Origin: an uncultured Bacilli bacterium | GTDB lineage: Bacteria; Bacillota_I; Bacilli_A; RF39; UBA660 | DNA length: 64,000 bases | Reading direction: 5' to 3' | Assembly (NCBI GenBank): GCA_944350345.1 | Contig: CALVOP010000002.1 | Location: 577 to 64,576, forward strand | Part shown: one piece after another, positions 1 through 64,000 of the stretch | Numbering within the stretch: position 1 is the stretch's first letter | Layout of the letters: the number at the start of each line of letters is the position of its first letter | Made by a program: the position numbers and the translations under genes | Notes under the pieces: model-generated | What the model saw: only the letters and a program-made list of their open reading frames with translations | What the model was told of the DNA's origin: nothing | The model's database searches: none

Positions 1-1860
1 GAGGGAGAACAACATGGAATAAGAACAAATAGCACTATAAAAACAGAGGTAGATAATTGGTATGCAAGTAATTTAAATGATTTTGATGGGTACATAAGTA
101 AGACTGCAATATATTGTAATGATAGAACGGTAGCGAGCGGAATCGTGTGGAATGAGTATTCATATGATATGCCTTATACAACATATACAAGATTAAACAT
201 AAATAAAACACCAACGTTTGTATGTAGTAATTTTGGTGATAGATTTACAGCAAGTGCGACAACAGGAAATGGAAAACTAACATATCCAATAGGACTAATC
301 ACAGCAGATGAGATAAGTTATGCAGGAGGATTATATGGAACAAATAATACAAGTTATTATATAGTTCAAAATGCATTAAGTGGATCAGACTACTGGTGGA
401 CAATGAGCCCAGCTCGCAATTATATTCTCTCTGCAGAAATCATGGTGGTTGGTGGAACTACATATACGGGATATCTATCTAGCAATATTGTCAACAGTGC
501 TCGTGGAGTACGCCCTGTAATTTCACTAAAGGCGTGTGTTCTTGCTTCTGGAGGAAGCGGGGCTGCAAGTGATCCGTATACAGTAAGTTTGGCTGAGGGA
601 TGTGCTAATGTAGAAAATGAGATATTAGAAGAAAATACAGTAAGAGTAAGTGCAACAACAAATGATACGAGTATGGCAACAGTAAACGCACCAAGTTCAG
701 TAATAATAAATAGTGGAAGCAGTTACACATTTATATTCACGGTAAATAGTGGATATGGGTATGACAGTGTAAGTGGATGTAATGGAACGTATGATACAAA
801 TACAAATAAATTAACAGTAAGTAATGTAACAGATAACACGACATGTACTGTAAACTTTAAGGCGCTAAATCCATTATATGCCCAAGTGTTAGAGGACAAC
901 CCAAATGTAAGTACAAGGACAGATTTTAGTACAATATTTACGACAAGTAATAATGGGAACACAATATATAAAGCGAGTGGACAAGATGGAAAAGATACAT
1001 ATTATTTTGCAGGGTCAGTAACAAATAACTATGTAAAATTTGCTAATAAGTACTGGAGAATAGTAAGAATAAATGAGGATAATAGTGTACGTTTAATATA
1101 TGCAGGTACAAGTGCAGATGATACAGCAGCATTTATAAGTACATCACAGGCATATAATTCAAGCTATAATAATAGTTCATATGTAGGGTATATGTATACT
1201 TTAAATGAGCAGTTCGGAACAGGGACAAATAGTAGTATAAAAACAGTTGTGGATAACTGGTACACAAGTAATTTAAGTAGTTATTCAGGGTATATAAGTA
1301 AGACTGCGATATACTGTAATGATAGAACGGTGGCAAGTGGATATACATGGAGTGCAACAGGAAGTACTACATTCTACTATGCTGCAAGAGAAAGACTATA
1401 CACAAATAAAGCACCGTCATTTGTATGTAGTAATGCAAATGATAGGTTTACAGCAAGTACGACAACAGGAAACGGAAAACTAACATATCCAATAGGATTA
1501 ATTACAATGGATGAGGTATACTACGCAGGAGGATATACATCAAATAACACAAGTTATTATATAGCCCAGAACGCATCTAGTGGAGCGTCATGGTGGTGGA
1601 CAATGAGTCCGTACAGCTGGGGTAGCTACTTCAGCAACGCTTACATGTTCTACGTGGGCGGGTCTTCTGGCACTGGCTGCTTGAGCAACTACAGCGTCGG
1701 CGGCACGATCGGCGTGCGTCCCGTAATTTCTCTGAAATCTTGTGTCCTTACTTCTGGAGGAAGCGGGACTGCAAGTGATCCTTATACAGTAAGTGTTTCT
1801 AGTGCGTGCTCAAGTGCGGAGAATACAGTTGGCGGTAATGATGTTGTGGTTGTAGGGTAA
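1..1860 (+). CDS. Repeat-containing secreted/surface protein, 5'-partial. The reading frame is open from position 1. It has large tandem modules of about 1.2 kb (about 400 aa) carrying a conserved WWTMSP ... GVRPVISLK ... SGGSG(A/T)ASDPYTVS motif block. This resembles the WLRSP/GVRPA module that is widespread in Firmicutes surface proteins.
   Basis: Frame 1 is open from nt 1, and the ORF-track Met at 145 is internal. Nt 25-120 are about 85-90% identical to nt 1226-1335. The protein shows two diverged copies of the same ~400 aa module. No LPXTG motif is present at the C-terminus. Confidence 0.6.
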   Translation, partial: EGEQHGIRTNSTIKTEVDNWYASNLNDFDGYISKTAIYCNDRTVASGIVWNEYSYDMPYTTYTRLNINKTPTFVCSNFGDRFTASATTGNGKLTYPIGLITADEISYAGGLYGTNNTSYYIVQNALSGSDYWWTMSPARNYILSAEIMVVGGTTYTGYLSSNIVNSARGVRPVISLKACVLASGGSGAASDPYTVSLAEGCANVENEILEENTVRVSATTNDTSMATVNAPSSVIINSGSSYTFIFTVNSGYGYDSVSGCNGTYDTNTNKLTVSNVTDNTTCTVNFKALNPLYAQVLEDNPNVSTRTDFSTIFTTSNNGNTIYKASGQDGKDTYYFAGSVTNNYVKFANKYWRIVRINEDNSVRLIYAGTSADDTAAFISTSQAYNSSYNNSSYVGYMYTLNEQFGTGTNSSIKTVVDNWYTSNLSSYSGYISKTAIYCNDRTVASGYTWSATGSTTFYYAARERLYTNKAPSFVCSNANDRFTASTTTGNGKLTYPIGLITMDEVYYAGGYTSNNTSYYIAQNASSGASWWWTMSPYSWGSYFSNAYMFYVGGSSGTGCLSNYSVGGTIGVRPVISLKSCVLTSGGSGTASDPYTVSVSSACSSAENTVGGNDVVVVG

Positions 1861-1945
1861 ATTTTTGTTAAATGATAAAACACAACTTTGGGTTGTGTTT
1901 TTAATGTCACATTAATTATTGGTTTTATATTTGAAATAAGTTAAT

Positions 1946-3205
1946 TTATTTTTTTATGTCTTTTCTATCAAATTCATTATGAAGTATTTTTGTTGACCAA
2001 AGTATTGAGTATAGTGTTTGATTTATTATTAAATCAAATTCACCTATATATTCGTAAATGTTTGGATTAAAGTTTAGCTTGAATTCATTTAGACCTTTGT
2101 ATGGATTTTCTTTCGTGAAGTCTCCTGTTATTCCGTTTAAATCTAAATATGAATAGTTATTGCTTTTATAATATTCTATTAGTTTTGTGTATAATATGTG
2201 ATTTGGGTTTTGTTTTGTGTTTTTGTTAAATCCACTTATTACTATGTTTATTCGGTTTTGATATTTTATTATTAAGGCTGAAGCTATTGTTTGTTTTATT
2301 ATTCCGTTTTGTATGTAATTGTTTATTTCTGTTATTTCTTGATTTAATGTTGTTATTTTTTTGTCTGATTCCATTTTTTGCTTTAATAGTTGTTTGTTTT
2401 TTGTATCATTTATAAATGCTTTGTTGATTTGTTCATTTTCTCCTAATAATTTTGAATATTCTTTTTGGCAGTTTTTTAAGTGATCATGATAGTCTATTTG
2501 TAATAACCATAAATCTGACATGTTTGCTTCATTGAATATTTTATAATAGTTTTTATAATATTCAATTGAGTTATTTTTTTTATTTTTTACTAGTTCATAA
2601 AACTCATTTAAATTGTATTCATCACCCTTTATTAAAGTTATTCCATTTTTGTCTTTGTTTCTTATTTTTTGTTTGATGTTTTTGTTTAAATTTTCCAGGT
2701 TGAATTCTTTTAAATTTATAATTGGATTGTATTTTGGAAGTAAACTTTCAAAATATATATTGTCCTTTAATTTTTTGTAGTCTAAACTTTCTAATGTCTT
2801 TATTATTTTTCTTGTTTGCTCATTTATGTTCTTTGCGTTTGTTTCTGGGAATACTTCTGCAAGTGCTATTTCTGGGTTAATTTTTATAAATGCAAATCCT
2901 TTTTTAAAGAAATATTTTTTTATTAATTTTGTAAATTCTTTTAAATAGTATTCGTTTTGATAATCAATTAAAAAACCTCTTGGACTGTAACCGTATTTTA
3001 TATTTATTGCAATGTATTTTGATAATATAAGTGCGGCTCCAATTATTTTTTCTTCTTCAAATACTGCGATGTATATAGGGGTGTATCCGAATTTTTTCAT
3101 TAAGTTTCCGTACTGGCTTGTTTGATAATAGTTTCTTAAAATATGATTGTTTGCAAAATTATCAAATTCTTTTTCATTTATTTCTTTTATCTGCATTTTT
3201 TTCAC
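1946..3205 (-). CDS. FemAB-family aminoacyltransferase (peptidoglycan interpeptide bridge formation, FemX/FemA/FemB-like)
   Basis: It is 419 aa. The N-terminal region (AALILSKYIAINIKYGYSPRGFLIDYQNE) aligns to the FemA consensus (KVFKYFYSNRGPVIDYENQE). A central coiled-coil segment and the overall length are typical of FemAB. An RBS precedes the start. Confidence 0.75.
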   Translation of the reverse strand: MKKMQIKEINEKEFDNFANNHILRNYYQTSQYGNLMKKFGYTPIYIAVFEEEKIIGAALILSKYIAINIKYGYSPRGFLIDYQNEYYLKEFTKLIKKYFFKKGFAFIKINPEIALAEVFPETNAKNINEQTRKIIKTLESLDYKKLKDNIYFESLLPKYNPIINLKEFNLENLNKNIKQKIRNKDKNGITLIKGDEYNLNEFYELVKNKKNNSIEYYKNYYKIFNEANMSDLWLLQIDYHDHLKNCQKEYSKLLGENEQINKAFINDTKNKQLLKQKMESDKKITTLNQEITEINNYIQNGIIKQTIASALIIKYQNRINIVISGFNKNTKQNPNHILYTKLIEYYKSNNYSYLDLNGITGDFTKENPYKGLNEFKLNFNPNIYEYIGEFDLIINQTLYSILWSTKILHNEFDRKDIKK

Positions 3206-3310
3206 TCCTTTTTTAAAAATAGTAAATTATTATAGCATAGATAGGTGTAAATGTCTATTGCTTTTTAATAACTTGGTTGTTATAATTTTCTTATGAAAGT
3301 ATGGTGAATT

Positions 3311-4546
3311 ATGAGTAAAATTGTTGATATAACTTCACGTGAGATTTTGGATTCTAGAGGTAATCCTACTGTTGAAACTAAAGTTTATACTGAAAAAGGT
3401 AATATTGGTGTTTTTAGTGTTCCAAGTGGTGCTAGTACCGGTACTAGAGAGGCTCTTGAACTTAGGGATAATGATGAGAGATATTTTGGTAAAGGGGTTT
3501 TAAAAGCTGTTAGTAATGTTGGTTTAATTAAAGAAAAACTTGTCGGTGTTGAAGTTAGTGAACAAAGAAAAATTGATGAAGTTATGATTGAACTTGATGG
3601 AACTCCTAATAAAAGTAATCTGGGTGCGAATGCTATTTTAAGCGTTAGTGTTGCTTGTTTAAAAGCTGCTGCATTAGATAGTGGTTTAGATGTTTATGAA
3701 TATTTAAATAAACGTGAAAAGAAACTTCCTTATGCTATGTATAATATTATTAATGGTGGTAAACATTCAAGTAATAATTTGGATATACAGGAGTTTATGA
3801 TTGTTCCTAAATTTAAAGAGTTTAAGGAAGGTTTAAGGGCTGCTGGTGAGATATTTAATCAGTTAAAGAGTTTGTTAATTAAACAAGGACTTAGTATTAA
3901 TGTTGGGGATGAAGGTGGTTTTGCTCCTGATTTAAAAAGTAATGAAGAAGCACTTAGTTTGATTATAAAAAGTATTAGTGAAGCAGGGTATATTCCAGGA
4001 GTTAATGTGTTTATTGCTTTAGATGTCGCTGCAAGTAGTTTGTATAATAAAAATAATGATACTTATAAGTTAGATAATAATAATTTGTCTAGAGAAGAAT
4101 TACTTGATTATTATGTGTCTTTGGTTAAAAGTTATCCAATTATTAGTATTGAAGACCCGTTTGATGAAGATGATTATGAAGGATTTAAAATGATTACTGA
4201 AGTTTTGGGTAAAAAAATCAGTATTGTAGGTGATGATTTATTTGTTACGAATAAAGAATTACTTAAAAAAGGTATTGATAATAAAATGTGTAATGCTATT
4301 TTGATAAAGTTAAATCAAGTTGGAACTTTTTATGAAACTTTAGAAACTATTGTTCTCGCTAAACAACATAATTATACAACTATTATTAGTCATAGAAGTG
4401 GGGAAACTCTTGACACATTTATAGCAGACTTGGCTGTTTCATTAAATATTCCTTTTATTAAAACTGGGTCTGTTACTCGTGGAGAAAGGGTTTGTAAGTA
4501 TAATAGGCTTATGGAAATTGAAGAGGAATTAAGTAAGAATGAATAA
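3311..4546 (+). CDS. eno: Enolase (phosphopyruvate hydratase)
   Basis: The N-terminus MSKIVDITSREILDSRGNPTVETKVYTEKG... is a classic full-length enolase signature. Confidence 0.97.
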   Translation: MSKIVDITSREILDSRGNPTVETKVYTEKGNIGVFSVPSGASTGTREALELRDNDERYFGKGVLKAVSNVGLIKEKLVGVEVSEQRKIDEVMIELDGTPNKSNLGANAILSVSVACLKAAALDSGLDVYEYLNKREKKLPYAMYNIINGGKHSSNNLDIQEFMIVPKFKEFKEGLRAAGEIFNQLKSLLIKQGLSINVGDEGGFAPDLKSNEEALSLIIKSISEAGYIPGVNVFIALDVAASSLYNKNNDTYKLDNNNLSREELLDYYVSLVKSYPIISIEDPFDEDDYEGFKMITEVLGKKISIVGDDLFVTNKELLKKGIDNKMCNAILIKLNQVGTFYETLETIVLAKQHNYTTIISHRSGETLDTFIADLAVSLNIPFIKTGSVTRGERVCKYNRLMEIEEELSKNE

Positions 4547-4988
4547 TGTGATTTATATTGATATTAAAGATTATGAAAGTGCTTTTAATGAGTTTAATGA
4601 TAAATATATTTCAGATAGTTTGTTTAATTATATAACTACCGAATATGCTAAAAGTAAAAATGTTATTATTAAAATAACTGGTGTTAAAGAAGGTAAACAG
4701 GAAAAATTGTATGAAGCAATTAGATATACTTTTAAAGAAAAATATAAAAATTATATTAAATTAGATAAATTTGATGATTGGTATAGATTTTTATTACTTA
4801 TTTTGGGTGTTTTATTTGTGACTTTGAATCAGATTTTTGAAATTTATTTTTTAAAAGAAATTATGTTAGTTGCTGCATGGGTTGTAATATGGGAAACTGT
4901 TTATGATTTTCTGTTTAAAGGTAGTGGTAGAAAAATTAAAAGTAAAATGTATAAAAGTTTAATTAATGCTATAGTTGAATTTGATTAA
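4539..4988 (+). CDS. Hypothetical small membrane protein (two C-terminal TM helices). Its start overlaps the eno stop (ATGAATAA), so it is probably co-transcribed.
   Basis: 149 aa ORF with AT-rich codon usage consistent with the host. It has a hydrophobic C-terminal half. No recognisable family. Confidence 0.5.
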   Translation: MNNVIYIDIKDYESAFNEFNDKYISDSLFNYITTEYAKSKNVIIKITGVKEGKQEKLYEAIRYTFKEKYKNYIKLDKFDDWYRFLLLILGVLFVTLNQIFEIYFLKEIMLVAAWVVIWETVYDFLFKGSGRKIKSKMYKSLINAIVEFD

Positions 4989-5086
4989 AGTTTATGATTA
5001 TTAATAAAAGTGTTTCATAAAAAAATAGAGAATAATAATATTAGAAGACAAGTTTAGACTTGTTTTTTATTATGTAGGAAAAGATT

Positions 5087-5419
5087 ATGAAAACTATTTT
5101 AGAAAAATATGAAAATAAAATATTTGAAGATATAAAACATATTGATGAGTTTGGTAATGAATATTGGTTAGCTAGAGAATTGCAAAATGTACTAGAATAT
5201 AAAAGATGGAATAAATTTTGTAATGTAATAAAACACGCTAAGAAAGCATGTGAGAATAGTAATTATAAAGTTTATGGACATTTTTCCCAGGTGGAAAAAA
5301 CATCAAAAATGCCTAATGGTGGAGTTAAAAATTTTGATAAATTTCATAATGCTGGATATAAGGTTTTATATAATGGTGAAACAGCAAATGATATTGCTAA
5401 AAGAAAGGTTTATAGATAA
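5087..5419 (+). CDS. DinD-like / Bro-N domain protein (DNA-damage-inducible protein D N-terminal domain only, short form)
   Basis: IKHIDEFGNEYWLARELQNVLEYKRWNKFCNVIKHAKKACENSNYKVYGHF aligns closely with the E. coli DinD N-terminus (IRHYGTEGQEFWSARELAPLLDYRDWRNFQKVLARATQACEASGHAASDHF). It is 110 aa against about 270 aa for DinD. Confidence 0.65.
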   Translation: MKTILEKYENKIFEDIKHIDEFGNEYWLARELQNVLEYKRWNKFCNVIKHAKKACENSNYKVYGHFSQVEKTSKMPNGGVKNFDKFHNAGYKVLYNGETANDIAKRKVYR

Positions 5420-5440
5420 ATTAAAATAAAAGGAGTTTAA

Positions 5441-6379
5441 ATGAAAAATGAAATAATATTATTTGAAAATCAAAATGTTAAGTTAGAAGTAAATATGAAA
5501 GATGAAACAGTGTGGCTAAATCAAGAACAAATGGTTAAATTGTTTGAAAGAGACCAATCGGTAATAGCTAGACATATTAGAAATATTTTTAAAGAAGGAG
5601 AACTAATTAAAAAAAGTAATATGCAAAAAATGCATATTGCAAACTCGGATAAGCCAGTAATATTTTATAATTTAGATGTAATCATAAGTGTTGGTTATAG
5701 AGTAAAATCTAAAAATGGCATTATTTTTAGAAAATGGGCTAATAAAGTCTTAAAAGATTATTTAATTAAGGGTTATGCTGTTAATTATAAAAGATTAGAG
5801 TATCTTGAAAAAACGATTAAATTAATTGATATTGCAGGAAGAATTAGTGAAGATTTAAAGGGGAGTGAAGCTAAAGAAATTATTAAAGTTATTAATAATT
5901 ATTCAAATGCTTTTAATATGCTTGATGATTATGATTATAAAAGAATTATTAAGCCTAGTGGTAGAAAAGATAATAAAAAAATAACATATGATGAATGCTT
6001 AAATGTTATAAAAAGTTTGAAATATAAAATTAAAAGTAATTTATTTGCGCTTGAAAGGGAAAATGGATTGAACTCTATTATAAGGAATATTTATCAAAGT
6101 TTTGATGGAAAAGACTTGTATGCTTCTATAGAAGAAAAAGCTGCTAACTTTTTATATTTAATTACTAAAAATCATGTGTTTATTGATGGAAATAAGAGAA
6201 TTGCAGCAACTTTATTTATATATTTTTTAGAGTTTTATAATATTTTGTATGATGAAAGTGGACAAGTTATTGATAATAATACTTTAGTGGCTCTTACGTT
6301 ATTGATTGCTCAGTCTGATCCTAGGGAAAAAGAAGTTTTAATTGATTTAATAATGAATTTTTTAGTGAAAAATTTTTGA
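5441..6379 (+). CDS. RhuM-family protein with C-terminal Fic/Doc domain
   Basis: The N-terminus (MKNEIILFENQNVKLEVNMKDETVWLNQEQMVKLFERDQSVIARHIRNIFKEGEL) matches the Virulence_RhuM family. The C-terminus has HVFIDGNKRIAATL, which is a Doc-type Fic motif (HxFx[DN]GNKR). Confidence 0.8.
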   Translation: MKNEIILFENQNVKLEVNMKDETVWLNQEQMVKLFERDQSVIARHIRNIFKEGELIKKSNMQKMHIANSDKPVIFYNLDVIISVGYRVKSKNGIIFRKWANKVLKDYLIKGYAVNYKRLEYLEKTIKLIDIAGRISEDLKGSEAKEIIKVINNYSNAFNMLDDYDYKRIIKPSGRKDNKKITYDECLNVIKSLKYKIKSNLFALERENGLNSIIRNIYQSFDGKDLYASIEEKAANFLYLITKNHVFIDGNKRIAATLFIYFLEFYNILYDESGQVIDNNTLVALTLLIAQSDPREKEVLIDLIMNFLVKNF

Positions 6380-6458
6380 TGTCAAATAGTTTAAATATAA
6401 AATATTTGTGTTTTTAATAGTTTTATAGTATAATTAGTGTATGAATTGGAGGGGTTTT

Positions 6459-6548
6459 ATGTATATTTTAGTTATAATTATTGGTTTCTTTATGTTTATT
6501 GATTGTATTAGATCAGGATTTGGATATAAAGGCAAGAAAAGAAGATAA
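6459..6548 (+). CDS. Possible 29-aa membrane mini-protein (MYILVIIIGFFMFIDCIRSGFGYKGKKRR) upstream of secG
   Basis: A strong RBS (TGGAGGGG) lies 8 nt upstream of the ATG. It has a hydrophobic helix and a basic tail. It is too short for the ORF track. Confidence 0.3.
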   Translation: MYILVIIIGFFMFIDCIRSGFGYKGKKRR

Positions 6549-6568
6549 AAGAAAAGGAATGTGAAATC

Positions 6569-6781
6569 GTGGAAGTTTTATTAATTATTATATCAATTTT
6601 ATTAATAGCTATTGTACTTTTACAAAGTAATAAAGCTAGTGAAGCAGGACAAATTATTACTGGTGGTAATACAATACTTATGGGTAATATGAAAGAAAGA
6701 GGTAGTGAAAAATTTATAACTAGACTTACTTATACTTTAGGTTTTCTATTTATAATTGTTTCATTAATCTTATCTATATAA
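6569..6781 (+). CDS. secG: Preprotein translocase subunit SecG (GTG start)
   Basis: 70 aa with two TM helices and a Gly-rich loop (QSNKASEAGQIITGGN). The eno-secG neighbourhood is conserved in Firmicutes. A terminator follows at 6782-6804. Confidence 0.8.
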   Translation: MEVLLIIISILLIAIVLLQSNKASEAGQIITGGNTILMGNMKERGSEKFITRLTYTLGFLFIIVSLILSI

Positions 6782-6807
6782 AGAAAGCAAATGCTTTCTT
6801 TTTTAGG

Positions 6808-7833
6808 ATGTTTATGAAAGATATATTTGGTTATACTTTGGAAGAATTAGAAGTTTTTTTAGTTGAAATGGGATTTAAAAAATATAATGCATCTCAGGTT
6901 TTTGACTGGATTTATAAAAAGAATATTTTTGATTTTTCTCTTATGAGTAATATTAGTAAAAGTTTGAAATGTTTTTTAAATGATAATTTTTGTGCTAATT
7001 TATTAAAGGTTTCTAAAGTCGTTAGAGATGAAAAAAGTAGTAAATATTTGTTAGAACTTAGCGACGAAAATAAAATTGAATGTGTTCTTTTAAAACATGA
7101 TTATGGTAATTCTTTGTGTGTTAGTTCTCAAGTTGGTTGTAATATGGGTTGTGCTTTTTGTGAAAGTGGTAGGTTAAAAAAAGTAAGAGATTTGTCTTTA
7201 GGTGAAATGGTTCTTCAAATTGTTACAGTTCTAGTGGAAGAATGTATTAGGATTGATAGTGTTGTTGTAATGGGAATAGGTGAACCTTTTGATAATTTTG
7301 ATGTTTTAAAAAGATTTATTAGTGTTATTACTTGTCCTTTTGGACTAGAAATAGGTCAAAGACATATTACTGTATCTACTTGTGGACTTGTTCCTAAGAT
7401 TAAAGAATTTGCTTCTTTAAATACTCAGGTTAATTTAGCTATTAGTCTTCACGCGGGTAGTGATGAAGTTAGAAATAAACTTATGAATATTAATCGTGTT
7501 TATCCTATTAAAGATGTGTTTGATGCATTAGATTTTTATATTTTTAAAACTAATAGAAGAGTAACTATTGAATATATTTTAATTGATGGCATTAATGATA
7601 GTGAAAAGGATGCATTAGATTTAGTGTCTTTAGTTAAAGGTAAACTTATGTATGTTAATTTGATACCTTATAATGAAACTAGTAATTTTACATTTAAAAG
7701 AAGTAATGAGTTTAAAATAAATAAGTTTTATGATATACTTAAGAAGAATGGTATAAATGTGATAATAAGAAAGAATATTGCAGGTGGTATTAATGCTGCT
7801 TGTGGACAACTTAGAGCAAAGGAGAGTGCATAA
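6808..7833 (+). CDS. rlmN: 23S rRNA (adenine2503-C2)-methyltransferase RlmN (radical SAM)
   Basis: It carries the CNMGCAFCESG radical-SAM cluster motif and has RlmN length and architecture. It belongs to the conserved rlmN-stp-prkC-rsgA-rpe cluster. Confidence 0.9.
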   Translation: MFMKDIFGYTLEELEVFLVEMGFKKYNASQVFDWIYKKNIFDFSLMSNISKSLKCFLNDNFCANLLKVSKVVRDEKSSKYLLELSDENKIECVLLKHDYGNSLCVSSQVGCNMGCAFCESGRLKKVRDLSLGEMVLQIVTVLVEECIRIDSVVVMGIGEPFDNFDVLKRFISVITCPFGLEIGQRHITVSTCGLVPKIKEFASLNTQVNLAISLHAGSDEVRNKLMNINRVYPIKDVFDALDFYIFKTNRRVTIEYILIDGINDSEKDALDLVSLVKGKLMYVNLIPYNETSNFTFKRSNEFKINKFYDILKKNGINVIIRKNIAGGINAACGQLRAKESA

Positions 7834-7835
7834 AA

Positions 7836-8597
7836 GTGATATTTCATTATCAAACTGATGCAGGTAAAGTTAGAAGTCACAATGAGGATAGTGTGACTAT
7901 TGTTAGTAATAAAAGTGGAGAATATTTATTAGTTGTAGCTGATGGTATGGGAGGACACCGTGCAGGTGAAATTGCTTCTAGTATGGCTGTTACAGAATTG
8001 GGTAGTAGATTTCAAAAACTAGGCAGTATCGGAAATAAGATAGATGCAGTTAACTGGTTAAAAGAGATAATAGAAGAGATTAATTTGAATATTATTAAAT
8101 ATGCCAATGAACACGTTGATTCTACTGGGCTTGGCACTACTTGTGTCGCTGCTGTTTTGACTAATGATTATTTAATTTTTGCTAATGTTGGGGACTCAAG
8201 TGGTTTTGTTAAGAAAGATGGTAAATTATATAAAGTTACTAAAGATCATACTTTAGTTAATATATTAGTTGAGACTGGTGAACTTAGACCTGAAGAGGCA
8301 GAACACCATCCTCAGAAAAACGTACTTATGAGAGCTCTTGGAGCGAGTGAAAAGGTTGACGTTGATATATTTGCAGTGGAAGACCCGGTTGATGAGATTA
8401 TATTGTGTAGTGATGGACTTACTAATATGTTAACGGTTGAACAGATTGAGAAAGTGTTAAATGAAGATGACTTATCAATAGAGGAAAAAGTGAATAAATT
8501 AATTAATAAAAGTAATATGAGGGGCGGCAATGATAACATTAGTGTAGCTTATTTAATTAAGAAGAGTGGTGATACAGTTGATAGTAAAGGGTTCTAA
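7836..8597 (+). CDS. stp: PP2C-family Ser/Thr protein phosphatase (Stp/PrpC), GTG start
   Basis: VVADGMGGHRAGEIAS, a PP2C metal-binding motif. Its position is immediately upstream of the PASTA kinase. Confidence 0.9.
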   Translation: MIFHYQTDAGKVRSHNEDSVTIVSNKSGEYLLVVADGMGGHRAGEIASSMAVTELGSRFQKLGSIGNKIDAVNWLKEIIEEINLNIIKYANEHVDSTGLGTTCVAAVLTNDYLIFANVGDSSGFVKKDGKLYKVTKDHTLVNILVETGELRPEEAEHHPQKNVLMRALGASEKVDVDIFAVEDPVDEIILCSDGLTNMLTVEQIEKVLNEDDLSIEEKVNKLINKSNMRGGNDNISVAYLIKKSGDTVDSKGF

Positions 8598-10362
8598 AAT
8601 TAATGATAGATATCAAATTATTAAGACTTTAGGTGAAGGTGGAATGGCCAATGTTTATTTGGCTTATGATACTATTTTGGATAGAAAAGTCGCCGTTAAA
8701 GTTTTAAGGGGTGACCTTGCAAATGATGAAAAGTTTGTTAGGCGTTTTCAACGTGAAGCTTTATCTGCTTCTAGTTTATCTCATCCTAACATCGTTGAAA
8801 TGTATGATGTTGGTGAAGATGATGGACAGTATTATATTGTGATGGAATATGTTGAAGGTATAACTTTAAAGCAACTTCTTAAGAAACGTGGTAGTCTTAC
8901 TATAACTGAAGTCATGGATATTATGAGTCAGTTAACTGATGGTATGGCTCATGCTCATGATAGTTTTATTGTTCATAGAGATATAAAACCTCAAAACATA
9001 ATGATACTTGAAAACGGCGTCATTAAGATAACTGATTTTGGTATAGCTATGGCACTTAATTCTACTCAACTTACTCAAACTAATAGTGTAATGGGTAGTG
9101 TTCATTACTTACCACCAGAGCAAGCAAATGGTAAGGGTTCAACTATTAAAAGTGATATTTATTCTATGGGAATACTTATGTATGAACTTTTAACAGGTGG
9201 TGTTCCTTACAAAGGTGATAATGCTGTTGAAATTGCACTTAAACATTTAAAAGAACCTCTTCCTTCTATTAGAAAAGTTTTACCCGAGTTACCTCAATCA
9301 GTTGAAAATATCATTTTGAAAAGTACTGCTAAAAATCCACAAAATAGATATAAAGATGCTCGCGCTATGCATGAAGATATTGTAACTGCTTTGACTGATG
9401 AACGTGCGAATGAAAAAAGGTATGTTTATCCTTTCCCTGAAAATGATATTGAAAATACTAAGGTGTTAGATAATACAATTAAAGAAGTTAAAGAAAAGGA
9501 TAAAAAAGAAAAGGAAAATGAAAAGAAAAAGCTAGATTTTGAAATGAGAGAGGAAAATAGGAAACAAAATAAGATTTTAATTATTCTTGCATCTATTTTT
9601 GCAGGACTTGTAGTTATAACTGCATCCGTTGTAGTATTGCTTCCTAAACTTATGACAAAAGATAATATTGAAATACCTGACACTGTTATTGGGTTAAGTG
9701 AAAATGATGCGTATAATGACTTAGTTAAGTTAGGTTTTAATGTAGAAGTTAGTGATACTAAGGTGTCTAGTGATGATATTGAAGAAGGCCACGTAGTAAG
9801 AACTAGTCCTGAAGTGGGTAAAATAGTTAAAGAAGGTAGCACAGTTAAGTTGTTCTTATCTAGTGGTGAAGGTACTTTTGAGATTCCTGCTAGTTATATA
9901 GGTAGGAATTATATAGAAGTTAAAACTTTACTTGAAACAAATGAAGCTAATGTTATAGTAGAAACTATTAAAGTTAGTGAAGACGATGATTATGAAGCTG
10001 ATACTGTTATAGATATATCTCCTAAAGTTGGAGAAAAAGTTAAAAAGGGTTCAACTGTTACAATATATATTCCTGAAGTTGAAAAGAAATATCCTGACTT
10101 TGTTAAAGAAAATTATACAGTTGATAAAGTAAAAGATTTTTGTGAAGAAAATAATATTAATTTGGTAATTAAATATGAAGAAACTGACGAATATGTAGAA
10201 GGAACAATTCTTTATCAGAGTAGACCTGCTGAATCTGTAGTAGTAGAAGGAATTACTTTAAATATTACAGTTTCAACTAAACCAGAAATAGAAGAACCAA
10301 TTATAGATGAAGAAGGAAATTTAGATATTAATCCAGGGGAAAATGATGAAACAACAGAATAA
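8566..10362 (+). CDS. prkC: Ser/Thr protein kinase with three extracellular PASTA repeats (PrkC/PknB). The true start is probably TTG at 8578 (MIVKGSKINDRYQI...)
   Basis: Kinase motifs GEGGMANVYLA, HRDIKPQN and DFGIA are present. There is one TM segment, followed by three PASTA-like repeats. It overlaps the stp 3' end. Confidence 0.9.
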   Translation: MVIQLIVKGSKINDRYQIIKTLGEGGMANVYLAYDTILDRKVAVKVLRGDLANDEKFVRRFQREALSASSLSHPNIVEMYDVGEDDGQYYIVMEYVEGITLKQLLKKRGSLTITEVMDIMSQLTDGMAHAHDSFIVHRDIKPQNIMILENGVIKITDFGIAMALNSTQLTQTNSVMGSVHYLPPEQANGKGSTIKSDIYSMGILMYELLTGGVPYKGDNAVEIALKHLKEPLPSIRKVLPELPQSVENIILKSTAKNPQNRYKDARAMHEDIVTALTDERANEKRYVYPFPENDIENTKVLDNTIKEVKEKDKKEKENEKKKLDFEMREENRKQNKILIILASIFAGLVVITASVVVLLPKLMTKDNIEIPDTVIGLSENDAYNDLVKLGFNVEVSDTKVSSDDIEEGHVVRTSPEVGKIVKEGSTVKLFLSSGEGTFEIPASYIGRNYIEVKTLLETNEANVIVETIKVSEDDDYEADTVIDISPKVGEKVKKGSTVTIYIPEVEKKYPDFVKENYTVDKVKDFCEENNINLVIKYEETDEYVEGTILYQSRPAESVVVEGITLNITVSTKPEIEEPIIDEEGNLDINPGENDETTE

Positions 10363-11185
10363 TATAAAAGAAGGTAAGATTGTTAAAATAAATAAAGATT
10401 TGTACACTGTTCTATGTGATGAACGTGTACTTTCTTGTTATGTTAGGGGAAAACTTAAAGAGGATAAATTGACTGTTGGTGATAATGTTTTAGTCGATGT
10501 AAATAGTTTGACTATTGAAAAACAGTTGCCTAGAAAAAATACTCTTATTAGGCCTCTTGTGTCTAATATTGACTTACTTTTTATTGTTGTTAGTACTGAA
10601 GTTCCTGTTTTTAGTGAGTATTTGCTCGATAAGATGCTTTCTCTTTCTATTTATAATAAAATTGAGCCTATTATTATTGTTACAAAACTTGATAAGATCG
10701 ATGGTAATAGTAAAAGAAAAATATTTAAAACGTTAAAGTATTATAAGAAGTATTTTAAGGTTTATAAGAATAGTCAAATACGTAAAATTGTTAGAGAAAT
10801 TAAAGGTAAAACTATTGCTTTATGCGGTCAAACTGGTGCTGGAAAAAGTACTTTGTTAAATAAAATTGATAAAAATTTGAAACTTAATACTGATGAGGTT
10901 AGTTATTCTTTGGGTCGTGGTAAGCATACCACTAGGCTTGTTGAACTTATGAAGGTAAAGGGTGGTTTTATAGCTGATACTCCTGGCTTTAGTTCTCTTG
11001 ATTTGAATATAGATAAAGATGAGTTAAAATATACTTTTCCTGACTTTTGTTATGAGTGTAAGTATAAAAGTTGCAATCATGTGAGTGAAAATGGCTGTGA
11101 GGTTATAAAGGCAGTTAAAAATGGTAAGATACTTAAAAACAGATATGAAAACTATTTAAAATTGTTAAAGGAGGTTAGAAAATGA
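10343..11185 (+). CDS. rsgA: Ribosome small-subunit biogenesis GTPase RsgA
   Basis: G-motifs (GQTGAGKSTLLN, DTPGF) and a C-terminal zinc-finger cysteine cluster (CYECKYKSCNHVSENGC). Confidence 0.9.
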   Translation: MMKQQNNIKEGKIVKINKDLYTVLCDERVLSCYVRGKLKEDKLTVGDNVLVDVNSLTIEKQLPRKNTLIRPLVSNIDLLFIVVSTEVPVFSEYLLDKMLSLSIYNKIEPIIIVTKLDKIDGNSKRKIFKTLKYYKKYFKVYKNSQIRKIVREIKGKTIALCGQTGAGKSTLLNKIDKNLKLNTDEVSYSLGRGKHTTRLVELMKVKGGFIADTPGFSSLDLNIDKDELKYTFPDFCYECKYKSCNHVSENGCEVIKAVKNGKILKNRYENYLKLLKEVRK

Positions 11186-11820
11186 AGGTTAGTGTTTCTT
11201 TTTTGTCTTCTGTGTTAAAACCTAATTTGATTATTGATAGGATTAATAACACAACTGCTGATTTTGTTCATGTTGATGTGATGGATGGTAAGTTTGTTGA
11301 TAATAAAACTTATTCTATTGGAGAAGTTCTGAAATTAAGTAATTGTATGAAAAAACCAATGGATGTGCACTTAATGGTTAATAATCCTAAAAAATATATT
11401 GAAAAACTTGCTTTGTTAAATGTTGAGTATATTACTTTTCATTATGAAAGTGTTAAAAATATTGAAGATGTTATTGATTTAATTCATAATTGTGGCTTAA
11501 AAGCAGGAATTAGTATTAAGCCTTCTACAAATGCAAGTGAAATTATTAATTATTTAGATAAACTTGATTTGGTTTTGGTTATGAGTGTTGAACCTGGTAG
11601 AAGTGGTCAATCTTTTATGAATAGTGTTCTTTATAAGATTGAGTCTTTGAAAAAAGTTATTGATGAAAAGGGTTATAAAACTATTATTTCTGTAGATGGT
11701 GGTATTAATGAAGAAACTGCAAGGCTTGTTAAAGATAAAGGTGCAGATATGGTTGTGAGTGCTTCATTTTTGCATGATGGTGATATGATTAGTAAAGTTA
11801 ATTTGTTAAAAGAAATTTGA
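11182..11820 (+). CDS. rpe: Ribulose-phosphate 3-epimerase
   Basis: 212 aa. The VDVMDGKFV and MSVEPGRSGQSF motifs are typical of Rpe. Confidence 0.9.
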   Translation: MKVSVSFLSSVLKPNLIIDRINNTTADFVHVDVMDGKFVDNKTYSIGEVLKLSNCMKKPMDVHLMVNNPKKYIEKLALLNVEYITFHYESVKNIEDVIDLIHNCGLKAGISIKPSTNASEIINYLDKLDLVLVMSVEPGRSGQSFMNSVLYKIESLKKVIDEKGYKTIISVDGGINEETARLVKDKGADMVVSASFLHDGDMISKVNLLKEI

Positions 11821-11939
11821 TTTGTAAAAAAAGAAAATATAGCAAAATGTAAAAGTGTTTTGCTTTTTTAGTAATATAATAATATAGGAGGTATTAAAAT
11901 TTATTTAGAGTATTTTTTCTGGTTTTGTATTGAAATTGC

Positions 11940-11968
11940 TTGACAAACATATCATAATAATATAAAAT
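11940..11968 (+). promoter_or_regulatory. Sigma-A-type promoter of the infC-rpmI-rplT operon (TTGACA - 17 nt - TAAAAT)
   Basis: Consensus -35 at 11940-11945 and -10 at 11963-11968 with a 17-nt spacer, about 120 nt upstream of infC. Confidence 0.55.
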
Positions 11969-11974
11969 TAATTT

Positions 11975-12086
11975 TGTTGAAAAGAGAAAGTAGTGTACTC
12001 ACACTCACCTGATTGATGAAGTCAATAGGTAAAAAGCTTGTTAACTTGAGTTTTTTAGTGAGTACGTTAGTATTCACTTTTTATAT
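11975..12086 (+). ncRNA. Putative L20 (rplT) autoregulatory leader of the infC operon
   Basis: The leader is about 110 nt between the promoter and infC. There is long-range complementarity between GTACTCAC (11995-12002) and GTGAGTAC (about 12059-12066), enclosing a further hairpin. This matches the L20-leader architecture known in Bacilli. Confidence 0.4.
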
Positions 12087-12620
12087 TTGGAGGTGTTTAG
12101 AATAGCTAAACAAAATGATGCTCTTATAAATGAGCAAATAAAGTACAATGAGGTTATGGTTATTGGGCCTAATGGTGAAAAGTTAGGAATTAAGTCCATT
12201 GGTGACGCGCTTACTTTAGCACAGTATGCTGGACTTGATTTGGTACTTATGAGTGAAAGTAATGTTCCTGTTTGCAAAGTGATGGACTATAATAAGTTCA
12301 AATATGAAAAAAATAAAAAACAAAAAGAACAGATGAAGAGACAACGTGAAGCTAATCTTGAATTAAAAGAGTATAGGCTTAGCGTTACTATTGATACACA
12401 TGACTTTGAAACTAAATTAAAAAATGCTAGAAGTTATGTTGAAAAAGGTCATAAGGTAAAAGTTTCTGTGCGTTTTAAAGGTAGACAAATCGCACACCCT
12501 GAATTGGGTAAAGAGGTTATCTTAAAATTTGCAAATAGAATGGATGATATAGGTACTATACAAGAGGAACCAAAACTTGAAGGTAGATCAATTAGTTTGC
12601 TAGTCGCACCTAAAAAGTAA
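12087..12620 (+). CDS. infC: Translation initiation factor IF-3, probably with a non-AUG start (in-frame ATA at 12102, about 8 nt after GGAGG; or TTG 12087 / GTG 12093)
   Basis: The IF-3 N- and C-domains are recognisable (VMVIGPNGEKLGIKSIGDAL ... RFKGRQIAHPELGKEV). No ATG lies near the RBS. AUU/AUA starts are characteristic of infC. Confidence 0.85.
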   Translation: MEVFRIAKQNDALINEQIKYNEVMVIGPNGEKLGIKSIGDALTLAQYAGLDLVLMSESNVPVCKVMDYNKFKYEKNKKQKEQMKRQREANLELKEYRLSVTIDTHDFETKLKNARSYVEKGHKVKVSVRFKGRQIAHPELGKEVILKFANRMDDIGTIQEEPKLEGRSISLLVAPKK

Positions 12621-12637
12621 AGAAGGAGAGTGGTATT

Positions 12638-12832
12638 ATGCCAAAAACAAAAACACATAAGGGTATAGCTAAAAAGATAAAAGTAAGACCAGGTGGGTCA
12701 ACAAAAATAGGTAAACCAGGAAGTAATCATAAAACTGGTAAAAAACCAACTAGTTTTAATAGAAGTATGAGAAAAGGCTCTTCACTTAGTAGTGGAGATG
12801 CTAAGAGATATAAAAGAGAGTTAAGGGGGTAG
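12638..12832 (+). CDS. rpmI: 50S ribosomal protein L35
   Basis: MPKTKTHKGIAKKIKVRPGG... is a typical L35, and it sits in operon context. Confidence 0.9.
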   Translation: MPKTKTHKGIAKKIKVRPGGSTKIGKPGSNHKTGKKPTSFNRSMRKGSSLSSGDAKRYKRELRG

Positions 12833-12837
12833 TTTAG

Positions 12838-13332
12838 ATGACAAGAGTTAAAGGCGGAACTGTTACTAGAGCTAGAAGAAAAAAGGTTTTAAAACAAGCT
12901 AAAGGTTACTTTGGAAGTAAACATAGATTGTATAAAACAGCTCAAGAACAATTATTTCATAGTGGCGAATATAGTTTTAATGATAGAAAGAAAAATAAAG
13001 GTAATTTTAGAAAACTTTGGATTACAAGAATTAATGCTGCTTGTAGAAGTAATGGTATAAGTTATTCAAAATTTATGAATGGTCTTAAAAAAGCAAATAT
13101 TGAAGTAAATAGAAAGATGTTAAGTGAAATTGCTATTGCTGACGCTGATGAATTTGCTAATTTCGTTACATTAAGTAAAAATGCTTTAGAGGGAAAAACT
13201 GAGACAAAAAGTGAAGAAAAGTCTGATTTAAGCGCTTTTACAGTTGCTGAGTTAAAAGCAATGGCTAAAGAAAAAGGCATTGAAAACTATACTAACTTAA
13301 AAAAAGCTGAACTTATTGATGCTTTAAAGTAA
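12838..13332 (+). CDS. rplT: 50S ribosomal protein L20 with an unusual C-terminal extension of about 45 aa resembling a Rho-N/SAP-like helix-hairpin domain
   Basis: Residues 1-118 are canonical L20. The extension ...[34 protein letters not shown] matches the Rho_N-type motif (xxLKELAKELGIxGYSKMRKxELIxAI). Confidence 0.85.
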
Positions 13333-13361
13333 AAACTATTGAGAAATTTCAATAGTTTTTT
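13332..13361. terminator. Bidirectional rho-independent terminator between rplT and gatD
   Basis: AAAACTATTGAGAAATTTCAATAGTTTTTT is a perfect hairpin flanked by A-run and T-run. Confidence 0.7.
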
Positions 13362-14100
13362 AATTTATAAAATTTTCTAAGAATGTTTCATATGCTTTTA
13401 TCTCTGATGTGTTTTTGAATACTTTGAATTTATAAGTGTTATCTTTTTCCTTTGTTATTTTTTTTATGTAGTAGTCTGTTAAATATGGATTTCTTATAAA
13501 TAATGGACCTAGTAGATATGTTCCAAGAAAGTTTTTGTATAAATAACCTTCATATAGACTTTTTGGCTCGTATCCAACTCCATGATTTATTTTTATGAAG
13601 TATTTGTCACTTTCGTGAATCGTTCCGCCTCGGTTTTGGAAACCTATTATTTCTTTGTCTAAAAAATTGCAGTTGCCACTTGTCGTTCCAACTATTCTAA
13701 AATCGCAGTCTTCCATAAAGTCTTTTTTGTTTATTCTTTTTGTGTAATATGGGAAAATATTTAAACATTCTATTTTGTTTCCTTCAAAATCAATAATGTG
13801 TTTTCCAAATAGTTCGTATGCATTTCCTGTTAAAAAGTAGTATTTTCCATTTTCTATAGATTTTTTTATTTCTTCCTTGTATTTCATTAAATCGTTTAAT
13901 ACTAATAATTGTCCTTTTTCTGTTCCCATTCCCATATAATATATGTCGTATTTTTCAAAGTCTATTTTGTCATTTATTGTTAGAAAGTGAATTTCACATT
14001 TGATGCTTTGTCTTTCAAAATGTTCTTTTAGTGCACGTATATTTCCATTTTCACCATATAAGTTCATTATGTCATAATATAGATGTGCGATTTTAATCAT
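13360..14100 (-). CDS. gatD: Lipid II isoglutaminyl synthase glutaminase subunit GatD (CobB/CobQ-like GATase)
   Basis: YKNFLGTYLLGPLF aligns with S. aureus GatD (YKNLLGTYLHGPIL). It is 246 aa and immediately downstream of murT, overlapping it by 8 nt. Confidence 0.85.
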   Translation of the reverse strand: MIKIAHLYYDIMNLYGENGNIRALKEHFERQSIKCEIHFLTINDKIDFEKYDIYYMGMGTEKGQLLVLNDLMKYKEEIKKSIENGKYYFLTGNAYELFGKHIIDFEGNKIECLNIFPYYTKRINKKDFMEDCDFRIVGTTSGNCNFLDKEIIGFQNRGGTIHESDKYFIKINHGVGYEPKSLYEGYLYKNFLGTYLLGPLFIRNPYLTDYYIKKITKEKDNTYKFKVFKNTSEIKAYETFLENFIN

Positions 14101-15436
14101 GTGTAATTCCTTCTTTCTTTAGTATTTCTTTTAATTCGCTTTCTTTGTCAAAACATACCATTGAATATATATTTCCTTTTGTTTTGTTTTTTAGTGTGTC
14201 GATTATCTCTGTTTCTAAGTTTTCTATTAGTATTAATTTTTCTTTCTCAATTTTAGCGTACTCTAGTCTTGTCATTATGTCGTATTTGAATCTTCCTATT
14301 ACTACAATTTTATCTATGTTTTTGTCTTTTAAACTTTCAAAGTCTATATCCCATAACCATGATACATCATTTTCTTTATATCGTCTTGAACTGTTATCAA
14401 ATCCTAATACTATTGTTTTTGTCCCTTTTTCGTGTAATATGTAATCTATGCTTTGTTTGTAACTTAGGTTGTTTTCGTTTTTGCTTGATAGCATTTGCCA
14501 TGTTCTACCATAGAAATTGTATATGTTTAATCTTTTTGGTATAAATGGGTCGATGTTTATTGCATGTAATATTTTTTCTTTTTTTAGTCCTAATGTATTT
14601 GCTAAACTGTATGCTGCAGTTGTAAAGTATACTGAATATAAAAAGTTTGAAGGTATTTTTATTTCGTCTTTGTTTATGAAAATTGTTTTATTTTCTATAT
14701 CTATTGTGTGGGCTAAAAACTCTGGATTCGGTCTTTCAAAATTACATTTTGTGCATTTATATTTTCCCAAATGTCCATAATGATAAAATTCATATGTTAA
14801 TTTGTTACCACATATTGGACAATATTGTGCATCTATATTGTGTAAGTTTGTTTCTTTTGAATATTTTATTTTATCCATGCCATAGTAAGTTTTTTTACCT
14901 TTATGATCAAGCGTTAATGCATATACTAGTGGGTCGTCTACGTTTACGACTAAATGCATGTTGTCTTTTAATATGCTTTTAATTAGGCTTTGTATGTATT
15001 CAGGATGTGCATTTCTAGGTGGTTGATCTCTAGTTATATTTGTTATTACTAAATGTGTTAATGTGAAATGCTCGAGTAGGTGTACCATGTGTTTTTCATC
15101 AAGTTCCATTAATAATGCTTGTTTTTTGTATTTACCATTTAATGAAGTGTTTGAAAGTATCAATGAAGTAATGCCATTAATCGCATTGCTTCCATTTTTG
15201 TTGTATGCATATGTTATATTGTTTTTGTTCAGTATATGAGCGATTAGTTCTGTTGTACTTCCTTTGCCACTTGAACCTGTTACTCCAATTACATATTTTG
15301 GATATTTTATATTATTTAAAACGTTTGGATATATTTTAAGTGCCCAGTAACCGCCTATTACTGTTCCTTCTTTTTTAAATAGTTTACTTAGTGTATTTGC
15401 TATTCTACATATTATTATTGCTAATGCTATACGCAT
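14093..15436 (-). CDS. murT: Lipid II isoglutaminyl synthase MurT (Mur-ligase family, Cys4 zinc ribbon, DUF1727 C-terminus)
   Basis: It has a GVTGSSGKGST P-loop and a CPICGNKL...CTKCNF zinc ribbon. The murT-gatD pair arrangement is present. Confidence 0.85.
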   Translation of the reverse strand: MRIALAIIICRIANTLSKLFKKEGTVIGGYWALKIYPNVLNNIKYPKYVIGVTGSSGKGSTTELIAHILNKNNITYAYNKNGSNAINGITSLILSNTSLNGKYKKQALLMELDEKHMVHLLEHFTLTHLVITNITRDQPPRNAHPEYIQSLIKSILKDNMHLVVNVDDPLVYALTLDHKGKKTYYGMDKIKYSKETNLHNIDAQYCPICGNKLTYEFYHYGHLGKYKCTKCNFERPNPEFLAHTIDIENKTIFINKDEIKIPSNFLYSVYFTTAAYSLANTLGLKKEKILHAINIDPFIPKRLNIYNFYGRTWQMLSSKNENNLSYKQSIDYILHEKGTKTIVLGFDNSSRRYKENDVSWLWDIDFESLKDKNIDKIVVIGRFKYDIMTRLEYAKIEKEKLILIENLETEIIDTLKNKTKGNIYSMVCFDKESELKEILKKEGITHD

Positions 15437-15593
15437 AAAATCACCTATAAAAATTATATAATACTCATTTTTTTATTTCAATCTTACCTGTAAAGTGCTT
15501 TATGTGTATTTGTCAGTTAAAAACTAAAACTAGTTTTGTCGAATTGAATGAAAATTGTTTTTATATAATTTATTATATAAATAGGTGATTAGT

Positions 15594-15821
15594 GTGAATA
15601 TGGTTTTTAAAGATGATACTCTTTATATAGATTTAAAAGGTGATATGGATATTATTGATTTAAATATACTAAAAACACGTATTTTTAGTGTGTTATCTCA
15701 ATATAGTATAGATAATATAGTCCTTAATACAGCAGGCGCGTTTAATCTAAATAGGCGCGCAATTAATAATATTAAAAGGGAATGCGAGTCAAAATATTTT
15801 GGTAGTTTTAAAATAATATAA
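15594..15821 (+). CDS. Hypothetical small cytoplasmic protein (the ORF track starts at 15585; start ambiguous between GTG 15594 and ATG 15600)
   Basis: 75-78 aa ORF preceded by AGGTGA, with no family recognised. A terminator follows at 15822-15850. Confidence 0.4.
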   Translation: MNMVFKDDTLYIDLKGDMDIIDLNILKTRIFSVLSQYSIDNIVLNTAGAFNLNRRAINNIKRECESKYFGSFKII

Positions 15822-15855
15822 AAAAACTAACACTTTTGTTAGTTATTTTTTATAA

Positions 15856-15931
15856 TGGTGACCTGTACGGGATTTGAACCCGTGAATGCACGCGTGAAAG
15901 GCGTGTGTGTTAACCATTTCACCAACAGGCC
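15856..15931 (-). tRNA. tRNA-Glu (anticodon UUC)
   Basis: Hand-folded cloverleaf. Acceptor stem GGCCTGT/ACAGGTC (including a G-U pair), anticodon stem CACGC/GCGTG, loop CUUUCAC, T-loop GGTTCAAATCC, and a 3' CCA is encoded. Confidence 0.85.
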
Positions 15932-15939
15932 ATTTAAAA

Positions 15940-16016
15940 TGGTGGGCCTGAATGGACTTGAACCATCGACCTTTCGCTTATCAGACGAACGCTCTAACCA
16001 ACTGAGCTACAAGCCC
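15940..16016 (-). tRNA. tRNA-Ile (anticodon GAU)
   Basis: Acceptor stem GGGCTTG/CAGGCCC, anticodon loop CUGAUAA, GGTTCAAGTCC T-arm, and CCA is encoded. The sequence is close to the canonical bacterial tRNA-Ile(GAU). Confidence 0.85.
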
Positions 16017-16198
16017 CTTTAAAAACCTATCTTATTTTATCTTATTTTGCTTTCTTTTGCAATAGTTAATTTAAAAATAATATAAAATTGGTAAATTAAT
16101 TCTAGCATAGTTGTATTATAAAGTAAAATGTTTTTTTAATTATTGAATAATAATTAAATCTATAGTAATATATTTATAGAATAAAAGGTGGTAACAAT

Positions 16199-17074
16199 AT
16201 GGATATAATTAGAGAACTTTTTACTTTAACTCCTTATCAATTTGTAAATATTATTATTTTTTTATGGCTTTTTGCATTGTTCACTTTTGTTATTTTTATA
16301 TTTGTTACCGCTATTAGTTGGAAATTGTTTGAAAAAGCAGGAAAAAATGCTAAGGAGGCTTTTATACCAATTTATAATTTGACTGTGCTTTTCCAGATTG
16401 CTGAAATTCCTTCATACTACTTTCTTATTTTATTAATACCTGGTTTTAATATAATTTTGATTATATTTGTTGAATATAAACTTGCTAAACTTTTTAATGT
16501 TAGTAATGGATTTATGTGGGGAATGATTCTTTGTCCGGTTGTGTTTATTCCTATGTTAGCCCATGGTAATTTTGTTTATAAAAAGCCTGAGGAAGAAAGG
16601 TTTATAAGTGTAAGTGATAAAATGCCCACTGTTTTAAGTCAGGAACAAATTGATGCGATTAATCGTGAAGAAGTAAAAGATTCTGAAGTTGATAATGTTT
16701 TCAAATCAGAAATAAAACAAACGGAATACGTCTCTCCTTATAAATCTCAAGAAGTTAAATATAATCAAAATTTAATTGATGCCGTGGATACTAAACCTGA
16801 ATTTATTGAGCGTGTAGAACCTGTCAAAGCTGAGGATATAGAAGGAGAAAAAGATTCTGAAGTTGATAATGTTTTCAAATCAGAAATAAAACAAACGGAA
16901 TATGTTCCTCCTTATAAATCACAAAAGGTTCAAGTTAAGCAAAATTTGAATGACGTTGTTGATGTTAAGCCTGAATTTATAAAACGGGTAGAACCTGTTA
17001 AGGCTAAAGATATAGAAGAAGTAAAAAAAGCTAAATTTGTAGATGAAGATAAGATAGAAATAGTGGAATTGTAG
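16199..17074 (+). CDS. DUF5684-like polytopic membrane protein with a C-terminal tandem 58-aa repeat
   Basis: The N-terminus WKLFEKAGKNAKEAFIPIYNLTVLFQIAEIPSYYFLILLIPGFNIILIIF matches the DUF5684 signature. The C-terminus has two near-identical units (KDSEVDNVFKSEIKQTEYV.PYKSQ...). Confidence 0.6.
   Translation: MDIIRELFTLTPYQFVNIIIFLWLFALFTFVIFIFVTAISWKLFEKAGKNAKEAFIPIYNLTVLFQIAEIPSYYFLILLIPGFNIILIIFVEYKLAKLFNVSNGFMWGMILCPVVFIPMLAHGNFVYKKPEEERFISVSDKMPTVLSQEQIDAINREEVKDSEVDNVFKSEIKQTEYVSPYKSQEVKYNQNLIDAVDTKPEFIERVEPVKAEDIEGEKDSEVDNVFKSEIKQTEYVPPYKSQKVQVKQNLNDVVDVKPEFIKRVEPVKAKDIEEVKKAKFVDEDKIEIVEL
16673..17020 (+). repeat. Tandem direct repeat, 2 x 174 bp, inside the DUF5684 gene
   Basis: 16673-16846 compared with 16847-17020. 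The first ~75 nt are nearly identical and the rest is about 80% identical. Confidence 0.8.
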
Positions 17075-17130
17075 TTAACACATAACTTTACACACTATTT
17101 TTTTTGTTGTAAAATGGTTATGGTGATAGA

Positions 17131-19023
17131 ATGGCATACGATGATAAATCGATTAAAATCTTGGAGGGTTTAGAAGCTGTTAGAAAAAGACCTGGTATGT
17201 ACATTGGTAGTACTGATAAAAGGGGTCTACATCATTTGGTGTGGGAAATTGTCGATAATGCAGTAGATGAAGTTATTAATGGATTTGGTAAAAATATTTT
17301 GGTTAAGATAAACAAAGATGGGAGTATTACAGTAAAGGATGAGGGGCGTGGCGTTCCCGCTGGTATGCATGAAAGTGGTAAAAGTACTCCTGAAGTAATT
17401 TATACTGTTTTGCATGCTGGTGGTAAGTTTGAAACTGATGGCTATAAAGTAAGTGGCGGGCTTCATGGTGTTGGAGCGAGTGTTGTAAATGCTCTTAGTG
17501 AATGGATGAAGGTTGAGATTAGGCGTGATAAGTGTATCTATGAGATTACGTTTAAAGATGGTGGTAAAGTCGATTCGCCTCTTAAAAAAATAGGTACGAC
17601 TAAAGAAACTGGTACAACTGTTACTTTTAAGCCTGATGAAACTATTTTTAAAAATTGTAATTTTAGTTATACTACTATTTGTGAGAGAATGCAGGAAAGT
17701 GCTTTTTTGATCAGTGATTTGACTATTACTGTAATCGATGAAGAAGATGAAAAGGAAAGTGTGTTTCATTATGATAATGGACTTGCTTCTTATATAGATT
17801 ATATTAATGAAGATAAAAAGGCTTTACATAAAATTATAGAAATTCATGGTGTTAAAAATAATATAGTGGTAGATGTTGCTATGCAGTATACTGATGGATA
17901 TAATGAACAAATTATTTCTTTTGTTAATAATGTTAAAACTGTAGATGGCGGTTCTCATGAAGTTGGCTTTAAAACTGCTCTTACTAAGGCTTTTAATGAT
18001 TATATTAAAAAGTATAGTTTGAGTAAAACTGGTTTAGAAGGTAGTGATACTAGAGAAGGCATTAGTGCCGTTATTAGTCTAAAAATACCTGAAGAATTGC
18101 TTCAATTTGAAGGTCAAACTAAAGGTAAATTAGGCACTCCTGTTGCTAGAACTGTAGTTGAAAGTATTGTGTATGAAAAGTTGTCTTATTTTTTAGAAGA
18201 AAATAAGGAAACTGCAGGTGTTATAATGGCTAAGTCACTCAAGAGTAAACTTGCAAGGGAAGCCGCTCGTAAAGCTCGTGAAGAAGCTAGAAATGGTAAG
18301 GGTAGAAAAGAGAAAGAAAAGGTTTTACTTGGTAAGTTAACTCCAGCACAGAGTAAAGATGCTAAAAAGAATGAGTTGTTTTTGGTCGAAGGTAATTCTG
18401 CTGGTGGTACTGCTAAAAGTGGCCGCGATAAGAACTTTCAAGCTATTATGCCTTTAAGGGGTAAAGTTATTAATGCTGAGAAAGCTAGTACTAATGATTT
18501 GTTTAAAAATGAAGAGATTAATATGATAATCCATGCGATTGGTGCGGGTGTTGGCAGTGATTGTGACCCTAGTAGATCTAATTATAATAAGATAATTATT
18601 ATGAGTGATGCTGATGTGGATGGATCTCATATTCAAACTTTGCTTTTAACTTTCTTTTATAGACATATGAGACCGCTTATAGAAAATGGAATGATATTTA
18701 TTGCTGTTCCACCTCTTTATTTAGTTAAATATGGTAAGGAAAAGAGATATTTGATGAGTAATGAAGAGTTGAATGAGTTTAGGGAAAGTTATAAGGGTAA
18801 GTTTACTATTCAAAGGTATAAAGGATTGGGGGAGATGAATCCTGATCAGTTATGGGAAACCACAATGGACCCAGAAAATAGAAGTTTGATAAGGGTTAAT
18901 ATTTCTGATTTGGCTCTTGCAGAAAAGAGGGTTAATGTTCTTATGGGTGATAAAGTTGAACCTAGAAAAGAATGGATTAATGAGAATGTTGAATTTACTT
19001 TGGAAGATGATTATAGGAGTTAA
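17131..19023 (+). CDS. parE: DNA topoisomerase IV subunit B (ParE)
   Basis: 630 aa. It aligns along its whole length to B. subtilis ParE (ILEGLEAVRKRPGMYIGSTD.RGLHHLV.EIVDN...; C-terminal MGDKVEPRKEWI.ENV.F). It lacks the GyrB-specific insertion, and the partner gene is ParC-like. Confidence 0.85.
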   Translation: MAYDDKSIKILEGLEAVRKRPGMYIGSTDKRGLHHLVWEIVDNAVDEVINGFGKNILVKINKDGSITVKDEGRGVPAGMHESGKSTPEVIYTVLHAGGKFETDGYKVSGGLHGVGASVVNALSEWMKVEIRRDKCIYEITFKDGGKVDSPLKKIGTTKETGTTVTFKPDETIFKNCNFSYTTICERMQESAFLISDLTITVIDEEDEKESVFHYDNGLASYIDYINEDKKALHKIIEIHGVKNNIVVDVAMQYTDGYNEQIISFVNNVKTVDGGSHEVGFKTALTKAFNDYIKKYSLSKTGLEGSDTREGISAVISLKIPEELLQFEGQTKGKLGTPVARTVVESIVYEKLSYFLEENKETAGVIMAKSLKSKLAREAARKAREEARNGKGRKEKEKVLLGKLTPAQSKDAKKNELFLVEGNSAGGTAKSGRDKNFQAIMPLRGKVINAEKASTNDLFKNEEINMIIHAIGAGVGSDCDPSRSNYNKIIIMSDADVDGSHIQTLLLTFFYRHMRPLIENGMIFIAVPPLYLVKYGKEKRYLMSNEELNEFRESYKGKFTIQRYKGLGEMNPDQLWETTMDPENRSLIRVNISDLALAEKRVNVLMGDKVEPRKEWINENVEFTLEDDYRS

Positions 19024-19026
19024 TAT

Positions 19027-21534
19027 ATGAAGAATGATACTAATGAAGCGTTAAAAAGAATATATGACTTTGCACTTGAAGATATTATGGGGGATTGTTT
19101 TGGTAAATATGCTAAAGAGATAATTCAAGAACGTGCAATACCGGACGTTAGGGATGGATTAAAGCCTGTTCAAAGGAGAATTCTTTATGCGATGTATTTA
19201 GCTAATAATACTTGGGAAAAACCTTATGTTAAATGTGCGGCTACTGTTGGAGATGTGTTAGGTAAGTTTCACCCTCATGGAGATTCTTCTGTTTATGAAG
19301 CTATGGTTAGGATGAGTCAGTGGTGGAAACAAACTGCTCCTTTGATAAGTATTCATGGTAATAATGGTTCTTTAGATGGAGATCCTGCTGCCGCTTATCG
19401 TTATACTGAAGCTAGACTTTCTAAAATTAGTGAAGAACTTTTAAATGATTTGGATAAGGAAACTGTTTCTTGGGCACCTAACTTTGATGACCGTTTTCTT
19501 GAACCTACTGTTTTACCTGCAAATTTACCCAACTTACTTATAAATGGGACTACTGGTATAAGTGCTGGTTATGCTACTGATATTCCACCTCATAATATTG
19601 GTGAGATAATTGATGCAACTATTAAGAGAATTGATTCGCCTAATTGTAGACTTGATAGTATTCTTGAAATAGTTAAAGGTCCTGATTTTCCTACTGGTGG
19701 AATTGTAGAAGGTAAAGATGGTATAGTAGAAGCTTATAAAACTGGTAAAGGTAAAATTATCGTTAAAAGTAAGTATGAGTTTGTTAAGGAAAAGGGTAAA
19801 GAAAAAATAGTTATTACTGAAATACCTTTTGATACTTTAAAATCTAATATTATTAAGAGAATTGATGAATTTAGGATTGAAAAACGTTTGGATGGTATTA
19901 GTGAAGTAAGGGACGAGTCTGATAAGAATGATAATGTTAGAATTGTTATTGATTTAAAAAATGGTGCTGATAAAGATTTAATTATTAATTTTTTGCTTAA
20001 AAATAGTGACTTGCAAATTAATTATAATTTTAATATGGTTGCTATTGTTAATAAAAGACCTAAACAATTAGGAATTGTCGAGATAATTGATGCTTTTATC
20101 GCACATAGAAAAGAAGTTGTGACTAAAAGGTGTGAATTTGAACTTAAGAATAAAGAAGCTAGAAAACATATTGTCGAAGGTTTTATAAAAGCATTAGATA
20201 TTTTGGATGAAGTAATTAAAGTTATTAGAAAAAGTAAGAATAAGGCTGATGCTATTGTTAATTTAGTTAAAGAGTTTGATTTTACTAATTTGCAAGCTGA
20301 AGCTATTGTTATGATGCAATTATATAAGTTAACTAATACTGATGTTAATATTTTAAAAGAGGAGTTTTCTAAACTTGTTCAAGAAATTGCTTATTTGAGA
20401 AGTGTTTTGGATAATGAGGATAATTTGAAAAAATTAATTAAAGATGAACTTAGAGAAGTTAAAAAGAATTTTAATGTTCCAAGGAAAACTGTTATTAAAG
20501 ATGAGATTACTGAAATAGTGATTGATGAACTTGCTATGATTGATAGAAGTGATTTTGTTGTTATTATTAGTAAAAATGGTTATATTAAAAAAGTTAGTGT
20601 TAAATCTTATAATTCAACTGATGAGTTAAATCTTAGAGAAGAAGATTATGTTGAAAATATATATAAGATTAATAATTTGGATACTTTGCTTTTATTTACT
20701 AATTTAGGTAATTATCTTTATGTTCCTGTTAGGGATATTCCTGAAAGTAAGAATAAGGATTTGAAAGATCATATAAGCAGTTTTGTAAGTATTAGTGATG
20801 GTGAAAAGATTGTTAGAAGTTACGGTGTTAGGGATTTTGATGATTCTGTACTTACTTTGATAACTAAAAATGGTGTTATTAAGAATACTTTACTTAAGAG
20901 TTATAAAGTAACTAGGTATTCTAGACCTTTATCTGCAATTAGTTTGAAAAGTGGAGACGAACTTGTTAATGTATCTGTTAAAGATGGTAGTGAATACATT
21001 ATTGTTACTAAACGCGGTATGTGTTTGAAGTTTAATTCTAGTGAAATACCTGTTTTGGGCTTGAAAGCTAGTGGTGTAAAGGGAATTAATCTTAATGATG
21101 GTGATTATGTAATAAATGGTCAAAATATTTATGATGATGAACATTTAGCTATTTTTACTGATAATAAGACTGCTAAAAGGGTTAAATTAAGTGATATTCA
21201 AAAGTTTACACGTGCTAAAAAAGGAACTTCTATTATTAAAAGTCCTAAGTCTAAAACTTATCTTGTTATGAATGCTTATTTATCTAATAGTAAAACTGTA
21301 TTTGGTTTATTAAATGGTAATATTGAAAATATTAAAGCAAGTGAAATTAGTATTATGGATAAGTTTAGTACTGGAAGTAATATTACTAAAAAAAGTGTTT
21401 CTGAAACGTTTGTGGTTAATAAATTAAAAGATATTACTAAAAGGGATGTTAAAGATAAAATTGAGAGTGAAGAAAGGGAAAAGATTATTGAACCTTTAAC
21501 TATGAGTGATTTCTTTGATGAATTTAAAATATAG
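19027..21534 (+). CDS. parC: DNA topoisomerase IV subunit A (ParC)
   Basis: IQERAIPDVRDGLKPVQRRILYAMY is a ParC-type motif (Q rather than the H of GyrA). The GKFHPHGDSSVYEAMVRMSQ block matches the ParC consensus. Confidence 0.85.
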   Translation: MKNDTNEALKRIYDFALEDIMGDCFGKYAKEIIQERAIPDVRDGLKPVQRRILYAMYLANNTWEKPYVKCAATVGDVLGKFHPHGDSSVYEAMVRMSQWWKQTAPLISIHGNNGSLDGDPAAAYRYTEARLSKISEELLNDLDKETVSWAPNFDDRFLEPTVLPANLPNLLINGTTGISAGYATDIPPHNIGEIIDATIKRIDSPNCRLDSILEIVKGPDFPTGGIVEGKDGIVEAYKTGKGKIIVKSKYEFVKEKGKEKIVITEIPFDTLKSNIIKRIDEFRIEKRLDGISEVRDESDKNDNVRIVIDLKNGADKDLIINFLLKNSDLQINYNFNMVAIVNKRPKQLGIVEIIDAFIAHRKEVVTKRCEFELKNKEARKHIVEGFIKALDILDEVIKVIRKSKNKADAIVNLVKEFDFTNLQAEAIVMMQLYKLTNTDVNILKEEFSKLVQEIAYLRSVLDNEDNLKKLIKDELREVKKNFNVPRKTVIKDEITEIVIDELAMIDRSDFVVIISKNGYIKKVSVKSYNSTDELNLREEDYVENIYKINNLDTLLLFTNLGNYLYVPVRDIPESKNKDLKDHISSFVSISDGEKIVRSYGVRDFDDSVLTLITKNGVIKNTLLKSYKVTRYSRPLSAISLKSGDELVNVSVKDGSEYIIVTKRGMCLKFNSSEIPVLGLKASGVKGINLNDGDYVINGQNIYDDEHLAIFTDNKTAKRVKLSDIQKFTRAKKGTSIIKSPKSKTYLVMNAYLSNSKTVFGLLNGNIENIKASEISIMDKFSTGSNITKKSVSETFVVNKLKDITKRDVKDKIESEEREKIIEPLTMSDFFDEFKI

Positions 21535-21578
21535 TCTTTTTGATAATCGCCTACATAAAATATAGTAGGTGATTTTTT

Positions 21579-21956
21579 ATGACAAAAAAGGAAGAATTTA
21601 AAGAATTTGTTAAATTAAATCCAGAATTTGCATATAGTGTTAAAAATGGTAAAACTTCTTGGCAAGAATTGTATCAAATTTATGATTTGTATGGATCGCA
21701 GTCAGAGTTATTTAATCAGTATAGAAAAACTAAATTATCTGATAGTATTGCTAATAACTTAGGTGTTAAAGATATTGTTAATGGTCTTAAAAATATTAAT
21801 ATAGATGTGTTACAGGAAAATTTAAATGGGCTGGGTAAAGCTGTTAGCTTTATTGAAGAGTTAACAAATACTTTTAAAAAAGATGAGAATAAAACTGAAA
21901 GTGAAACTAAGAAGAAGGGTAAGGTTGAACCTATTAATAGGTTCTTTGATGATTAA
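21579..21956 (+). CDS. YlbD-like putative spore coat protein
   Basis: EEFKEFVKLNPEFAYSVKNGKTSWQELYQIYDLYG matches the YlbD_coat N-terminal pattern (EFKEFVK.HPKLI.EVR.G..SWQE.YE.WYLLGE). Confidence 0.6.
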   Translation: MTKKEEFKEFVKLNPEFAYSVKNGKTSWQELYQIYDLYGSQSELFNQYRKTKLSDSIANNLGVKDIVNGLKNINIDVLQENLNGLGKAVSFIEELTNTFKKDENKTESETKKKGKVEPINRFFDD

Positions 21957-22183
21957 TGAAAAAGTATGCTTATGATAAAATATATGTTGATAAATTCGCT
22001 ATTAAGTATTTGAGGGAAAATAGTAATTGGTATAAACTTCTTAATAGGGATGCAAATAGTGTTGATAAGATGATTGAACAGATGAAAGAGAAGTATGGGC
22101 TTAGGTTTAAAGATAAAGTTGAAAAAGCTAAAACTAGTTTGGATTTGATTAATGCTTTTATGGCTGTTACTAAGGATAACTAA
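21956..22183 (+). CDS. YlbE-like small protein
   Basis: 75 aa. NSNWYKLLNRDANSVDKMIEQMKEKYG resembles the YlbE family. The ylbD-ylbE adjacency is as in B. subtilis. Confidence 0.5.
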   Translation: MKKYAYDKIYVDKFAIKYLRENSNWYKLLNRDANSVDKMIEQMKEKYGLRFKDKVEKAKTSLDLINAFMAVTKDN

Positions 22184-22229
22184 TTATTGCTTGTAGTTTT
22201 AACGGGTGGTATAATTTACCTAGGATGGT

Positions 22230-23327
22230 GTGTTTATGAAAGGTGTTTATATTCATATTCCATTTTGTAAAAGTATTTGTTCTTATTGTGATTTTTGCAA
22301 GTTTTTATATGTTTCTTCTTGGGCAAGTGAATATTTAAAAAAACTTGAAGAAGAAATTAGAGAAAATTATGATAATGATTTAGTTAAAACAATTTATATT
22401 GGTGGGGGTACACCATCTAGTTTAGGTAAAGAGGAACTAAAGACTTTGTTTGATATTATGCGCATTTTTAAAAAAGATAGGAATTATGAGATGACTTTTG
22501 AAGTTAATGTTGATGATGTTACTGAAGAACTTCTTTCGTTTTTAGTTGATAATGGTGTTAATCGTATAAGTGTTGGAATACAAAGTTTTAATGAGATTTG
22601 TTTGAAATTTATGAATAGGAAACATTATAAAAAGGAGATTAAAGAGAAAATTAAACTTGTTAAGAAGTATTTTGATAATATTAATGTTGATTTTATGTTT
22701 GCTCTTCCTATTGAAAATTATGCTATGTTTTTAAGCGATTTGCATGAGTTTATTAAATTAGATGTTCCTCATATTAGTACTTATTCTTTGATTATTGAAG
22801 ATAATACTGTGCTTAGTTATAAAAATGTAACTCCTATTAGAGAAGAACTTGATTATAAGATGTATAAAAAAATTTGTTCTTCTTTAAAGAAAAAAGGCTA
22901 TAGGCATTATGAAGTTAGTAATTTTGCTAAGCCTGGTTATGAAAGCGTGCATAATTTGAATTATTGGAATAATAGTGAGTATTATGGCTTTGGTGTAGGC
23001 GCGCATGGTTATATTTCTGAACTTAGATATGAAAATACTAGAAGTTTTAATGATTATTTGGCGGGTAATTATAGGTTAAAGGAATTTCTTATTTCTAAAA
23101 GGGAGGATATGGAAAATGAAGTTATTTTGGGGCTTAGAAAGTTAAATGGTATTAATATAAAAGAGTTTTTTGATAAGTTTAAGGTTAATATTCAAGATGA
23201 GTTTAATGTAATGGGTTTGATTAAACGTGGTTATTTGGTATTGGAAAATGATTGTTTGAAAATAAAAGAGGATAAAATATATATTATGAATGAGATTTTG
23301 AACCAGATATTGGATAAAGGAGAATAG
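22230..23327 (+). CDS. hemW: Radical SAM heme chaperone HemW (HemN-like, oxygen-independent coproporphyrinogen oxidase family)
   Basis: It has the CxxxCxxC radical-SAM motif (CKSICSYCDFC), and its length and C-terminal HemN_C region fit. Confidence 0.85.
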   Translation: MFMKGVYIHIPFCKSICSYCDFCKFLYVSSWASEYLKKLEEEIRENYDNDLVKTIYIGGGTPSSLGKEELKTLFDIMRIFKKDRNYEMTFEVNVDDVTEELLSFLVDNGVNRISVGIQSFNEICLKFMNRKHYKKEIKEKIKLVKKYFDNINVDFMFALPIENYAMFLSDLHEFIKLDVPHISTYSLIIEDNTVLSYKNVTPIREELDYKMYKKICSSLKKKGYRHYEVSNFAKPGYESVHNLNYWNNSEYYGFGVGAHGYISELRYENTRSFNDYLAGNYRLKEFLISKREDMENEVILGLRKLNGINIKEFFDKFKVNIQDEFNVMGLIKRGYLVLENDCLKIKEDKIYIMNEILNQILDKGE

Positions 23328-23328
23328 T

Positions 23329-24273
23329 ATGAGTAAAAAGAAAAAGATTATGTTGATAGTTGTGGTTGTTGTACTTTTGGGAATATTTGCATTAGCTCTT
23401 TATATTAATAGAGAAAAATTGGTAGTTGTTGCTGATGTGACGCATACTACTGAGGACGTTTACTTAGATTATTTGTTTGATGAAGTTAGTGAAGTTGAAG
23501 GGATAGCTGTTGATAATGTAAACTTCGATGGTCTTACTTTTAATGAGAGAATTAATTATGCTATTGATAAAGTAAAAGCAAGTTTGATCGTGGCTTATGC
23601 TTCTAGTAAAGAGATGAAAATGTTTGCAGAAAATTATAAAGATGTTATATTTATAACTTTGGGTGCTACTTATGAAGATGAGTTAGATAATTTAGTTGGT
23701 GTTAAATATGATATGTATAATGCTGGGTATTTACTTGGATATCTTGCAGGAAGTTCTACTTTAACTAATAATTTAGGTATTATTGGAACTGATGAAGAAA
23801 CTAATAGTGAACTTATAAGTGGTTTTAGTGATGGGGCACTTCAAGCTAATGATAGTGTTATTATTACTGTCGATTATATGGGTAAAGAAACTTATAATAA
23901 TGGTTATTATCAAAATAAAAGTGAAGATGTGGAAGATACAGAATTAGCGCGTAGTAAAGCATATTCTATGTATAGTAATGGAATTGATATTATTCTTGAT
24001 TTAGCTAATAATAGTAGTGAGGGAATTATTAAAAGTGCAGAAGAAAATGATAAGTATGTTATAAGTGACTGTATGAATAAATCTGATAATATTCTAGCGT
24101 GTTTTGAAAGAGACATAACGTATGGTTTAAATTTAATTGTGAAAGATTATAATAATAAAAATTTGAAGAATAATTATAACTTTGATATAAATAATGGTGT
24201 GAATATAACGATTAATGATAAAATCAGCGATGAAGTAAAAGATAAGATTCAAGAGTTAGAAAGTGAAATGTAA
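23329..24273 (+). CDS. BMP-family (Med/PnrA-like) membrane-anchored substrate-binding lipoprotein
   Basis: N-terminal TM/signal segment. YDMYNAGYLLGYLAG and ISGFSDGA blocks match the BMP family consensus. Confidence 0.6.
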   Translation: MSKKKKIMLIVVVVVLLGIFALALYINREKLVVVADVTHTTEDVYLDYLFDEVSEVEGIAVDNVNFDGLTFNERINYAIDKVKASLIVAYASSKEMKMFAENYKDVIFITLGATYEDELDNLVGVKYDMYNAGYLLGYLAGSSTLTNNLGIIGTDEETNSELISGFSDGALQANDSVIITVDYMGKETYNNGYYQNKSEDVEDTELARSKAYSMYSNGIDIILDLANNSSEGIIKSAEENDKYVISDCMNKSDNILACFERDITYGLNLIVKDYNNKNLKNNYNFDINNGVNITINDKISDEVKDKIQELESEM

Positions 24274-24338
24274 AAACTTACAAATTGTAAGTTTTTTAAA
24301 TGCATAAAAAAATTCGCATTTGCGAATAAATATTTTAA

Positions 24339-24429
24339 TGGCGGAGTAGAGAGGATTTGAACCTCCGCGCCAGTTTCCCGACCTACACCCTTAGCAGGGG
24401 CGCCTCTTCAGCCTCTTGAGTACTACTCC
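24339..24429 (-). tRNA. tRNA-Ser (anticodon GCU), long variable arm, with its own terminator hairpin at 24305-24330
   Basis: Acceptor stem GGAGTAG/CTACTCC+G, anticodon stem CGCCC/GGGTG, loop CUGCUAA, long extra arm, GGTTCAAATCC T-arm, and CCA is encoded. Downstream on the minus strand there is a TTCGCAAATGCGAA hairpin followed by a T-run. Confidence 0.85.
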
Positions 24430-24568
24430 ATTGCTAATAAAAATGATATACTATTTTTTATTATTTGTCAAATTATCTTTGATATTCTTTTAAATGTCAA
24501 ATATGTAAAGAAATATTTGATTATAATTTTTATATTTGGTAAAATTAGATTAAAGATAGGTGGTAGAA

Positions 24569-25231
24569 ATGGGAGAAAAAGATGAATTTTATGAGTTCAT
24601 GAAGAAATTAGCTCGTGAAAAGGAATTAAGACAAAAAGACAGAGAATTTATTGAATCGGCAAGTAGGCCTAAAAAAACAAGACATTTTGATGAACAAGAA
24701 GAAATTGTTAGAAGGAAAAGGAGAGGCAATAAGACATATAAGGTTAAAAGTAAAGCGCTTATGTTCTTATTGGTATTAGGTTTTGTGACTGGTGTTGGAG
24801 CAAAAGCTACTTATGATGCAGTTGCGCCTATTGTAAAGGCATATGTTCAAAATCAAGCAGACAGTATTAGTTTGTCGGGTTGGCAGGAAAATTTTAGTAC
24901 TTCTAAAGCCGGATATTTTTTAGATATGGAAGTTAAAAGAGAACATAATAGTATATTTAATGATGGCCCTGTGCCTTTTGATTATGATGATCCAGAAAAC
25001 CTATCTGTTACAGCAGATGGTGAGAAAGTTGGAGCAATAGTTGACTATTTTGATGCTTTTGATAGATATTTGGAATCTTCTACTGGAACAGGTTATTATG
25101 AAACAAAATATGAACAGATGCAAAGATTGGTTTCTATTGGAAAAGATCCTGATAGTATTGATTGTATTTATTCTTATGATGAATTGAGTGAAATGTTTTC
25201 AAATGATAAAGGTTTGGGTGTTAAACAATGA
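24569..25231 (+). CDS. Hypothetical bitopic membrane protein (basic cytoplasmic N-terminus, one TM, extracellular domain of about 140 aa). The ORF track starts at 24560 with GTG, but ATG 24569 has better RBS spacing.
   Basis: Topology is inferred from a charged N-terminus followed by the hydrophobic stretch ALMFLLVLGFVTGVGA. There is no family match. Confidence 0.45.
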   Translation: MGEKDEFYEFMKKLAREKELRQKDREFIESASRPKKTRHFDEQEEIVRRKRRGNKTYKVKSKALMFLLVLGFVTGVGAKATYDAVAPIVKAYVQNQADSISLSGWQENFSTSKAGYFLDMEVKREHNSIFNDGPVPFDYDDPENLSVTADGEKVGAIVDYFDAFDRYLESSTGTGYYETKYEQMQRLVSIGKDPDSIDCIYSYDELSEMFSNDKGLGVKQ

Positions 25232-25461
25232 AAGAATTTGATGAAATAATTGAATTAGATGGAGAAGATTATTTAGTAGTTGATAGAATTATCTATGAAG
25301 GAAAAAATTATATTTATGTTAATTCTTTAGTTAATGAAGATGATATTTCAATTTTAGAAGAATATGAAAAAGATGGTAAAAAAGTTGTTAAAAGTATACC
25401 TGATGAAAAATATAACTTAATTTTTAATGTTTTTGCTAAAAATATAGTAAGTGATAACTAA
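25228..25461 (+). CDS. Hypothetical small soluble protein, translationally coupled (ATGA overlap)
   Basis: 77 aa ORF with host-like codon usage. Confidence 0.4.
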   Translation: MKEFDEIIELDGEDYLVVDRIIYEGKNYIYVNSLVNEDDISILEEYEKDGKKVVKSIPDEKYNLIFNVFAKNIVSDN

Positions 25462-25515
25462 TTGATTTTTGTCTTTGTTAATGTTATTATGTTAACATAA
25501 ATAGGAGAATGTAAA

Positions 25516-26043
25516 ATGGGTAAGGTTTTTACGACAAAAAAAGGTTTTACTTTAGTAGAAATTATTATAGTTATAGCATTATTAGCGGTTTTAATTGTAA
25601 TTGCCATTCCTAATATTATTAAAGTTTATAACAATGCAAAATTAAATGCATTTTTGGATGAAGCCAAAGCAATTTATAAAAACATTGAAACTAGTTATAA
25701 TAGTGACTTTATGGAAGAGACTATTAAAGTAGATAGATATTGTGATAGTAGTGAAAGTTATATAAGAAAACTAAGATTAAAAAAGCCAGATGATATTTCT
25801 TATGATATAGAATTATCAGATAATGGAATTATCACAAAGTTCTATGTTGTAAATGATTCTTATCAGTTGCTACTTGGTGGTTCAAACGTTAAAATTAGTG
25901 ATATTATAGCTGAAAATGTGCAGGAATTAGAAAATTTTGAATATGATTGCCACGGTGTTTATGGAGTTTATTGTAATATTGAACGGCTTCCGTGTATAGT
26001 TGTGCCTTCATTTAATTATAGTGTGATTGATAGCAATTTATAG
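25516..26043 (+). CDS. Type IV pilin-like / pseudopilin protein (class III prepilin signal, KKG|FTLVE)
   Basis: MGKVFTTKKGFTLVEIIIVIALLAVL has G at -1, F at +1 and E at +5, followed by a hydrophobic helix. The C-terminus has 3 Cys (a D-region-like disulfide). Confidence 0.7.
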   Translation: MGKVFTTKKGFTLVEIIIVIALLAVLIVIAIPNIIKVYNNAKLNAFLDEAKAIYKNIETSYNSDFMEETIKVDRYCDSSESYIRKLRLKKPDDISYDIELSDNGIITKFYVVNDSYQLLLGGSNVKISDIIAENVQELENFEYDCHGVYGVYCNIERLPCIVVPSFNYSVIDSNL

Positions 26044-26054
26044 AAAGGATTTTT

Positions 26055-26456
26055 ATGAAAAAGGGTTTTACTTTGTTGGAATTACTGGCAGTTATAATTT
26101 TAATTGGTTTTTTGTTGACTATAGTTGTGCCTTCTACAATCAAAATTTTGGATAGTAGTATAGTAAATACCATGAAAATTCAAGAAGAAGAAGTTGAAAA
26201 TGCTGCTAAAATTTATTTGGAAGATTATTGTAAAACTCCTATTGATAGTACTAAAATTTGTACTTTAAACAAATCTGTTACTAATGGTATAGTATATTAT
26301 AATGGTGAAGTTAATTTAAATATATTAATTAATAATAATTATATTGAACGAGTATCGATTAGGAATGTAAATTGTGAAGGCCGAGTTATTATTACTAATA
26401 GCGAGCCTAAAGCATATTTGAAATGTGGGGATATATATACTACAGATGGATATTAA
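26055..26456 (+). CDS. Type IV pilin-like / pseudopilin protein (MKKG|FTLLELLAVIILIGF)
   Basis: It has a canonical prepilin peptidase motif and N-terminal helix. The C-terminus has the ...NCEG...KCGDIY Cys pair. Confidence 0.75.
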   Translation: MKKGFTLLELLAVIILIGFLLTIVVPSTIKILDSSIVNTMKIQEEEVENAAKIYLEDYCKTPIDSTKICTLNKSVTNGIVYYNGEVNLNILINNNYIERVSIRNVNCEGRVIITNSEPKAYLKCGDIYTTDGY

Positions 26457-26808
26457 GTATTAAAGCTAATAGTCTAGTTAGTTAAATAGTAAAATTAAAT
26501 TTTATAGTAACTACTGAAATTGCAAGAGAAATTGGAATGTTTTCTCTTGTTTTTGTATGCTTTTTAAAAATAAAATTTTTTGAAAATTTGAAAAACATTT
26601 TTTATTAAATAGTGTATATGGTGTTTACTAATTTAAATTATTGTGTTGTACAACAATAATATTACTTATTTTATATCAATATTTTTTGTTATATAAAAAG
26701 TATATATTTATTATTGTATTTAATTTTTTTTAGTTAACATGTTATTTATATTTTATTGATTATGACTTATATTTTTGATATAATTTTAATGTTAATGGAG
26801 GCGTGGTT

Positions 26809-27261
26809 ATGAATAAACATGGTTGGGGATTAGCTAGTGAACTTTTATTTATTTTAATTTTTGTTATTTGTTTGATTATTGCTGTGCTTGGACTTAGACA
26901 GTTATCTTTGCTAGAGGAATTTAATCCTAATTACCATAGTAATACTGATACTAATAATGATGCCATTCAAAAAGAGTTTAATTATCAAGAACTTGAAGTT
27001 AGACTAAAAAATAGTACTATAGATTATGTTAAAGATGTTTATAATAATGAACTTGGTTTAGATACTTTGATTATTAAGGCTTCGTTATTACGTGAAAAAG
27101 GGTACTTGAATAATTATAGTGATGAAGATGATAAATATTGTTCTGGTTATTGCGAAGTTTATTTAAATGAAAATGAAGAAATTATTTATGAACCATATGT
27201 TAAATGTGGAGACTTTTATGAAAGTAAAGGTTATGTGGAGAGAAAGGATACCAATGAATAA
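26809..27261 (+). CDS. Pilin-like / minor-pilin-like membrane protein (non-canonical leader MNKHGWGLASELLF)
   Basis: It has an N-terminal hydrophobic helix and a C-terminal CSGYC...KCGDFY block shared with the neighbouring pilin-like ORFs. The start is ATG 26809 after GGAGG (the ORF-track GTG at 26803 lies inside the RBS). Confidence 0.5.
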   Translation: MNKHGWGLASELLFILIFVICLIIAVLGLRQLSLLEEFNPNYHSNTDTNNDAIQKEFNYQELEVRLKNSTIDYVKDVYNNELGLDTLIIKASLLREKGYLNNYSDEDDKYCSGYCEVYLNENEEIIYEPYVKCGDFYESKGYVERKDTNE

Positions 27262-27574
27262 TAAAATAATTGTTTTATGGGGATTTATTATTTTTGGCTT
27301 AGTTATAAGTATTTATATTCTTGGCATTAGCAAAAGTGATGAAGTTAAATACGACGAAATAAAGGATAATTTAAAATTGTCCGTTAATAATTATTTGGCT
27401 GACAATGATCTTTGGCCAGTCAATTCGGTTACTGTTTCTAGTGAAGAATTAATTGAAAACAATTATATGAACGAATTGTCTTATGAAAATAGTAAATGTT
27501 TTGCTGATGTAATCGTTACTAATACTGGCAAAAAATATAACTATGAATATGATATTACTTGTGTTTATGAATAA
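27254..27574 (+). CDS. Pilin-like / minor-pilin-like membrane protein. The start is ATG 27254 (RBS GGAGAGAAAGG), overlapping the previous gene's stop.
   Basis: MNNKIIVLWGFIIFGLVISIYILGI has one N-terminal TM helix. A C-terminal Cys pair (KCF...TCVYE) parallels the neighbours. The ORF-track start at 27167 lies inside the upstream gene. Confidence 0.45.
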   Translation: MNNKIIVLWGFIIFGLVISIYILGISKSDEVKYDEIKDNLKLSVNNYLADNDLWPVNSVTVSSEELIENNYMNELSYENSKCFADVIVTNTGKKYNYEYDITCVYE

Positions 27575-27639
27575 ATTATACTTTTAAAGTATGATTTTTT
27601 TTGTTATAATGATTGTTAGAGAATAAAGGTAGGAATATT

Positions 27640-28872
27640 ATGAAACAAATAGTTACTAGTTTAGATGTTGGTAGTGATAAAATTAAACTCGTTGTTAGTG
27701 AAGTACATAATAATAATTTTTTTGTTTTGGCTTGTTCTGAAGTTAGTAGTAAAGGCATAAAGAAAGGATTTGTTGTTGATCCGGAAACTGCCATTGAAAG
27801 TGTTAAAGAGTGTTTTAAAAGGGTAAATGAAGTATTAGGTATAAAAATCGATAACGTTATTCTTACAATTCCTTCTGATGAAAGTGAATTTATTAAAAGC
27901 GATGGATATACTACAATAAATAGGGAAGAAAATATTGTTAGTGGAGATGATATTGTACGTGCGTTACAGGCTTGTGTTTATAATAAAGTTCCCGTAAATA
28001 AGGAACTTGTTAATATTATGCCTTTGAATTATATTCTTGATGAAGATACTGTTGTGGATGATCCTAAGGGTGAACATGCAAATAAGTTAACTGTGAACTC
28101 GGTGCTAGGGGTTGTACCTAAGAAAAATGTTTATGGAATATTTGCATTACTCAATACCATTGGAATCAAAGTAACTGATGTATGTTTCGGTGGAATTGCT
28201 GATTATTACGAATTTAGGCGAAAAGGTATGATGGATAGTGAGGTTGCTGTTATAAATATTGGTAAAGATAAAACTGAAATTAGTATATTAAGTAAAAATG
28301 TTTTAGTAGGAAATGATGTCTTAAATATTGGGGGAAGAAATATTGACCGAGATATATCATATGTTTATGATTTAAGTTTAAAAGAATCTGTTAAACTTAA
28401 AGAAAAATTTGCTTTGGCACATAAGAAGCATGCTAGTACTAGTGAAACTTATGAATGCTTGACAAAAAATAATGAAACAATTAAAATAAATCAGTATGAG
28501 ATAAGTGAAATTGTATACGAAAGAGTCAAAGAAATTCTTGAACTTTCAAAAAAACAAATTAATATCTTAACAAAAAAGGAAATTAGTTATATAATTATTA
28601 CAGGGGGTAGTACAGAGATAGAAGACTTTAATGAAGTTGTTGATGAAGTGATTGGTAAAAAATCAGTTCTTGGTAATATTACTGAGCTGGGTGTTAGAAA
28701 TAATAAATTTAGTAGTGTACTTGGTATTACGAAGTATTATTCAGAAAAGATTAATTTTAGGAATAGAATAGCAAGTACTATAAGCGAAGAAGAACAAGAA
28801 GAAATGTTTCAAGTTAAGAAAAAATATGGAAATATATTGGGCAAAGTTTATGGATACTTTTTTGATAATTAA
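27640..28872 (+). CDS. ftsA: Cell division protein FtsA (the start is ATG 27640 after AAAGGTAGG; the ORF-track start at 27613 is upstream)
   Basis: The actin-fold N-terminus VTSLDVGSDKIKLVVSEV is typical of FtsA, and it lies immediately upstream of ftsZ. Confidence 0.85.
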   Translation: MKQIVTSLDVGSDKIKLVVSEVHNNNFFVLACSEVSSKGIKKGFVVDPETAIESVKECFKRVNEVLGIKIDNVILTIPSDESEFIKSDGYTTINREENIVSGDDIVRALQACVYNKVPVNKELVNIMPLNYILDEDTVVDDPKGEHANKLTVNSVLGVVPKKNVYGIFALLNTIGIKVTDVCFGGIADYYEFRRKGMMDSEVAVINIGKDKTEISILSKNVLVGNDVLNIGGRNIDRDISYVYDLSLKESVKLKEKFALAHKKHASTSETYECLTKNNETIKINQYEISEIVYERVKEILELSKKQINILTKKEISYIIITGGSTEIEDFNEVVDEVIGKKSVLGNITELGVRNNKFSSVLGITKYYSEKINFRNRIASTISEEEQEEMFQVKKKYGNILGKVYGYFFDN

Positions 28873-28884
28873 GGAGTGAATTAT

Positions 28885-29940
28885 ATGCAAGGTACATCGT
28901 TAGAAATGGATCAAATAGCTAAAATAAAGGTAATTGGTATTGGTGGTGGAGGATGCAATGCTGTTAACCGAATGATAGATTCTGGACTTAAAGGCGTTGA
29001 ATTTATTGTTGCAAATACTGATTTACAGGTTTTAAATTCTTCTAAGGCTGAACATAAGTTACAGATAGGTGCAACTATTACTGATGGTTTAGGTGCAGGT
29101 GCTGACCCAGAGGTTGGTAGAGAAGCTGCTCTTGAAAGTAGAAGTGAAATTGAAGATGCTTTAAGAGGAGCAGATATGGTTTTTGTAACCTGTGGTCTTG
29201 GTGGAGGAACTGGAACGGGCGCTGCTCCGGTTATTGCTGAAATAGCTCAAAGCTTGGGTTGTTTGACTGTAGCTATAGTTACTAAACCATTTAAGTTTGA
29301 AGGTAAAAAGAGAATGGATCATGCTTTGTTAGGTCTTGATGAGTTAAAGAAGCATGTTGATACAATAGTTGTTATACCAAATGATAGATTAAGGGATTTA
29401 ATTGATAAGTCAACTCCAATGCGTGATGCGTTTAGAGAAGTAGATAATGTTTTAAGATTGGGTGTTCAATCTATATCTGATTTGATAAGCGTTCCTGGTC
29501 TTGTTAATTTGGACTTTGCTGATGTTAAGGCAATTATGGAAAATAGGGGAACTGCTTTGATAGGTATTGGTGTTGGTTTTGGTGAAAATCGTGCGATTGA
29601 AGCAGCTAAACAAGCTATTTCAAGTCCATTACTAGAAACAACTATTAATGGTGCTACTGATTGTATTATAAATATTACAGGTGGAAGTAGTTTGACTTTG
29701 TTTGAAGCAGAAGATGCAGCTGAAGTTATTCGTGCAGCAGCTAATACTGATGTTAATATTATATTTGGTGCTGTGATTAATGAAGCTTTAAGTGAAGAAG
29801 TAATTGTTACTGTAATTGCAACTGGATTTGAGGATGAAAGTGAACCTTTATATCAAAGTTATAGTAGTGATTCTAGTTTATCTATGGATGATACAGATAT
29901 AGATGATTTACCTCCATTTTTGAGAGATAGAGATATTTAA
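28885..29940 (+). CDS. ftsZ: Cell division GTPase FtsZ (the start is ATG 28885, 6 nt after AAGGAGTGA)
   Basis: [35 protein letters not shown] (the tubulin signature) and a C-terminal DIPPFLR peptide are present. Confidence 0.95.
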
Positions 29941-29961
29941 ATATAAATGTGTTTGTATTTT

Positions 29962-30048
29962 AAAAAAATATTAGAGTTTGCTTTCTAATATTTTTTTGTG
30001 GGCTAATACTTAATAATTTAAATAAAAAAAGTATCAAAATTGATACTT
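29962..30048. terminator. Two back-to-back rho-independent terminators (ftsZ + strand 29962-29997; rpsD - strand 30022-30048)
   Basis: The first is AAATATTAGAG...TCTAATATTT followed by T7. The second is the AGTATCAAAATTGATACT palindrome flanked by an A-run. Confidence 0.65.
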
Positions 30049-30648
30049 TTATCTGTTGTAGAATTCAACTATTAATGATTCATTAACTTCTGCATTTAAT
30101 TCTTCTCTTTCAGGGTATCTTAAGTAAGTGCCTTGTTGTTTTTTATCATCCCAACTTACATATTGAACTCTGTTAGTTGTATTTTCTAAACATTCTTTAA
30201 TTGCTGGATGATTTAGAGATTTTTCGCGAAGTGTTATAACGTCTCCTGGTTTTACTTGGTAAGATGGAATATTTACTTTTTTTCCATTTACAAGTATATG
30301 TCCATGATTTACTACTTGTCTTGCAGCTTTTCTTGTTTTAGCTAAACCTAAACGATAAACTATGTTATCAAGTCTGCTTTCTAACATAACTAATAAGTTA
30401 GTACCATGAACACCTTTTTTCTTGCCAGCAGCTTCGTATGTTTTTCTGAATTGTTTTTCACTTAGTCCATATAAATTCTTTACTTTTTGTTTTTCTTGTA
30501 ATTGAATACCATATTCGCTAAGTTTTTTTCTGCTTGTTCCGTGTTGTCCTGGAGCAGTAGTTCTTTTTCTAAATTCTTTACCACTTTCAAGCACTGAAAA
30601 ACCTAAACGTCTAGATTTTTTAAATACAGGTCCTGTATATCTTGACAT
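30049..30648 (-). CDS. rpsD: 30S ribosomal protein S4
   Basis: [18 protein letters not shown]... is a canonical S4. The 5' leader (30649-30800) may be the S4 autoregulatory region. Confidence 0.95.
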
Positions 30649-30897
30649 ACTTTTCCTCCTTTACAAACATATTTGTAAACAAAGGTTAATATTATTCTCA
30701 TAGTAGGGTGTTTACCTAAACGCTTTCATTTTTGGCTAACTACTTACGAAATAAACTTGGTAAACGCATTACTAATAAATAACTCACCAAATGAATACGT
30801 ACTTAATTATACTAAATAAATTAATAAATATCAATAAAAATATGCTTTTAAAAAATGTATATGCGTGGTAAAATACTAATAGAGAGTAGGTGTATGG

Positions 30898-32616
30898 ATG
30901 ACTAAAAGTGGAATAATTTTAACATTTATAATGATTTATATTATTGGAATTATTTTGTTAGTCGCTACTTTGTTTGGAATAAGAAGACGTACTAAGAATA
31001 AATTAGAAAAGGAACTTAGTGCATTAGAGGTTTTAAAAAATAATATTATTTCTGCTTCTATTTTGACTGAACTTAATAAAGTTAAAAGCCTTATTAATAA
31101 TGAATATTTGGAAAAATTATACAATAGTTGGGAAAAGGAATTTAATCAAATTAAGGATTTTAAAATACCGGGTATAACTGATAAAATACTTGATATTGAA
31201 ACTTTAATTGATGAAAATAAGTTTAAAGAAGCTTCTTTTGGATTAGCTCAGTTGGAAATGGATATTAGTGTCGCGCAAAATGAAGTAAATATTCTTTTAG
31301 ATAATGTTAAAGAAATTACTATGAGTGAAGAAAGAAATAGAAATACTGTAACTAAACTTAAAACTATCTATCGTGAAGCTCTTACAAAGTTTAATAAAAA
31401 TAAAAATGATTATAAAGATGTTATTAATCCTATTGAACTTCAGTTTGAAAATATTAATAAACTTTTTGGTGCTTTTGAAACAGCAATGGAACAAAATGAA
31501 TATGATAATGTAGGTAAAATTGTTAAAGCACTTGATGAAACTATTAAAAATATAGTTATAGTTATTGATGAAGCTCCTACAATAATTCTTATGGGTAAAA
31601 TTGTTATTCCTAAAAAGATAAGTGATATTAAAGGTCTTTATACTAAACTTAAAAAGTCAGGTTTTAATTTAGATTATCTTAATTTAGATTATAATATTAG
31701 TGAAACTGAAAAGAAACTTAGTGATATTTTTGATAGATTAAATGTTTTAAACTTGGAAGATAGTATATTTGATCTTAAAACTATGCTTGATTATTTTGAT
31801 GGATTATTTATTGATTTTGATAAGGAAAAATCAAGTAAGAAAGTTTATGAAAATGGAATTTATTCTTTGAATGAAAAGATTACTAGGTTAAATACTGTTC
31901 TTAAAAATATTTATGTTGAAATTGATAGTTTGAAAAATACATATACTTTTAATCAGAATGAGTTAGAAGTTATAGATGAAATACGTAAAGAACTTGTTTC
32001 TTGTAAAGATGATTATAAGTTGATGAGTGATAGAACTAGAACTAAAAGTACTCCTTATTCTGTACTTAGTAATGAATGTGAGAGCTTGAGTGTTAGACTT
32101 AATAAAATTGAGGATAATATAGAAATTGCTTTGAAGAGTTTAAGTAGTCTTAAGGAAGATGAGTTAAGAGCTCGTGAACAGCTAACTGAAATTAGAAATG
32201 TAATTAGTGAAAGTAAAACTAAAATTAAGAGTTATAAATTACCAGTTATACCTAAAAAATATTTTGTTGAACTTGAGGAAAGCGCAATGGCTTTAAAAGA
32301 GATTATTAAAGAACTTGATAAAAAACCAATTAATATTGAAACGCTTAATACAAGGGTTGATACTGGAAGAGATTTGTCTTTTAAAGTTTATAATACTTCA
32401 AATGAGTTAATTAAAACTTGTGCGATGAGTGAAATGGCTATTGTTTATGCTAATAGGTATAGAAGTACTTATAAAGAAATAGAACAAGGTATATTAAAAA
32501 GTGAAAAAGAGTTTTGGAAAGGTGAATATAGGAAAAGTTTAGAAATCATTTTAAATGTTCTTAATTTAGTTGAACCTGGTATACATGAGAAACTTCTTAA
32601 AGCTTATGAAAAATAA
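30898..32616 (+). CDS. ezrA: Septation ring formation regulator EzrA
   Basis: 572 aa. It has an N-terminal TM helix then an all-coiled-coil spectrin-like body. The rpsD-ezrA neighbourhood is as in B. subtilis. Confidence 0.8.
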   Translation: MTKSGIILTFIMIYIIGIILLVATLFGIRRRTKNKLEKELSALEVLKNNIISASILTELNKVKSLINNEYLEKLYNSWEKEFNQIKDFKIPGITDKILDIETLIDENKFKEASFGLAQLEMDISVAQNEVNILLDNVKEITMSEERNRNTVTKLKTIYREALTKFNKNKNDYKDVINPIELQFENINKLFGAFETAMEQNEYDNVGKIVKALDETIKNIVIVIDEAPTIILMGKIVIPKKISDIKGLYTKLKKSGFNLDYLNLDYNISETEKKLSDIFDRLNVLNLEDSIFDLKTMLDYFDGLFIDFDKEKSSKKVYENGIYSLNEKITRLNTVLKNIYVEIDSLKNTYTFNQNELEVIDEIRKELVSCKDDYKLMSDRTRTKSTPYSVLSNECESLSVRLNKIEDNIEIALKSLSSLKEDELRAREQLTEIRNVISESKTKIKSYKLPVIPKKYFVELEESAMALKEIIKELDKKPINIETLNTRVDTGRDLSFKVYNTSNELIKTCAMSEMAIVYANRYRSTYKEIEQGILKSEKEFWKGEYRKSLEIILNVLNLVEPGIHEKLLKAYEK

Positions 32617-32728
32617 CAATTATTAATTTAATTGTTTTTTTGTGTAATAATATAAATGTAAAAACATTATGTTTGGTTTTACTTATATTATTCTTTTTGT
32701 TATAATTTAAATAGAAGGTGTATGATAA

Positions 32729-34894
32729 ATGGCAAAGAAAAAGACTAAAAAAGAAACTGAAAAGAAAGAATTTCAATATAGTAAAGAATTACAAGGATTA
32801 TTACTTATTTTAATAGGTATCATAGGATTTGGTGATTTTGGTATTGTTGGTACTGTTATTAAAGGTTTTTCAATTTTTTTATGTGGAACTTGGTATCCAA
32901 TTTTCCTTATTTTATCTTTAATTTTAGGTATTTATTTTGTTGCTAAAAGAAAAAGTCCAGATTATTTTACCGCTAGATTAATTGGTCTTTATACTATTAT
33001 TGTAGCTATTTTGCTTTTTTCTCATTTGAATTATGTTAATAATAATGATTTATCAGGTGTAGATATTTTTAGAGTTACTACTGATAATATAATGGCATCT
33101 TTAAATAATTTTGATTTGCTTAGGGATACTGGTGGTGGAATGTTTGGTGCATTATTTTCTAGTTTGTTTGTTACGTTGTTTGATATAAATGGGACAATGG
33201 TCGTTGTAGTTGTTCTTGCTATTTTTGGTATAGTTATGTTATTCGATATCACTTTAGCTGATATTTTGAAGGCTATTGTTAAACTATTTAGACGTAAAGG
33301 AAAACAGGTAGTTGAAACTGAAGAATCTGAAGATGAAGAAAAAACTGATGATGGTAAAGTAGTTATAACTAATTTGAATGAGATAATTGATAATTCTACA
33401 CCGATTGATTTAGGTGGGCCTAAGGAACAGGTACAAATGGAGTTAGTTACTGAAAATATGTATGTATTGCCGCCTTTAAGTTTGCTTGAAGAAAGTAAGA
33501 ACAGTGGTAAAATTAATTCAACTGAATTTATTCAATCTAATAATAAGATTTTGGAAAGAGTTTTTAATGATTTTGGAATTGTAGGTAAAGTTGTTGAAGT
33601 TCATGTTGGGCCTACTGTTACTCAGTATGAAGTAGAACTTAAAGCTGGCACTAAAGTCAATAAGGTTTTGAGTATTAATAGGGAAATAGCTCTTGCACTA
33701 GCGGCAAAGGATGTGCGCATTCAAGCTCCTATTCCAGGTAAGAGTACAATTGGTATTGAAATACCTAATCCTGTTCAAGCTGATGTAAAACTTAAAGATA
33801 TTTTGGTTGGTTTGCCTAAGAAACTTGAAAATTCTAAGTTGGTTGCGCCTCTGGGCAAAGATATCATGGGTAATATTCAATATTTTGAGATTAATAAAGC
33901 ACCACATTTGCTTGTTGCTGGTGCGACTGGCAGTGGTAAAAGTGTTTGTATAAATAATTTTATTGTCTCTATTCTTATGAGAACTAAACCAGATGAAGTT
34001 AAATTGATTTTAATTGATCCTAAAAAGGTTGAACTTAGTGTATATGAAGGAATACCGCATTTGCTTAGGCCAGTTGTTACGGATCCTAAAAAGGCAAGCG
34101 TTGCTCTTCAAAAAGTTGTTCAAATAATGGATGAAAGATACGATATGTTTGAGCAAACTGGAACTAAGAGTATAGGAACTTATAATGAATACGTTGAAAA
34201 ACAAATTAGTAAAGGTAAAGAAATGGAAAAGATGCCATTTTTAGTGGTAATCATAGATGAACTTGCTGATTTAATGATGGTTTGTAGCAAAGAAGTTGAA
34301 GAAAGCATTACTAGAATTACTCAGTTAGCTCGTGCTGCTGGTATACATTTAATCGTTGCAACACAAAGACCTTCAACTGATGTCATAACTGGTCTTATTA
34401 AGGCAAATATTCCGTCTAGACTTTCATTTGCTGTTTCTTCTAGTATTGATTCTAGAACGATTTTAGATATGACTGGAGCTGAAAAGTTACTTGGTAAAGG
34501 TGACATGTTGTTCTTGCCTATGGGTGAAAATGTTCCTATTAGAATTCAAGGTAGTTATGTAAGTGATGAAGAAATTAAACGTGTCGTGGATTTTGTTAAA
34601 CGTGGTAAAAAACCTGTTTATGATGAAAAATTGACTGATTTAGAAGAGCCTAGTAAAGTTAATGAAGATTTTTCTGGAGAAGAAGATCCTCTTTATAATG
34701 AAATAGTTGAGTTTGCTATTAAAACTGGTAGAATTAGTGCTTCTTTGATACAAAGAAAGTATAGGCTTGGCTATAATCGCGCGGCAAGAATTGTTGATTT
34801 GCTGGAAGAAAGAGGTATTATTGGGCCTCAAAATGGAAGTAAACCTAGAGAAGTTTTGGTTAAGCTTAAAAATGAAAGTGAGAATGTAGAATGA
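32729..34894 (+). CDS. ftsK: DNA translocase FtsK/SpoIIIE
   Basis: It has N-terminal TM segments, a motor domain with Walker A (GATGSGKSV) and Walker B (VVIIDELAD), and a C-terminal gamma winged helix. Confidence 0.92.
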   Translation: MAKKKTKKETEKKEFQYSKELQGLLLILIGIIGFGDFGIVGTVIKGFSIFLCGTWYPIFLILSLILGIYFVAKRKSPDYFTARLIGLYTIIVAILLFSHLNYVNNNDLSGVDIFRVTTDNIMASLNNFDLLRDTGGGMFGALFSSLFVTLFDINGTMVVVVVLAIFGIVMLFDITLADILKAIVKLFRRKGKQVVETEESEDEEKTDDGKVVITNLNEIIDNSTPIDLGGPKEQVQMELVTENMYVLPPLSLLEESKNSGKINSTEFIQSNNKILERVFNDFGIVGKVVEVHVGPTVTQYEVELKAGTKVNKVLSINREIALALAAKDVRIQAPIPGKSTIGIEIPNPVQADVKLKDILVGLPKKLENSKLVAPLGKDIMGNIQYFEINKAPHLLVAGATGSGKSVCINNFIVSILMRTKPDEVKLILIDPKKVELSVYEGIPHLLRPVVTDPKKASVALQKVVQIMDERYDMFEQTGTKSIGTYNEYVEKQISKGKEMEKMPFLVVIIDELADLMMVCSKEVEESITRITQLARAAGIHLIVATQRPSTDVITGLIKANIPSRLSFAVSSSIDSRTILDMTGAEKLLGKGDMLFLPMGENVPIRIQGSYVSDEEIKRVVDFVKRGKKPVYDEKLTDLEEPSKVNEDFSGEEDPLYNEIVEFAIKTGRISASLIQRKYRLGYNRAARIVDLLEERGIIGPQNGSKPREVLVKLKNESENVE

Positions 34895-35592
34895 CACCTC
34901 ATATTGAATGTGATAAAAGTAAGATTGCTCCTTTAGTTATTATGCCTGGGGACCCTAGACGTACTAAATATATTGCTGAGAAGTTTTTGGATAATGTTAC
35001 CCTAGTTAATTCGGTTAGGGAGGAATATGCTTATACTGGGAACTATAAAGGTATTTCTGTAACTGTTTTTAGTAGTGGTATGGGCAATGCTTCTATGGGT
35101 ATTTATTCGCATGAACTTTTTAGTTTTTATGATGTAAAAGCAATTTTAAGAGTTGGATCATGTGGTAGTTATTGTAGTGATATTGATGTACATGACATTT
35201 GTATTTTAAAAGATGTTTTTAGTAATAGTAACTATGCCAAGGAATATGCGAATATTACTGACAAAGTTCTATATTCTAACTCTAATTTTAATAATGTTAT
35301 TTCTGAAACTGCTTTAAATCTAAATATAAACATTAAAAGTGTAACTGCAAATAATGTTGATGCTTTTTATAGTGAAATTAATTATGATGAAATGAAACAA
35401 TATGATTGTAAAGTAGTTGAAATGGAATCTTTTGCACTTTTTGCCAATGCTAAAGTTTTAAATAAAATTGCAAGTGCTTTGGTAACTGTAAGTGATAGTT
35501 TTGTTACTGGTGAAAAATTGTCAAGTTCTGATAGAGAAAAGGATTTTGACGAAATGATTGTTTTGGCATTAGAAAGCATTATTAAATTATAA
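34891..35592 (+). CDS. deoD: Purine nucleoside phosphorylase, DeoD-type
   Basis: MTPHIECDKSKIAPLVIMPGDPRRTKYIAEKFL aligns with E. coli DeoD ([33 protein letters not shown]). It is 233 aa. Confidence 0.85.
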   Translation: MTPHIECDKSKIAPLVIMPGDPRRTKYIAEKFLDNVTLVNSVREEYAYTGNYKGISVTVFSSGMGNASMGIYSHELFSFYDVKAILRVGSCGSYCSDIDVHDICILKDVFSNSNYAKEYANITDKVLYSNSNFNNVISETALNLNINIKSVTANNVDAFYSEINYDEMKQYDCKVVEMESFALFANAKVLNKIASALVTVSDSFVTGEKLSSSDREKDFDEMIVLALESIIKL

Positions 35593-35620
35593 TTGGTTAT
35601 AATAAAATATGAGGTGAAGT

Positions 35621-36886
35621 ATGGAACATAAAGTAATTGACAAAAAGAAATATAAAATAAATCTTATTAAAACTGATAGATTTAAAACAGTAGTTGTAAG
35701 AGTAACTTTTATAAATAATTTTAATGAAGAATTTGTTGAAAATGTTCCTTTGCTACAAAAACTTCTAGTAACTAAATCTAAAAAATATGATTCTAATGTT
35801 AAATTGGTAAGAGAATTGGAAAAGTTGTATCTACCTAATATATCTACTTCTAGTAATATGTATGGTAATTATTTTTTAATTAATTTTTCTTTGGAAATGA
35901 TTAATCCTAAGTATACTGAAATGGGTATGTATGATAAATCATTTAAAATATTTAATGAACTTTTGTTAAATCCAGTGGCTGATGAAGATGGATTTTTTAA
36001 GAGTATATTTGATGTAGATAAAAAAACTGTTATTTCTAACATTGAAAGGACTAGTGAAAATGGGACGGTTTTAGCTGAAAATATATATGATAGAAATATG
36101 TTTAAAGGTACTAGTTATGAGTATACTACTTTTAATGTTTTAGATAAAATTAGAAAAATTAATAGTAAAAAGTTGTATGATTTTTATAAGAAATTAATTA
36201 GTAAATCTAAAGTTATCGTAACAGTTTTAGGTGATTTTGATGAAGACGTTATTTTAAAAAATATAGAAAAGTTGATGAAGAAAATTAAGACTAGTGATAA
36301 ACTTGGTAATGTTCTTTTGGATGAAATTAAAACAAAAAGCGTAAATGTTATTAAACTTGAAAAAGATTTTTTTCAGTCTACTTTGTTAATGGGCTATAAA
36401 TTTTATGGCTTGTCTGATTTTGAAAGACATTATGTTTTGCCAGTTTATAATATGATTTTAGGTAGTATGAATAATTCTATTTTGTTTGTAAATGTTAGAG
36501 AAAAGAATTCGCTTTGTTATTCTGTTATCTCTTATCTTCATAAAATGGTTCCTGCTTTGACTATTGAATGTGGTATTAGTGCTAAAAATTATGACAAAAC
36601 TTTGAGTGTTATTAAAAAGTCTGTTAAATTGATGAGTGATAAAAAAGAAGTTGGAAAGTTGTATAAAAATGCTATTAATACTATAAATCTTTCATTAAAT
36701 GATATTTATGATAGTGTAGACCGTATAATAGATATTTATCTTTATCATGAATTTGATAATACTGATGGTATAGAAGAAAAACGCATGAAATATAATAGTG
36801 TTTCAGTTGATGATATTGTTTCTTTAAATAAGAAAATGAAACTAAATACTGTTTTATTTATGGAGGGAAAATATGAAGAAAATTAA
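35621..36886 (+). CDS. M16-family peptidase homologue lacking the HxxEH motif (probably the non-catalytic partner, YmfF-like)
   Basis: It has pitrilysin-like length and fold signatures. It lacks an HxxEH zinc site, and the adjacent gene carries one. The ftsK-ymfF-ymfH-like synteny fits. Confidence 0.6.
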   Translation: MEHKVIDKKKYKINLIKTDRFKTVVVRVTFINNFNEEFVENVPLLQKLLVTKSKKYDSNVKLVRELEKLYLPNISTSSNMYGNYFLINFSLEMINPKYTEMGMYDKSFKIFNELLLNPVADEDGFFKSIFDVDKKTVISNIERTSENGTVLAENIYDRNMFKGTSYEYTTFNVLDKIRKINSKKLYDFYKKLISKSKVIVTVLGDFDEDVILKNIEKLMKKIKTSDKLGNVLLDEIKTKSVNVIKLEKDFFQSTLLMGYKFYGLSDFERHYVLPVYNMILGSMNNSILFVNVREKNSLCYSVISYLHKMVPALTIECGISAKNYDKTLSVIKKSVKLMSDKKEVGKLYKNAINTINLSLNDIYDSVDRIIDIYLYHEFDNTDGIEEKRMKYNSVSVDDIVSLNKKMKLNTVLFMEGKYEEN

Positions 36887-38141
36887 TTTTAAAAATATTA
36901 ATGAAGTTTTATATGAAGAACTCCTTCCTAATAAGTTAAAAGTTATTTATTATAAAACTAAAAAAACTAAAAACTTTTATATTACTGTTAGTACTCTTTA
37001 TGGAGCAGGTGTAACTAAATATAAAAAGAATGGTAAGGTTATTAATGTAATACCTGGAACTGCTCATTTTTTGGAACATAGAATTATGGATTTTACTAAA
37101 AATAAAAAAGCAATGAAACTTATTAGTGATTTGGGCAGTATGCCTAATGCTTATACTATGCATGATATTACAAATTATAATATTTTTGGTGGAACTGATT
37201 TGATAAAAAATTTGGAACTTCTTTTGGATAGAGTTTTTAAACCTAATATTAGGGAAGAAGATGTTATAAGTGAAAGGGGTATTATTGGCGAAGAAATAGA
37301 TATGGAACAGGATAATATTAATACTGTACTTTTGTATTCTGCTATGAATAATACGTTTAAAACTGATAAAAGTATGTGTATTCCTGTTTTAGGTGAAAAA
37401 GCTGATATTGAAAAGATAACTAGTGAATATTTAATTAGTATTTATAATGATTTTTATACTTATGATAAAATGCATATCGTTGTTTGTGGCGACTTTGATA
37501 TAGAAGAAGTAAGTAATTATATCCATGATTATTTTAAGGGAACTAAATGTAGTGACGAGAAAGTTAAAGTGTTGTATGACAAAGAAAGTGACAAGGTGGA
37601 TGTTAATTATTTTGAAATTAATAGAGAAGTTGTAAAAGATAAAACTGGTGTTGTTTTTAAAATACCTGTTAAATGTTTTAAAGGTATTAAAAATAATGAT
37701 TTGAATCGTTATTTGAATATATTATTTACTTGTATGTATGGTAGTACTTCTACTGTTAAATCTGATCTTGAAAAAATGGGAATAACTGGTTTTAATTTTT
37801 TGACTAAAAGAGTTAATAATTATTTTGTTATTATTTTAATTGGTTCTGGTGATAGTAATAAGTTTGTTAATTTTATTTTAAATAATGTTAAAAATATTAA
37901 AATTAGTAAAGTAGACTTTGAAAGTAAAATTAAGGTTATGATTAGTCAACTTATTCTTGATTTTGAAGATGTTATAAATGTTGAAAGTTTTATAACTGAT
38001 CAGATTAAGTTTAATGGTAAAATTGTTAAAAATGCAAAAGATGAACTTTTGAAGTTAGATTATGGTGTTTTTAAAGATATTTATAAAAATTTGAATTTTG
38101 ATAATAGAAGTGTTTTACGTATTACTAATAGTAACTCGTAA
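36873..38141 (+). CDS. M16-family zinc peptidase (HFLEH inverted zinc-binding motif; YmfH-like)
   Basis: GTAHFLEHRIMDF matches HxxEH, and a downstream glutamate region is present. Confidence 0.7.
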   Translation: MKKINFKNINEVLYEELLPNKLKVIYYKTKKTKNFYITVSTLYGAGVTKYKKNGKVINVIPGTAHFLEHRIMDFTKNKKAMKLISDLGSMPNAYTMHDITNYNIFGGTDLIKNLELLLDRVFKPNIREEDVISERGIIGEEIDMEQDNINTVLLYSAMNNTFKTDKSMCIPVLGEKADIEKITSEYLISIYNDFYTYDKMHIVVCGDFDIEEVSNYIHDYFKGTKCSDEKVKVLYDKESDKVDVNYFEINREVVKDKTGVVFKIPVKCFKGIKNNDLNRYLNILFTCMYGSTSTVKSDLEKMGITGFNFLTKRVNNYFVIILIGSGDSNKFVNFILNNVKNIKISKVDFESKIKVMISQLILDFEDVINVESFITDQIKFNGKIVKNAKDELLKLDYGVFKDIYKNLNFDNRSVLRITNSNS

Positions 38142-38191
38142 ATCTTTTTTATTTTATGGATTTTATTTCGTATTTTTGTTAAAATGTAGTT

Positions 38192-40003
38192 ATGAAACGT
38201 ATTAAGTATTTTTTTGTATTTTTAGTTTTGTTTTTTCCTTTGTCAGTTAATAGTTATACTGAACTGCCTGTTGATTTGACTGATTTATCTATCGTTGATA
38301 TTCAAGATTATGTGGATAAAGGTGTTTTTAGTTATGAAGATTTGGTTCGTGTTTATTTGGACAGGATTCAAGAATATGATGATGAATATAATTCTGTTTT
38401 GAGTTTGAATGAAGAAGCAATTAGTATTGCTAAGGAACTTGATGAGGAAAGGGAAGAAAGTGGTATTCGTAGTTTAGTTCATGGCATTCCTATTATGGTT
38501 AAAGATAATATTGATTATGCCGGTATGGCTACTACTGGTGGGACTAAGGCTTTAAGTGATTCTGTTCCTAAAAGTAATGCGAAGGTTATTTCATATTTGG
38601 TAGATAATGGTGCGATTATTTTGGGTAAGACTAATATGAGTGAACTTGCTTTGAGTGTTCAAAATTCTTATAGTTCGTATGGCTATGTTAGAAATGCTTA
38701 TGATAATAGTTATACTAGTTATGGGTGTAGTGGTGGTTCTGCTGTTAGTACTTCTTTGATGTTTAGTGTTGCTAGTTTGGGCACTGATACTAATTCTTCT
38801 GTTCGTGTTCCTGCTGCTGCTGCGGGGCTTGTCGGTATTAGGCCAACTTTTGGTTCTGTTTCTGGCAATGGCGTGATTAAGTATGATGTAAATCGTGATA
38901 CTGTTGGTGTTTTGGCTAGGAATGTGACTGATAATGCCATTATTTTGGATGTTATAAGTGGTGGAGATGGTAATAAATATTTAGATGATTTAGATAGTTC
39001 TAAACTTACTATTGGTGTTTTGAGTCAAATTGCTGAAGGTGATAGTAGTCTTTATGGTAATGCTTTTAGAGCTACTAATAGTGAGATATTGGATTTGTTT
39101 AATGATAATATTGATTATTTAGAGTCATTGGGCTATAAGATTGTTTATTTGGATGATTTTTTTACTAGAGAAGTAATTGACTATGAAAATGATTCTACTA
39201 GTGGAAAATCTATGTGTAATGAGTTTAATAAGTATATTGTTAATACTAGTAGTAGTATTAAAAGTTTTGGAGAATTAGCTAAATCAACTGGCGGGGTTTA
39301 TAGTTTGTATGATTACGTATATTATTGTGGTATGGATGAGTCGTTTACTGAAGAAAAGTCTTTAATGGAGCTATATAGAAATTATGTAAGTGAATTTATG
39401 GATAAAAATGATATCGATGTTTTGGTTTATCCTAATATTAAATCTAAAACTAGTTTGTATTATGAAAGTGATAATGTTACATCTAGTTATATTATTGCTC
39501 CTGCTACTGGTTTTCCGGCAATTACTTATAATATGGGTTACATAGATGGTTTAGCTTATTCAATGGAGTTTTTAACTACTCTTGGAAATGAACAAATTCT
39601 TTATAATTTGCTTTCTAATTTGAAAAATAATTATGTTCTATCTAGTGAGGCACCTATGCTTTATGAAGTTAGTGATGAAGTTACAGAGTTAGTTAATTAT
39701 TATATGAACGTGAATTTGAAAAGTTTGTATAAATATAATAAGGATGCATTAGAGACGTATAATAATGCTCTTGATAATATTCTTTACTTTTTTGATAATT
39801 ATAATGATGTAGAAGATAAAGAAACAACGGCTATTAATTTATTAAATGATTATAAGGATGCAATCCAAATACTTAAGGAAGCTAAAAGTGAAAGAAATAC
39901 TACTATATTTTTAGTAATTATGTTAATCTTGTTTGTAGTGCTAATTGTACTGTTAAAATCACTTGTTTATTCAGTAAAGAAAAATAAAAGAAACAAACAT
40001 TAA
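38192..40003 (+). CDS. Secreted amidase-signature (AS) family amidase with N-terminal signal peptide and C-terminal TM anchor
   Basis: The signal peptide is MKRIKYFFVFLVLFFPLSVNS. GGTKALSDS...GCSGGSAVSTS is the Ser-cisSer-Lys amidase signature (GGSSGG variant). The C-terminus TIFLVIMLILFVVLIVLL is followed by KKNKRNKH. A terminator follows at about 39975-40017. Confidence 0.7.
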   Translation: MKRIKYFFVFLVLFFPLSVNSYTELPVDLTDLSIVDIQDYVDKGVFSYEDLVRVYLDRIQEYDDEYNSVLSLNEEAISIAKELDEEREESGIRSLVHGIPIMVKDNIDYAGMATTGGTKALSDSVPKSNAKVISYLVDNGAIILGKTNMSELALSVQNSYSSYGYVRNAYDNSYTSYGCSGGSAVSTSLMFSVASLGTDTNSSVRVPAAAAGLVGIRPTFGSVSGNGVIKYDVNRDTVGVLARNVTDNAIILDVISGGDGNKYLDDLDSSKLTIGVLSQIAEGDSSLYGNAFRATNSEILDLFNDNIDYLESLGYKIVYLDDFFTREVIDYENDSTSGKSMCNEFNKYIVNTSSSIKSFGELAKSTGGVYSLYDYVYYCGMDESFTEEKSLMELYRNYVSEFMDKNDIDVLVYPNIKSKTSLYYESDNVTSSYIIAPATGFPAITYNMGYIDGLAYSMEFLTTLGNEQILYNLLSNLKNNYVLSSEAPMLYEVSDEVTELVNYYMNVNLKSLYKYNKDALETYNNALDNILYFFDNYNDVEDKETTAINLLNDYKDAIQILKEAKSERNTTIFLVIMLILFVVLIVLLKSLVYSVKKNKRNKH

Positions 40004-40071
40004 AAAGTGTTTGTTTTTTTAAAGTGTTTATTTATTCTTTTGATAATAATATTATTAGAAAGGATGAGTAA

Positions 40072-42105
40072 ATGAAAGATTTTATTGTTAAACAAAATAG
40101 TTCCTATAGTTGTGCGACTGCTTGTGTGTTGTCTCTCATTAAGTACTATGGTGGAGATATGTCTTATGAAGAGTTGAATGTGATTTTGAATGCTTCTAGA
40201 TATGGAACTAATGCTTATGATATTTTAAATGGTGTTAAATCTATAGGGTTTGTTGGGCGCGGTATTAAATTATCTTTTAATTATTTGACTAGTTATGAGA
40301 TTGTTAATCCTTTAATCGCCCATGTAATTAAAAATAATATGTATCATTTTGTGGTTATTTATAAAATTGATAAAAGAAAAAAATTATTTAGTGTTATGGA
40401 TCCAAGTGAAGGCATGGTTAAAGTTAAATTTGATGTTTTTGAAAAGATGTATTTGTCCACTGTATTGGATATTGTTCCAACCGAGAATGTACCTAATATT
40501 AAAAATGATGCTGTTTTGGTAAGTAAGATTTTTAAGGTTTTAAAGAAGTATAAGATATTAGTTTTTAAAGTTTTGTTTTTATCTTTATTAGTGATAACTT
40601 TTACATTATTTTCTAGTGTTCTGTTAAAACTTTTACTTGAATTAAATAATTTTAAGATTTTATGTTTAATTTTTGTGATAGTTATTTTATTAAAAAATTT
40701 TTGTAATTATTTTTTGGAAAGATATATTATTTTAGTTCAAAATAATGTAGGAGTTTTGCTTTTAAAGGATGTTATTTTTCATATTTTTAAAGTTCCTATA
40801 AAGTATGTTAAAAATAAAAGTACTGGTGATATTTTAGATAGAATTAGGGATTTAGAAGATGTTAAAAATAAGCTGGTGGATGTTTGTTTGAATATATTTG
40901 TGAATGTTTTGTTGTTAGTTTTTATTTTGGTATTTTTATCTTTTATTAATATGAATTTATTCTTAATTTCTATTTTGTTTATCTTTGTTTATTTCGTCTT
41001 TTCTATTTTGTATTATAAATATTTTAAAAGGAAAATTTTTGAAGTTAAAAGTGTTTATGGTACATATGAAAGTTTTGCTAATGATAGTATTTCTAATTAT
41101 GTGAGTATTAAGAATTCGCAGGTTGAAGATATTTATATAACTAAGTTTTTAAATAAATATTATTGTTATTTATATAGACTTAAAAGTTCTTTAGTTAGTC
41201 TTAATGTTTTTGAACTTGTTAAAAATGTTTTAAGTGATTTGTTTTTATTAGTTGTCATTGTATTTTCAGTTTTACTTTTGAATAAAGGTGTTATTAAATT
41301 AAGTGATTTGTTTTTTGTTTATTCTCTTATTCTTAGTATAGTAGATCCGGTTAAAAATATCTTTGATAAGTTTTCTTCTATTGAAGAGGTAAAAGTTTCT
41401 TTGAAACGCGTGAATGATTTGCTTAGGGTTCGTGAAGAAGTTTGTAGTTTAAATAAGATTGACGGACAAATTGTTTTTGAGAATGTTAAGTTAAATTTTA
41501 TTGATAATAATTCTTTGATAAATTTTTCTATTAAAAAAGGGTCGTTGTTTTTACTTTATGGAATTAGTGGTGTTGGTAAGAGTTCTTTACTTAAAATAGT
41601 AACTGGTGAATCTTCAAATTATAAAGGTAATGTATCTGTTGGAGGCGTTAATATTAAAGATTTAGATGAAGGTGTATTGTTAAACTCTGCCTCTTTTGTC
41701 TCTCAAGAAGAAAAACTATTTAATGATACTTTGGAAAATAATATTAAGCTTTATAGAGATGTTAGTGATGATTTTTATGAAAAGATATTAAAAGTTACTC
41801 TTGTCGATAAGATTAGAAATAGTAAAAAGTTTAGAAATGATTTTGTTATTTATGAAGATGGGGTTAACTTAAGTGGAGGAGAAAGGCAAAAAATTATTTT
41901 GGCTCGTGCTTTAATTAAAGACTTTAATTATTTGATTATTGATGAAGGGCTTAGTGAGGTTAATTTGGAAGATGAGAAAGTGATAATTGAAAATATTAGA
42001 AGATGTTTTTCTGATAAAACTATTATTTATGTTTCACATAAAAAAGAAATTAATTGCCTTTTTGAAGAGAAGTATTTTATGAAAGGGGGTGATAGTATTG
42101 ACTGA
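40072..42105 (+). CDS. Bacteriocin-processing ABC transporter with N-terminal C39 (double-glycine) cysteine peptidase domain (SunT/LagD/ComA type)
   Basis: The N-terminus (SSYSCATACVLSLIKYYGG) has the Cys of a C39 papain-like peptidase, with His (NPLIAHVIKNNMYHFVV) and Asp (VMDPSEG) downstream. It has 6 TM helices and an ABC ATPase (GISGVGKSS Walker A, LSGGERQKIILARAL signature, LIIDEG Walker B). Confidence 0.85.
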   Translation: MKDFIVKQNSSYSCATACVLSLIKYYGGDMSYEELNVILNASRYGTNAYDILNGVKSIGFVGRGIKLSFNYLTSYEIVNPLIAHVIKNNMYHFVVIYKIDKRKKLFSVMDPSEGMVKVKFDVFEKMYLSTVLDIVPTENVPNIKNDAVLVSKIFKVLKKYKILVFKVLFLSLLVITFTLFSSVLLKLLLELNNFKILCLIFVIVILLKNFCNYFLERYIILVQNNVGVLLLKDVIFHIFKVPIKYVKNKSTGDILDRIRDLEDVKNKLVDVCLNIFVNVLLLVFILVFLSFINMNLFLISILFIFVYFVFSILYYKYFKRKIFEVKSVYGTYESFANDSISNYVSIKNSQVEDIYITKFLNKYYCYLYRLKSSLVSLNVFELVKNVLSDLFLLVVIVFSVLLLNKGVIKLSDLFFVYSLILSIVDPVKNIFDKFSSIEEVKVSLKRVNDLLRVREEVCSLNKIDGQIVFENVKLNFIDNNSLINFSIKKGSLFLLYGISGVGKSSLLKIVTGESSNYKGNVSVGGVNIKDLDEGVLLNSASFVSQEEKLFNDTLENNIKLYRDVSDDFYEKILKVTLVDKIRNSKKFRNDFVIYEDGVNLSGGERQKIILARALIKDFNYLIIDEGLSEVNLEDEKVIIENIRRCFSDKTIIYVSHKKEINCLFEEKYFMKGGDSID

Positions 42106-42229
42106 TAAAGAACTATATTCCGTTAGTGGTGGCGGGATTGGTTGGGGTATAGCTGGCTTAATAGGCGGGATAATAACTTTTATTATTGGTGTTATTGACG
42201 GTTATATGAGACCATTAAAATGTAATTAG
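42098..42229 (+). CDS. Double-glycine-leader bacteriocin precursor peptide A, 43 aa: (M)TDKELYSVSGG|GIGWGIAGLIGGIITFIIGVIDGYMRPLKCN. It has a TTG start 8 nt after GGGGG and overlaps the transporter stop.
   Basis: The 12-aa leader has GG at -1/-2, V at -4, L at -7, E at -8 and M at -12, which matches the double-glycine leader consensus. The mature 31-aa peptide is rich in GxxxG motifs like class IIb peptides. It is not in the ORF track. Confidence 0.7.
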   Translation: MTDKELYSVSGGGIGWGIAGLIGGIITFIIGVIDGYMRPLKCN

Positions 42230-42244
42230 AAAGGAGGGATTTTG

Positions 42245-42400
42245 TTGAATGATGTTGAGTTAACTAATGTAGTTGGTGGTGCGATAAGTGCGACTTTGGT
42301 TAATGCATTAGTTAGAGGTTTTACGGCTATATTTGAATTTGGAAAGGCTGTTGGAACTGCTATTAGAAGAGCTAAAACAGGAACTATATGTTCTATATAA
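42245..42400 (+). CDS. Double-glycine-leader bacteriocin precursor peptide B, 51 aa: (M)NDVELTNVVGG|AISATLVNALVRGFTAIFEFGKAVGTAIRRAKTGTICSI. It has a TTG start 6 nt after GGAGGG.
   Basis: Its leader has the same register as peptide A (V-4, L-7, E-8, M-12, GG). The mature 39-aa peptide is cationic and amphipathic with a GKAVG motif. A terminator follows immediately. Confidence 0.7.
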   Translation: MNDVELTNVVGGAISATLVNALVRGFTAIFEFGKAVGTAIRRAKTGTICSI

Positions 42401-42423
42401 AGAAGTGAATTCACTTCTTTTTT
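42401..42423 (+). terminator. Rho-independent terminator ending the bacteriocin operon
   Basis: AGAAGTGAATTCACTTCT is a perfect 9-bp palindrome followed by TTTTT. Confidence 0.8.
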
Positions 42424-42651
42424 GATGTAAACTTGTTTGTTAGTTATAAATTACAAAAGTAGTTCAAAGTAATATATGAAATTAGCTAAAATTCTTATAA
42501 AATTAGAAAAACTTTTAAGGTGGTTATTTAGTGAAAATTCTTGATTTTTTTCATTAAATAGAGTATTATTAAGTAGTAAGTTTTTTCTTGGTTTAATGAG
42601 TCCTCGACTTTTTACTAGGAATAAACGGATTATTTATGAAGGAGGGAAATG

Positions 42652-42921
42652 ATGGCTTTAACTAAAGAGCAAAAAGAAACTATTGTTAAAAAGTATGCTA
42701 GAAGTAAGAATGATACTGGAAGTGTTGAAGTACAAGTTGCTTTGTTAACTGAAGAAATTAATATTTTAACTGAGCATTTAAAAGTTCATATTCATGATTA
42801 TCATTCTAAACTAGGTCTTATGAAGATGATAGGTAAGAGAAGAAGTTTACTTAACTACTTGAAGAAAGAAGATGTAGTTAGATATCGTGAACTTATTAAA
42901 AGTTTAAATTTGAGAAAGTAG
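42652..42921 (+). CDS. rpsO: 30S ribosomal protein S15 (the ORF-track start at 42649 is one codon upstream)
   Basis: [46 protein letters not shown]... is a canonical S15. Confidence 0.93.
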
Positions 42922-42962
42922 GCACTTGTTTTAAGTGTCTTTTTTTATTGGAAAGGTAATTT

Positions 42963-45098
42963 ATGAAGAGAGTATTTGAATATGAATTTTATGGTAGGAA
43001 ATTGATAGTTGAAAATGGAGAACTAGCTAAACAAGCGCATGGGGCAGTATTGGTTAGATATGATGATACTGTTATTTTGTCAACAGCTGTTATGAGTAAT
43101 AATGTTAGTACTGCTGACTTTTTTCCACTTACTATTTTGTATCAAGAAAAACTTTATTCAGTAGGTAAAATACCTGGTGGATTTATTAAAAGAGAAGGTA
43201 GACCAACTGATGCAGGTACTTTAGCTGCTAGAACTATTGATAGGCCAATTAGACCTATGTTTGATGAGAATTTTAGAAATGAGGTGCAAGTTGTAAATAC
43301 TGTTTTAAGTGTTGATAATGATTGTACTCCTGAAATGACTGCACTTTTTGGAACATCTTTGAGTTTAGGAATATCTCATATTCCTTTTGATGAACCTGTA
43401 AGTGGCGTTATTGTTGGTAGGGTAAATGGTGAGTTTAAGATTAATCCTACTGCAGCAGAACTTGAAGAAAGTGATATTAATTTGACTGTGGCTGGTACTA
43501 AAAATGCTATTACTATGGTTGAAGCTGGATGCAAAGAAGTAAGCGAAGAAGATATGTTAGAAGCACTTATGTTTGGGCATGAAGCAATAAAAGAATTATG
43601 TGCGATTCAAGAGGATATTATTAGTGAAATAGGTGTTCCAAAAATTGAAGTTGAACTCGCCAAATTGGATGAAAATATTGTTAAAGAAGTAAGTGAAGAC
43701 ATTACAACTGATATGTTAGAAGCTATACAAATTGAAGATAAACTTGAAAAATATGCAAGGATTGATGAAGTAAAAGAACTTGCTGTTACTCATTATACAG
43801 AAAATCATGCCGATAGCGAGACGTTAGAAGATGAACTTAAACAAGTTAAGAAGATTGCTGATAATATTGAAGCTGCTGAAGTTAGAAGACTTATTACTGA
43901 AGAAAAAGTTAGACCTGATGGCCGCGGTATGACGGAGATTAGACATTTAAGTGGAAGTGTGGATTTGCTTCCTAGAACTCATGGAAGTGCATTGTTTACA
44001 AGAGGTCAAACTCAAGCTCTTGCTATTACTACTTTAGGAGCTATTGGTGAACATCAAATTTTGGATGGTTTAGGCTTGGAAAATGAAAAAAGATTTATGT
44101 TACATTATAATTTTCCTGCTTTCTCAGTAGGAGAGACTGGCAGATATGGTTCTCCTGGTAGAAGAGAAATAGGACATGGTGCTTTGGCTGAACGTGCTTT
44201 ACTTCAAGTGATGCCTAGTGAGGAAGAATTTCCTTATACTGTTAGGGTAGTTAGTGAAGTTTTAGAAAGTAATGGTTCTAGTAGTCAAGCAAGTATATGT
44301 GCTGGTTGTATGAGTTTGATGTCTGCTGGCGTGCCTATTAAGAAAATGGTTGCTGGTATAGCTATGGGTCTTATAACTAAGGATGATAAATATACAATTT
44401 TAACTGATATTCAAGGTTTAGAAGATCATATGGGAGACATGGACTTTAAAGTTGCTGGAACTAGAGATGGTATAACTGCTCTACAGATGGATATTAAAAT
44501 TAAAGGTATAACTAGAGATATTTTAAAAGAAAGTCTTGCTCAGGCACATGATGCTCGAGAGGAGATATTAGATGTCATGGAATCTATTATAAGTGAACCT
44601 AGAAAAGAACTTAGTAAATATGCTCCTAAAATTAAAATGATTGATATTAAACCTGAACAAATTAAAGATGTAATTGGTCGTGGTGGAGATGTTATTACTA
44701 AGATTATACTTGATAGTTCTAATGTTAAATCAGTAAATGATAAGGATGCAGTTAAGATCGATATAAGTGATGAAGGTCATGTTGTACTTTATCATCAAGA
44801 TATTGCAATAATCGATAAAGCTCTTGCTATGATAGAAGATATTATTAAAGAAGTAGAAATCGGTAAGATTTATACGGGTAAAGTTGTAAAAGTAGAAGAT
44901 TTTGGTTGCTTTGTTGAGTTGTGGCCTGGTTGTGAAGGTCTAGTACATGTTAGTCAATTGGATACTAAACGTGTCGAAAAGCCTAGTGATGTTGTTAAAG
45001 AAGGAGACGAAATAGTTGTAAAAGCAACTGGTTATGATAAACGTGGTAAATTAAATCTATCTAGAAAAGAAGTATTAAGTAGTAAAACTGAAAAATAA
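42963..45098 (+). CDS. pnp: Polyribonucleotide nucleotidyltransferase (PNPase)
   Basis: 711 aa with two RNase PH domains, a KH domain and an S1 domain ([20 protein letters not shown]). The rpsO-pnp pair is present. Confidence 0.95.
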
Positions 45099-45101
45099 TT
45101 G

Positions 45102-45128
45102 GTAAACACTTTAGTGTTTACTTTTTTT
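45102..45128 (+). terminator. pnp rho-independent terminator
   Basis: GTAAACACTTTAGTGTTTAC followed by T7. Confidence 0.75.
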
Positions 45129-45158
45129 GCAAAAAAAAAATAATCAGTGATTATCTTT

Positions 45159-45410
45159 TTATTTTTCTTCAAAAAGTTTGTCCATGCTTACTTCAAGCAC
45201 TGTTGCTATTCTCCATAATGTTTCAACTGAAAATCCACGTCTTCCTTCTTCACTTTCTATTCTTCTTATAAATTCAAAACTTCTATCTGTATATAATGCT
45301 AATTGTTCTTGAGTGTAGCCTTTTTCTTTACGATACTTTCTAATGTTATTAGCAATTATTTTCTTTATGTCTTTGTTAAAATTAAATTCTTTGTATTCGT
45401 AATTACTCAT
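45159..45410 (-). CDS. XRE-family helix-turn-helix transcriptional regulator
   Basis: 83 aa. NIRKYRKEKGYTQEQLALYTDRSFEFIRRIE is an HTH_3/XRE motif. Confidence 0.7.
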   Translation of the reverse strand: MSNYEYKEFNFNKDIKKIIANNIRKYRKEKGYTQEQLALYTDRSFEFIRRIESEEGRRGFSVETLWRIATVLEVSMDKLFEEK

Positions 45411-45540
45411 AGAAACACTCCTTGTACACTTATTTTCTCATAAAACTTTTAAAAATAATGTAGTCCCAAAGTACCAGTATTTTTATTTTTTATTATTAAT
45501 TATTTTTTATACTAAAAAAAGTAATTCAGTGAATTACTTT

Positions 45541-47025
45541 TTAAATTACTATTGCAATTAGGTTATTACTTCCTTTGTTTACTATTTTTGTTATAGTTTG
45601 ACAAAGTTTATATCTTAGGCTTTCTGGCATCATTGCAAGTTTTGCCTGAATTCCTTCTTGTACTATTACATCTAGACTTCTTCCAAATATTTCGCTTTTC
45701 CAAATGTTGTTTGGACTTTCTTCTTGATCTTTGAGTAAATAATCAATTAGTTCTTTACTTTGTATTTCACTTCCTATGATAGGTTCAAATGTGCTTTCAA
45801 CATCGACTTTAATCATATGTATACTTGTTGCGATTGCTTTTAGTTTTACTCCGTATCTTCCACCTTGTTTTATTATTTCTGGTTTATCAAGTTTCATATC
45901 ATCTAGTTTTGGAAATGCGATACCATATCCTGTTTGATATACTTGTTTAAGTGCATCTTTAAAGTTGTCGTATTCACTTTTTCCATTTTTAAAGTCTCTA
46001 AATATTTTTAAAAGTTCTGCTTTTGAATCAATACTTGTTCCAACTGTTTCTTTTAATACTTCATCATATAATTCGTTACTTGCTTCTAAGTTAATTGCAA
46101 CTTCACCTGTATTTGTGTTTAAGTTTGATATGTATGAATTACTTATAAAATCATTTTCTTCAAAATTTAAATTTATGTTGTTTATATCTCTTAATTTATT
46201 AACGCTTACAACGCTTTCTTTCATTGCTTTTAAAAATGCTTCTTTTATAGGATGATCATTATCTAAAACTCCAATCCAATCAGGTATGTTTACTTCAATG
46301 TTTTCAACTGGGAATTCGTATAATGCTTCTTTTAAAATCATGTATACTTCGTTTTCAGTCATGTCAAGTACGTTCATTGGTATAACTGGTATGTCATATT
46401 TTTCGTGCATTTCATCACATAAGTTTCTAACGTCTGGTGTGTTTGGATGTGTTGTGTTCATTATTACTATAAATGGTTTGTTTAGGTTTTTTAATTCTGT
46501 TATTACTTTTTCTTCTGCATCAATATAACTTCCTCTTGATATTTCTCCAATAGATCCATCAGTAGTTACTACTATTCCAATAGTAGAGTGGTCTTTTATT
46601 ACTTTTTCTGTTCCGATTTCTGCTGCTTCTGTAAATGGTAAGTCTTCTGTAAACCATGGAGTTTTTACCATTCTAGGATTCCCGTCTTCATCTAAATATC
46701 CTTTGCTTTCTGGCGTTACATATCCAACGCAGTCAATAAGTTTGATGTTGGTTTCAAAGTCGTCAATTTTAATTTTTGCACCATTGGAAGGTACAAATTT
46801 TGGCTCGATTGTCATTATTTGTTTTCCCTGAGCACTTTGAGGGATTTCGTCAAGACATCTTCTTTTTTCAAAATCATCTTCTATATTAGGTATTACTAAA
46901 GTTTCTATGAATTTTTTAATAAATGTGCTTTTCCCAGTTCTAACCGCGCCTACAACACCTAAATATATCTCTCCATTTGATTTTGAACCGATGCTTTCAA
47001 TTATTTCTTTTTTATCCATTTTCAT
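45541..47025 (-). CDS. spoIVA: Stage IV sporulation protein A (SpoIVA, spore coat morphogenetic ATPase)
   Basis: It aligns along its full length with B. subtilis SpoIVA (GEIYLGVVGAVRTGKSTFIKKF...; ...SIHMIKVDVESTFEPIIGSE...EGIQAKL.MMPE..RYKL). It is 494 aa against 492 aa. Confidence 0.9.
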   Translation of the reverse strand: MKMDKKEIIESIGSKSNGEIYLGVVGAVRTGKSTFIKKFIETLVIPNIEDDFEKRRCLDEIPQSAQGKQIMTIEPKFVPSNGAKIKIDDFETNIKLIDCVGYVTPESKGYLDEDGNPRMVKTPWFTEDLPFTEAAEIGTEKVIKDHSTIGIVVTTDGSIGEISRGSYIDAEEKVITELKNLNKPFIVIMNTTHPNTPDVRNLCDEMHEKYDIPVIPMNVLDMTENEVYMILKEALYEFPVENIEVNIPDWIGVLDNDHPIKEAFLKAMKESVVSVNKLRDINNINLNFEENDFISNSYISNLNTNTGEVAINLEASNELYDEVLKETVGTSIDSKAELLKIFRDFKNGKSEYDNFKDALKQVYQTGYGIAFPKLDDMKLDKPEIIKQGGRYGVKLKAIATSIHMIKVDVESTFEPIIGSEIQSKELIDYLLKDQEESPNNIWKSEIFGRSLDVIVQEGIQAKLAMMPESLRYKLCQTITKIVNKGSNNLIAIVI

Positions 47026-47147
47026 TCCACCTTTTTTTATCTTTCATTTAAACTTATGTTTATTTATATAAAAAAGAACTATTTTTTAATCTAATATTTA
47101 AATAATTTTGTATGTTTGATATAATTGTTTTGTGATAGGAGAGTGTT

Positions 47148-47867
47148 ATGAAAGAAAATTTAGAAAAAATTAATGAAGTAATGTCTGAAGTGGAAAATAA
47201 AGGCAAGCAAATTTTAATATTTTTGTTGTATTTTATTGGTTTTCTTTTGGGACCATCTTTGTTTTATTCATTAGTTAATGTGGTTTATCCGATTGATGAT
47301 GTGATGATTGCTAATTTGGTTGGAAATGGCTTGTATGCAATTATGTTATTTATTATATTGCATAGGGTTTTGATTGGTGACTTTAAAAAACTTGGTAAAG
47401 ATAAAGTTAATAATATGAAAGTTATGTTTAAGTGGTGGGGTATAGGACTATTAATAATGATGATTAGTAATCTTATTATTAATGGTATTGTTTTTAATGG
47501 CTCGATTGCTGCGAATGAGGAAGCAAATAGGGAACTTATATTAGCTTCACCGTTTTTAAGTATTTTCCTCGCAGTTTTTATTGCCCCTTTTGTTGAAGAG
47601 ATAACTTTTAGATATGGTCTCAGAAAAATATTTAAAAATGTTTGGTTTTATGCAATAGTCAGTGGTTTTATCTTTGGTTTTTTACATGCTATTTCAGGGA
47701 TTGAATCTGCAAAAGATATGTTGGACTTGTTATATATTATTCCTTATGGATCACTTGGTTTTGCTTTTTCTGTTATTTATTATAAAACTGATAATATATG
47801 GGTAAATATTTTTGTTCATACATTACATAATGCAATTGTTTACTCATTATTAATTTTATTTGCATAG
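47148..47867 (+). CDS. CPBP-family intramembrane glutamic endopeptidase (CAAX protease / Abi-type, often bacteriocin self-immunity)
   Basis: Polytopic with the three CPBP motifs: EEITFRYGL (EExxxR), FGFLHA (FxxxH) and HTLHN (HxxxN). Confidence 0.75.
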   Translation: MKENLEKINEVMSEVENKGKQILIFLLYFIGFLLGPSLFYSLVNVVYPIDDVMIANLVGNGLYAIMLFIILHRVLIGDFKKLGKDKVNNMKVMFKWWGIGLLIMMISNLIINGIVFNGSIAANEEANRELILASPFLSIFLAVFIAPFVEEITFRYGLRKIFKNVWFYAIVSGFIFGFLHAISGIESAKDMLDLLYIIPYGSLGFAFSVIYYKTDNIWVNIFVHTLHNAIVYSLLILFA

Positions 47868-56789: not shown

Positions 56790-57263
56790 ATGGAAAATAT
56801 TATAAGAAATGATAGGTATATATTAGATAAAAAAATATTAATTTTTAAAGAAAAGTATATGAAATTTAAAAAACTTAATATTGTTGATGAAATATCTTTG
56901 AGAGAGTGTATATGTGATGTTTTATCTTGGATAGAAATGTGTGTTAAAACTACAAAAGATATGAGTGTAGAAGAAAAAAGGAAAATTAGTGCAATTAGAT
57001 ATGCGAATAATTATAAAAAACACGGTATTAAATTATATAATTTTAATAAAAATGTGTATGGATTATATCCATCAGAAAAATTAGTCCCAAGACCAAATTT
57101 GTGTCCTTCTGATTTTAATATATATTGGAATTTTCTATCTTTTTTAAAAAAATCTGAAAAAACACAATATAATAATTATAGAACTTTTTTAGAAAATAAA
57201 AATATATATGATACAATAATTGACATTTATGAAATTATACAAAAATATTATAAACTAACTTAA
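56790..57263 (+). CDS. Hypothetical protein (157 aa), followed by a terminator at 57269-57290
   Basis: ORF with no known domain. A terminator hairpin AGGAGCAATGCTCCT followed by T7 comes immediately after. Confidence 0.4.
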   Translation: MENIIRNDRYILDKKILIFKEKYMKFKKLNIVDEISLRECICDVLSWIEMCVKTTKDMSVEEKRKISAIRYANNYKKHGIKLYNFNKNVYGLYPSEKLVPRPNLCPSDFNIYWNFLSFLKKSEKTQYNNYRTFLENKNIYDTIIDIYEIIQKYYKLT

Positions 57264-57571
57264 TGTAGGAGCAATGCTCCTTTTTTTGATGAGTAAATAT
57301 CTTTTTTTACTAAACCCAACCCCCAAACTTAATAAAATTGATTTTAAAGGTAGTTCCTGTTAGATTTGATTTGATTAATATATTTATATTAATTCATTAT
57401 AAACTTAACAGAAAACAACCTTAATTTGCTTTAAAATGGGTTGTTTATAATTGAATTATAATTGATAAAATTATTGGCTTTTACTATATAGCACTATTTA
57501 TATAATATATTGCTATTATTTGATTATTTCCTTTATTGCTCTACTAAATAGATAAGGAGAGTGATAAAGAT

Positions 57572-57745
57572 ATGGAATATTATTTCACAACAAAAGAAAT
57601 AAGTTTGTTATTAAAAACGCCAATTCAATTCATTAGAAAAATGATAAGAGAAAAAAGAATTATTGCTTATAAGGTAGGAAGACAATATATTGTTAAGGAA
57701 CAAGATTTAAATAATTATCTTGATAGTGTGAAATATGAAAGATAA
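57572..57745 (+). CDS. Excisionase/HTH_17-type small DNA-binding protein (57 aa): MEYYFTTKEISLLLKTPIQFIRKMIREKRIIAYKVGRQYIVKEQDLNNYLDSVKYER
   Basis: AAGGAGAGTGA RBS. It matches the Xis/HTH_17 winged-helix pattern (T.KE.a.lL.v....i.r.i..g.i.a.kvGr.w.i...dL..yl). It is not in the ORF track and overlaps the next gene by 11 nt. Confidence 0.6.
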   Translation: MEYYFTTKEISLLLKTPIQFIRKMIREKRIIAYKVGRQYIVKEQDLNNYLDSVKYER

Positions 57746-58076
57746 AGATATTTTAAAAATGTTAGGTTTAAATGATAGAACTATTACTTTAACTGCTGAT
57801 GATGAATATTTACAAATAATGCTTGAAAAGAAAATAGATAACTACTTTAAAAAATTAGATGAAGAAAAAAAGAAACAAGAACAAATAGATTATTATAAAA
57901 ATCAATATGAAAAGTTCCAAAAGAAAAATGAGTTTGTTAAAAACTTTGATGATAAGTTTGTTTATGGTAAGTTAAGAGATAAACTTATTAAAGACGGTTT
58001 TGTATATCGTTGTCCTTTTTGTCTTGATGTATCAAGTCAATATGGAAGACCATTACAAAGTTATAACAAACATTAG
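57735..58076 (+). CDS. Hypothetical protein (113 aa) with a C-terminal CPFC motif, overlapping the Xis-like gene
   Basis: ORF in apparent operon with the HTH_17 gene, with a terminator at 58079-58112. Confidence 0.4.
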   Translation: MKDKDILKMLGLNDRTITLTADDEYLQIMLEKKIDNYFKKLDEEKKKQEQIDYYKNQYEKFQKKNEFVKNFDDKFVYGKLRDKLIKDGFVYRCPFCLDVSSQYGRPLQSYNKH

Positions 58077-58117
58077 AAAAGAGAATTAAGTTTAAAATGC
58101 TTAATTCTCTTATTTTT

Positions 58118-58354
58118 TTACTTATTTACAAGTTCACTGTATATTTTTAATTGTTCTACATTATGTTTTCTAAATTCATCTCTAAACTTTAATAATAATT
58201 TATTTTTATGTTCTTCTAAAAGTTTTGTATCTTTGTTTGATAATTTGTTTTCTTCTAACATTTGTTTTGTTATTAAAAGTTCTATCATAATATTATTTAA
58301 GTCTTTAGTTAAGATAAATCTAAAATTTTTCCACTCGTTAATCATTTTTACCAC
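58118..58354 (-). CDS. Hypothetical small helical protein (78 aa)
   Basis: ORF only. It has a weak resemblance to Spo0E-like helical hairpins, which is not supported further. Confidence 0.3.
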   Translation of the reverse strand: MVKMINEWKNFRFILTKDLNNIMIELLITKQMLEENKLSNKDTKLLEEHKNKLLLKFRDEFRKHNVEQLKIYSELVNK

Positions 58355-58443
58355 CTTTACTATAAATTTTTAATCAATTTTTGTTAGACTTAAACTATTG
58401 ATTTTCCCTTTATTCATCTAACTTTGCTTAATTTTGTATCACT

Positions 58444-58674
58444 TTAAGGCGCAGGGCATGGAGTTCCGTTACATCCGTATATCATTATTGGTCTAGTGTT
58501 ACATACTATGCAGTTAGTGCCTCCTCCAAGTGCTGGTCTGTCACAAGAATTTAAACAATTTTCAGGACATGCGTTTGATTGTAGAACGTTTATTACTTGT
58601 AATATCTCAGCTATGCAACTATTGCATGTATTGCAGTTATCTCTATTACAAGAACATTCATTATTGTTACACAT
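58444..58674 (-). CDS. Very cysteine-rich small protein (76 aa, 14 Cys; N/T/C-rich): MCNNNECSCNRDNCNTCNSCIAEILQVINVLQSNACPENCLNSCDRPALGGGTNCIVCNTRPIMIYGCNGTPCPAP
   Basis: The ATG at 58674 is preceded by AAGGGGTGG with about 7 nt spacing (the ORF track begins at GTG 58683). There are multiple CxxC/CxC spacings. The function is not recognisable. Confidence 0.5.
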   Translation of the reverse strand: MCNNNECSCNRDNCNTCNSCIAEILQVINVLQSNACPENCLNSCDRPALGGGTNCIVCNTRPIMIYGCNGTPCPAP

Positions 58675-58880
58675 ATAATCCACCCCTTCTTTTCTTACAA
58701 TAATAATTTATGTAATTCTTTTAATAGTGTTCGTATTCTTACCTATATTTGTGGTTTACATTTAAAAATGTTTTTTCGTGCAAAATGTATGAAATATATA
58801 CTTTTTTGTCATGTAAATTTATATTAGTTATAAGTTGATAATTTTGTTAAGTTATGTTATATTTATTGTAGGAGGAAAAT

Positions 58881-60188
58881 ATGAAAAAGATAAGTTTGTT
58901 TTTTGCAGTTTTTTTAACAGCATTTCTTTTCTTAGGAACTGTAAATGCAAAAACTGTAAACGTTGCTAGCACTGACGATTTGAGTGCTAAAATAGGGGAA
59001 GCGGAGGAAGGAGATACTTTAGTATTAGAAGATGGCACTTATACTGGTGATATAACTATTGATAAGGCATTAACTATTGAAGGAACTAGTAAAGAAGATA
59101 CTATTATAGTTGGTCAAATTACTGTTACTGATAACTTTGATATGAAAAATGTTACTGTTATAGATGAACATGTAAATGGTACTTATAAAAATGTGATAAC
59201 TATTACTGAACCAGAACTTGTAGTTAATTTCGACAATGTAAACGTTAATGTTAAAGATTATGTTGCTGATAAAGACTATAAAACTGGTGTTTCTGGTATA
59301 AGCGCTGATGCTGATGCAAACGGTACTAAATTAACTATTACTAATAGTAAAGTTAATGCTACTTATGGTATTTATGTAAAAAGTGAAAAAAATACTATTA
59401 AAATTGAATCATCTATAGTTTCTGGATGGGCAGCATTAGATATTACTACTAGTGAAGGCGTATTACAAAATAATAATAAAGTAACTGTTAAGAATAGTAC
59501 TTTATATGGTACTAGTTATGTTCCTAAAGATAGCTACAATAATTATGGTGTTGTAGTTATTGGAAGTCAGAAAGATTTAAGTTTAACTATAACTGATAGT
59601 ACTATTAAAAATAATATTGTTACTGAAAATAGAATTGATTTAATATATTTTGGTGATTATTATGAAGATAGTGAAACTTCTATTATTACATTAAATAATG
59701 TTAAATTAGAAAATAATGATACTAATGGTGAAAGTACTAAAGTTAATTTTGCAACAGAAGGAAATGCACTTGGTGGACAAATATTTATAATTGATGAAAA
59801 GACAAATTTAGATATGACTACAGATGCTGATAAGGTAGGGTCTACAGGTCATGTATTTAATCTATCATCAATTGATGGTGTTGCTTCAATGATCGTACCA
59901 GATAAGTTTGTTGTTACAGCTGATGCTTTAGAAGTTGGTACAGTAGAAGGTTATGAATTTAAAGGTTGGTATACTGATGCTGAATACAAAAATGAATTTT
60001 TAGCCGGTACTGAGATAACTGAAGATACTACAATATATGCATATTTTGTAGAAATAGTTGAAGATACAACACCTGAGGTTAATAATCCTCAAACAGGAGA
60101 TAACGTTTTAGTATTCTTCTTAGTAGGTCTTATTTCATTAATAGGCTTTGTTGGTGGAAGCGTATATTTCTTAAAACATCAAAATTAA
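58881..60188 (+). CDS. Secreted right-handed beta-helix-like surface protein with a C-terminal NPQTG sortase (class B-type) sorting signal
   Basis: The signal peptide is MKKISLFFAVFLTAFLFLGTVNA. It has many N.T/V.V...T periodic beta-helix-like repeats. The C-terminus is NPQTGDNVLVFFLVGLISLIGFVGGSVYFLKHQN (motif, TM, positive tail). A terminator follows at 60226-60250. Confidence 0.65.
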   Translation: MKKISLFFAVFLTAFLFLGTVNAKTVNVASTDDLSAKIGEAEEGDTLVLEDGTYTGDITIDKALTIEGTSKEDTIIVGQITVTDNFDMKNVTVIDEHVNGTYKNVITITEPELVVNFDNVNVNVKDYVADKDYKTGVSGISADADANGTKLTITNSKVNATYGIYVKSEKNTIKIESSIVSGWAALDITTSEGVLQNNNKVTVKNSTLYGTSYVPKDSYNNYGVVVIGSQKDLSLTITDSTIKNNIVTENRIDLIYFGDYYEDSETSIITLNNVKLENNDTNGESTKVNFATEGNALGGQIFIIDEKTNLDMTTDADKVGSTGHVFNLSSIDGVASMIVPDKFVVTADALEVGTVEGYEFKGWYTDAEYKNEFLAGTEITEDTTIYAYFVEIVEDTTPEVNNPQTGDNVLVFFLVGLISLIGFVGGSVYFLKHQN

Positions 60189-60277
60189 TTTGACATATTA
60201 ATTTATAAATTATATAATTAATTTACTTGATGAGTGGGCATAAATCCCACTCTTTAAATTTGTAAAGGAGTGATATT

Positions 60278-60520
60278 TTGGAAAAAGAATTATTTGATAA
60301 TCTCGTTTTACCTCTTAAAGAAGCAGGAATTGATTTGTGCTCAGTTACTTTTGGTGAAGAAGATGGTGAAAAAACTTTATTTGTGAAAATTGATAGTAAA
60401 AATGGTGTTGATACAGATTTGTGTGTGAAAGCAACAGAAATTATTAATCCAATCGTTGATAAGTTAGATTTGATTAAAGAAGAATATGTGCTAGATGTAT
60501 GTAGTAAAGGTGAGGAATAA
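60278..60520 (+). CDS. rimP: Ribosome maturation factor RimP, short form (N-terminal domain only; TTG start per the ORF track)
   Basis: It aligns to RimP residues about 1-85 and ends at YVLDVCSKGEE, where RimP normally continues with SSPGxxRPL. Its position immediately upstream of nusA is as in Bacilli. Confidence 0.6.
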   Translation: MEKELFDNLVLPLKEAGIDLCSVTFGEEDGEKTLFVKIDSKNGVDTDLCVKATEIINPIVDKLDLIKEEYVLDVCSKGEE

Positions 60521-61578
60521 TGGAAAACGTTGAATTTAAAAACGCATTAGATAATATTTGTTTAGAAAAAGGCATTGATCCTAGTGTAGTTATAGAAGCT
60601 ATGAGTAGTGCTCTTGCAAGTGCTTATAAGAAGAATACTGGAGAAGATGCAAATATTAGAGTTCTTATTAATGAAAATACTGGAAATATTCAGGTTTTTA
60701 AAGTTATGACAGTTGTAGAAGAAGTTCAAAATCAGGAATCAGAATATAGTTTAGAAGAAGCATTAGAACTTGATAAAAATGCGACTATTGGTTATGAATT
60801 TGTAACCGAAGTTACACCTGAAGATTTTGGGCGTGTGGCAGTAGGTGTTGCAAAACAAGTAGTTATGCAAAAAATAAGAGAAGCTGAAAAGAATAATATT
60901 ATTTCTGAATTTAGTGATAAGGAAGATGAGTTAATGGTTGGGTTCTTGGCTATGGAAGATGCTAGAAATTATTATGTTGACTTGGGTAAAGCGAGAGGAA
61001 TTCTTCCAAAGAATGAAATTATTCCAGGTGAAACATTAAAAATGGGTGATAGTATAAAAGTCTATATCACTAAAATTGAATCTAATAATAAAGGACCAGT
61101 TATAATGCTTTCAAGAAAACATTATGGTTTTGTAAAAAGATTATTTGAACTTGAAATACCTGAATTTAAAGAGGGTGTTCTTGTGATGCATGGTGTTGCA
61201 AGGGAAGCAGGTGTTAGATGTAAAGTTGCAGTAAGTAGTACTGTTAGTAATGTAGATGCGATAGGAAGTTGTATTGGAGAAAAAGGTAGAAGAATAGCAA
61301 GCATTATTAGTGAACTAAATGGAGAAAAGGTTGATTTAGTTCTTTTCTCTAATAATCCTGAAGAATTTATTGCTAATGCTTTAAGTCCAGCTAAAAATGT
61401 TAATGTTAGTATAGTTGATGAAAAAGCAAAAGAAGCTCTTGCAATTACTGATGAAGAAAATTTAAGCCTTGCAATAGGTAAAAAGGGTATTAATATAAAA
61501 CTTGCAAGTAAACTTACTAAATATAAAATTAATATAAAAACATTAGATGATATAAATAAAGAAATAAATGGTGAATAA
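60520..61578 (+). CDS. nusA: Transcription termination/antitermination factor NusA
   Basis: It has the NusA N-terminal, S1 and two KH domains (GSCIGEKGRRIASIISELNGEKVDLV; LAIGKKGINIKLASKLT). Confidence 0.93.
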   Translation: MENVEFKNALDNICLEKGIDPSVVIEAMSSALASAYKKNTGEDANIRVLINENTGNIQVFKVMTVVEEVQNQESEYSLEEALELDKNATIGYEFVTEVTPEDFGRVAVGVAKQVVMQKIREAEKNNIISEFSDKEDELMVGFLAMEDARNYYVDLGKARGILPKNEIIPGETLKMGDSIKVYITKIESNNKGPVIMLSRKHYGFVKRLFELEIPEFKEGVLVMHGVAREAGVRCKVAVSSTVSNVDAIGSCIGEKGRRIASIISELNGEKVDLVLFSNNPEEFIANALSPAKNVNVSIVDEKAKEALAITDEENLSLAIGKKGINIKLASKLTKYKINIKTLDDINKEINGE

Positions 61579-61579
61579 T

Positions 61580-61831
61580 ATGAAAAAAATACCTATTAGA
61601 ACGTGTGCTCTAACTAAAGAAAAATTAGATAAAAGAGAACTATTTAGAGTAGTTAGAAATAAAGAAGGAGAAGTATTTGTAGATGATACTTTGAAAGCAA
61701 ATGGTAGAGGAGTATATTTAAAAAAAGATGCGAATATTATAAATAAAGCAAAAGATAAAAAAGTTCTAGACTACCATTTGGGAGTAAAAGTAAGTGATGA
61801 GATATATGATGAATTAATGAGCAAACTATAG
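61580..61831 (+). CDS. YlxR/DUF448-family RNA-binding protein (the start is ATG 61580; the ORF track starts at 61568)
   Basis: MKKIPIRTCALTKEKLDKRELFRVVRNKEGEVFVD matches the YlxR consensus (MKKIPLRKCV.T.E...K.ELIRVV). It lies between nusA and infB. Confidence 0.8.
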   Translation: MKKIPIRTCALTKEKLDKRELFRVVRNKEGEVFVDDTLKANGRGVYLKKDANIINKAKDKKVLDYHLGVKVSDEIYDELMSKL

Positions 61832-61845
61832 AAAGAAGGTGTGAT

Positions 61846-63945
61846 ATGTCTTTAAAAGATTACGCAGAAGAACTTAATATAGGAGTAGATGAATTACTTA
61901 ATATATGTAAAAACTTAGGAATCAATGTTAGAAATGAAAACGATGAACTAACAGATGATGATATTGTAATGCTTGATATAGAATTAAGTAGTGAAAACAA
62001 TTTAAGTGAAGAACTTGAAAGTAAATATGAATTTGAAGATAGAGCAGAAGAAATATTAGAGGGAACTAAATTAAAAGATGAAGTTGTCGTTAAAAAACAA
62101 AAGATTAAGAAAAAAGATAGTTCTAAAGAAGAGTTTTTGCATAAGAAAAAGGATATTTATAAACATAAAGAAAAACTTCAAAGTAATAAGAATGAATCAC
62201 ATGACGACGTTATCATTTATAAAGAAGGTATGACTGTTAATGATTTGGCTAATGCTTTAAATATTCCAAGTGCTGAACTTGTTAAAAAATTGTTTTTGAT
62301 GGGTCTTGTTATTAATGTAAACCAAACTATTTCTTTTGAAGATGCAGAAGTAGTGTTAGTTGATTATAATAAGAAACTTGTTAAAGAGGAAACTACTGAT
62401 ATAACTAATTTTGAAGAATATGTTATTGATGAGGATGAAAGTTTACTTGAATTACGTGCACCTGTTGTTACTATAATGGGTCATGTTGATCATGGTAAGA
62501 CAACTCTTCTAGATTATATAAGACATACTCATGTTGCGAGTGGTGAAGCAGGGGGAATTACTCAGCATATAGGTGCTTATCAAGTGGATGTTGAAGGTAA
62601 AAAGATTACTTTTATTGATACTCCTGGACATGCTGCTTTTACTGAAATGAGAGCAAGAGGAGCTAAAATAACTGATATTGTTATTATTATAGTTGCTGCT
62701 GATGATGGTGTTATGCCTCAAACTAAGGAAGCTATTGATCACGCGAAAAGTGCGAACGTTCCTATTATTGTTGCAATTAATAAAATTGATAAAGGTATAG
62801 GTAATGTAGACAGAATAATGAGTGAAATGAGCGAATATGGTCTTACTCCAGAAGCATGGGGCGGAGATACTATGTTTGTTAAAATAAGCGCACAAACAGG
62901 AGAAGGTGTAAAAGATTTACTCGATAGTATTATAGCACTTAGTGAAGTAATGGAATTAAAAGCAAATCCTAATAGATATGCAAGTGGTACTGTTATTGAA
63001 AGTAAACTTGATAAAAGTGTTGGTAGTGAAGTTACATTACTTATTCAAAATGGAACACTTAGATTAGGCGACCCAATAGTTGTTGGAACTGCTTTTGGTA
63101 AGGTTAGAACTTTGAAAAATAGTCAAGGCGAAGATATTGTAAGTGCATTACCAAGTATGCCTGTTACAATAACTGGTATAAATAAAGTTCCTGTTTCAGG
63201 TGATAAATTTATGGCTTTTGAAAATGAAAAAGAAGCAAGAAATGTTGCAATAAAAAGAGAAAACATTTTAAAAAACAAAAGATTTGTTAAAAAAGCGCTT
63301 AGTTTAGAAGATTTATTTGATAGTATAAAAGAAGGTAAAAAAGAAATAAATATTGTACTGAAAGCTGACGTTAAAGGTAGTGAAGAAGCTGTTAAAAATA
63401 GTTTGGAAAAGATAAACGTTGAAGGCGTTAAAGTAAATGTTATTAGAAGTGGCGTAGGTACTATTACTGAAAGTGATGTAGTACTTGCTAATGCTGGTAA
63501 TGCTATTGTAATTGGTTTTAATGTAATACCTAGTTTGAAAACAAAAGAAGTTGCTAAAGAATATAATGTAGATATTAGACTTTATAATATTATATATAAA
63601 GTAGTTGAAGAGATTGAGTCAGCTATGAGAGGTATGTTAGATCCAGAATATGAAGAAGTTGTTGTTGGCAATGCAGAAGTTAGACAATTGTTTAAGTTTA
63701 GTAAAGTAGGAATAATTGCTGGAAGTCACGTTATAAGTGGTGTTATTAAAAACGGAAGTAAATGTAGACTTATACGCGATGGTGTAGTAGTTTATGACGG
63801 GAAAATTAATTCGCTTCAAAGAGAAAAAGATCAAGCAAAAGAAGTTAAAAGTGGCTTTGACTGTGGAATTACTTTAGAAAATTATATCGATATAAAAGAA
63901 AAAGATATAATAGAAACTTATGAAATGAAAGAAGTGAAAAGATAA
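61846..63945 (+). CDS. infB: Translation initiation factor IF-2
   Basis: The G-domain has [25 protein letters not shown] and NKID, and the domain order is typical. It is 699 aa. Confidence 0.95.
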
Positions 63946-64000
63946 TGAATTTGAAAGGTGAAAGAGTAGCAAGCGCTATAGTACAAGAACTTGGTAATAT
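63945..64000 (+). CDS. rbfA: Ribosome-binding factor A, 3'-truncated by the window end (the ATG overlaps the infB stop in TAATG)
   Basis: [18 protein letters not shown] matches the RbfA N-terminus (RA.RV...I..EL). Confidence 0.6.
   Translation, partial: MNLKGERVASAIVQELGN

Follow-up and report, generated by a model that had tools for sequence, protein, structure and literature searches.

A probable DGR variable region in a tandem lectin-like protein gene of an uncultured human-gut Bacilli lineage

Described DUF6273 targets and the setting of the window gene

DUF6273 is known as a C-lectin-like target domain of diversity-generating retroelements (DGRs) in which the variable region (VR) lies at the C-terminus, and its representatives in human-gut phages include the tentaclins, the Mtd-like targets of nd4 and nd12 and the targets of the Faecalibacterium prophages Lelie, CP11, Roos and Pioen and of Toutatisvirus (PMC10743442, PMC11792537, bioRxiv 10.1101/2024.10.15.618418). 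DGRs with several VRs or with remote targets have also been described, and both the mechanism and the target domain family considered here are already known. The protein that is the subject of this study is encoded at one edge of the window, the 64-kb stretch of DNA that was analysed, and it resembles the gut-phage targets in its domain family, in the C-terminal position of its putative VR, in its gut habitat and in that a single DGR is not limited to one target. It differs from them in that the genes concerned are chromosomal genes of a spore-forming Bacillota bacterium with housekeeping neighbours, in that homologues have two DUF6273 modules and hence as many as two VRs in a protein, in that targets occupy five or more chromosomal sites (beside femAB, hrcA, polC, lon and recD2), and in that a cassette adjoins none of the targets examined here.

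The parallel with the Mtd/Brt/Avd system of Bordetella phage BPP-1 (PMC3240598) extends to the AAC-rich template logic, to the diversification of the ligand-binding face of a CLec fold and to the order of elements at the end of the VR, where a GC-rich stretch on the 3' side precedes an inverted repeat. BPP-1 has (GC)14 plus a 21-bp IMH, and its GC-rich stem has 8 bp and a GRNA loop; the candidate elements described here are much weaker, the GC-rich one having 12 nt and the putative hairpin an A/T-rich stem of 5 bp and a loop of 3 nt. TvpA of Treponema denticola (PDB 2y3c; PMC4891356), which has paralogous remote targets, is an FGE-sulfatase-type CLec protein encoded beside its own reverse transcriptase cassette and is 13% identical in sequence to the window protein. 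The N-terminal DUF6273 domain of the Thomasclavelia ramosa IgA protease (PDB 9qa6; PMC12402451) has an M64 peptidase as its fusion partner, and DGR diversification has not been reported for it; a peptidase domain is absent from the visible part of the window protein. Specific to the present case are the housekeeping-embedded chromosomal targets in an uncultured gut Bacilli lineage, the tandem arrangement of lectin-like modules, the occurrence of active-looking and decayed copies within one gene and the absence of the cassette from everything accessible.

The window represents an ordinary stretch of chromosome from a spore-forming Bacillota bacterium, with genes for FemAB, enolase, RlmN, PrkC, MurT/GatD, GyrBA, FtsAZ, EzrA, FtsK, PNPase, SpoIVA, NusA and IF-2. 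Positions 1–1860 of the forward strand are the 3' part of the target gene, which the window edge truncates; the 619 codons present encode two DUF6273/C-type-lectin-like modules with a beta-sandwich domain between them. The modules are direct DNA repeats of approximately 400 aa each, with a spacing of 1200–1206 nt and 76–85% DNA identity, and DNA similarity between them is undetectable at exactly 411–504 versus 1611–1710. Module 1 is matched by Pfam DUF6273 (PF19789) at 29.3 bits (cutoff 23.5, E=9e-7, profile positions 126–171); module 2 has no PF19789 match of its own but, the VR excepted, repeats the DNA of module 1 at 76–85% identity, and precomputed PF19789 matches are present in many homologues. 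AlphaFold2 modelled the 619-aa fragment with confidence (pLDDT 90.5), and in this model residues 538–570, which correspond to the putative VR, form the beta strands that close module 2; the VR therefore lies in the C-terminal part of a C-type-lectin-fold domain, where DGR targets carry it. The syntenic orthologue (locus L026, protein P0016) has 923 aa and a signal-like segment at its N-terminus, which looks like a signal peptide followed by a camelysin/TasA-like domain, a reading that draws on the appearance of the sequence and on a weak Pfam match in paralogues. The target protein is probably secreted.

A GC-rich, adenine-poor island closing the second module

The GC content of the window is 27.7% (110-nt windows: mean 0.277, SD 0.065). 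The sliding-window analysis proposed in a preliminary description of this DNA, which had drawn attention to a sharply bounded GC-rich island inside the gene, confirmed that the island is real: the window-wide maximum of 0.618, at a 110-nt window starting at position 1614, is the highest peak of the 64 kb, approximately 5.3 SD from the mean, and the tRNA genes are lower. GC values of at least 0.50 occur at just four further places, namely two tRNA clusters, a conserved amidase motif and the paralogous module-1 stretch. The island does lie where that description had placed it (approximately 1618–1735), but its exact limits are slightly different, 1612–1722; between them GC is 0.604 and the A fraction 0.16, against 0.375 in the remainder of the gene, and AT skew flips sign across the island. 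The background GC of the gene measures 37% rather than the 30% or so previously supposed.

A switch in codon usage inside the patch had also been proposed, and it is pronounced: C-ending codons make up 24 of the 37 in the island versus 48 of 582 elsewhere in the gene (Fisher p ~1e-15), tyrosine is encoded by TAC in 5/5 cases versus 10/48, glycine by GGC in 6/8 versus 1/48 and serine by AGC in 5/7 versus 8/74. Amino-acid composition can be ruled out as the cause of the rise in GC, since the synonymous choice itself turns C-ending. The counterpart of the patch in module 1 (412–516, forward strand) has native, A/T-ending codons, as described previously; it is a static copy with 44% GC and has no DNA similarity to 1611–1710. 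However, the resemblance that had been claimed between the two peptides amounts to about one-third identity, ARNYILSAEIMVVGGTTYTGYLSSNIVNSARGVRP and YSWGSYFSNAYMFYVGGSSGTGCLSNYSVGGTIGVRP sharing about 13 of 37 positions and differing in length by two residues, so that the patch cannot properly be called synonymously recoded.

Our preferred explanation, to which we assign a probability of about 0.87, is that the patch at 1612–1722 is the VR of a DGR, written by adenine-mutagenic retrohoming from a template elsewhere. This explanation is built on the footprint of the VR, the conservation pattern among homologues, the fold and the presence of a genuine template repeat (TR) in a homologue, and from these we infer that a TR and a DGR reverse transcriptase would be found elsewhere in the genome or on an associated mobile element and that the system may be currently active. 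The predicted TR would carry AAC at each variable codon and would read approximately CCG AAC AAC TGG AAT AGC AAC AAC AGC AAC GCT AAC ATG TTC AAC GTA GGC GGG TCT TCT AAC ACT GGC AAC TTG AAC AAC AAC AAC GTC AAC AAC ACG AAC GGC GTG CGT CCC. Its RNA would be copied into cDNA with random nucleotides opposite template adenines, and the mutated cDNA would then take the place of the VR as far as the GC-rich element (1711–1722). Constant residues would rest on adenine-free codons and variable residues on NNC codons derived from AAC, with adenines progressively lost; such loss of adenine, together with a fixed C at third positions, would produce a G/C-rich, A-poor island in a 28% GC genome. As the C-terminal strands of a DUF6273 module in a secreted protein, the VR would constitute a diversified surface for binding a presumed ligand.

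The anatomy of the patch can be described from its 5' side. The flank TGGTGGACAATGAGTCCG (WWTMSP; 1594–1611, forward strand) is identical in 11/11 non-redundant GC-rich copies, third positions included, and since its adenines never vary it lies upstream of the mutagenised stretch. The mutagenised core (1612–1710, forward strand), as delimited by codon listing and diversity, comprises 33 codons, mostly NNC, with an A fraction of 0.18; its NNC codons run TAC AGC ... TAC TTC AGC AAC ... GGC ... TGC ... AGC AAC TAC AGC GTC GGC GGC ... ATC, and its scaffold codons TGG, GCT, TTC, GTG GGC GGG TCT TCT, GGC, TTG and GTC are free of adenine, as are GGC GTG CGT CCC at the end of the patch. Such an arrangement is the typical appearance of a VR that descends from the AAC codons of a TR. 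The GC-rich 3' end of the patch, GGCGTGCGTCCC (1711–1722, forward strand), is identical in 9 of the 11 GC-rich copies, the exceptions (L005-588 and L003+11024) having one synonymous change each, and static copies differ from it at synonymous sites, as in GGAGTACGCCCT at positions 505–516 of the window. By analogy with BPP-1 (PMC3240598), this element is a candidate for an IMH-like boundary at which template-derived sequence would end. Three nucleotides beyond it lies the inverted repeat ATTTC-TCT-GAAAT (1726–1738, forward strand), which is intact in 9/11 GC-rich copies and disrupted in static ones (window 520–532, ATTTCACTAAAGG; module 1 of locus L004). Its stem has just 5 bp, and the fold z-scores of three active-looking copies are marginal (-2.0, -1.9 and +1.2); it is accordingly put forward as no more than a weak candidate for a target-recognition hairpin.

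Variation among active-looking and static copies

A protein search returned thousands of relatives, and many of the best 120 are 64–79% identical to the window protein and come from human-gut metagenomes and from MAGs of uncultured Bacilli. The aligned relatives are near-invariant except at scattered positions in this patch, in both modules (SPxxWxSxxSxAxVFxVGGSSxTGxLxxxxVxxxxGVRPVISLK). DNA of homologous loci was obtained from ENA, JGI, GTDB and Logan, and comparison of 11 non-redundant GC-rich copies showed that an identical scaffold is common to all of them. Many homologous targets have two VRs, and one GTDB MAG has at least six.

The occurrence of the same in-frame scaffold in assemblies from these four independent sources refutes the earlier suggestion of an assembly or engineering artefact. 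The position of the island near the window edge, and the frequent location of such genes at contig ends, might have pointed to a chimera or an engineered insert; however, the patch is in frame, its coding flanks are conserved, the domain is modelled with confidence and the same structure was recovered by different projects and different assemblers, so that hardly any credence can be given to this explanation.

Among the 11 copies, the mean pairwise diversity of the VR core at codon positions 1, 2 and 3 is 0.43, 0.35 and 0.10; the corresponding values are 0.09, 0.11 and 0.21 in the upstream flank and 0.10, 0.06 and 0.20 in the downstream flank, so that the usual ranking of codon positions is inverted in the core. 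The numbers of variable sites follow the same order of positions: 24/33, 23/33 and 12/33 in the core, 16/66, 19/66 and 36/66 in the upstream flank and 11/27, 5/27 and 18/27 in the downstream flank. Within the core, each site that has adenine in any copy varies and the non-A scaffold sites are fixed, and adenine is among the observed bases at all variable core sites, which is the pattern of A-to-N substitution, with NNC arising from AAC. Invariant adenines resume just outside the core (ACA ATG AGT upstream, GTA ATT ... AAA downstream). For this lineage, adenine specificity is thus read from the comparison of VRs with one another rather than from a TR–VR alignment.

This distribution of variability bears directly on the proposal that a high-GC homologue donated the patch, by gene conversion or horizontal import, and that the patch was afterwards subject to ordinary diversifying selection on a binding loop. 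The sharp boundaries and foreign composition of the island would be accounted for in this way, as would the fact that the paralogous module differs at exactly this place. However, a foreign fragment would not produce third codon positions that are the most conserved and first and second positions that are the most variable, nor would it explain why adenine is specifically depleted, why many paralogues and species have an identical, in-frame scaffold or why a homologue carries an adenine-rich template (see below). The search for a high-GC donor that the preliminary description had called for found none in any collection searched (GTDB, metagenome, viral and phage), and we therefore regard import as very improbable. 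That description had also considered a recombination cassette for surface variation, and it was right to the extent that the hypervariability of this lectin-like protein resides in the patch; the pattern of variation is nevertheless that of adenine-specific retrohoming and not that of cassette recombination.

Further indications in favour of retrohoming come from comparison of the window with the syntenic loci L006 and L026, in which the scaffold and approximately 35 nt downstream of it are identical to those of the window and the flanks are 82–83% identical. An identical scaffold despite flanks of about 82% identity fits repeated overwriting from a conserved template. Two strains (L003 and L005) have an identical VR2, and diversification is therefore not rapid everywhere.

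Copies that lack the scaffold serve as an internal control. Those in module 1 of the window, of L004 and of L026 and in the single-module paralogue P0077 have A/T-ending native codons and 34–44% GC. L004, L016 and L026 have analogous AT-rich copies, which are static, and P0077 is represented by the same protein on 11 contigs from 10 samples, with 0–5 silent differences. In module 1 of the window, the 3' element is changed at synonymous sites (GGA GTA CGC CCT GTA ATT TCA CTA AAG), which fits a loss of target competence. The best explanation is that module 1 and some of the paralogues have lost target competence or never had it.

If the patch is indeed a VR, a known mechanism explains the striking compositional anomaly, and neither misassembly nor foreign DNA need be suspected any longer. 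A rule for AT-rich genomes may follow, namely that an island of approximately 100 nt that is poor in A, has C at third positions and ends a lectin-like domain marks a DGR VR; the rule would hold even with the retroelement out of view, and AT-rich paralogous patches would represent copies that have left it. The genes studied here would then indicate a family of lectin-like proteins, secreted and built of two modules, that are diversified at many loci by an uncultured human-gut Bacilli lineage, and these proteins are candidates for the recognition of host glycans, phages or neighbouring cells.

Template repeats in relatives and the whereabouts of the cassette

A peptide search with a translated hypothetical TR led to two short ORFs that are genuine TRs of homologous targets. 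One such TR is on a Logan contig of 969 nt (L012), which carries the 3' end of a DUF6273 gene that is 45–47% identical to both modules of the window protein (E 3e-33). The TR begins 135 nt past the stop codon, and all 16 of the 16 mismatches between VR and TR over 118 nt are at template adenines, of which 38 are available; the probability of this pattern arising by chance is approximately 0.32^16 = 1e-8. A contig from a different run (L013) shares this TR but not the VR; 19 of its 24 mismatches are at adenines. A second such template is present on L014 and L015. Each of the four TR-bearing contigs is shorter than 1 kb.

The composition of the island is consistent with derivation from a template of this type. 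The inferred all-adenine TR core would have 40 A in 111 nt and 49% GC, and its GC content should reach 67% if every adenine were randomised. The island itself has 60% GC and retains 18 A, and the mechanism thus explains the rise in GC in quantitative terms.

The cassette of the window's own lineage was sought at several levels. Within the 64-kb window, blastn (word size 7) found no TR, its matches being the gene itself and the module-1 flank, and tblastn found no second target gene. No ORF of at least 200 aa with a Y/F-x-DD box in the window or the homologous loci resembles a reverse transcriptase, and Pfam detected no RVT domain in 25 window ORFs, the other window ORFs being covered by the motif scan. 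Neither a TR nor a reverse transcriptase was found in the homologous loci, which amount to approximately 200 kb and take in 10 kb on each side of the syntenic orthologue. The seven target homologues that were inspected all lie amid housekeeping genes, and none has a reverse transcriptase at a distance of 10 kb or less. Exact-protein look-ups of FemAB and enolase, made for DNA upstream of the window, returned nothing or just a 3.5-kb Logan contig.

Searches of wider collections gave a similar result. A strict pattern for the inferred TR had 0 matches in GTDB genomes and metagenomes. A looser scaffold pattern matched four VRs, all in one MAG, in GTDB, and two VRs plus one chance match in a 53% GC organism in metagenomes, with no TR in either collection; the GTDB MAG with at least six VRs likewise yielded no TR. 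Three scans of viral contigs (IMG/VR) gave 0 matches, as did the L012 TR in the same collection, and no deposited phage matched the scaffold pattern. Among TR peptides, the forward frame retrieved the TRs of the relatives only and the two open reverse frames retrieved nothing.

These results are relevant to the possibility that the patch is a fossil VR, written by a DGR in the past and now a slowly decaying coding segment whose TR and reverse transcriptase have since been lost. The failure to find either component in anything accessible would be expected of such a relic; module 1 and several paralogues do look decayed, with T- or A-ending codons, and phages that retain DUF6273 targets without a DGR are described in the literature. 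However, the scaffold, the third-position Cs and the 3' flank of the window copy are perfect despite a 28% GC genome and flank divergence of approximately 18% from relatives, which argues for recent overwriting. Moreover, the TR contigs of the relatives are all shorter than 1 kb, so that absence from MAGs is what assembly breakage would lead one to expect. We consider a fossil VR improbable.

VR-bearing genes are often at contig ends and, as noted above, the relatives' TR contigs are tiny; it therefore appears that VR/TR repeats break assemblies and that the cassette drops from bins in consequence. Were this to apply generally, the DGR cassettes of such lineages would be systematically missing from MAGs. 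A more specific version of the retrohoming explanation, which we put forward tentatively and think rather unlikely, is that the DGR resides on a separate mobile element (a phage, plasmid or ICE) that is common to several species of this uncultured gut Bacilli lineage and acts in trans. In five or more surface-protein genes of its host that are embedded among housekeeping genes, such a DGR would rewrite as many as two loops in each protein, and it would explain both the identical scaffold across species whose flanking DNA is approximately 18% diverged and the existence of cassette-free MAGs and long contigs.

Downstream of the target gene, a hairpin (ACACAAC/GTTGTGT) followed by a run of T lies at 1880–1902, between the convergent target and FemAB genes. 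A consensus terminator scan made no call at this position because the hairpin has only two G-C pairs; it is likely to be the terminator of the target gene, and it is kept in the syntenic locus L006.

Module-1 counterpart of the patch and an invariant paralogue

The module-1 counterpart of the GC-rich patch in the target gene (window 412-516) has a GC content of 44% and native A/T-ending codons, and when the two modules of this one gene were compared its peptide was found to be unrelated to that encoded by the module-2 patch. In the candidate 3' recognition stretch, the module-1 copy shows synonymous-site changes only. The segment is a static copy, so that a single gene contains one active-looking and one apparently decayed variable region (VR).

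A natural negative control for diversification is provided by the paralogue P0077 (gene on L016-L025), which has one module only and whose patch is AT-rich. Its protein sequence is identical across 11 contigs, representing 10 samples from several cohorts, and the gene copies on these contigs differ by 0-5 silent changes.

The 3' end of the target gene and fragmentation of assemblies

The target gene extends 11 codons (window 1825-1860) beyond the stop common to all homologues, the TAA codon of the latter being replaced by ACA, so that the protein ends in ...SSAENTVGGNDVVVVG as opposed to ...SSAEN in the homologues. The target gene converges with the FemAB gene, and the interval separating them contains a 7-bp hairpin (ACACAAC/GTTGTGT) followed by a T run (window 1880-1902), on which a consensus terminator scan made no call; the hairpin is also retained in the syntenic locus L006.

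VR-bearing genes are frequently located at contig ends (L002, L005-L008), and the contigs of relatives that bear template repeats (TRs) are all very short (<1 kb; L012-L015). Assemblies thus appear to be fragmented by VR/TR repeats, and diversity-generating retroelement (DGR) cassettes may consequently be hidden from MAGs.

Pilin-like and putative surface protein genes, a recombinase, an islet and a tandem duplication

Two neighbouring pilin-like genes with N-terminal methylation-type motifs, KKGFTL(V/L)E, lie upstream of ftsA/ftsZ (window 25516-26456). In relatives L004 and L008 a DGR target gene directly follows the corresponding pilin cluster; none occupies that place in the window. A further putative surface protein (window 58881-60188) contains a Listeria-Bacteroides repeat (Flg_new), which it shares with certain paralogues of the DGR target (P0045, P0047).

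An integrated element may be present at window 51641-53191 (reverse strand) and 54037-56339 (forward strand), where ORFs without a Pfam match adjoin the gene of a large serine recombinase with Resolvase, Recombinase and Zn-ribbon domains. The site of the RhuM/Fic gene (window 5441-6379) is a variable islet: in the syntenic locus L026 (16489-19738), the gene is separated from the enolase operon by an additional ~4 kb that the window lacks, containing a RhuM fragment, QueC, His_Phos and DUF6270. Within the DUF5684 gene (window 16199-17074) there is a 174 nt tandem duplication of 83% identity (16667-17014).

What the first reader, a model, noticed from the sequence alone, without database searches (positions are those of the whole stretch)
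38192..42424. Unannotated two-peptide double-glycine-leader bacteriocin locus (amidase, C39-ABC exporter and two tandem precursor peptides)
Two short ORFs sit immediately downstream of the C39-peptidase/ABC transporter gene and overlap it. Both are below the ORF-track size cut-off. Each has a strong RBS, a TTG start, and a 12-residue leader ending in GG with hydrophobic residues at -4 and -7, Glu at -8 and Met at -12: (M)TDKELYSVSGG and (M)NDVELTNVVGG. This is the exact register recognised by C39 double-glycine peptidases. The predicted mature peptides are 31 aa (GIGWGIAGLIGGIITFIIGVIDGYMRPLKCN, rich in GxxxG) and 39 aa (AISATLVNALVRGFTAIFEFGKAVGTAIRRAKTGTICSI, cationic, with GKAVG). That is the hallmark of class IIb two-peptide bacteriocins, whose helices pack via GxxxG. 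Each mature peptide carries a single Cys, so an intermolecular disulfide is conceivable. A perfect terminator closes the operon. No HlyD-like accessory protein, immunity gene or regulatory two-component system is nearby, which is atypical. A secreted, C-terminally membrane-anchored amidase-signature enzyme lies directly upstream, separated by its own terminator.
Basis: partly seen in the sequence, partly recalled or inferred. Interest (0 to 1): 0.75.

Follow-up and report, generated by a model that had tools for sequence, protein, structure and literature searches.

The report
Conserved two-peptide bacteriocin-like export cassette
The two tiny genes are real: they encode a hydrophobic and a cationic peptide with cleavable export leaders, sit behind their dedicated cutter/exporter, and recur as the same pair in about a hundred uncultured gut bacteria, so this is most likely an untested two-peptide bacteriocin of a known general type with some unusual features.

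Summary
A C39-peptidase ABC exporter (40072-42105) is followed by two small genes. PepA (42098-42229) overlaps the exporter's stop codon, and pepB is at 42245-42400. Both have strong ribosome-binding sites, TTG starts and 12-residue double-glycine leaders, and a terminator at 42399-42420 closes the unit.

They are genuine genes. All 99 related loci with complete sequence carry pepA followed by pepB, even where the exporter is only 26% identical. Mature-peptide dN/dS is 0.03-0.10.

PepA passes NCBI's model for class IIb bacteriocins. PepB belongs to a family of about 500 clusters that has no annotation. The exporter keeps the catalytic Cys, His and Asp.

So the class IIb reading is supported, but activity is untested. 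The amidase is a neighbour only within one genus-level clade.

Several features are unusual:
- Each peptide has one invariant Cys near its C-terminus (85 of 85 unique pairs).
- The cassette sits among housekeeping genes.
- There is no immunity gene in the operon.
- The window's clade lacks a ~140-aa membrane protein that 58 related loci carry between the exporter gene and pepA.

Verdict: a new variant of a known kind, of moderate interest.

The parts
40018..40047 (+). Promoter-like site for the exporter-pepA-pepB unit (TTTAAA, 18 nt spacer, GATAAT)
   Evidence: Consensus scan. The -10 GATAAT and the sequence downstream to the ATG are invariant in five relatives whose exporters are 58-100% identical. 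Function is inferred.
40072..42105 (+). Peptidase-containing ABC transporter (PCAT): N-terminal C39 cysteine peptidase, transmembrane domain and nucleotide-binding domain
   Evidence: Pfam PF03412, PF00664 and PF00005. NCBIfam bacteriocin-export models are the best matches but fall below their equivalog cut-offs. The best solved homologues are ComA and PCAT1, E about 1e-58, and Cys14 aligns with ComA Cys17. Cys14, His92 and the Walker/signature residues are invariant and Asp110 is nearly invariant across relatives down to 33% identity.
42081..42091 (+). Shine-Dalgarno sequence of pepA (GAAAGGGGGTG), inside the 3' end of the exporter gene
   Evidence: Read directly from the sequence. It is conserved in relatives while the start codon varies: TTG, ATA, ACG or ATG.
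42098..42229 (+). PepA precursor (43 aa): 12-residue double-glycine leader (42098-42133) and a 31-aa hydrophobic mature peptide, GIGWGIAGLIGGIITFIIGVIDGYMRPLKCN
   Evidence: NCBIfam TIGR03949 scores 26.3 bits against a cut-off of 21.5. Homologue present in 100 of 100 loci. The motif G-x3-G-x3-P-x2-C is found in 85 of 85 unique pairs. Mature dN/dS is 0.05-0.09. The AF2 model is one helix, mean pLDDT 81. Mean hydrophobicity is about 0.9 over the first 18 residues.
42230..42238 (+). Shine-Dalgarno sequence of pepB (AAAGGAGGG)
   Evidence: Read directly from the sequence. Conserved in relatives.
42245..42400 (+). PepB precursor (51 aa): 12-residue double-glycine leader (42245-42280) and a 39-aa amphipathic mature peptide of net charge +4, AISATLVNALVRGFTAIFEFGKAVGTAIRRAKTGTICSI
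   Evidence: No curated family matches. The homologous peptide family has 512 clusters at 90% identity and 490 representatives at 50% identity, all nameless. It follows pepA in 99 of 99 complete loci. G33xxxG37, R42 and C49 are invariant in alignment A5. Mature dN/dS is 0.03-0.10. The AF2 model is a helix over residues 16-45, mean pLDDT 74. The hydrophobic moment is 0.5-0.58.
42399..42424 (+). Intrinsic terminator that closes the operon (9-bp stem, 4-nt loop, T-run)
   Evidence: Terminator scan. An equivalent hairpin follows pepB in L082, L088, L002 and L085.
38192..40003 (+). Neighbouring gene, not part of the conserved module: a secreted, C-terminally anchored amidase-signature enzyme closest to peptide amidase Pam
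   Evidence: Pfam PF01425, 240 bits. The best solved homologues are peptide amidases 5ac3 and 1m21, and the catalytic-motif blocks KDNI, GxSxGSAV and GTxTxxS all align. It lies upstream of the exporter only in relatives with at least 58% exporter identity and is absent from the other roughly 80 loci.
39991..40020 (+). AT-rich hairpin plus T-run overlapping the amidase stop codon; probable terminator separating the amidase from the cassette
   Evidence: Sequence: AAACAAACA, 8-nt loop, TGTTTGTTT, then TTTT. It is conserved, with compensatory substitutions in L085. The GC-dependent scan did not detect it.
42437..42520 (+). Probable 3' remnant of a 113-aa single-pass membrane-protein gene that is intact directly after pepB in some conspecific strains
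   Evidence: L096 and L097 carry the full gene. The DNA alignment shows the window and L094 retain only the last ~30 codons. tblastn gives 62% identity over 29 aa, E = 0.1. This is weak evidence.

Best explanation
The window carries a self-contained three-gene operon: promoter near 40018-40047, exporter, pepA, pepB, terminator at 42399-42420. It makes and secretes a pair of unmodified peptides.

Proposed mechanism:
1. PepA is translationally coupled to the exporter gene, and pepB follows 15 nt later.
2. Each precursor carries a 12-residue double-glycine leader, with Met at -12, Glu at -8, Leu at -7, Val at -4 and GG at -2/-1.
3. The N-terminal C39 cysteine peptidase of the ABC transporter recognises the leader and cleaves after GG.
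4. The transmembrane and ATPase domains export the mature peptides.
5. Outside the cell, a 31-aa transmembrane-like helix (pepA) and a 39-aa cationic amphipathic helix (pepB) associate through their invariant GxxxG motifs.
6. They may also be joined by a disulfide between the single invariant C-terminal Cys of each.
7. The complex acts on membranes of competing bacteria, as class IIb two-peptide bacteriocins do.

Shown here: the genes, leaders, catalytic residues, obligate pairing, purifying selection and family membership of pepA.
Inferred: cleavage and export by this transporter, heterodimer formation, the disulfide and antibacterial activity.
For: - The ORFs, ribosome-binding sites, leaders and terminator are in the sequence. 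Only these two ORFs in 64 kb fit the leader pattern, against 0.0-0.04 in shuffles.
- The exporter is a PCAT with an intact C39 domain. Cys14 aligns with ComA Cys17, and the HFVV and DP motifs align.
- PepA exceeds the TIGR03949 cut-off. Of 24 family members, 21 match that model at E below 0.01. Public records name the homologues class IIb bacteriocins.
- PepA followed by pepB is found in 99 of 99 complete loci of this exporter subfamily.
- Three natural pepA-pepB fusion ORFs keep the internal second leader.
- Mature-peptide dN/dS is 0.03-0.10. The mature peptides are 84-95% identical where the exporter is only 58-68% identical.
- GxxxG is invariant in both peptides and one Cys is invariant in each.
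- Both are predicted helical. PepA is hydrophobic; pepB is amphipathic with net charge +4.
- These features match the published definition of class IIb (PMC2850506).
Against: - There is no immunity gene in the operon, although one is "always" present in characterised class IIb operons (PMC2850506).
- The window has no accessory protein.
- No peptide-pheromone type regulator was found within about 12 kb.
- The leader has 12 residues, against the usual 15-30.
- The cassette sits in housekeeping context at a conserved chromosomal position in many species: yqeY lies within 1.5 kb downstream in 35 of 73 loci. It has no match on plasmids or phages. This looks more like a vertically inherited core trait than a typical accessory bacteriocin.
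- The pepA hit to TIGR03949 covers mainly the leader and the Gly-rich N-terminus.
- PepB matches no known bacteriocin family.
- No activity data exist, and no paper holding these sequences was found.
Confidence: 0.65

Rival explanations
1. The pair is a lineage-wide secreted factor with a role other than killing. Examples would be a cell-surface or membrane-associated heterodimer acting on the producer itself (envelope, sporulation or cell-cell signalling), or on the host. In this view it is exported by the same route as a bacteriocin but is not a weapon.
For: - The cassette is present in every related locus examined (99 of 99).
- It often lies at the same housekeeping position between rsmD and rpsU-yqeY, in species whose exporters share only about 26-35% identity with the window's.
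- No immunity gene is present in the four-gene core, and the cassette has no match on plasmids or phages.
- The mature peptides are more conserved than their exporter.
- PepA is essentially a transmembrane helix that could anchor pepB.
Against: - No cognate sensor is linked. The nearest histidine kinase is a generic HisKA type 6.6 kb away on the other strand and is not syntenic elsewhere.
- Peptide length, GxxxG, cationic amphipathicity and the HMM hit all fit pore-forming class IIb peptides.
- Some bacteriocin families are also widely conserved. This rests on my own knowledge and was not tested.
Confidence: 0.2
2. PepA and pepB are two independent one-peptide bacteriocins that merely share an exporter, as in multi-bacteriocin loci. 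They would not be a complementary class IIb pair.
For: - Their mature regions are unrelated. Profile-profile similarity stops a few residues after the leader.
- Many PCAT loci export several independent peptides. This rests on my own knowledge.
Against: - Order and pairing are strict in 99 of 99 loci.
- Natural fusions of the two exist.
- A single invariant Cys is matched in each peptide.
- No locus has only one of them apart from L005, which is cut by a contig end.
Confidence: 0.08
3. The upstream amidase is a functional component of the system, for example a producer-protecting or peptide-modifying enzyme, as the title of the finding implies.
For: - Amidase-exporter adjacency is kept in relatives down to 58% exporter identity.
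- Its closest solved homologue is a peptide amidase.
- It is predicted to be extracytoplasmic and membrane-tethered.
Against: - It is absent from all of the roughly 80 more distant loci that keep the exporter-pepA-pepB module.
- It is separated from the cassette by a conserved hairpin and a conserved promoter.
- The peptides contain no obvious amide target.
Confidence: 0.05

Closest known systems
Class IIb (two-peptide) bacteriocins such as lactococcin G, plantaricin EF/JK, lactacin F and ABP-118
   Same: - Two different small peptide genes lie next to each other in one operon.
- The leaders are of the double-glycine type.
- A dedicated C39-ABC exporter is present.
- Both peptides contain GxxxG.
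- The mature peptides are helical, hydrophobic or cationic, and 30-40 aa long.
(PMC2850506.)
   Different: - No immunity gene is present in the operon.
- The leader has 12 residues rather than 15-30.
- The window has no accessory protein.
- PepB has no detectable relative among curated bacteriocin models.
- Each peptide has one invariant C-terminal Cys. As far as I recall, this is not a feature of characterised class IIb pairs, and a search for 'class IIb' with 'intermolecular disulfide' found no paper.
- The cassette has a chromosomal, housekeeping-embedded and lineage-wide distribution.
NCBIfam TIGR03949, class IIb bacteriocin, lactobin A/cerein 7B family
   Same: PepA scores 26.3 bits against a cut-off of 21.5. 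Of 24 pepA-family members, 21 match at E below 0.01. NCBI and JGI already give homologues this name.
   Different: The match covers the leader and the Gly-rich N-terminus (profile positions 4-36). The conserved C-terminal F-x-IGVIDG-x2-RP-x-KC module is specific to this subfamily. PepB does not belong to the family.
Peptidase-containing ABC transporters (PCATs): ComA of Streptococcus pneumoniae (PDB 8hf4) and PCAT1 of Clostridium thermocellum (PDB 4ry2)
   Same: The three-domain architecture is the same. The Cys/His/Asp catalytic residues, Walker A, signature motif and H-loop are retained. E is about 1e-58 over the full length.
   Different: Sequence identity is low. All curated equivalog models score below their cut-offs; the best is TIGR03796 at 248 bits against 853. 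The window's subclade works without the small membrane protein that follows the exporter gene in 58 related loci.
Gram-positive bacteriocin accessory proteins (LcnD/ComB, HlyD-like)
   Same: In 58 related loci a single-pass membrane protein gene directly follows the exporter gene. This is the position accessory genes occupy (PMC2850506).
   Different: That protein is only about 140 aa, has no Pfam match and is absent from the window. Whether it is an accessory protein, an immunity protein or something else is unknown.

Membership tests
Class IIb two-peptide bacteriocin (definition in PMC2850506) | [quoted passage not shown] | tested here: met
   PepA at 42098-42229 and pepB at 42245-42400 are 15 nt apart, with one promoter-like site and one terminator. 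The order is conserved in 99 of 99 loci.
Class IIb two-peptide bacteriocin (definition in PMC2850506) | [quoted passage not shown] | tested here: inconclusive
   The leader motif is present and GG is invariant. However, the leader has 12 residues here (12-16 in relatives), and cleavage itself cannot be tested with these tools.
Class IIb two-peptide bacteriocin (definition in PMC2850506) | Dedicated ABC transporter with a leader peptidase | tested here: met
   An adjacent PCAT has an intact C39 catalytic triad.
Class IIb two-peptide bacteriocin (definition in PMC2850506) | GxxxG (or GxxxG-like) motif in both peptides, and helical structure | tested here: met
   G31xxxG35 in pepA and G33xxxG37 in pepB are invariant or nearly so (85 of 85 and 83 of 85). 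AF2 models are helical.
Class IIb two-peptide bacteriocin (definition in PMC2850506) | Immunity gene in the same operon | tested here: not met
   No ORF lies between pepB and the terminator, and rpsO follows. The conserved core in relatives has no immunity-like gene apart from the unexplained ~140-aa protein, which is absent here. A CPBP/Abi-type gene lies 4.7 kb away but is not syntenic.
Class IIb two-peptide bacteriocin (definition in PMC2850506) | [quoted passage not shown] | not testable with these tools
   This needs synthesis and bioassay. The only indirect support is obligate co-occurrence and natural fusions.
NCBIfam TIGR03949 (lactobin A/cerein 7B family) | Whole-protein score at or above the curated cut-off (21.5 bits) | tested here: met
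   PepA scores 26.3 bits, E = 4.7e-6. PepB has no hit, so only one of the two peptides is a member.
Peptidase-containing ABC transporter (PCAT; ComA/PCAT1 type) | N-terminal C39 domain with catalytic Cys and His (not a Cys-less C39-like domain), plus the ABC exporter core | tested here: met
   PF03412 at 80.6 bits, PF00664 and PF00005. Cys14 aligns with ComA Cys17. His92 in HFVV aligns with ComA HYYV, and Asp110 in DP aligns with ComA DP. Conserved in A1.
Peptide-pheromone quorum-sensing module (ComC/BlpC/PlnA type) | Adjacent cognate histidine kinase and response regulator | tested here: not met
   Genes from about 27.6 to 55.5 kb were scanned. The only kinase is a HisKA/HATPase_c protein at 49015-50235 on the opposite strand, and no response regulator was detected. 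None is linked in the related loci.
Amidase signature family (the neighbouring gene) | PF01425 domain with the Lys / cis-Ser / Ser catalytic motifs | tested here: met
   240.6 bits. The KDNI, GCSGGSAV and GTDTNSS blocks align with the corresponding blocks of peptide amidase 5ac3. Assigning the catalytic residues within those blocks rests on my knowledge of the family.

The most novel reading that the evidence does not exclude
The two peptides form a covalent, disulfide-bridged heterodimer through their single invariant C-terminal cysteines. A transmembrane-like chain is tied to a cationic amphipathic chain. The heterodimer is made from a vertically inherited, immunity-less core cassette shared by a whole group of uncultured, small-genome gut Bacilli (MAGs labelled Mollicutes, Tenericutes or Mycoplasmatota incertae sedis). 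This would be either the first disulfide-linked two-chain class II bacteriocin or a conserved secreted membrane factor that is not a bacteriocin at all.
Probability: 0.25. Interest if true: 0.65.

Novelty: new variant of a known kind. Interest (0 to 1): 0.45.

Why it matters
If the pair is active, it defines a large and so far uncharacterised bacteriocin family. At 50% identity there are about 500 clusters of pepB alone. The producers are uncultured gut Bacilli for which almost no ecology or physiology is known.

The family offers three concrete handles:
- an invariant GxxxG pair;
- one invariant cysteine per chain;
- natural A-B fusions.
These can be used to test how two-peptide bacteriocins assemble.

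The apparent absence of an immunity gene in a conserved, chromosomal, lineage-wide cassette bears on a general question: how do producers of membrane-active peptides protect themselves? It also raises whether some 'bacteriocin' cassettes serve another purpose.

For annotation, pepB-type partners are currently labelled hypothetical. PepA is usually missed in this species because it overlaps the exporter gene and starts with TTG.

Tried and rejected
- Chance ORFs: rejected by the pattern scan against shuffles, by conservation and by dN/dS.
- Cys-less C39-like domain: rejected.
- Accessory gene hidden elsewhere in the window: an HMM built from 55 intervening ~140-aa proteins found nothing in the six-frame translation of the 64 kb.
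- The 113-aa protein of L096/L097 as a diverged copy of that accessory family: no significant HMM match and no Pfam match.
- CPBP/Abi gene (47148-47867) as the immunity gene: outside the window it is near the cassette only in L070, so there is no conserved linkage.
- Thioredoxin-like CGWC ORF (50675-51295) as a linked disulfide catalyst: only a weak Redoxin hit (E = 0.05), and linked in only one other locus.
- PepA and pepB as paralogues: similarity is confined to the leader.
- Plasmid or phage carriage: no tblastn hit. Note that BLAST's low-complexity filter is on.
- Literature: no paper contains the peptide motifs. No paper combines class IIb with an intermolecular disulfide. Searches for Mbov_0121 and for RF39/Mollicutes with bacteriocin gave nothing relevant. 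The gut class II bacteriocin mining paper PMC12648112 has no supplements held, so I could not check whether this family is in its lists.
- P0401, the top hit of the pepB profile search, is a 2076-aa Lys-rich repeat protein and is a repeat-driven artefact.
- Monomer AF2 models give only single helices and say nothing about the heterodimer.

Full report
**What is in the sequence.**
Region 38192-42424 holds, all on the + strand:
- a 603-aa amidase gene (38192-40003);
- a 677-aa ABC transporter gene (40072-42105);
- two small ORFs.

PepA starts with TTG at 42098, 8 nt before the transporter's stop codon, behind the ribosome-binding site GAAAGGGGGTG. It encodes MTDKELYSVSGG|GIGWGIAGLIGGIITFIIGVIDGYMRPLKCN.

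PepB starts with TTG at 42245, behind AAAGGAGGG. It encodes MNDVELTNVVGG|AISATLVNALVRGFTAIFEFGKAVGTAIRRAKTGTICSI.

A hairpin with a 9-bp stem and a T-run follows at 42399-42420.

I scanned all six frames of the 64-kb window for short ORFs with a strong ribosome-binding site and the leader pattern E-[LIVMF]-x2-[LIVMF]-x-GG. Only these two were found. One hundred shuffles gave 0.0 hits, or 0.04 without the ribosome-binding-site requirement.

**The exporter.**
Pfam finds Peptidase_C39, ABC_membrane and ABC_tran. The best NCBIfam models are bacteriocin cleavage/export transporters, all below their equivalog cut-offs.

Against solved structures the best matches are ComA of S. pneumoniae and PCAT1, at E about 1e-58 over the full length. 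In that alignment:
- Cys14 falls on ComA Cys17;
- His92 (HFVV) falls on ComA HYYV;
- Asp110 (DP) falls on ComA DP.

From memory, these are ComA's catalytic Cys17, His96 and Asp112.

In an alignment of ten relatives down to 33% identity, Cys14, His92, Walker A, the LSGGE signature and the H-loop are invariant. Gln8 and Asp110 are nearly invariant. It is a true peptidase-containing ABC transporter, not a Cys-less C39-like variant.

**The peptides are real genes and an obligate pair.**
A scan of GTDB species-representative genomes with the exporter alignment returned 80 loci. All are from uncultured gut MAGs. They are labelled Bacilli, Mollicutes, Tenericutes, Erysipelotrichaceae or, probably by mis-binning, Muribaculaceae. 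One named relative, Candidatus Pelethosoma, is filed by NCBI under Mycoplasmatota incertae sedis.

With further contigs fetched by exact protein look-up, I searched 100 sources (99 fetched loci plus the window itself) with HMMs of the two peptide families:
- 99 have a pepA-type ORF followed by a pepB-type ORF just downstream of the exporter.
- The hundredth, L005, is cut by the contig end inside pepA.

This holds where the exporter is only 26-30% identical to the window's.

Between the window and relatives whose exporters are 58-96% identical:
- mature pepA has dN/dS of 0.05-0.09;
- mature pepB has dN/dS of 0.03-0.10;
- synonymous differences reach 0.27-0.63 per site.

The mature peptides stay 84-95% identical where the exporter has dropped to 58-68%.

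The ribosome-binding site and the register of the pepA start are conserved while the start codon itself varies: TTG, ATA, ACG or ATG.

Three database entries are single ORFs that fuse pepA and pepB and retain the internal second leader. This is a Rosetta-stone type indication that the two act together.

**What kind of peptides.**
PepA scores 26.3 bits on NCBIfam TIGR03949 (class IIb bacteriocin, lactobin A/cerein 7B family), above the curated 21.5. Of 24 diverse family members, 21 match it at E below 0.01. NCBI and JGI already give that name to homologues. The match covers the leader and the Gly-rich N-terminus.

PepB matches no curated family. Its relatives number:
- 512 clusters at 90% identity;
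- 490 representatives at 50% identity among 1.84 billion proteins.

They carry no Pfam domain and no name beyond 'hypothetical protein'.

The two mature regions are unrelated to each other.

Across 85 unique mature pairs:
- pepA always has G-x3-G-x3-P-x2-C;
- pepB has its GxxxG-type motif in 83 of 85;
- a Cys near the C-terminus is invariant in both;
- 81 of 85 pepA and 80 of 85 pepB have exactly one Cys.

PepA is a transmembrane-like helix with mean hydrophobicity about 0.9. PepB is amphipathic, with a hydrophobic moment of 0.5-0.58 and net charge +4. AF2 monomer models are single helices with mean pLDDT of 81 and 74.

These features match the published definition of class IIb bacteriocins in four respects (PMC2850506): adjacent genes, double-glycine leaders, a dedicated ABC transporter, and GxxxG-mediated helix-helix pairing.

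**Where it departs from the textbook.**
1. The review states that the immunity gene is always in the same operon. Here nothing lies between pepB and the terminator, and rpsO-pnp follow.

2. In 58 related loci a ~140-aa single-pass membrane protein with no Pfam match is encoded between the exporter gene and pepA, the usual place of an accessory gene. It is absent from the whole window and from the window's subclade, where pepA abuts the exporter.

3. The leader has 12 residues, with the initiator Met at the -12 hydrophobic position.

4. The cassette is embedded among housekeeping genes. In many species it lies between rsmD and rpsU-yqeY, and yqeY is within 1.5 kb downstream in 35 of 73 loci. 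In the window's clade it lies between two M16 peptidase genes plus the amidase on one side and rpsO-pnp on the other.

5. Neither peptide has a match in plasmid or phage collections.

This pattern suggests vertical inheritance of a chromosomal trait across a broad group, which is unusual for bacteriocin loci in my experience.

**The amidase and other neighbours.**
The amidase is an amidase-signature enzyme whose closest solved homologues are peptide amidases (5ac3, 1m21). The catalytic-motif blocks align. Its sequence has a signal-like N-terminus and a C-terminal hydrophobic anchor.

It precedes the exporter only in relatives with at least 58% exporter identity. It is absent from all other loci.

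It is separated from the cassette by a conserved AT-rich hairpin overlapping its stop codon, which shows compensatory changes in L085. A conserved promoter-like element with an invariant GATAAT follows. I therefore treat the amidase as a neighbour, not a component.

Further downstream:
- a CPBP/Rce1-like protein at 47148-47867. Abi-type proteins are known bacteriocin immunity factors, a point I give from my own knowledge;
- a histidine kinase at 49015-50235 on the opposite strand;
- a membrane-anchored CGWC thioredoxin-like ORF at 50675-51295 on the opposite strand.

None of these is syntenic with the cassette elsewhere.

Two conspecific contigs carry a 113-aa single-pass membrane protein directly after pepB. 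The window seems to retain only its last ~30 codons, at 42437-42520. If that protein were the immunity factor, its loss in strains that keep intact peptide genes would be hard to explain.

**Mechanism and rivals.**
Best explanation (0.65): one transcript from the promoter at about 40018-40047 yields the exporter and both precursors. The C39 domain cleaves after GG during export. The hydrophobic pepA and the cationic pepB then assemble through their GxxxG faces, possibly locked by a Cys-Cys bridge, and permeabilise target membranes.

Only the gene-level facts are shown. Cleavage, assembly, the disulfide and killing are inferred.

Rivals:
- Main rival (0.2): the same export machinery delivers a conserved heterodimer with a non-antagonistic role. 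This is suggested by the core-like distribution and the missing immunity gene.
- Independent one-peptide bacteriocins (0.08): this fits poorly with the strict pairing and the fusions.
- A functional role for the amidase (0.05): this fits poorly with its narrow distribution.

**Novelty and score.**
The kind of system is known: a PCAT with two double-glycine peptides. One partner is already auto-annotated as a class IIb bacteriocin in public records.

What appears new:
- pepB as a defined and obligate partner family;
- one invariant Cys per chain;
- the immunity-less, housekeeping-embedded, lineage-wide cassette;
- the small membrane protein that most relatives have and this clade has lost.

No paper in the searchable library contains these sequences.

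I rate it a new variant of a known kind, interest 0.45. The most novel reading not excluded is a disulfide-linked two-chain peptide from a core cassette. I give it a probability of about 0.25, and it would deserve about 0.65 if true.

Noticed in passing
Related loci, e.g. L016:8066-8524 and L032:8000-8458; absent from the window: A family of ~140-aa single-pass membrane proteins with no Pfam match is encoded between the exporter gene and pepA in 58 related loci. The window's subclade lacks it. It could be a miniature accessory protein or an immunity protein.
   Followed up: partly
Database proteins P0438 (102 aa), P0444 (101 aa) and P0509 (103 aa): Single ORFs fuse a pepA-type and a pepB-type peptide and keep a second internal double-glycine leader. 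P0438 and P0444 were read directly. P0509 is inferred from its length and its two matched stretches.
   Followed up: partly
window 42437-42520; L096:3253-3597; L097:3253-3594: Some conspecific strains carry a 113-aa membrane-protein gene directly after pepB, and in L096 also a DAO/Rieske gene. The window appears to keep only a short 3' remnant of the 113-aa gene.
   Followed up: partly
window 47148-47867 and 47860-48768: A CPBP/Rce1-like (Abi-type) intramembrane protease gene overlaps a metallophosphoesterase gene. The same pair occurs near the cassette only in L070.
   Followed up: partly
window 50675-51295 (-): A 206-aa ORF has an N-terminal membrane anchor and a CGWC motif, and looks like an extracytoplasmic thioredoxin. 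The Redoxin hit is only E = 0.05. If real, it shows the organism could make extracellular disulfides.
   Followed up: partly
window 51641-53191 (-) and about 54000-58000: A large serine recombinase gene lies next to a stretch of very low GC (0.19-0.21) whose ORFs have no Pfam match. This may be an integrated element.
   Followed up: no
window 45541-47025 (-): A full-length SpoIVA (all three Pfam domains) is present, so this lineage is probably a spore-former, even though its MAG relatives are labelled Mollicutes, Tenericutes or Mycoplasmatota incertae sedis. Relatives also have yabP/yqfC-like and yqfD-like genes after yqeY, judged by eye from the cluster sequences.
   Followed up: no
L085:7033, L088:2352 and L089:2903, compared with window 42098: The pepA start position is conserved behind an invariant ribosome-binding site, but the codon there is TTG, ATA, ACG or ATG in different relatives. 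This suggests tolerated non-canonical initiation coupled to termination of the exporter gene.
   Followed up: partly
L013:8200-8379: This locus has a third peptide gene between pepA and pepB. It is pepB-like with a double-glycine leader but has no cysteine.
   Followed up: no
Record titles of L003, L004, L016, L034, L035, L050-L052, L069 and L071: Several MAGs carrying this low-GC Bacilli-type cassette are titled 'uncultured Muribaculaceae bacterium'. This is probably a taxonomic mislabel or a binning error in the source records.
   Followed up: no
Database protein P0401 (2076 aa): The top hit of the pepB profile search is a Lys-rich protein with 16 tandem repeats that bears no real resemblance to pepB. 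It is a repeat-driven false positive.
   Followed up: yes

Follow-up and report, generated by a model that had tools for sequence, protein, structure and literature searches.

A coat-protein gene in two pieces

The stretch of DNA analysed here (64,000 nucleotides, hereafter the window) carries on its minus strand, at 58674..58444, an open reading frame whose 76-aa product had been singled out as an extremely cysteine-rich protein, encoded on an island and preceded by a strong ribosome binding site. The sequence originally quoted is the exact translation of that strand, the plus-strand frame being interrupted by many stops, and it contains 13 cysteines (17.1%) instead of the 14 (about 18%) first counted. 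The ribosome binding site is indeed there, read from the sequence as AAGGGGTGG (58688-58680, minus strand; GGGTGG in other species) and located 5 nt upstream of the ATG, which is a credible start in preference to the GTG within the binding site from which an alternative, 79-aa version of the frame is listed. The placement on the island, on the other hand, has to be corrected: the frame straddles the island edge. Positions 58674-58457 are host DNA and correspond, as delimited by empty-site alignments, to codons 1-72 and the TG of Trp73 of a 151-aa gene of the CotY/CotZ family (PF10612), and only the last 13 nt (58456-58444, c cct gcg cct taa) belong to the element, contributing four codons (C-P-A-P) and the stop. 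The 76-aa ORF is a truncated 5' gene fragment generated by insertion of a mobile element.

The remainder of the gene lies on the same strand at 51375..51612, where PF10612 and the empty-site alignments delimit a 3' segment running from the third base of Trp73 to codon 151 and the stop, followed by a terminator-like hairpin at 51346..51368. This segment had been listed as an 82-aa ORF (51623-51375), the first three codons of which (M-I-W) come from the element. On its own, the product of this C-terminal ORF matches PF10612 above the family cutoff (29.7 bits, E 8e-7) and the 76-aa N-terminal fragment matches no Pfam family. The joined 151-aa protein reaches 43.1 bits (cutoff 24, E 6e-11) over profile positions 6-109 of 159, in a match that spans the junction. 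It contains 21 cysteines, and the compositional likeness that had been pointed out between the ORFs at 58444-58674 and 51375-51623 is real because they are two halves of one gene.

Joining the halves in silico keeps the reading frame and yields a naturally occurring intact allele: the exact 151-aa sequence (P0241) is the product of an intact gene on 22-23 contigs. Homologues of the joined protein number 1,364, the best of them at 95-99% identity (the 95% one over 100% of the query), and the best 120 are 137-159 aa long and carry PF10612 without exception (120/120). Intact homologues read ...IMIYGCNGTP|WSMPTTRT... across the joint. An earlier candidate for the joint, the in-frame ATGATAT common to both ORFs, was ruled out by these homologues and by DNA alignment, the true TG core lying 27 nt downstream of it in the 5' fragment. 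On this profile evidence we assign the joined protein to the CotY/CotZ family, in agreement with one of the options originally put forward, a cysteine-rich spore coat or exosporium protein; its full-length relatives are named CotY/CotZ family spore coat protein. NCBIfam provides no name for it, and PDB sequence and fold searches returned nothing significant. An AF2 model of the intact protein consists of one compact domain (mean pLDDT 75, pTM 0.72) in which residues 72/73 fall between strands, in a region with a pLDDT of about 86. Since the break lies within a single domain modelled with confidence, the gene fragments are unlikely to work separately.

These observations bear directly on the notion of a stand-alone small cysteine-rich protein, be it metal-binding, a RiPP precursor or a toxin. 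The ORF does have a start codon, a strong ribosome binding site and a stop, and a 76-aa product would be translated from the cot promoter. Against this, its last four codons and stop are element DNA, its homologues are genes of about 140-160 aa, the modelled fold is broken in the middle and the fragment is orphaned in Pfam. When the 76-aa product was looked up by its exact sequence, no recorded gene came back, although the cluster table does contain the sequence. The frame is thus a truncated fragment and not a complete, independently conserved small gene, so that the metallothionein, RiPP and toxin readings lose their footing and an independent protein is left as a very improbable explanation. 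The original prediction was to fall if the frame proved not to be conserved in related elements. That comparison is inapplicable, because the frame is host DNA; as such it is kept in more than 1,300 homologues, always as part of genes of ~140-160 aa.

It had also been proposed to look for sporulation sigma factor motifs, and a sigmaK-type promoter match (AC-N16-CATAAATTA; 58704..58730, minus strand) is found upstream of the gene, its -10 element ending 29 nt before the ATG. The motif, which follows the Bacillus subtilis consensus and is applied here to an uncultured host, has 6 matches in the whole window on both strands (128 kb), and the one before cotY/Z is the only match within 51200-59000. 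Moreover, the block TAGGTA..CAC..(C/A)ATAAATTA..GGGTGG is found again ahead of the gene in five other species (L005, L008, L009, L010 and L024). CotY and CotZ are late mother-cell proteins in Bacillus. The preservation of the sigmaK-type match across species suggests a spore-surface location and mother-cell expression for the joined protein, with sporulation regulation read through the B. subtilis consensus because the organism belongs to the uncultured gut Bacilli and is represented by metagenome-assembled genomes only.

The insertion site and the intervening element

The structure of the insertion is established by six contigs (L001, L097-L101) that carry the uninterrupted gene between the same flanking genes. 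They match the window at 58794-58457 with 95-98.5% identity and then jump to 51614; in L001, for instance, the alignment blocks cover 58794-58457 and 51614-51341 and overlap by 2 bp, TG. The intact gene of L001 adjoins the same Flg_new and RimP genes, and L097-L101 reproduce the gene order of the window on both sides (InfB, YlxR, NusA, RimP and Flg_new on one, and PedC-like, PTS_EIIB, HisKA and SpoIVA on the other). The coding sequence joined from the window differs from the intact alleles by 6-8 nt and no amino acids, the flanks being 92.6-95% identical, and from that of L001 by 14 nt and one amino acid. Differences of this purely synonymous kind may be older than the insertion. An assembly or binning artefact joining unrelated DNA is a practically negligible explanation: the same junctions are present on at least eight contigs from independent samples and assemblers, one of which is 100% identical to the window over 6,458 bp.

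The break falls between codons 72 and 73 of 151, with the crossover core in the Trp codon of a conserved P-W-S-M-P motif. The core TG is located at 58457..58458 at the N-junction (attL) and at 51613..51614 at the C-junction (attR), in both cases as a 2-bp alignment overlap on the minus strand and, for attL, in 6/6 empty-site contigs. Eleven nucleotides from each core lies one arm of the attachment site, AAAGTGATA at 58437..58445 and TATCACTTT at 51626..51634 (both minus strand), the former being the reverse complement of the latter and containing at its start the stop codon of the 76-aa frame. The four junction sequences are GGAACTCCATGCCCTGCGCC (attL), GATATGGTGGAGCATGCC (attR), GGAACTCCATGGAGCATGCC (attB) and GATATGGTGCCCTGCGCC (attP), and the reconstructed circular junction reads TATCACTTT-N11-TG-N11-AAAGTGATA, symmetric about the TG. 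Symmetry about a central dinucleotide is characteristic of the attP sites of large serine recombinases (LSRs), as in SPbeta (PMC5499854). The element was inserted by LSR site-specific recombination at the TG dinucleotide, splitting cotY/Z.

The intervening element (51615..58456) measures 6,842 bp between the TG cores, or 6,844 bp with one core, and its GC content (21.9%) is below that of its flanks (28-29%). Its recombinase gene (51641..53191, minus strand; 516 aa) ends next to attR, the stop codon being 6 nt from the attP arm and 26 nt from the core. The encoded protein passes the cutoffs for Resolvase (PF00239, 72.8 bits), Recombinase (PF07508, 87.3 bits) and Zn_ribbon_recom (PF13408, 45.4 bits), matches the phrog_95 integrase family (E 1e-101) and has a catalytic motif, YLRLSR, whose R14 and S16 are invariant in an alignment of 16 relatives. 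Domains and catalytic residues, together with the 2-bp core, the dyad-symmetric attP and the lack of long direct repeats, identify it by sequence as a large serine recombinase. Its best NCBIfam matches are XisF, of the fdxN element of Anabaena heterocysts (118 against a cutoff of 375), and CcrB, of SCCmec (112 against 900). Both assignments were rejected, since scores so far below the equivalog cutoffs place the protein in neither family, even if XisF, too, acts in terminally differentiated cells, where it restores a gene.

Directly upstream of the recombinase gene lies a 33-aa micro-ORF (MVINYFNESGKSLQEMLDDLILVYYYDTIENNA; 53252..53353, minus strand), and a promoter scan finds a putative sigmaA-type promoter with an extended -10 (TAGAAA-17-TGgTATAAT) on the same strand at 53240..53268. 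The promoter block TGGTATAAT (53248-53240) is kept in the elements of the window, L008 and L010, and appears as TGATATAAT in L005. The plus strand is occupied by cargo ORFs of 85, 310, 159, 259 and 157 aa (53650..57263) without Pfam matches above the cutoffs, among which the 157-aa ORF has the sole PHROG match, to a family of unknown function. Counterparts of the 85-, 310- and 159-aa ORFs exist in L010, and the 157- and 259-aa ORFs have none there. Beyond them, a 57-aa HTH protein of the excisionase family (57572..57745, plus strand) matches TIGR01764 'excise' (45.2 bits, cutoff 28.8) and PF12728 HTH_17 (E 3e-10); its gene is found only in the window element and, 98% identical, in L010. Its end is overlapped by a 113-aa ORF (57735..58076, plus strand), 83% identical in L010 and without informative matches. 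Lastly, a 78-aa ORF (58118..58354) lies on the cot strand about 105 nt inside the N-junction, in the same position as in L010 (91%) and L008 (42%). No terminator-like site was found between the stop of the cot fragment and this ORF, so the cot promoter could drive its expression.

No phage structural genes were recognised in the element with PHROGs, blastn of the element against 50,697 phage records gave no DNA match, and a PADLOC search of the cargo for defence systems returned only a weak match of the HTH protein to mad1. The element classifies as a non-phage integrative element. Near-identical copies of it suggest which parts are kept. The HTH gene is frameshifted in L102, a copy otherwise 99.5% identical to the window, and orf310 carries 1-nt frameshifting indels in L102 and L103; in these same two copies the recombinase shows 1-2 aa changes, and the micro-ORF and the 3' cot fragment none. 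Gene calling in L102-L104 includes the 33-aa micro-ORF, whose sequence does not vary among these copies. The cargo indels may be errors of sequencing or assembly, since the DNA is AT-rich and was assembled from short reads.

Related recombinases and split genes in other species

A scan of one genome per GTDB species yielded 80 loci with relatives of the recombinase, four of which contain a split cotY/Z: L008 (84% recombinase identity), L009 (71%), L010 (67%) and L024 (47%). In the remaining 76, with recombinase identities of at most 49%, no split cotY/Z was found within 10 kb. PF10612 fragments also lie next to recombinase relatives with identities of 81% and 67%. In viral contigs the relatives do not exceed 35% identity, and no cot fragments accompany them. 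Taking the window and L005 together with these four, six species share the same TG crossover and the same arm layout (with slightly offset arms in L024), and in 6/6 both halves of the gene are intact ORFs. The elements of the five relatives measure 8,224, 2,378, 6,191, 4,990 and 8,113 bp and carry largely different cargo. The smallest, that of L009, consists of the micro-ORF, the recombinase gene and two further short ORFs, judged by eye to look like a toxin-antitoxin pair of the RelB/YafQ type; the place nearest the cot promoter is taken by the micro-ORF and the recombinase gene. More generally, the micro-ORF is common to the window element, L008, L009, L010 and L005, that is, to all the elements of the clade defined by recombinase identities of at least 67%.

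In L005 the recombinase adjoins the 5' fragment on the opposite strand, and an element inverted with respect to the gene implies an independent integration with a flipped attP core. The recurrence of the same codon in different species, with differing cargo and sizes and with L005 in the opposite orientation, shows repeated independent integrations by one integrase clade into that codon. Such repeated integration is what PMC7192596 takes as its criterion for 'regulated gene integrity'. The elements also travel: the window and L010 share syntenic cargo of up to 98% identity, their recombinases being 67% and their host cot genes about 61% identical, and cargo so much more alike than the host cot genes implies that elements move between species and recombine together.

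Recombinases 44-47% identical to that of the window, from similar gut metagenome-assembled genomes, adjoin other genes. One sister group splits collagen-like genes with BclA_C/C1q-like C-termini, and in L028 both halves of the collagen gene are present and enclose, with analogous arms, an element that measures only some 3.1 kb. Another sister group precedes truncated genes for LolA-like lipoproteins (243 aa, against about 332 aa for the intact form), and NCBIfam provides no name for these target fragments.

The same data can be weighed for a rival scenario, plain insertional inactivation, in which an ordinary element with its attB in cotY/Z leaves its carriers without the protein and excises rarely, for transfer and independently of sporulation. 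Intact alleles dominate public assemblies and are much commoner there than split ones; the hosts can therefore do without the element, which in its carriers might amount to no more than a knock-out. The horizontal movement evident between the window and L010 fits this scenario as well, as do the absence of an excised form among the viral and metagenome contigs searched, the absence of a sporulation-type promoter among the motifs sought inside the element, and the fact that CotY/Z-type proteins are not universally essential (Galperin preprint). Nevertheless, an ordinary insertion agrees less well with a single codon being hit in six species with both halves always preserved as intact ORFs, with a 2.4-kb minimal element that has no transfer functions and is reduced to the micro-ORF, the LSR and a pair resembling a toxin-antitoxin system, and with sister recombinases that split another family of spore-surface genes. 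Furthermore, the studied LSR elements in mother-cell sporulation genes are all developmentally excised (PMC5595907, PMC4191935, PMC10747680). On balance, we regard mere inactivation as rather unlikely.

Proposed excision in the mother cell and its parallels

The reading that we favour, and consider probable, is that the locus harbours a new cotY/Z-intervening element of the skin, SPbeta and gin kind, whose excision in the mother cell restores the gene. The anatomy is that of the gene-intervening class: the insertion lies within the coding sequence of a sporulation gene and precise excision restores the frame. Upkeep of the split gene is likewise suggested by halves that are intact in six species and by a recombinase, a micro-ORF and a 3' cot fragment that are free of frameshifts in near-identical copies. 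By analogy with skin/sigK, SPbeta/spsM and gin/gerE, the element would stay integrated in vegetative cells and in the forespore, with the recombinase expressed constitutively from the conserved extended -10 promoter of sigmaA type. Once the mother cell enters terminal differentiation, expression of a small directionality factor would switch the recombinase to attL x attR excision; the element would then leave as a circle and the intact 151-aa gene would be rebuilt under its sigmaK-type promoter. The coat protein could thereafter be made, and the germ-line copy in the forespore would keep the element. All the studied serine-recombinase elements in mother-cell sporulation genes are excised in this developmental manner, in a chromosome that is not inherited (PMC4191935, PMC5499854, PMC5595907, PMC5025042, PMC10747680).

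Three genes are candidates for the directionality factor, which we rank in the order 33-aa micro-ORF, 78-aa ORF and 57-aa HTH protein. The micro-ORF leads as the only accessory gene common to the five elements of the clade at or above 67% identity, the minimal one included. No accessory gene is common to all six elements, since L024 does not have the micro-ORF and the 78-aa and HTH genes occur in subsets. Using the B. subtilis consensus, no sigmaE- or sigmaK-type motif was found before any of the candidates in the window element: a strict sigmaE motif has no matches within the element, and a loose one matches at a chance-like density and never before a candidate. A pattern search for the free attP of the excised circle gave one match in viral contigs, L093, which has no genes in common with the element, and three in metagenome contigs (L094, L095 and L096), all unrelated. 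L094 and L095 contain the same unrelated promoter/operator-like palindrome (GC 42-44%) and L096 is an AT-rich non-coding piece without element genes; none was retained as a free attP.

A different kind of regulation would be a reversible switch in growing cells, akin to active lysogeny at comK in Listeria, in which excision and re-integration in a subpopulation generate heterogeneity of the spore surface. The yabG element of C. botulinum, which is excised heterogeneously and at all time points (PMC10747680), offers a precedent, and the recombinase promoter of the present element looks constitutive. The target gene, however, has a sigmaK-type promoter, so its integrity would matter only late in the mother cell, and we consider a vegetative switch quite improbable.

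Among the known systems, the proposed excision in the mother cell has its parallels in SPbeta/spsM, skin/sigK and, above all, the non-phage gin/gerE element. In SPbeta/spsM of B. subtilis, with its recombinase SprA and its directionality factor SprB, an LSR element also splits a late mother-cell gene for the spore surface (PMC4191935, PMC5499854). Both systems place the crossover at a central dinucleotide within a symmetric attP (PMC5499854). The integrase promoter of the present element looks constitutive, as published for sprA (PMC5499854, PMC4191935), and its excision would be expected to depend on a small factor encoded separately, even though no SprB homologue was recognised. SPbeta is, however, a large active prophage, whereas the element described here spans 6.8 kb and has neither phage genes nor DNA similarity to phages; its core is TG instead of AA, and its target is a structural protein of the CotY/Z family instead of an enzyme of polysaccharide synthesis. 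In these respects it approaches gin, the element of gerE in Bacillus cereus ATCC 10987 (GirC, GirX), which is not prophage-like, relies on a serine recombinase and splits a very small late mother-cell gene (PMC5595907). Even so, gin comprises 28.6 kb, three recombinase genes and a 9-bp overlap (PMC5595907), against 6.8 kb, a single recombinase, a 2-bp core and another target here, and against 2.4-8.2 kb for the elements related to the present one.

The skin element of sigK (SpoIVCA in B. subtilis; CD1231 and CD1234 in C. difficile) provides the precedent of a degenerate element kept mainly for its recombination module, and its excision in the mother cell rebuilds sigK (PMC5025042). By splitting a sigma factor, though, skin gates the whole late programme, whereas the product of the gene split here would be structural, a coat protein that comes last in the cascade. 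The vfbin (spoVFB), vrin (spoVR) and yin (yabG) elements belong to the same class but have other targets and are prophage-like. No target of the cotY/cotZ family appears in the literature consulted on the class, the supplementary data of PMC7192596 included, with the caveat that absence of a report is not proof. As for the protein, it passes PF10612 and shares cysteine richness and a sigmaK-type promoter with CotY/CotZ of the B. subtilis crust and with ExsY/CotY of the B. cereus exosporium; in contrast to these studied proteins, it comes from uncultured gut Bacilli outside the Bacillaceae and is known from sequence alone, and the PDB searches with the joined protein found no solved structure for comparison.

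What is new here is hence the target gene, cotY/Z, and a compact recombinase lineage, the class of element being already known. The known targets of programmed rearrangement (sigK, spsM, spoVFB, spoVR, gerE and yabG; PMC4191935, PMC5595907, PMC10747680) have been described in cultured Bacillus, Geobacillus or Clostridium, and the locus would add to them a structural coat or crust gene in uncultured gut Bacilli, accompanied by a clade of small recombinases aimed at the same codon. A practical lesson is that short orphan cysteine-rich ORFs beside recombinase genes in metagenome-assembled genomes should be checked as halves of split genes before novel peptides are named. If the proposed excision is true, the locus would also offer genome engineering some parts of interest: small serine integrases of natural specificity, whose att sites are defined and span about 40-50 bp, and a candidate directionality factor of 33 aa.

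A bolder extension, which we put forward as possible yet doubtful, is that the elements form a family of compact cassettes, made up of the 33-aa micro-ORF and the LSR and reduced to as little as 2.4 kb, in uncultured gut spore-forming Bacilli. Its branches would have colonised the genes for cotY/Z, BclA-like collagens and LolA-like lipoproteins, all of them to be made whole again in the mother cell; no known directionality factor would be smaller than the 33-aa peptide, and the minimal elements would be timed by the captured sigmaK-type promoter of the gene that they split. Should the BclA-like and LolA-like targets of the sister recombinases also be rejoined in the mother cell, the family would constitute a modular system aimed at sporulation genes, and rearrangements of this kind would be commoner, and more modular, than the model organisms suggest.

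A minimal and an inverted relative at the coat-gene site

The relatives of the window element that split the cotY/Z-type spore-coat gene at the same TG core differ in size and orientation. Directly upstream of the recombinase gene, all elements of the clade with recombinases at least 67% identical carry a 33-aa micro-ORF (window 53252-53353, minus strand) with the consensus ..NYFNE.GK.LQE.L..LIL.YYYD. It is found in the clade members L005, L008, L009 and L010, and likewise in L102-L104, the contigs with near-identical element copies, and has no match to any known family. A conserved extended -10 promoter lies between the micro-ORF and the recombinase gene. The element of L009 (~450-2830; 2,378 bp) is minimal; its promoter spacer is missing, so that the two genes abut, and beyond these it contains only two small ORFs (93 and 101 aa). 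Judged by eye, they are a candidate toxin-antitoxin pair, one product resembling a RelB/DinJ antitoxin and the other a YafQ/RelE toxin. The relative in L005 (~3470-11584; 8.1 kb) has the opposite orientation with respect to the coat gene. Its genes include FtsK/SpoIIIE-like and Flg_new genes, cargo reminiscent of a conjugative or mobilisable element.

Sister recombinases at other genes

Recombinases about 45% identical to that of the window split collagen-like genes with BclA_C/C1q-like C-termini at seven loci (L025-L028, L031, L039 and L042). The element in L028 (~8450-11640) measures only ~3.1 kb and is flanked by the N-terminal fragment '...GETGPIGPT|HAR*' and the C-terminal fragment 'TGPIGPTGP...'; its arms, ACTTTCACTT and AAGTGAAAGT, have their analogues in the arms of the cotY/Z elements. 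At the loci of a second sister group (L012-L017, L019, L020, L022, L023, L034 and L037), the recombinase gene is directly followed by a truncated gene for a LolA-like lipoprotein ('...TPSLNKSFKFQSDWPYNNSQ...'). Intact homologues of this lipoprotein are ~332 aa long (PF27667/PF03548), and the 243-aa LolA-like entries in databases are truncated pieces. YdcC of B. subtilis is a LolA-like sporulation lipoprotein.

The attP search pattern, taken from the reconstructed circular junction of the window element, also matches a palindrome in three unrelated contigs with a GC content of 42-44% (L093-L095; e.g. L094 3851-3892). In L094, a recombinase 30% identical to that of the window is encoded ~1.3 kb away. 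The palindrome overlaps a TTGACA-N17-TATAAT promoter and was treated as a putative operator-like chance match; in L094 it might instead be the attP of the element to which that recombinase belongs.

Promoter-type motifs in the window

In five of the six species with a split coat gene, a conserved TAGGTA box (window 58690-58760, minus strand, and orthologous upstream regions) sits immediately 5' of the cot promoter's -35 region. It is a candidate match to TRGGY, the core of the consensus sequence bound by GerE. At window 48768-49018 (plus strand), a second sigmaK-type motif, ACAAAATAAAACACTTCGCATATTTTA, precedes a Pro/Tyr-rich ORF of 70 aa (...PYRPRPVPPRPYPPRPYPPFGPYMY) by 38 nt; the ORF plausibly encodes another small spore-coat protein. 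None of the other four matches to the motif in the window precedes an ORF.

Near-identical copies and module exchange

The copies in L102 and L103 are 99.5% identical to the window element, and their recombinase, micro-ORF and 3' cot fragment are all intact. Frameshifting indels of 1-2 nt affect orf310 in both copies and the HTH gene in L102, and a 3-nt indel is seen in orf259 among these copies; such indels could reflect real cargo decay or homopolymer assembly errors. The 5' cot fragment of L102 shows 12 nucleotide and three amino acid differences. Compared with the element of L010, the window element is a mosaic: the HTH proteins are 98% and the 85-aa ORFs 99% identical, whereas the recombinases share only 67% identity and the host cot genes ~61%. 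Near-identical cargo beside diverged recombinases and coat genes implies that the elements have moved horizontally in recent times and exchanged modules with one another.
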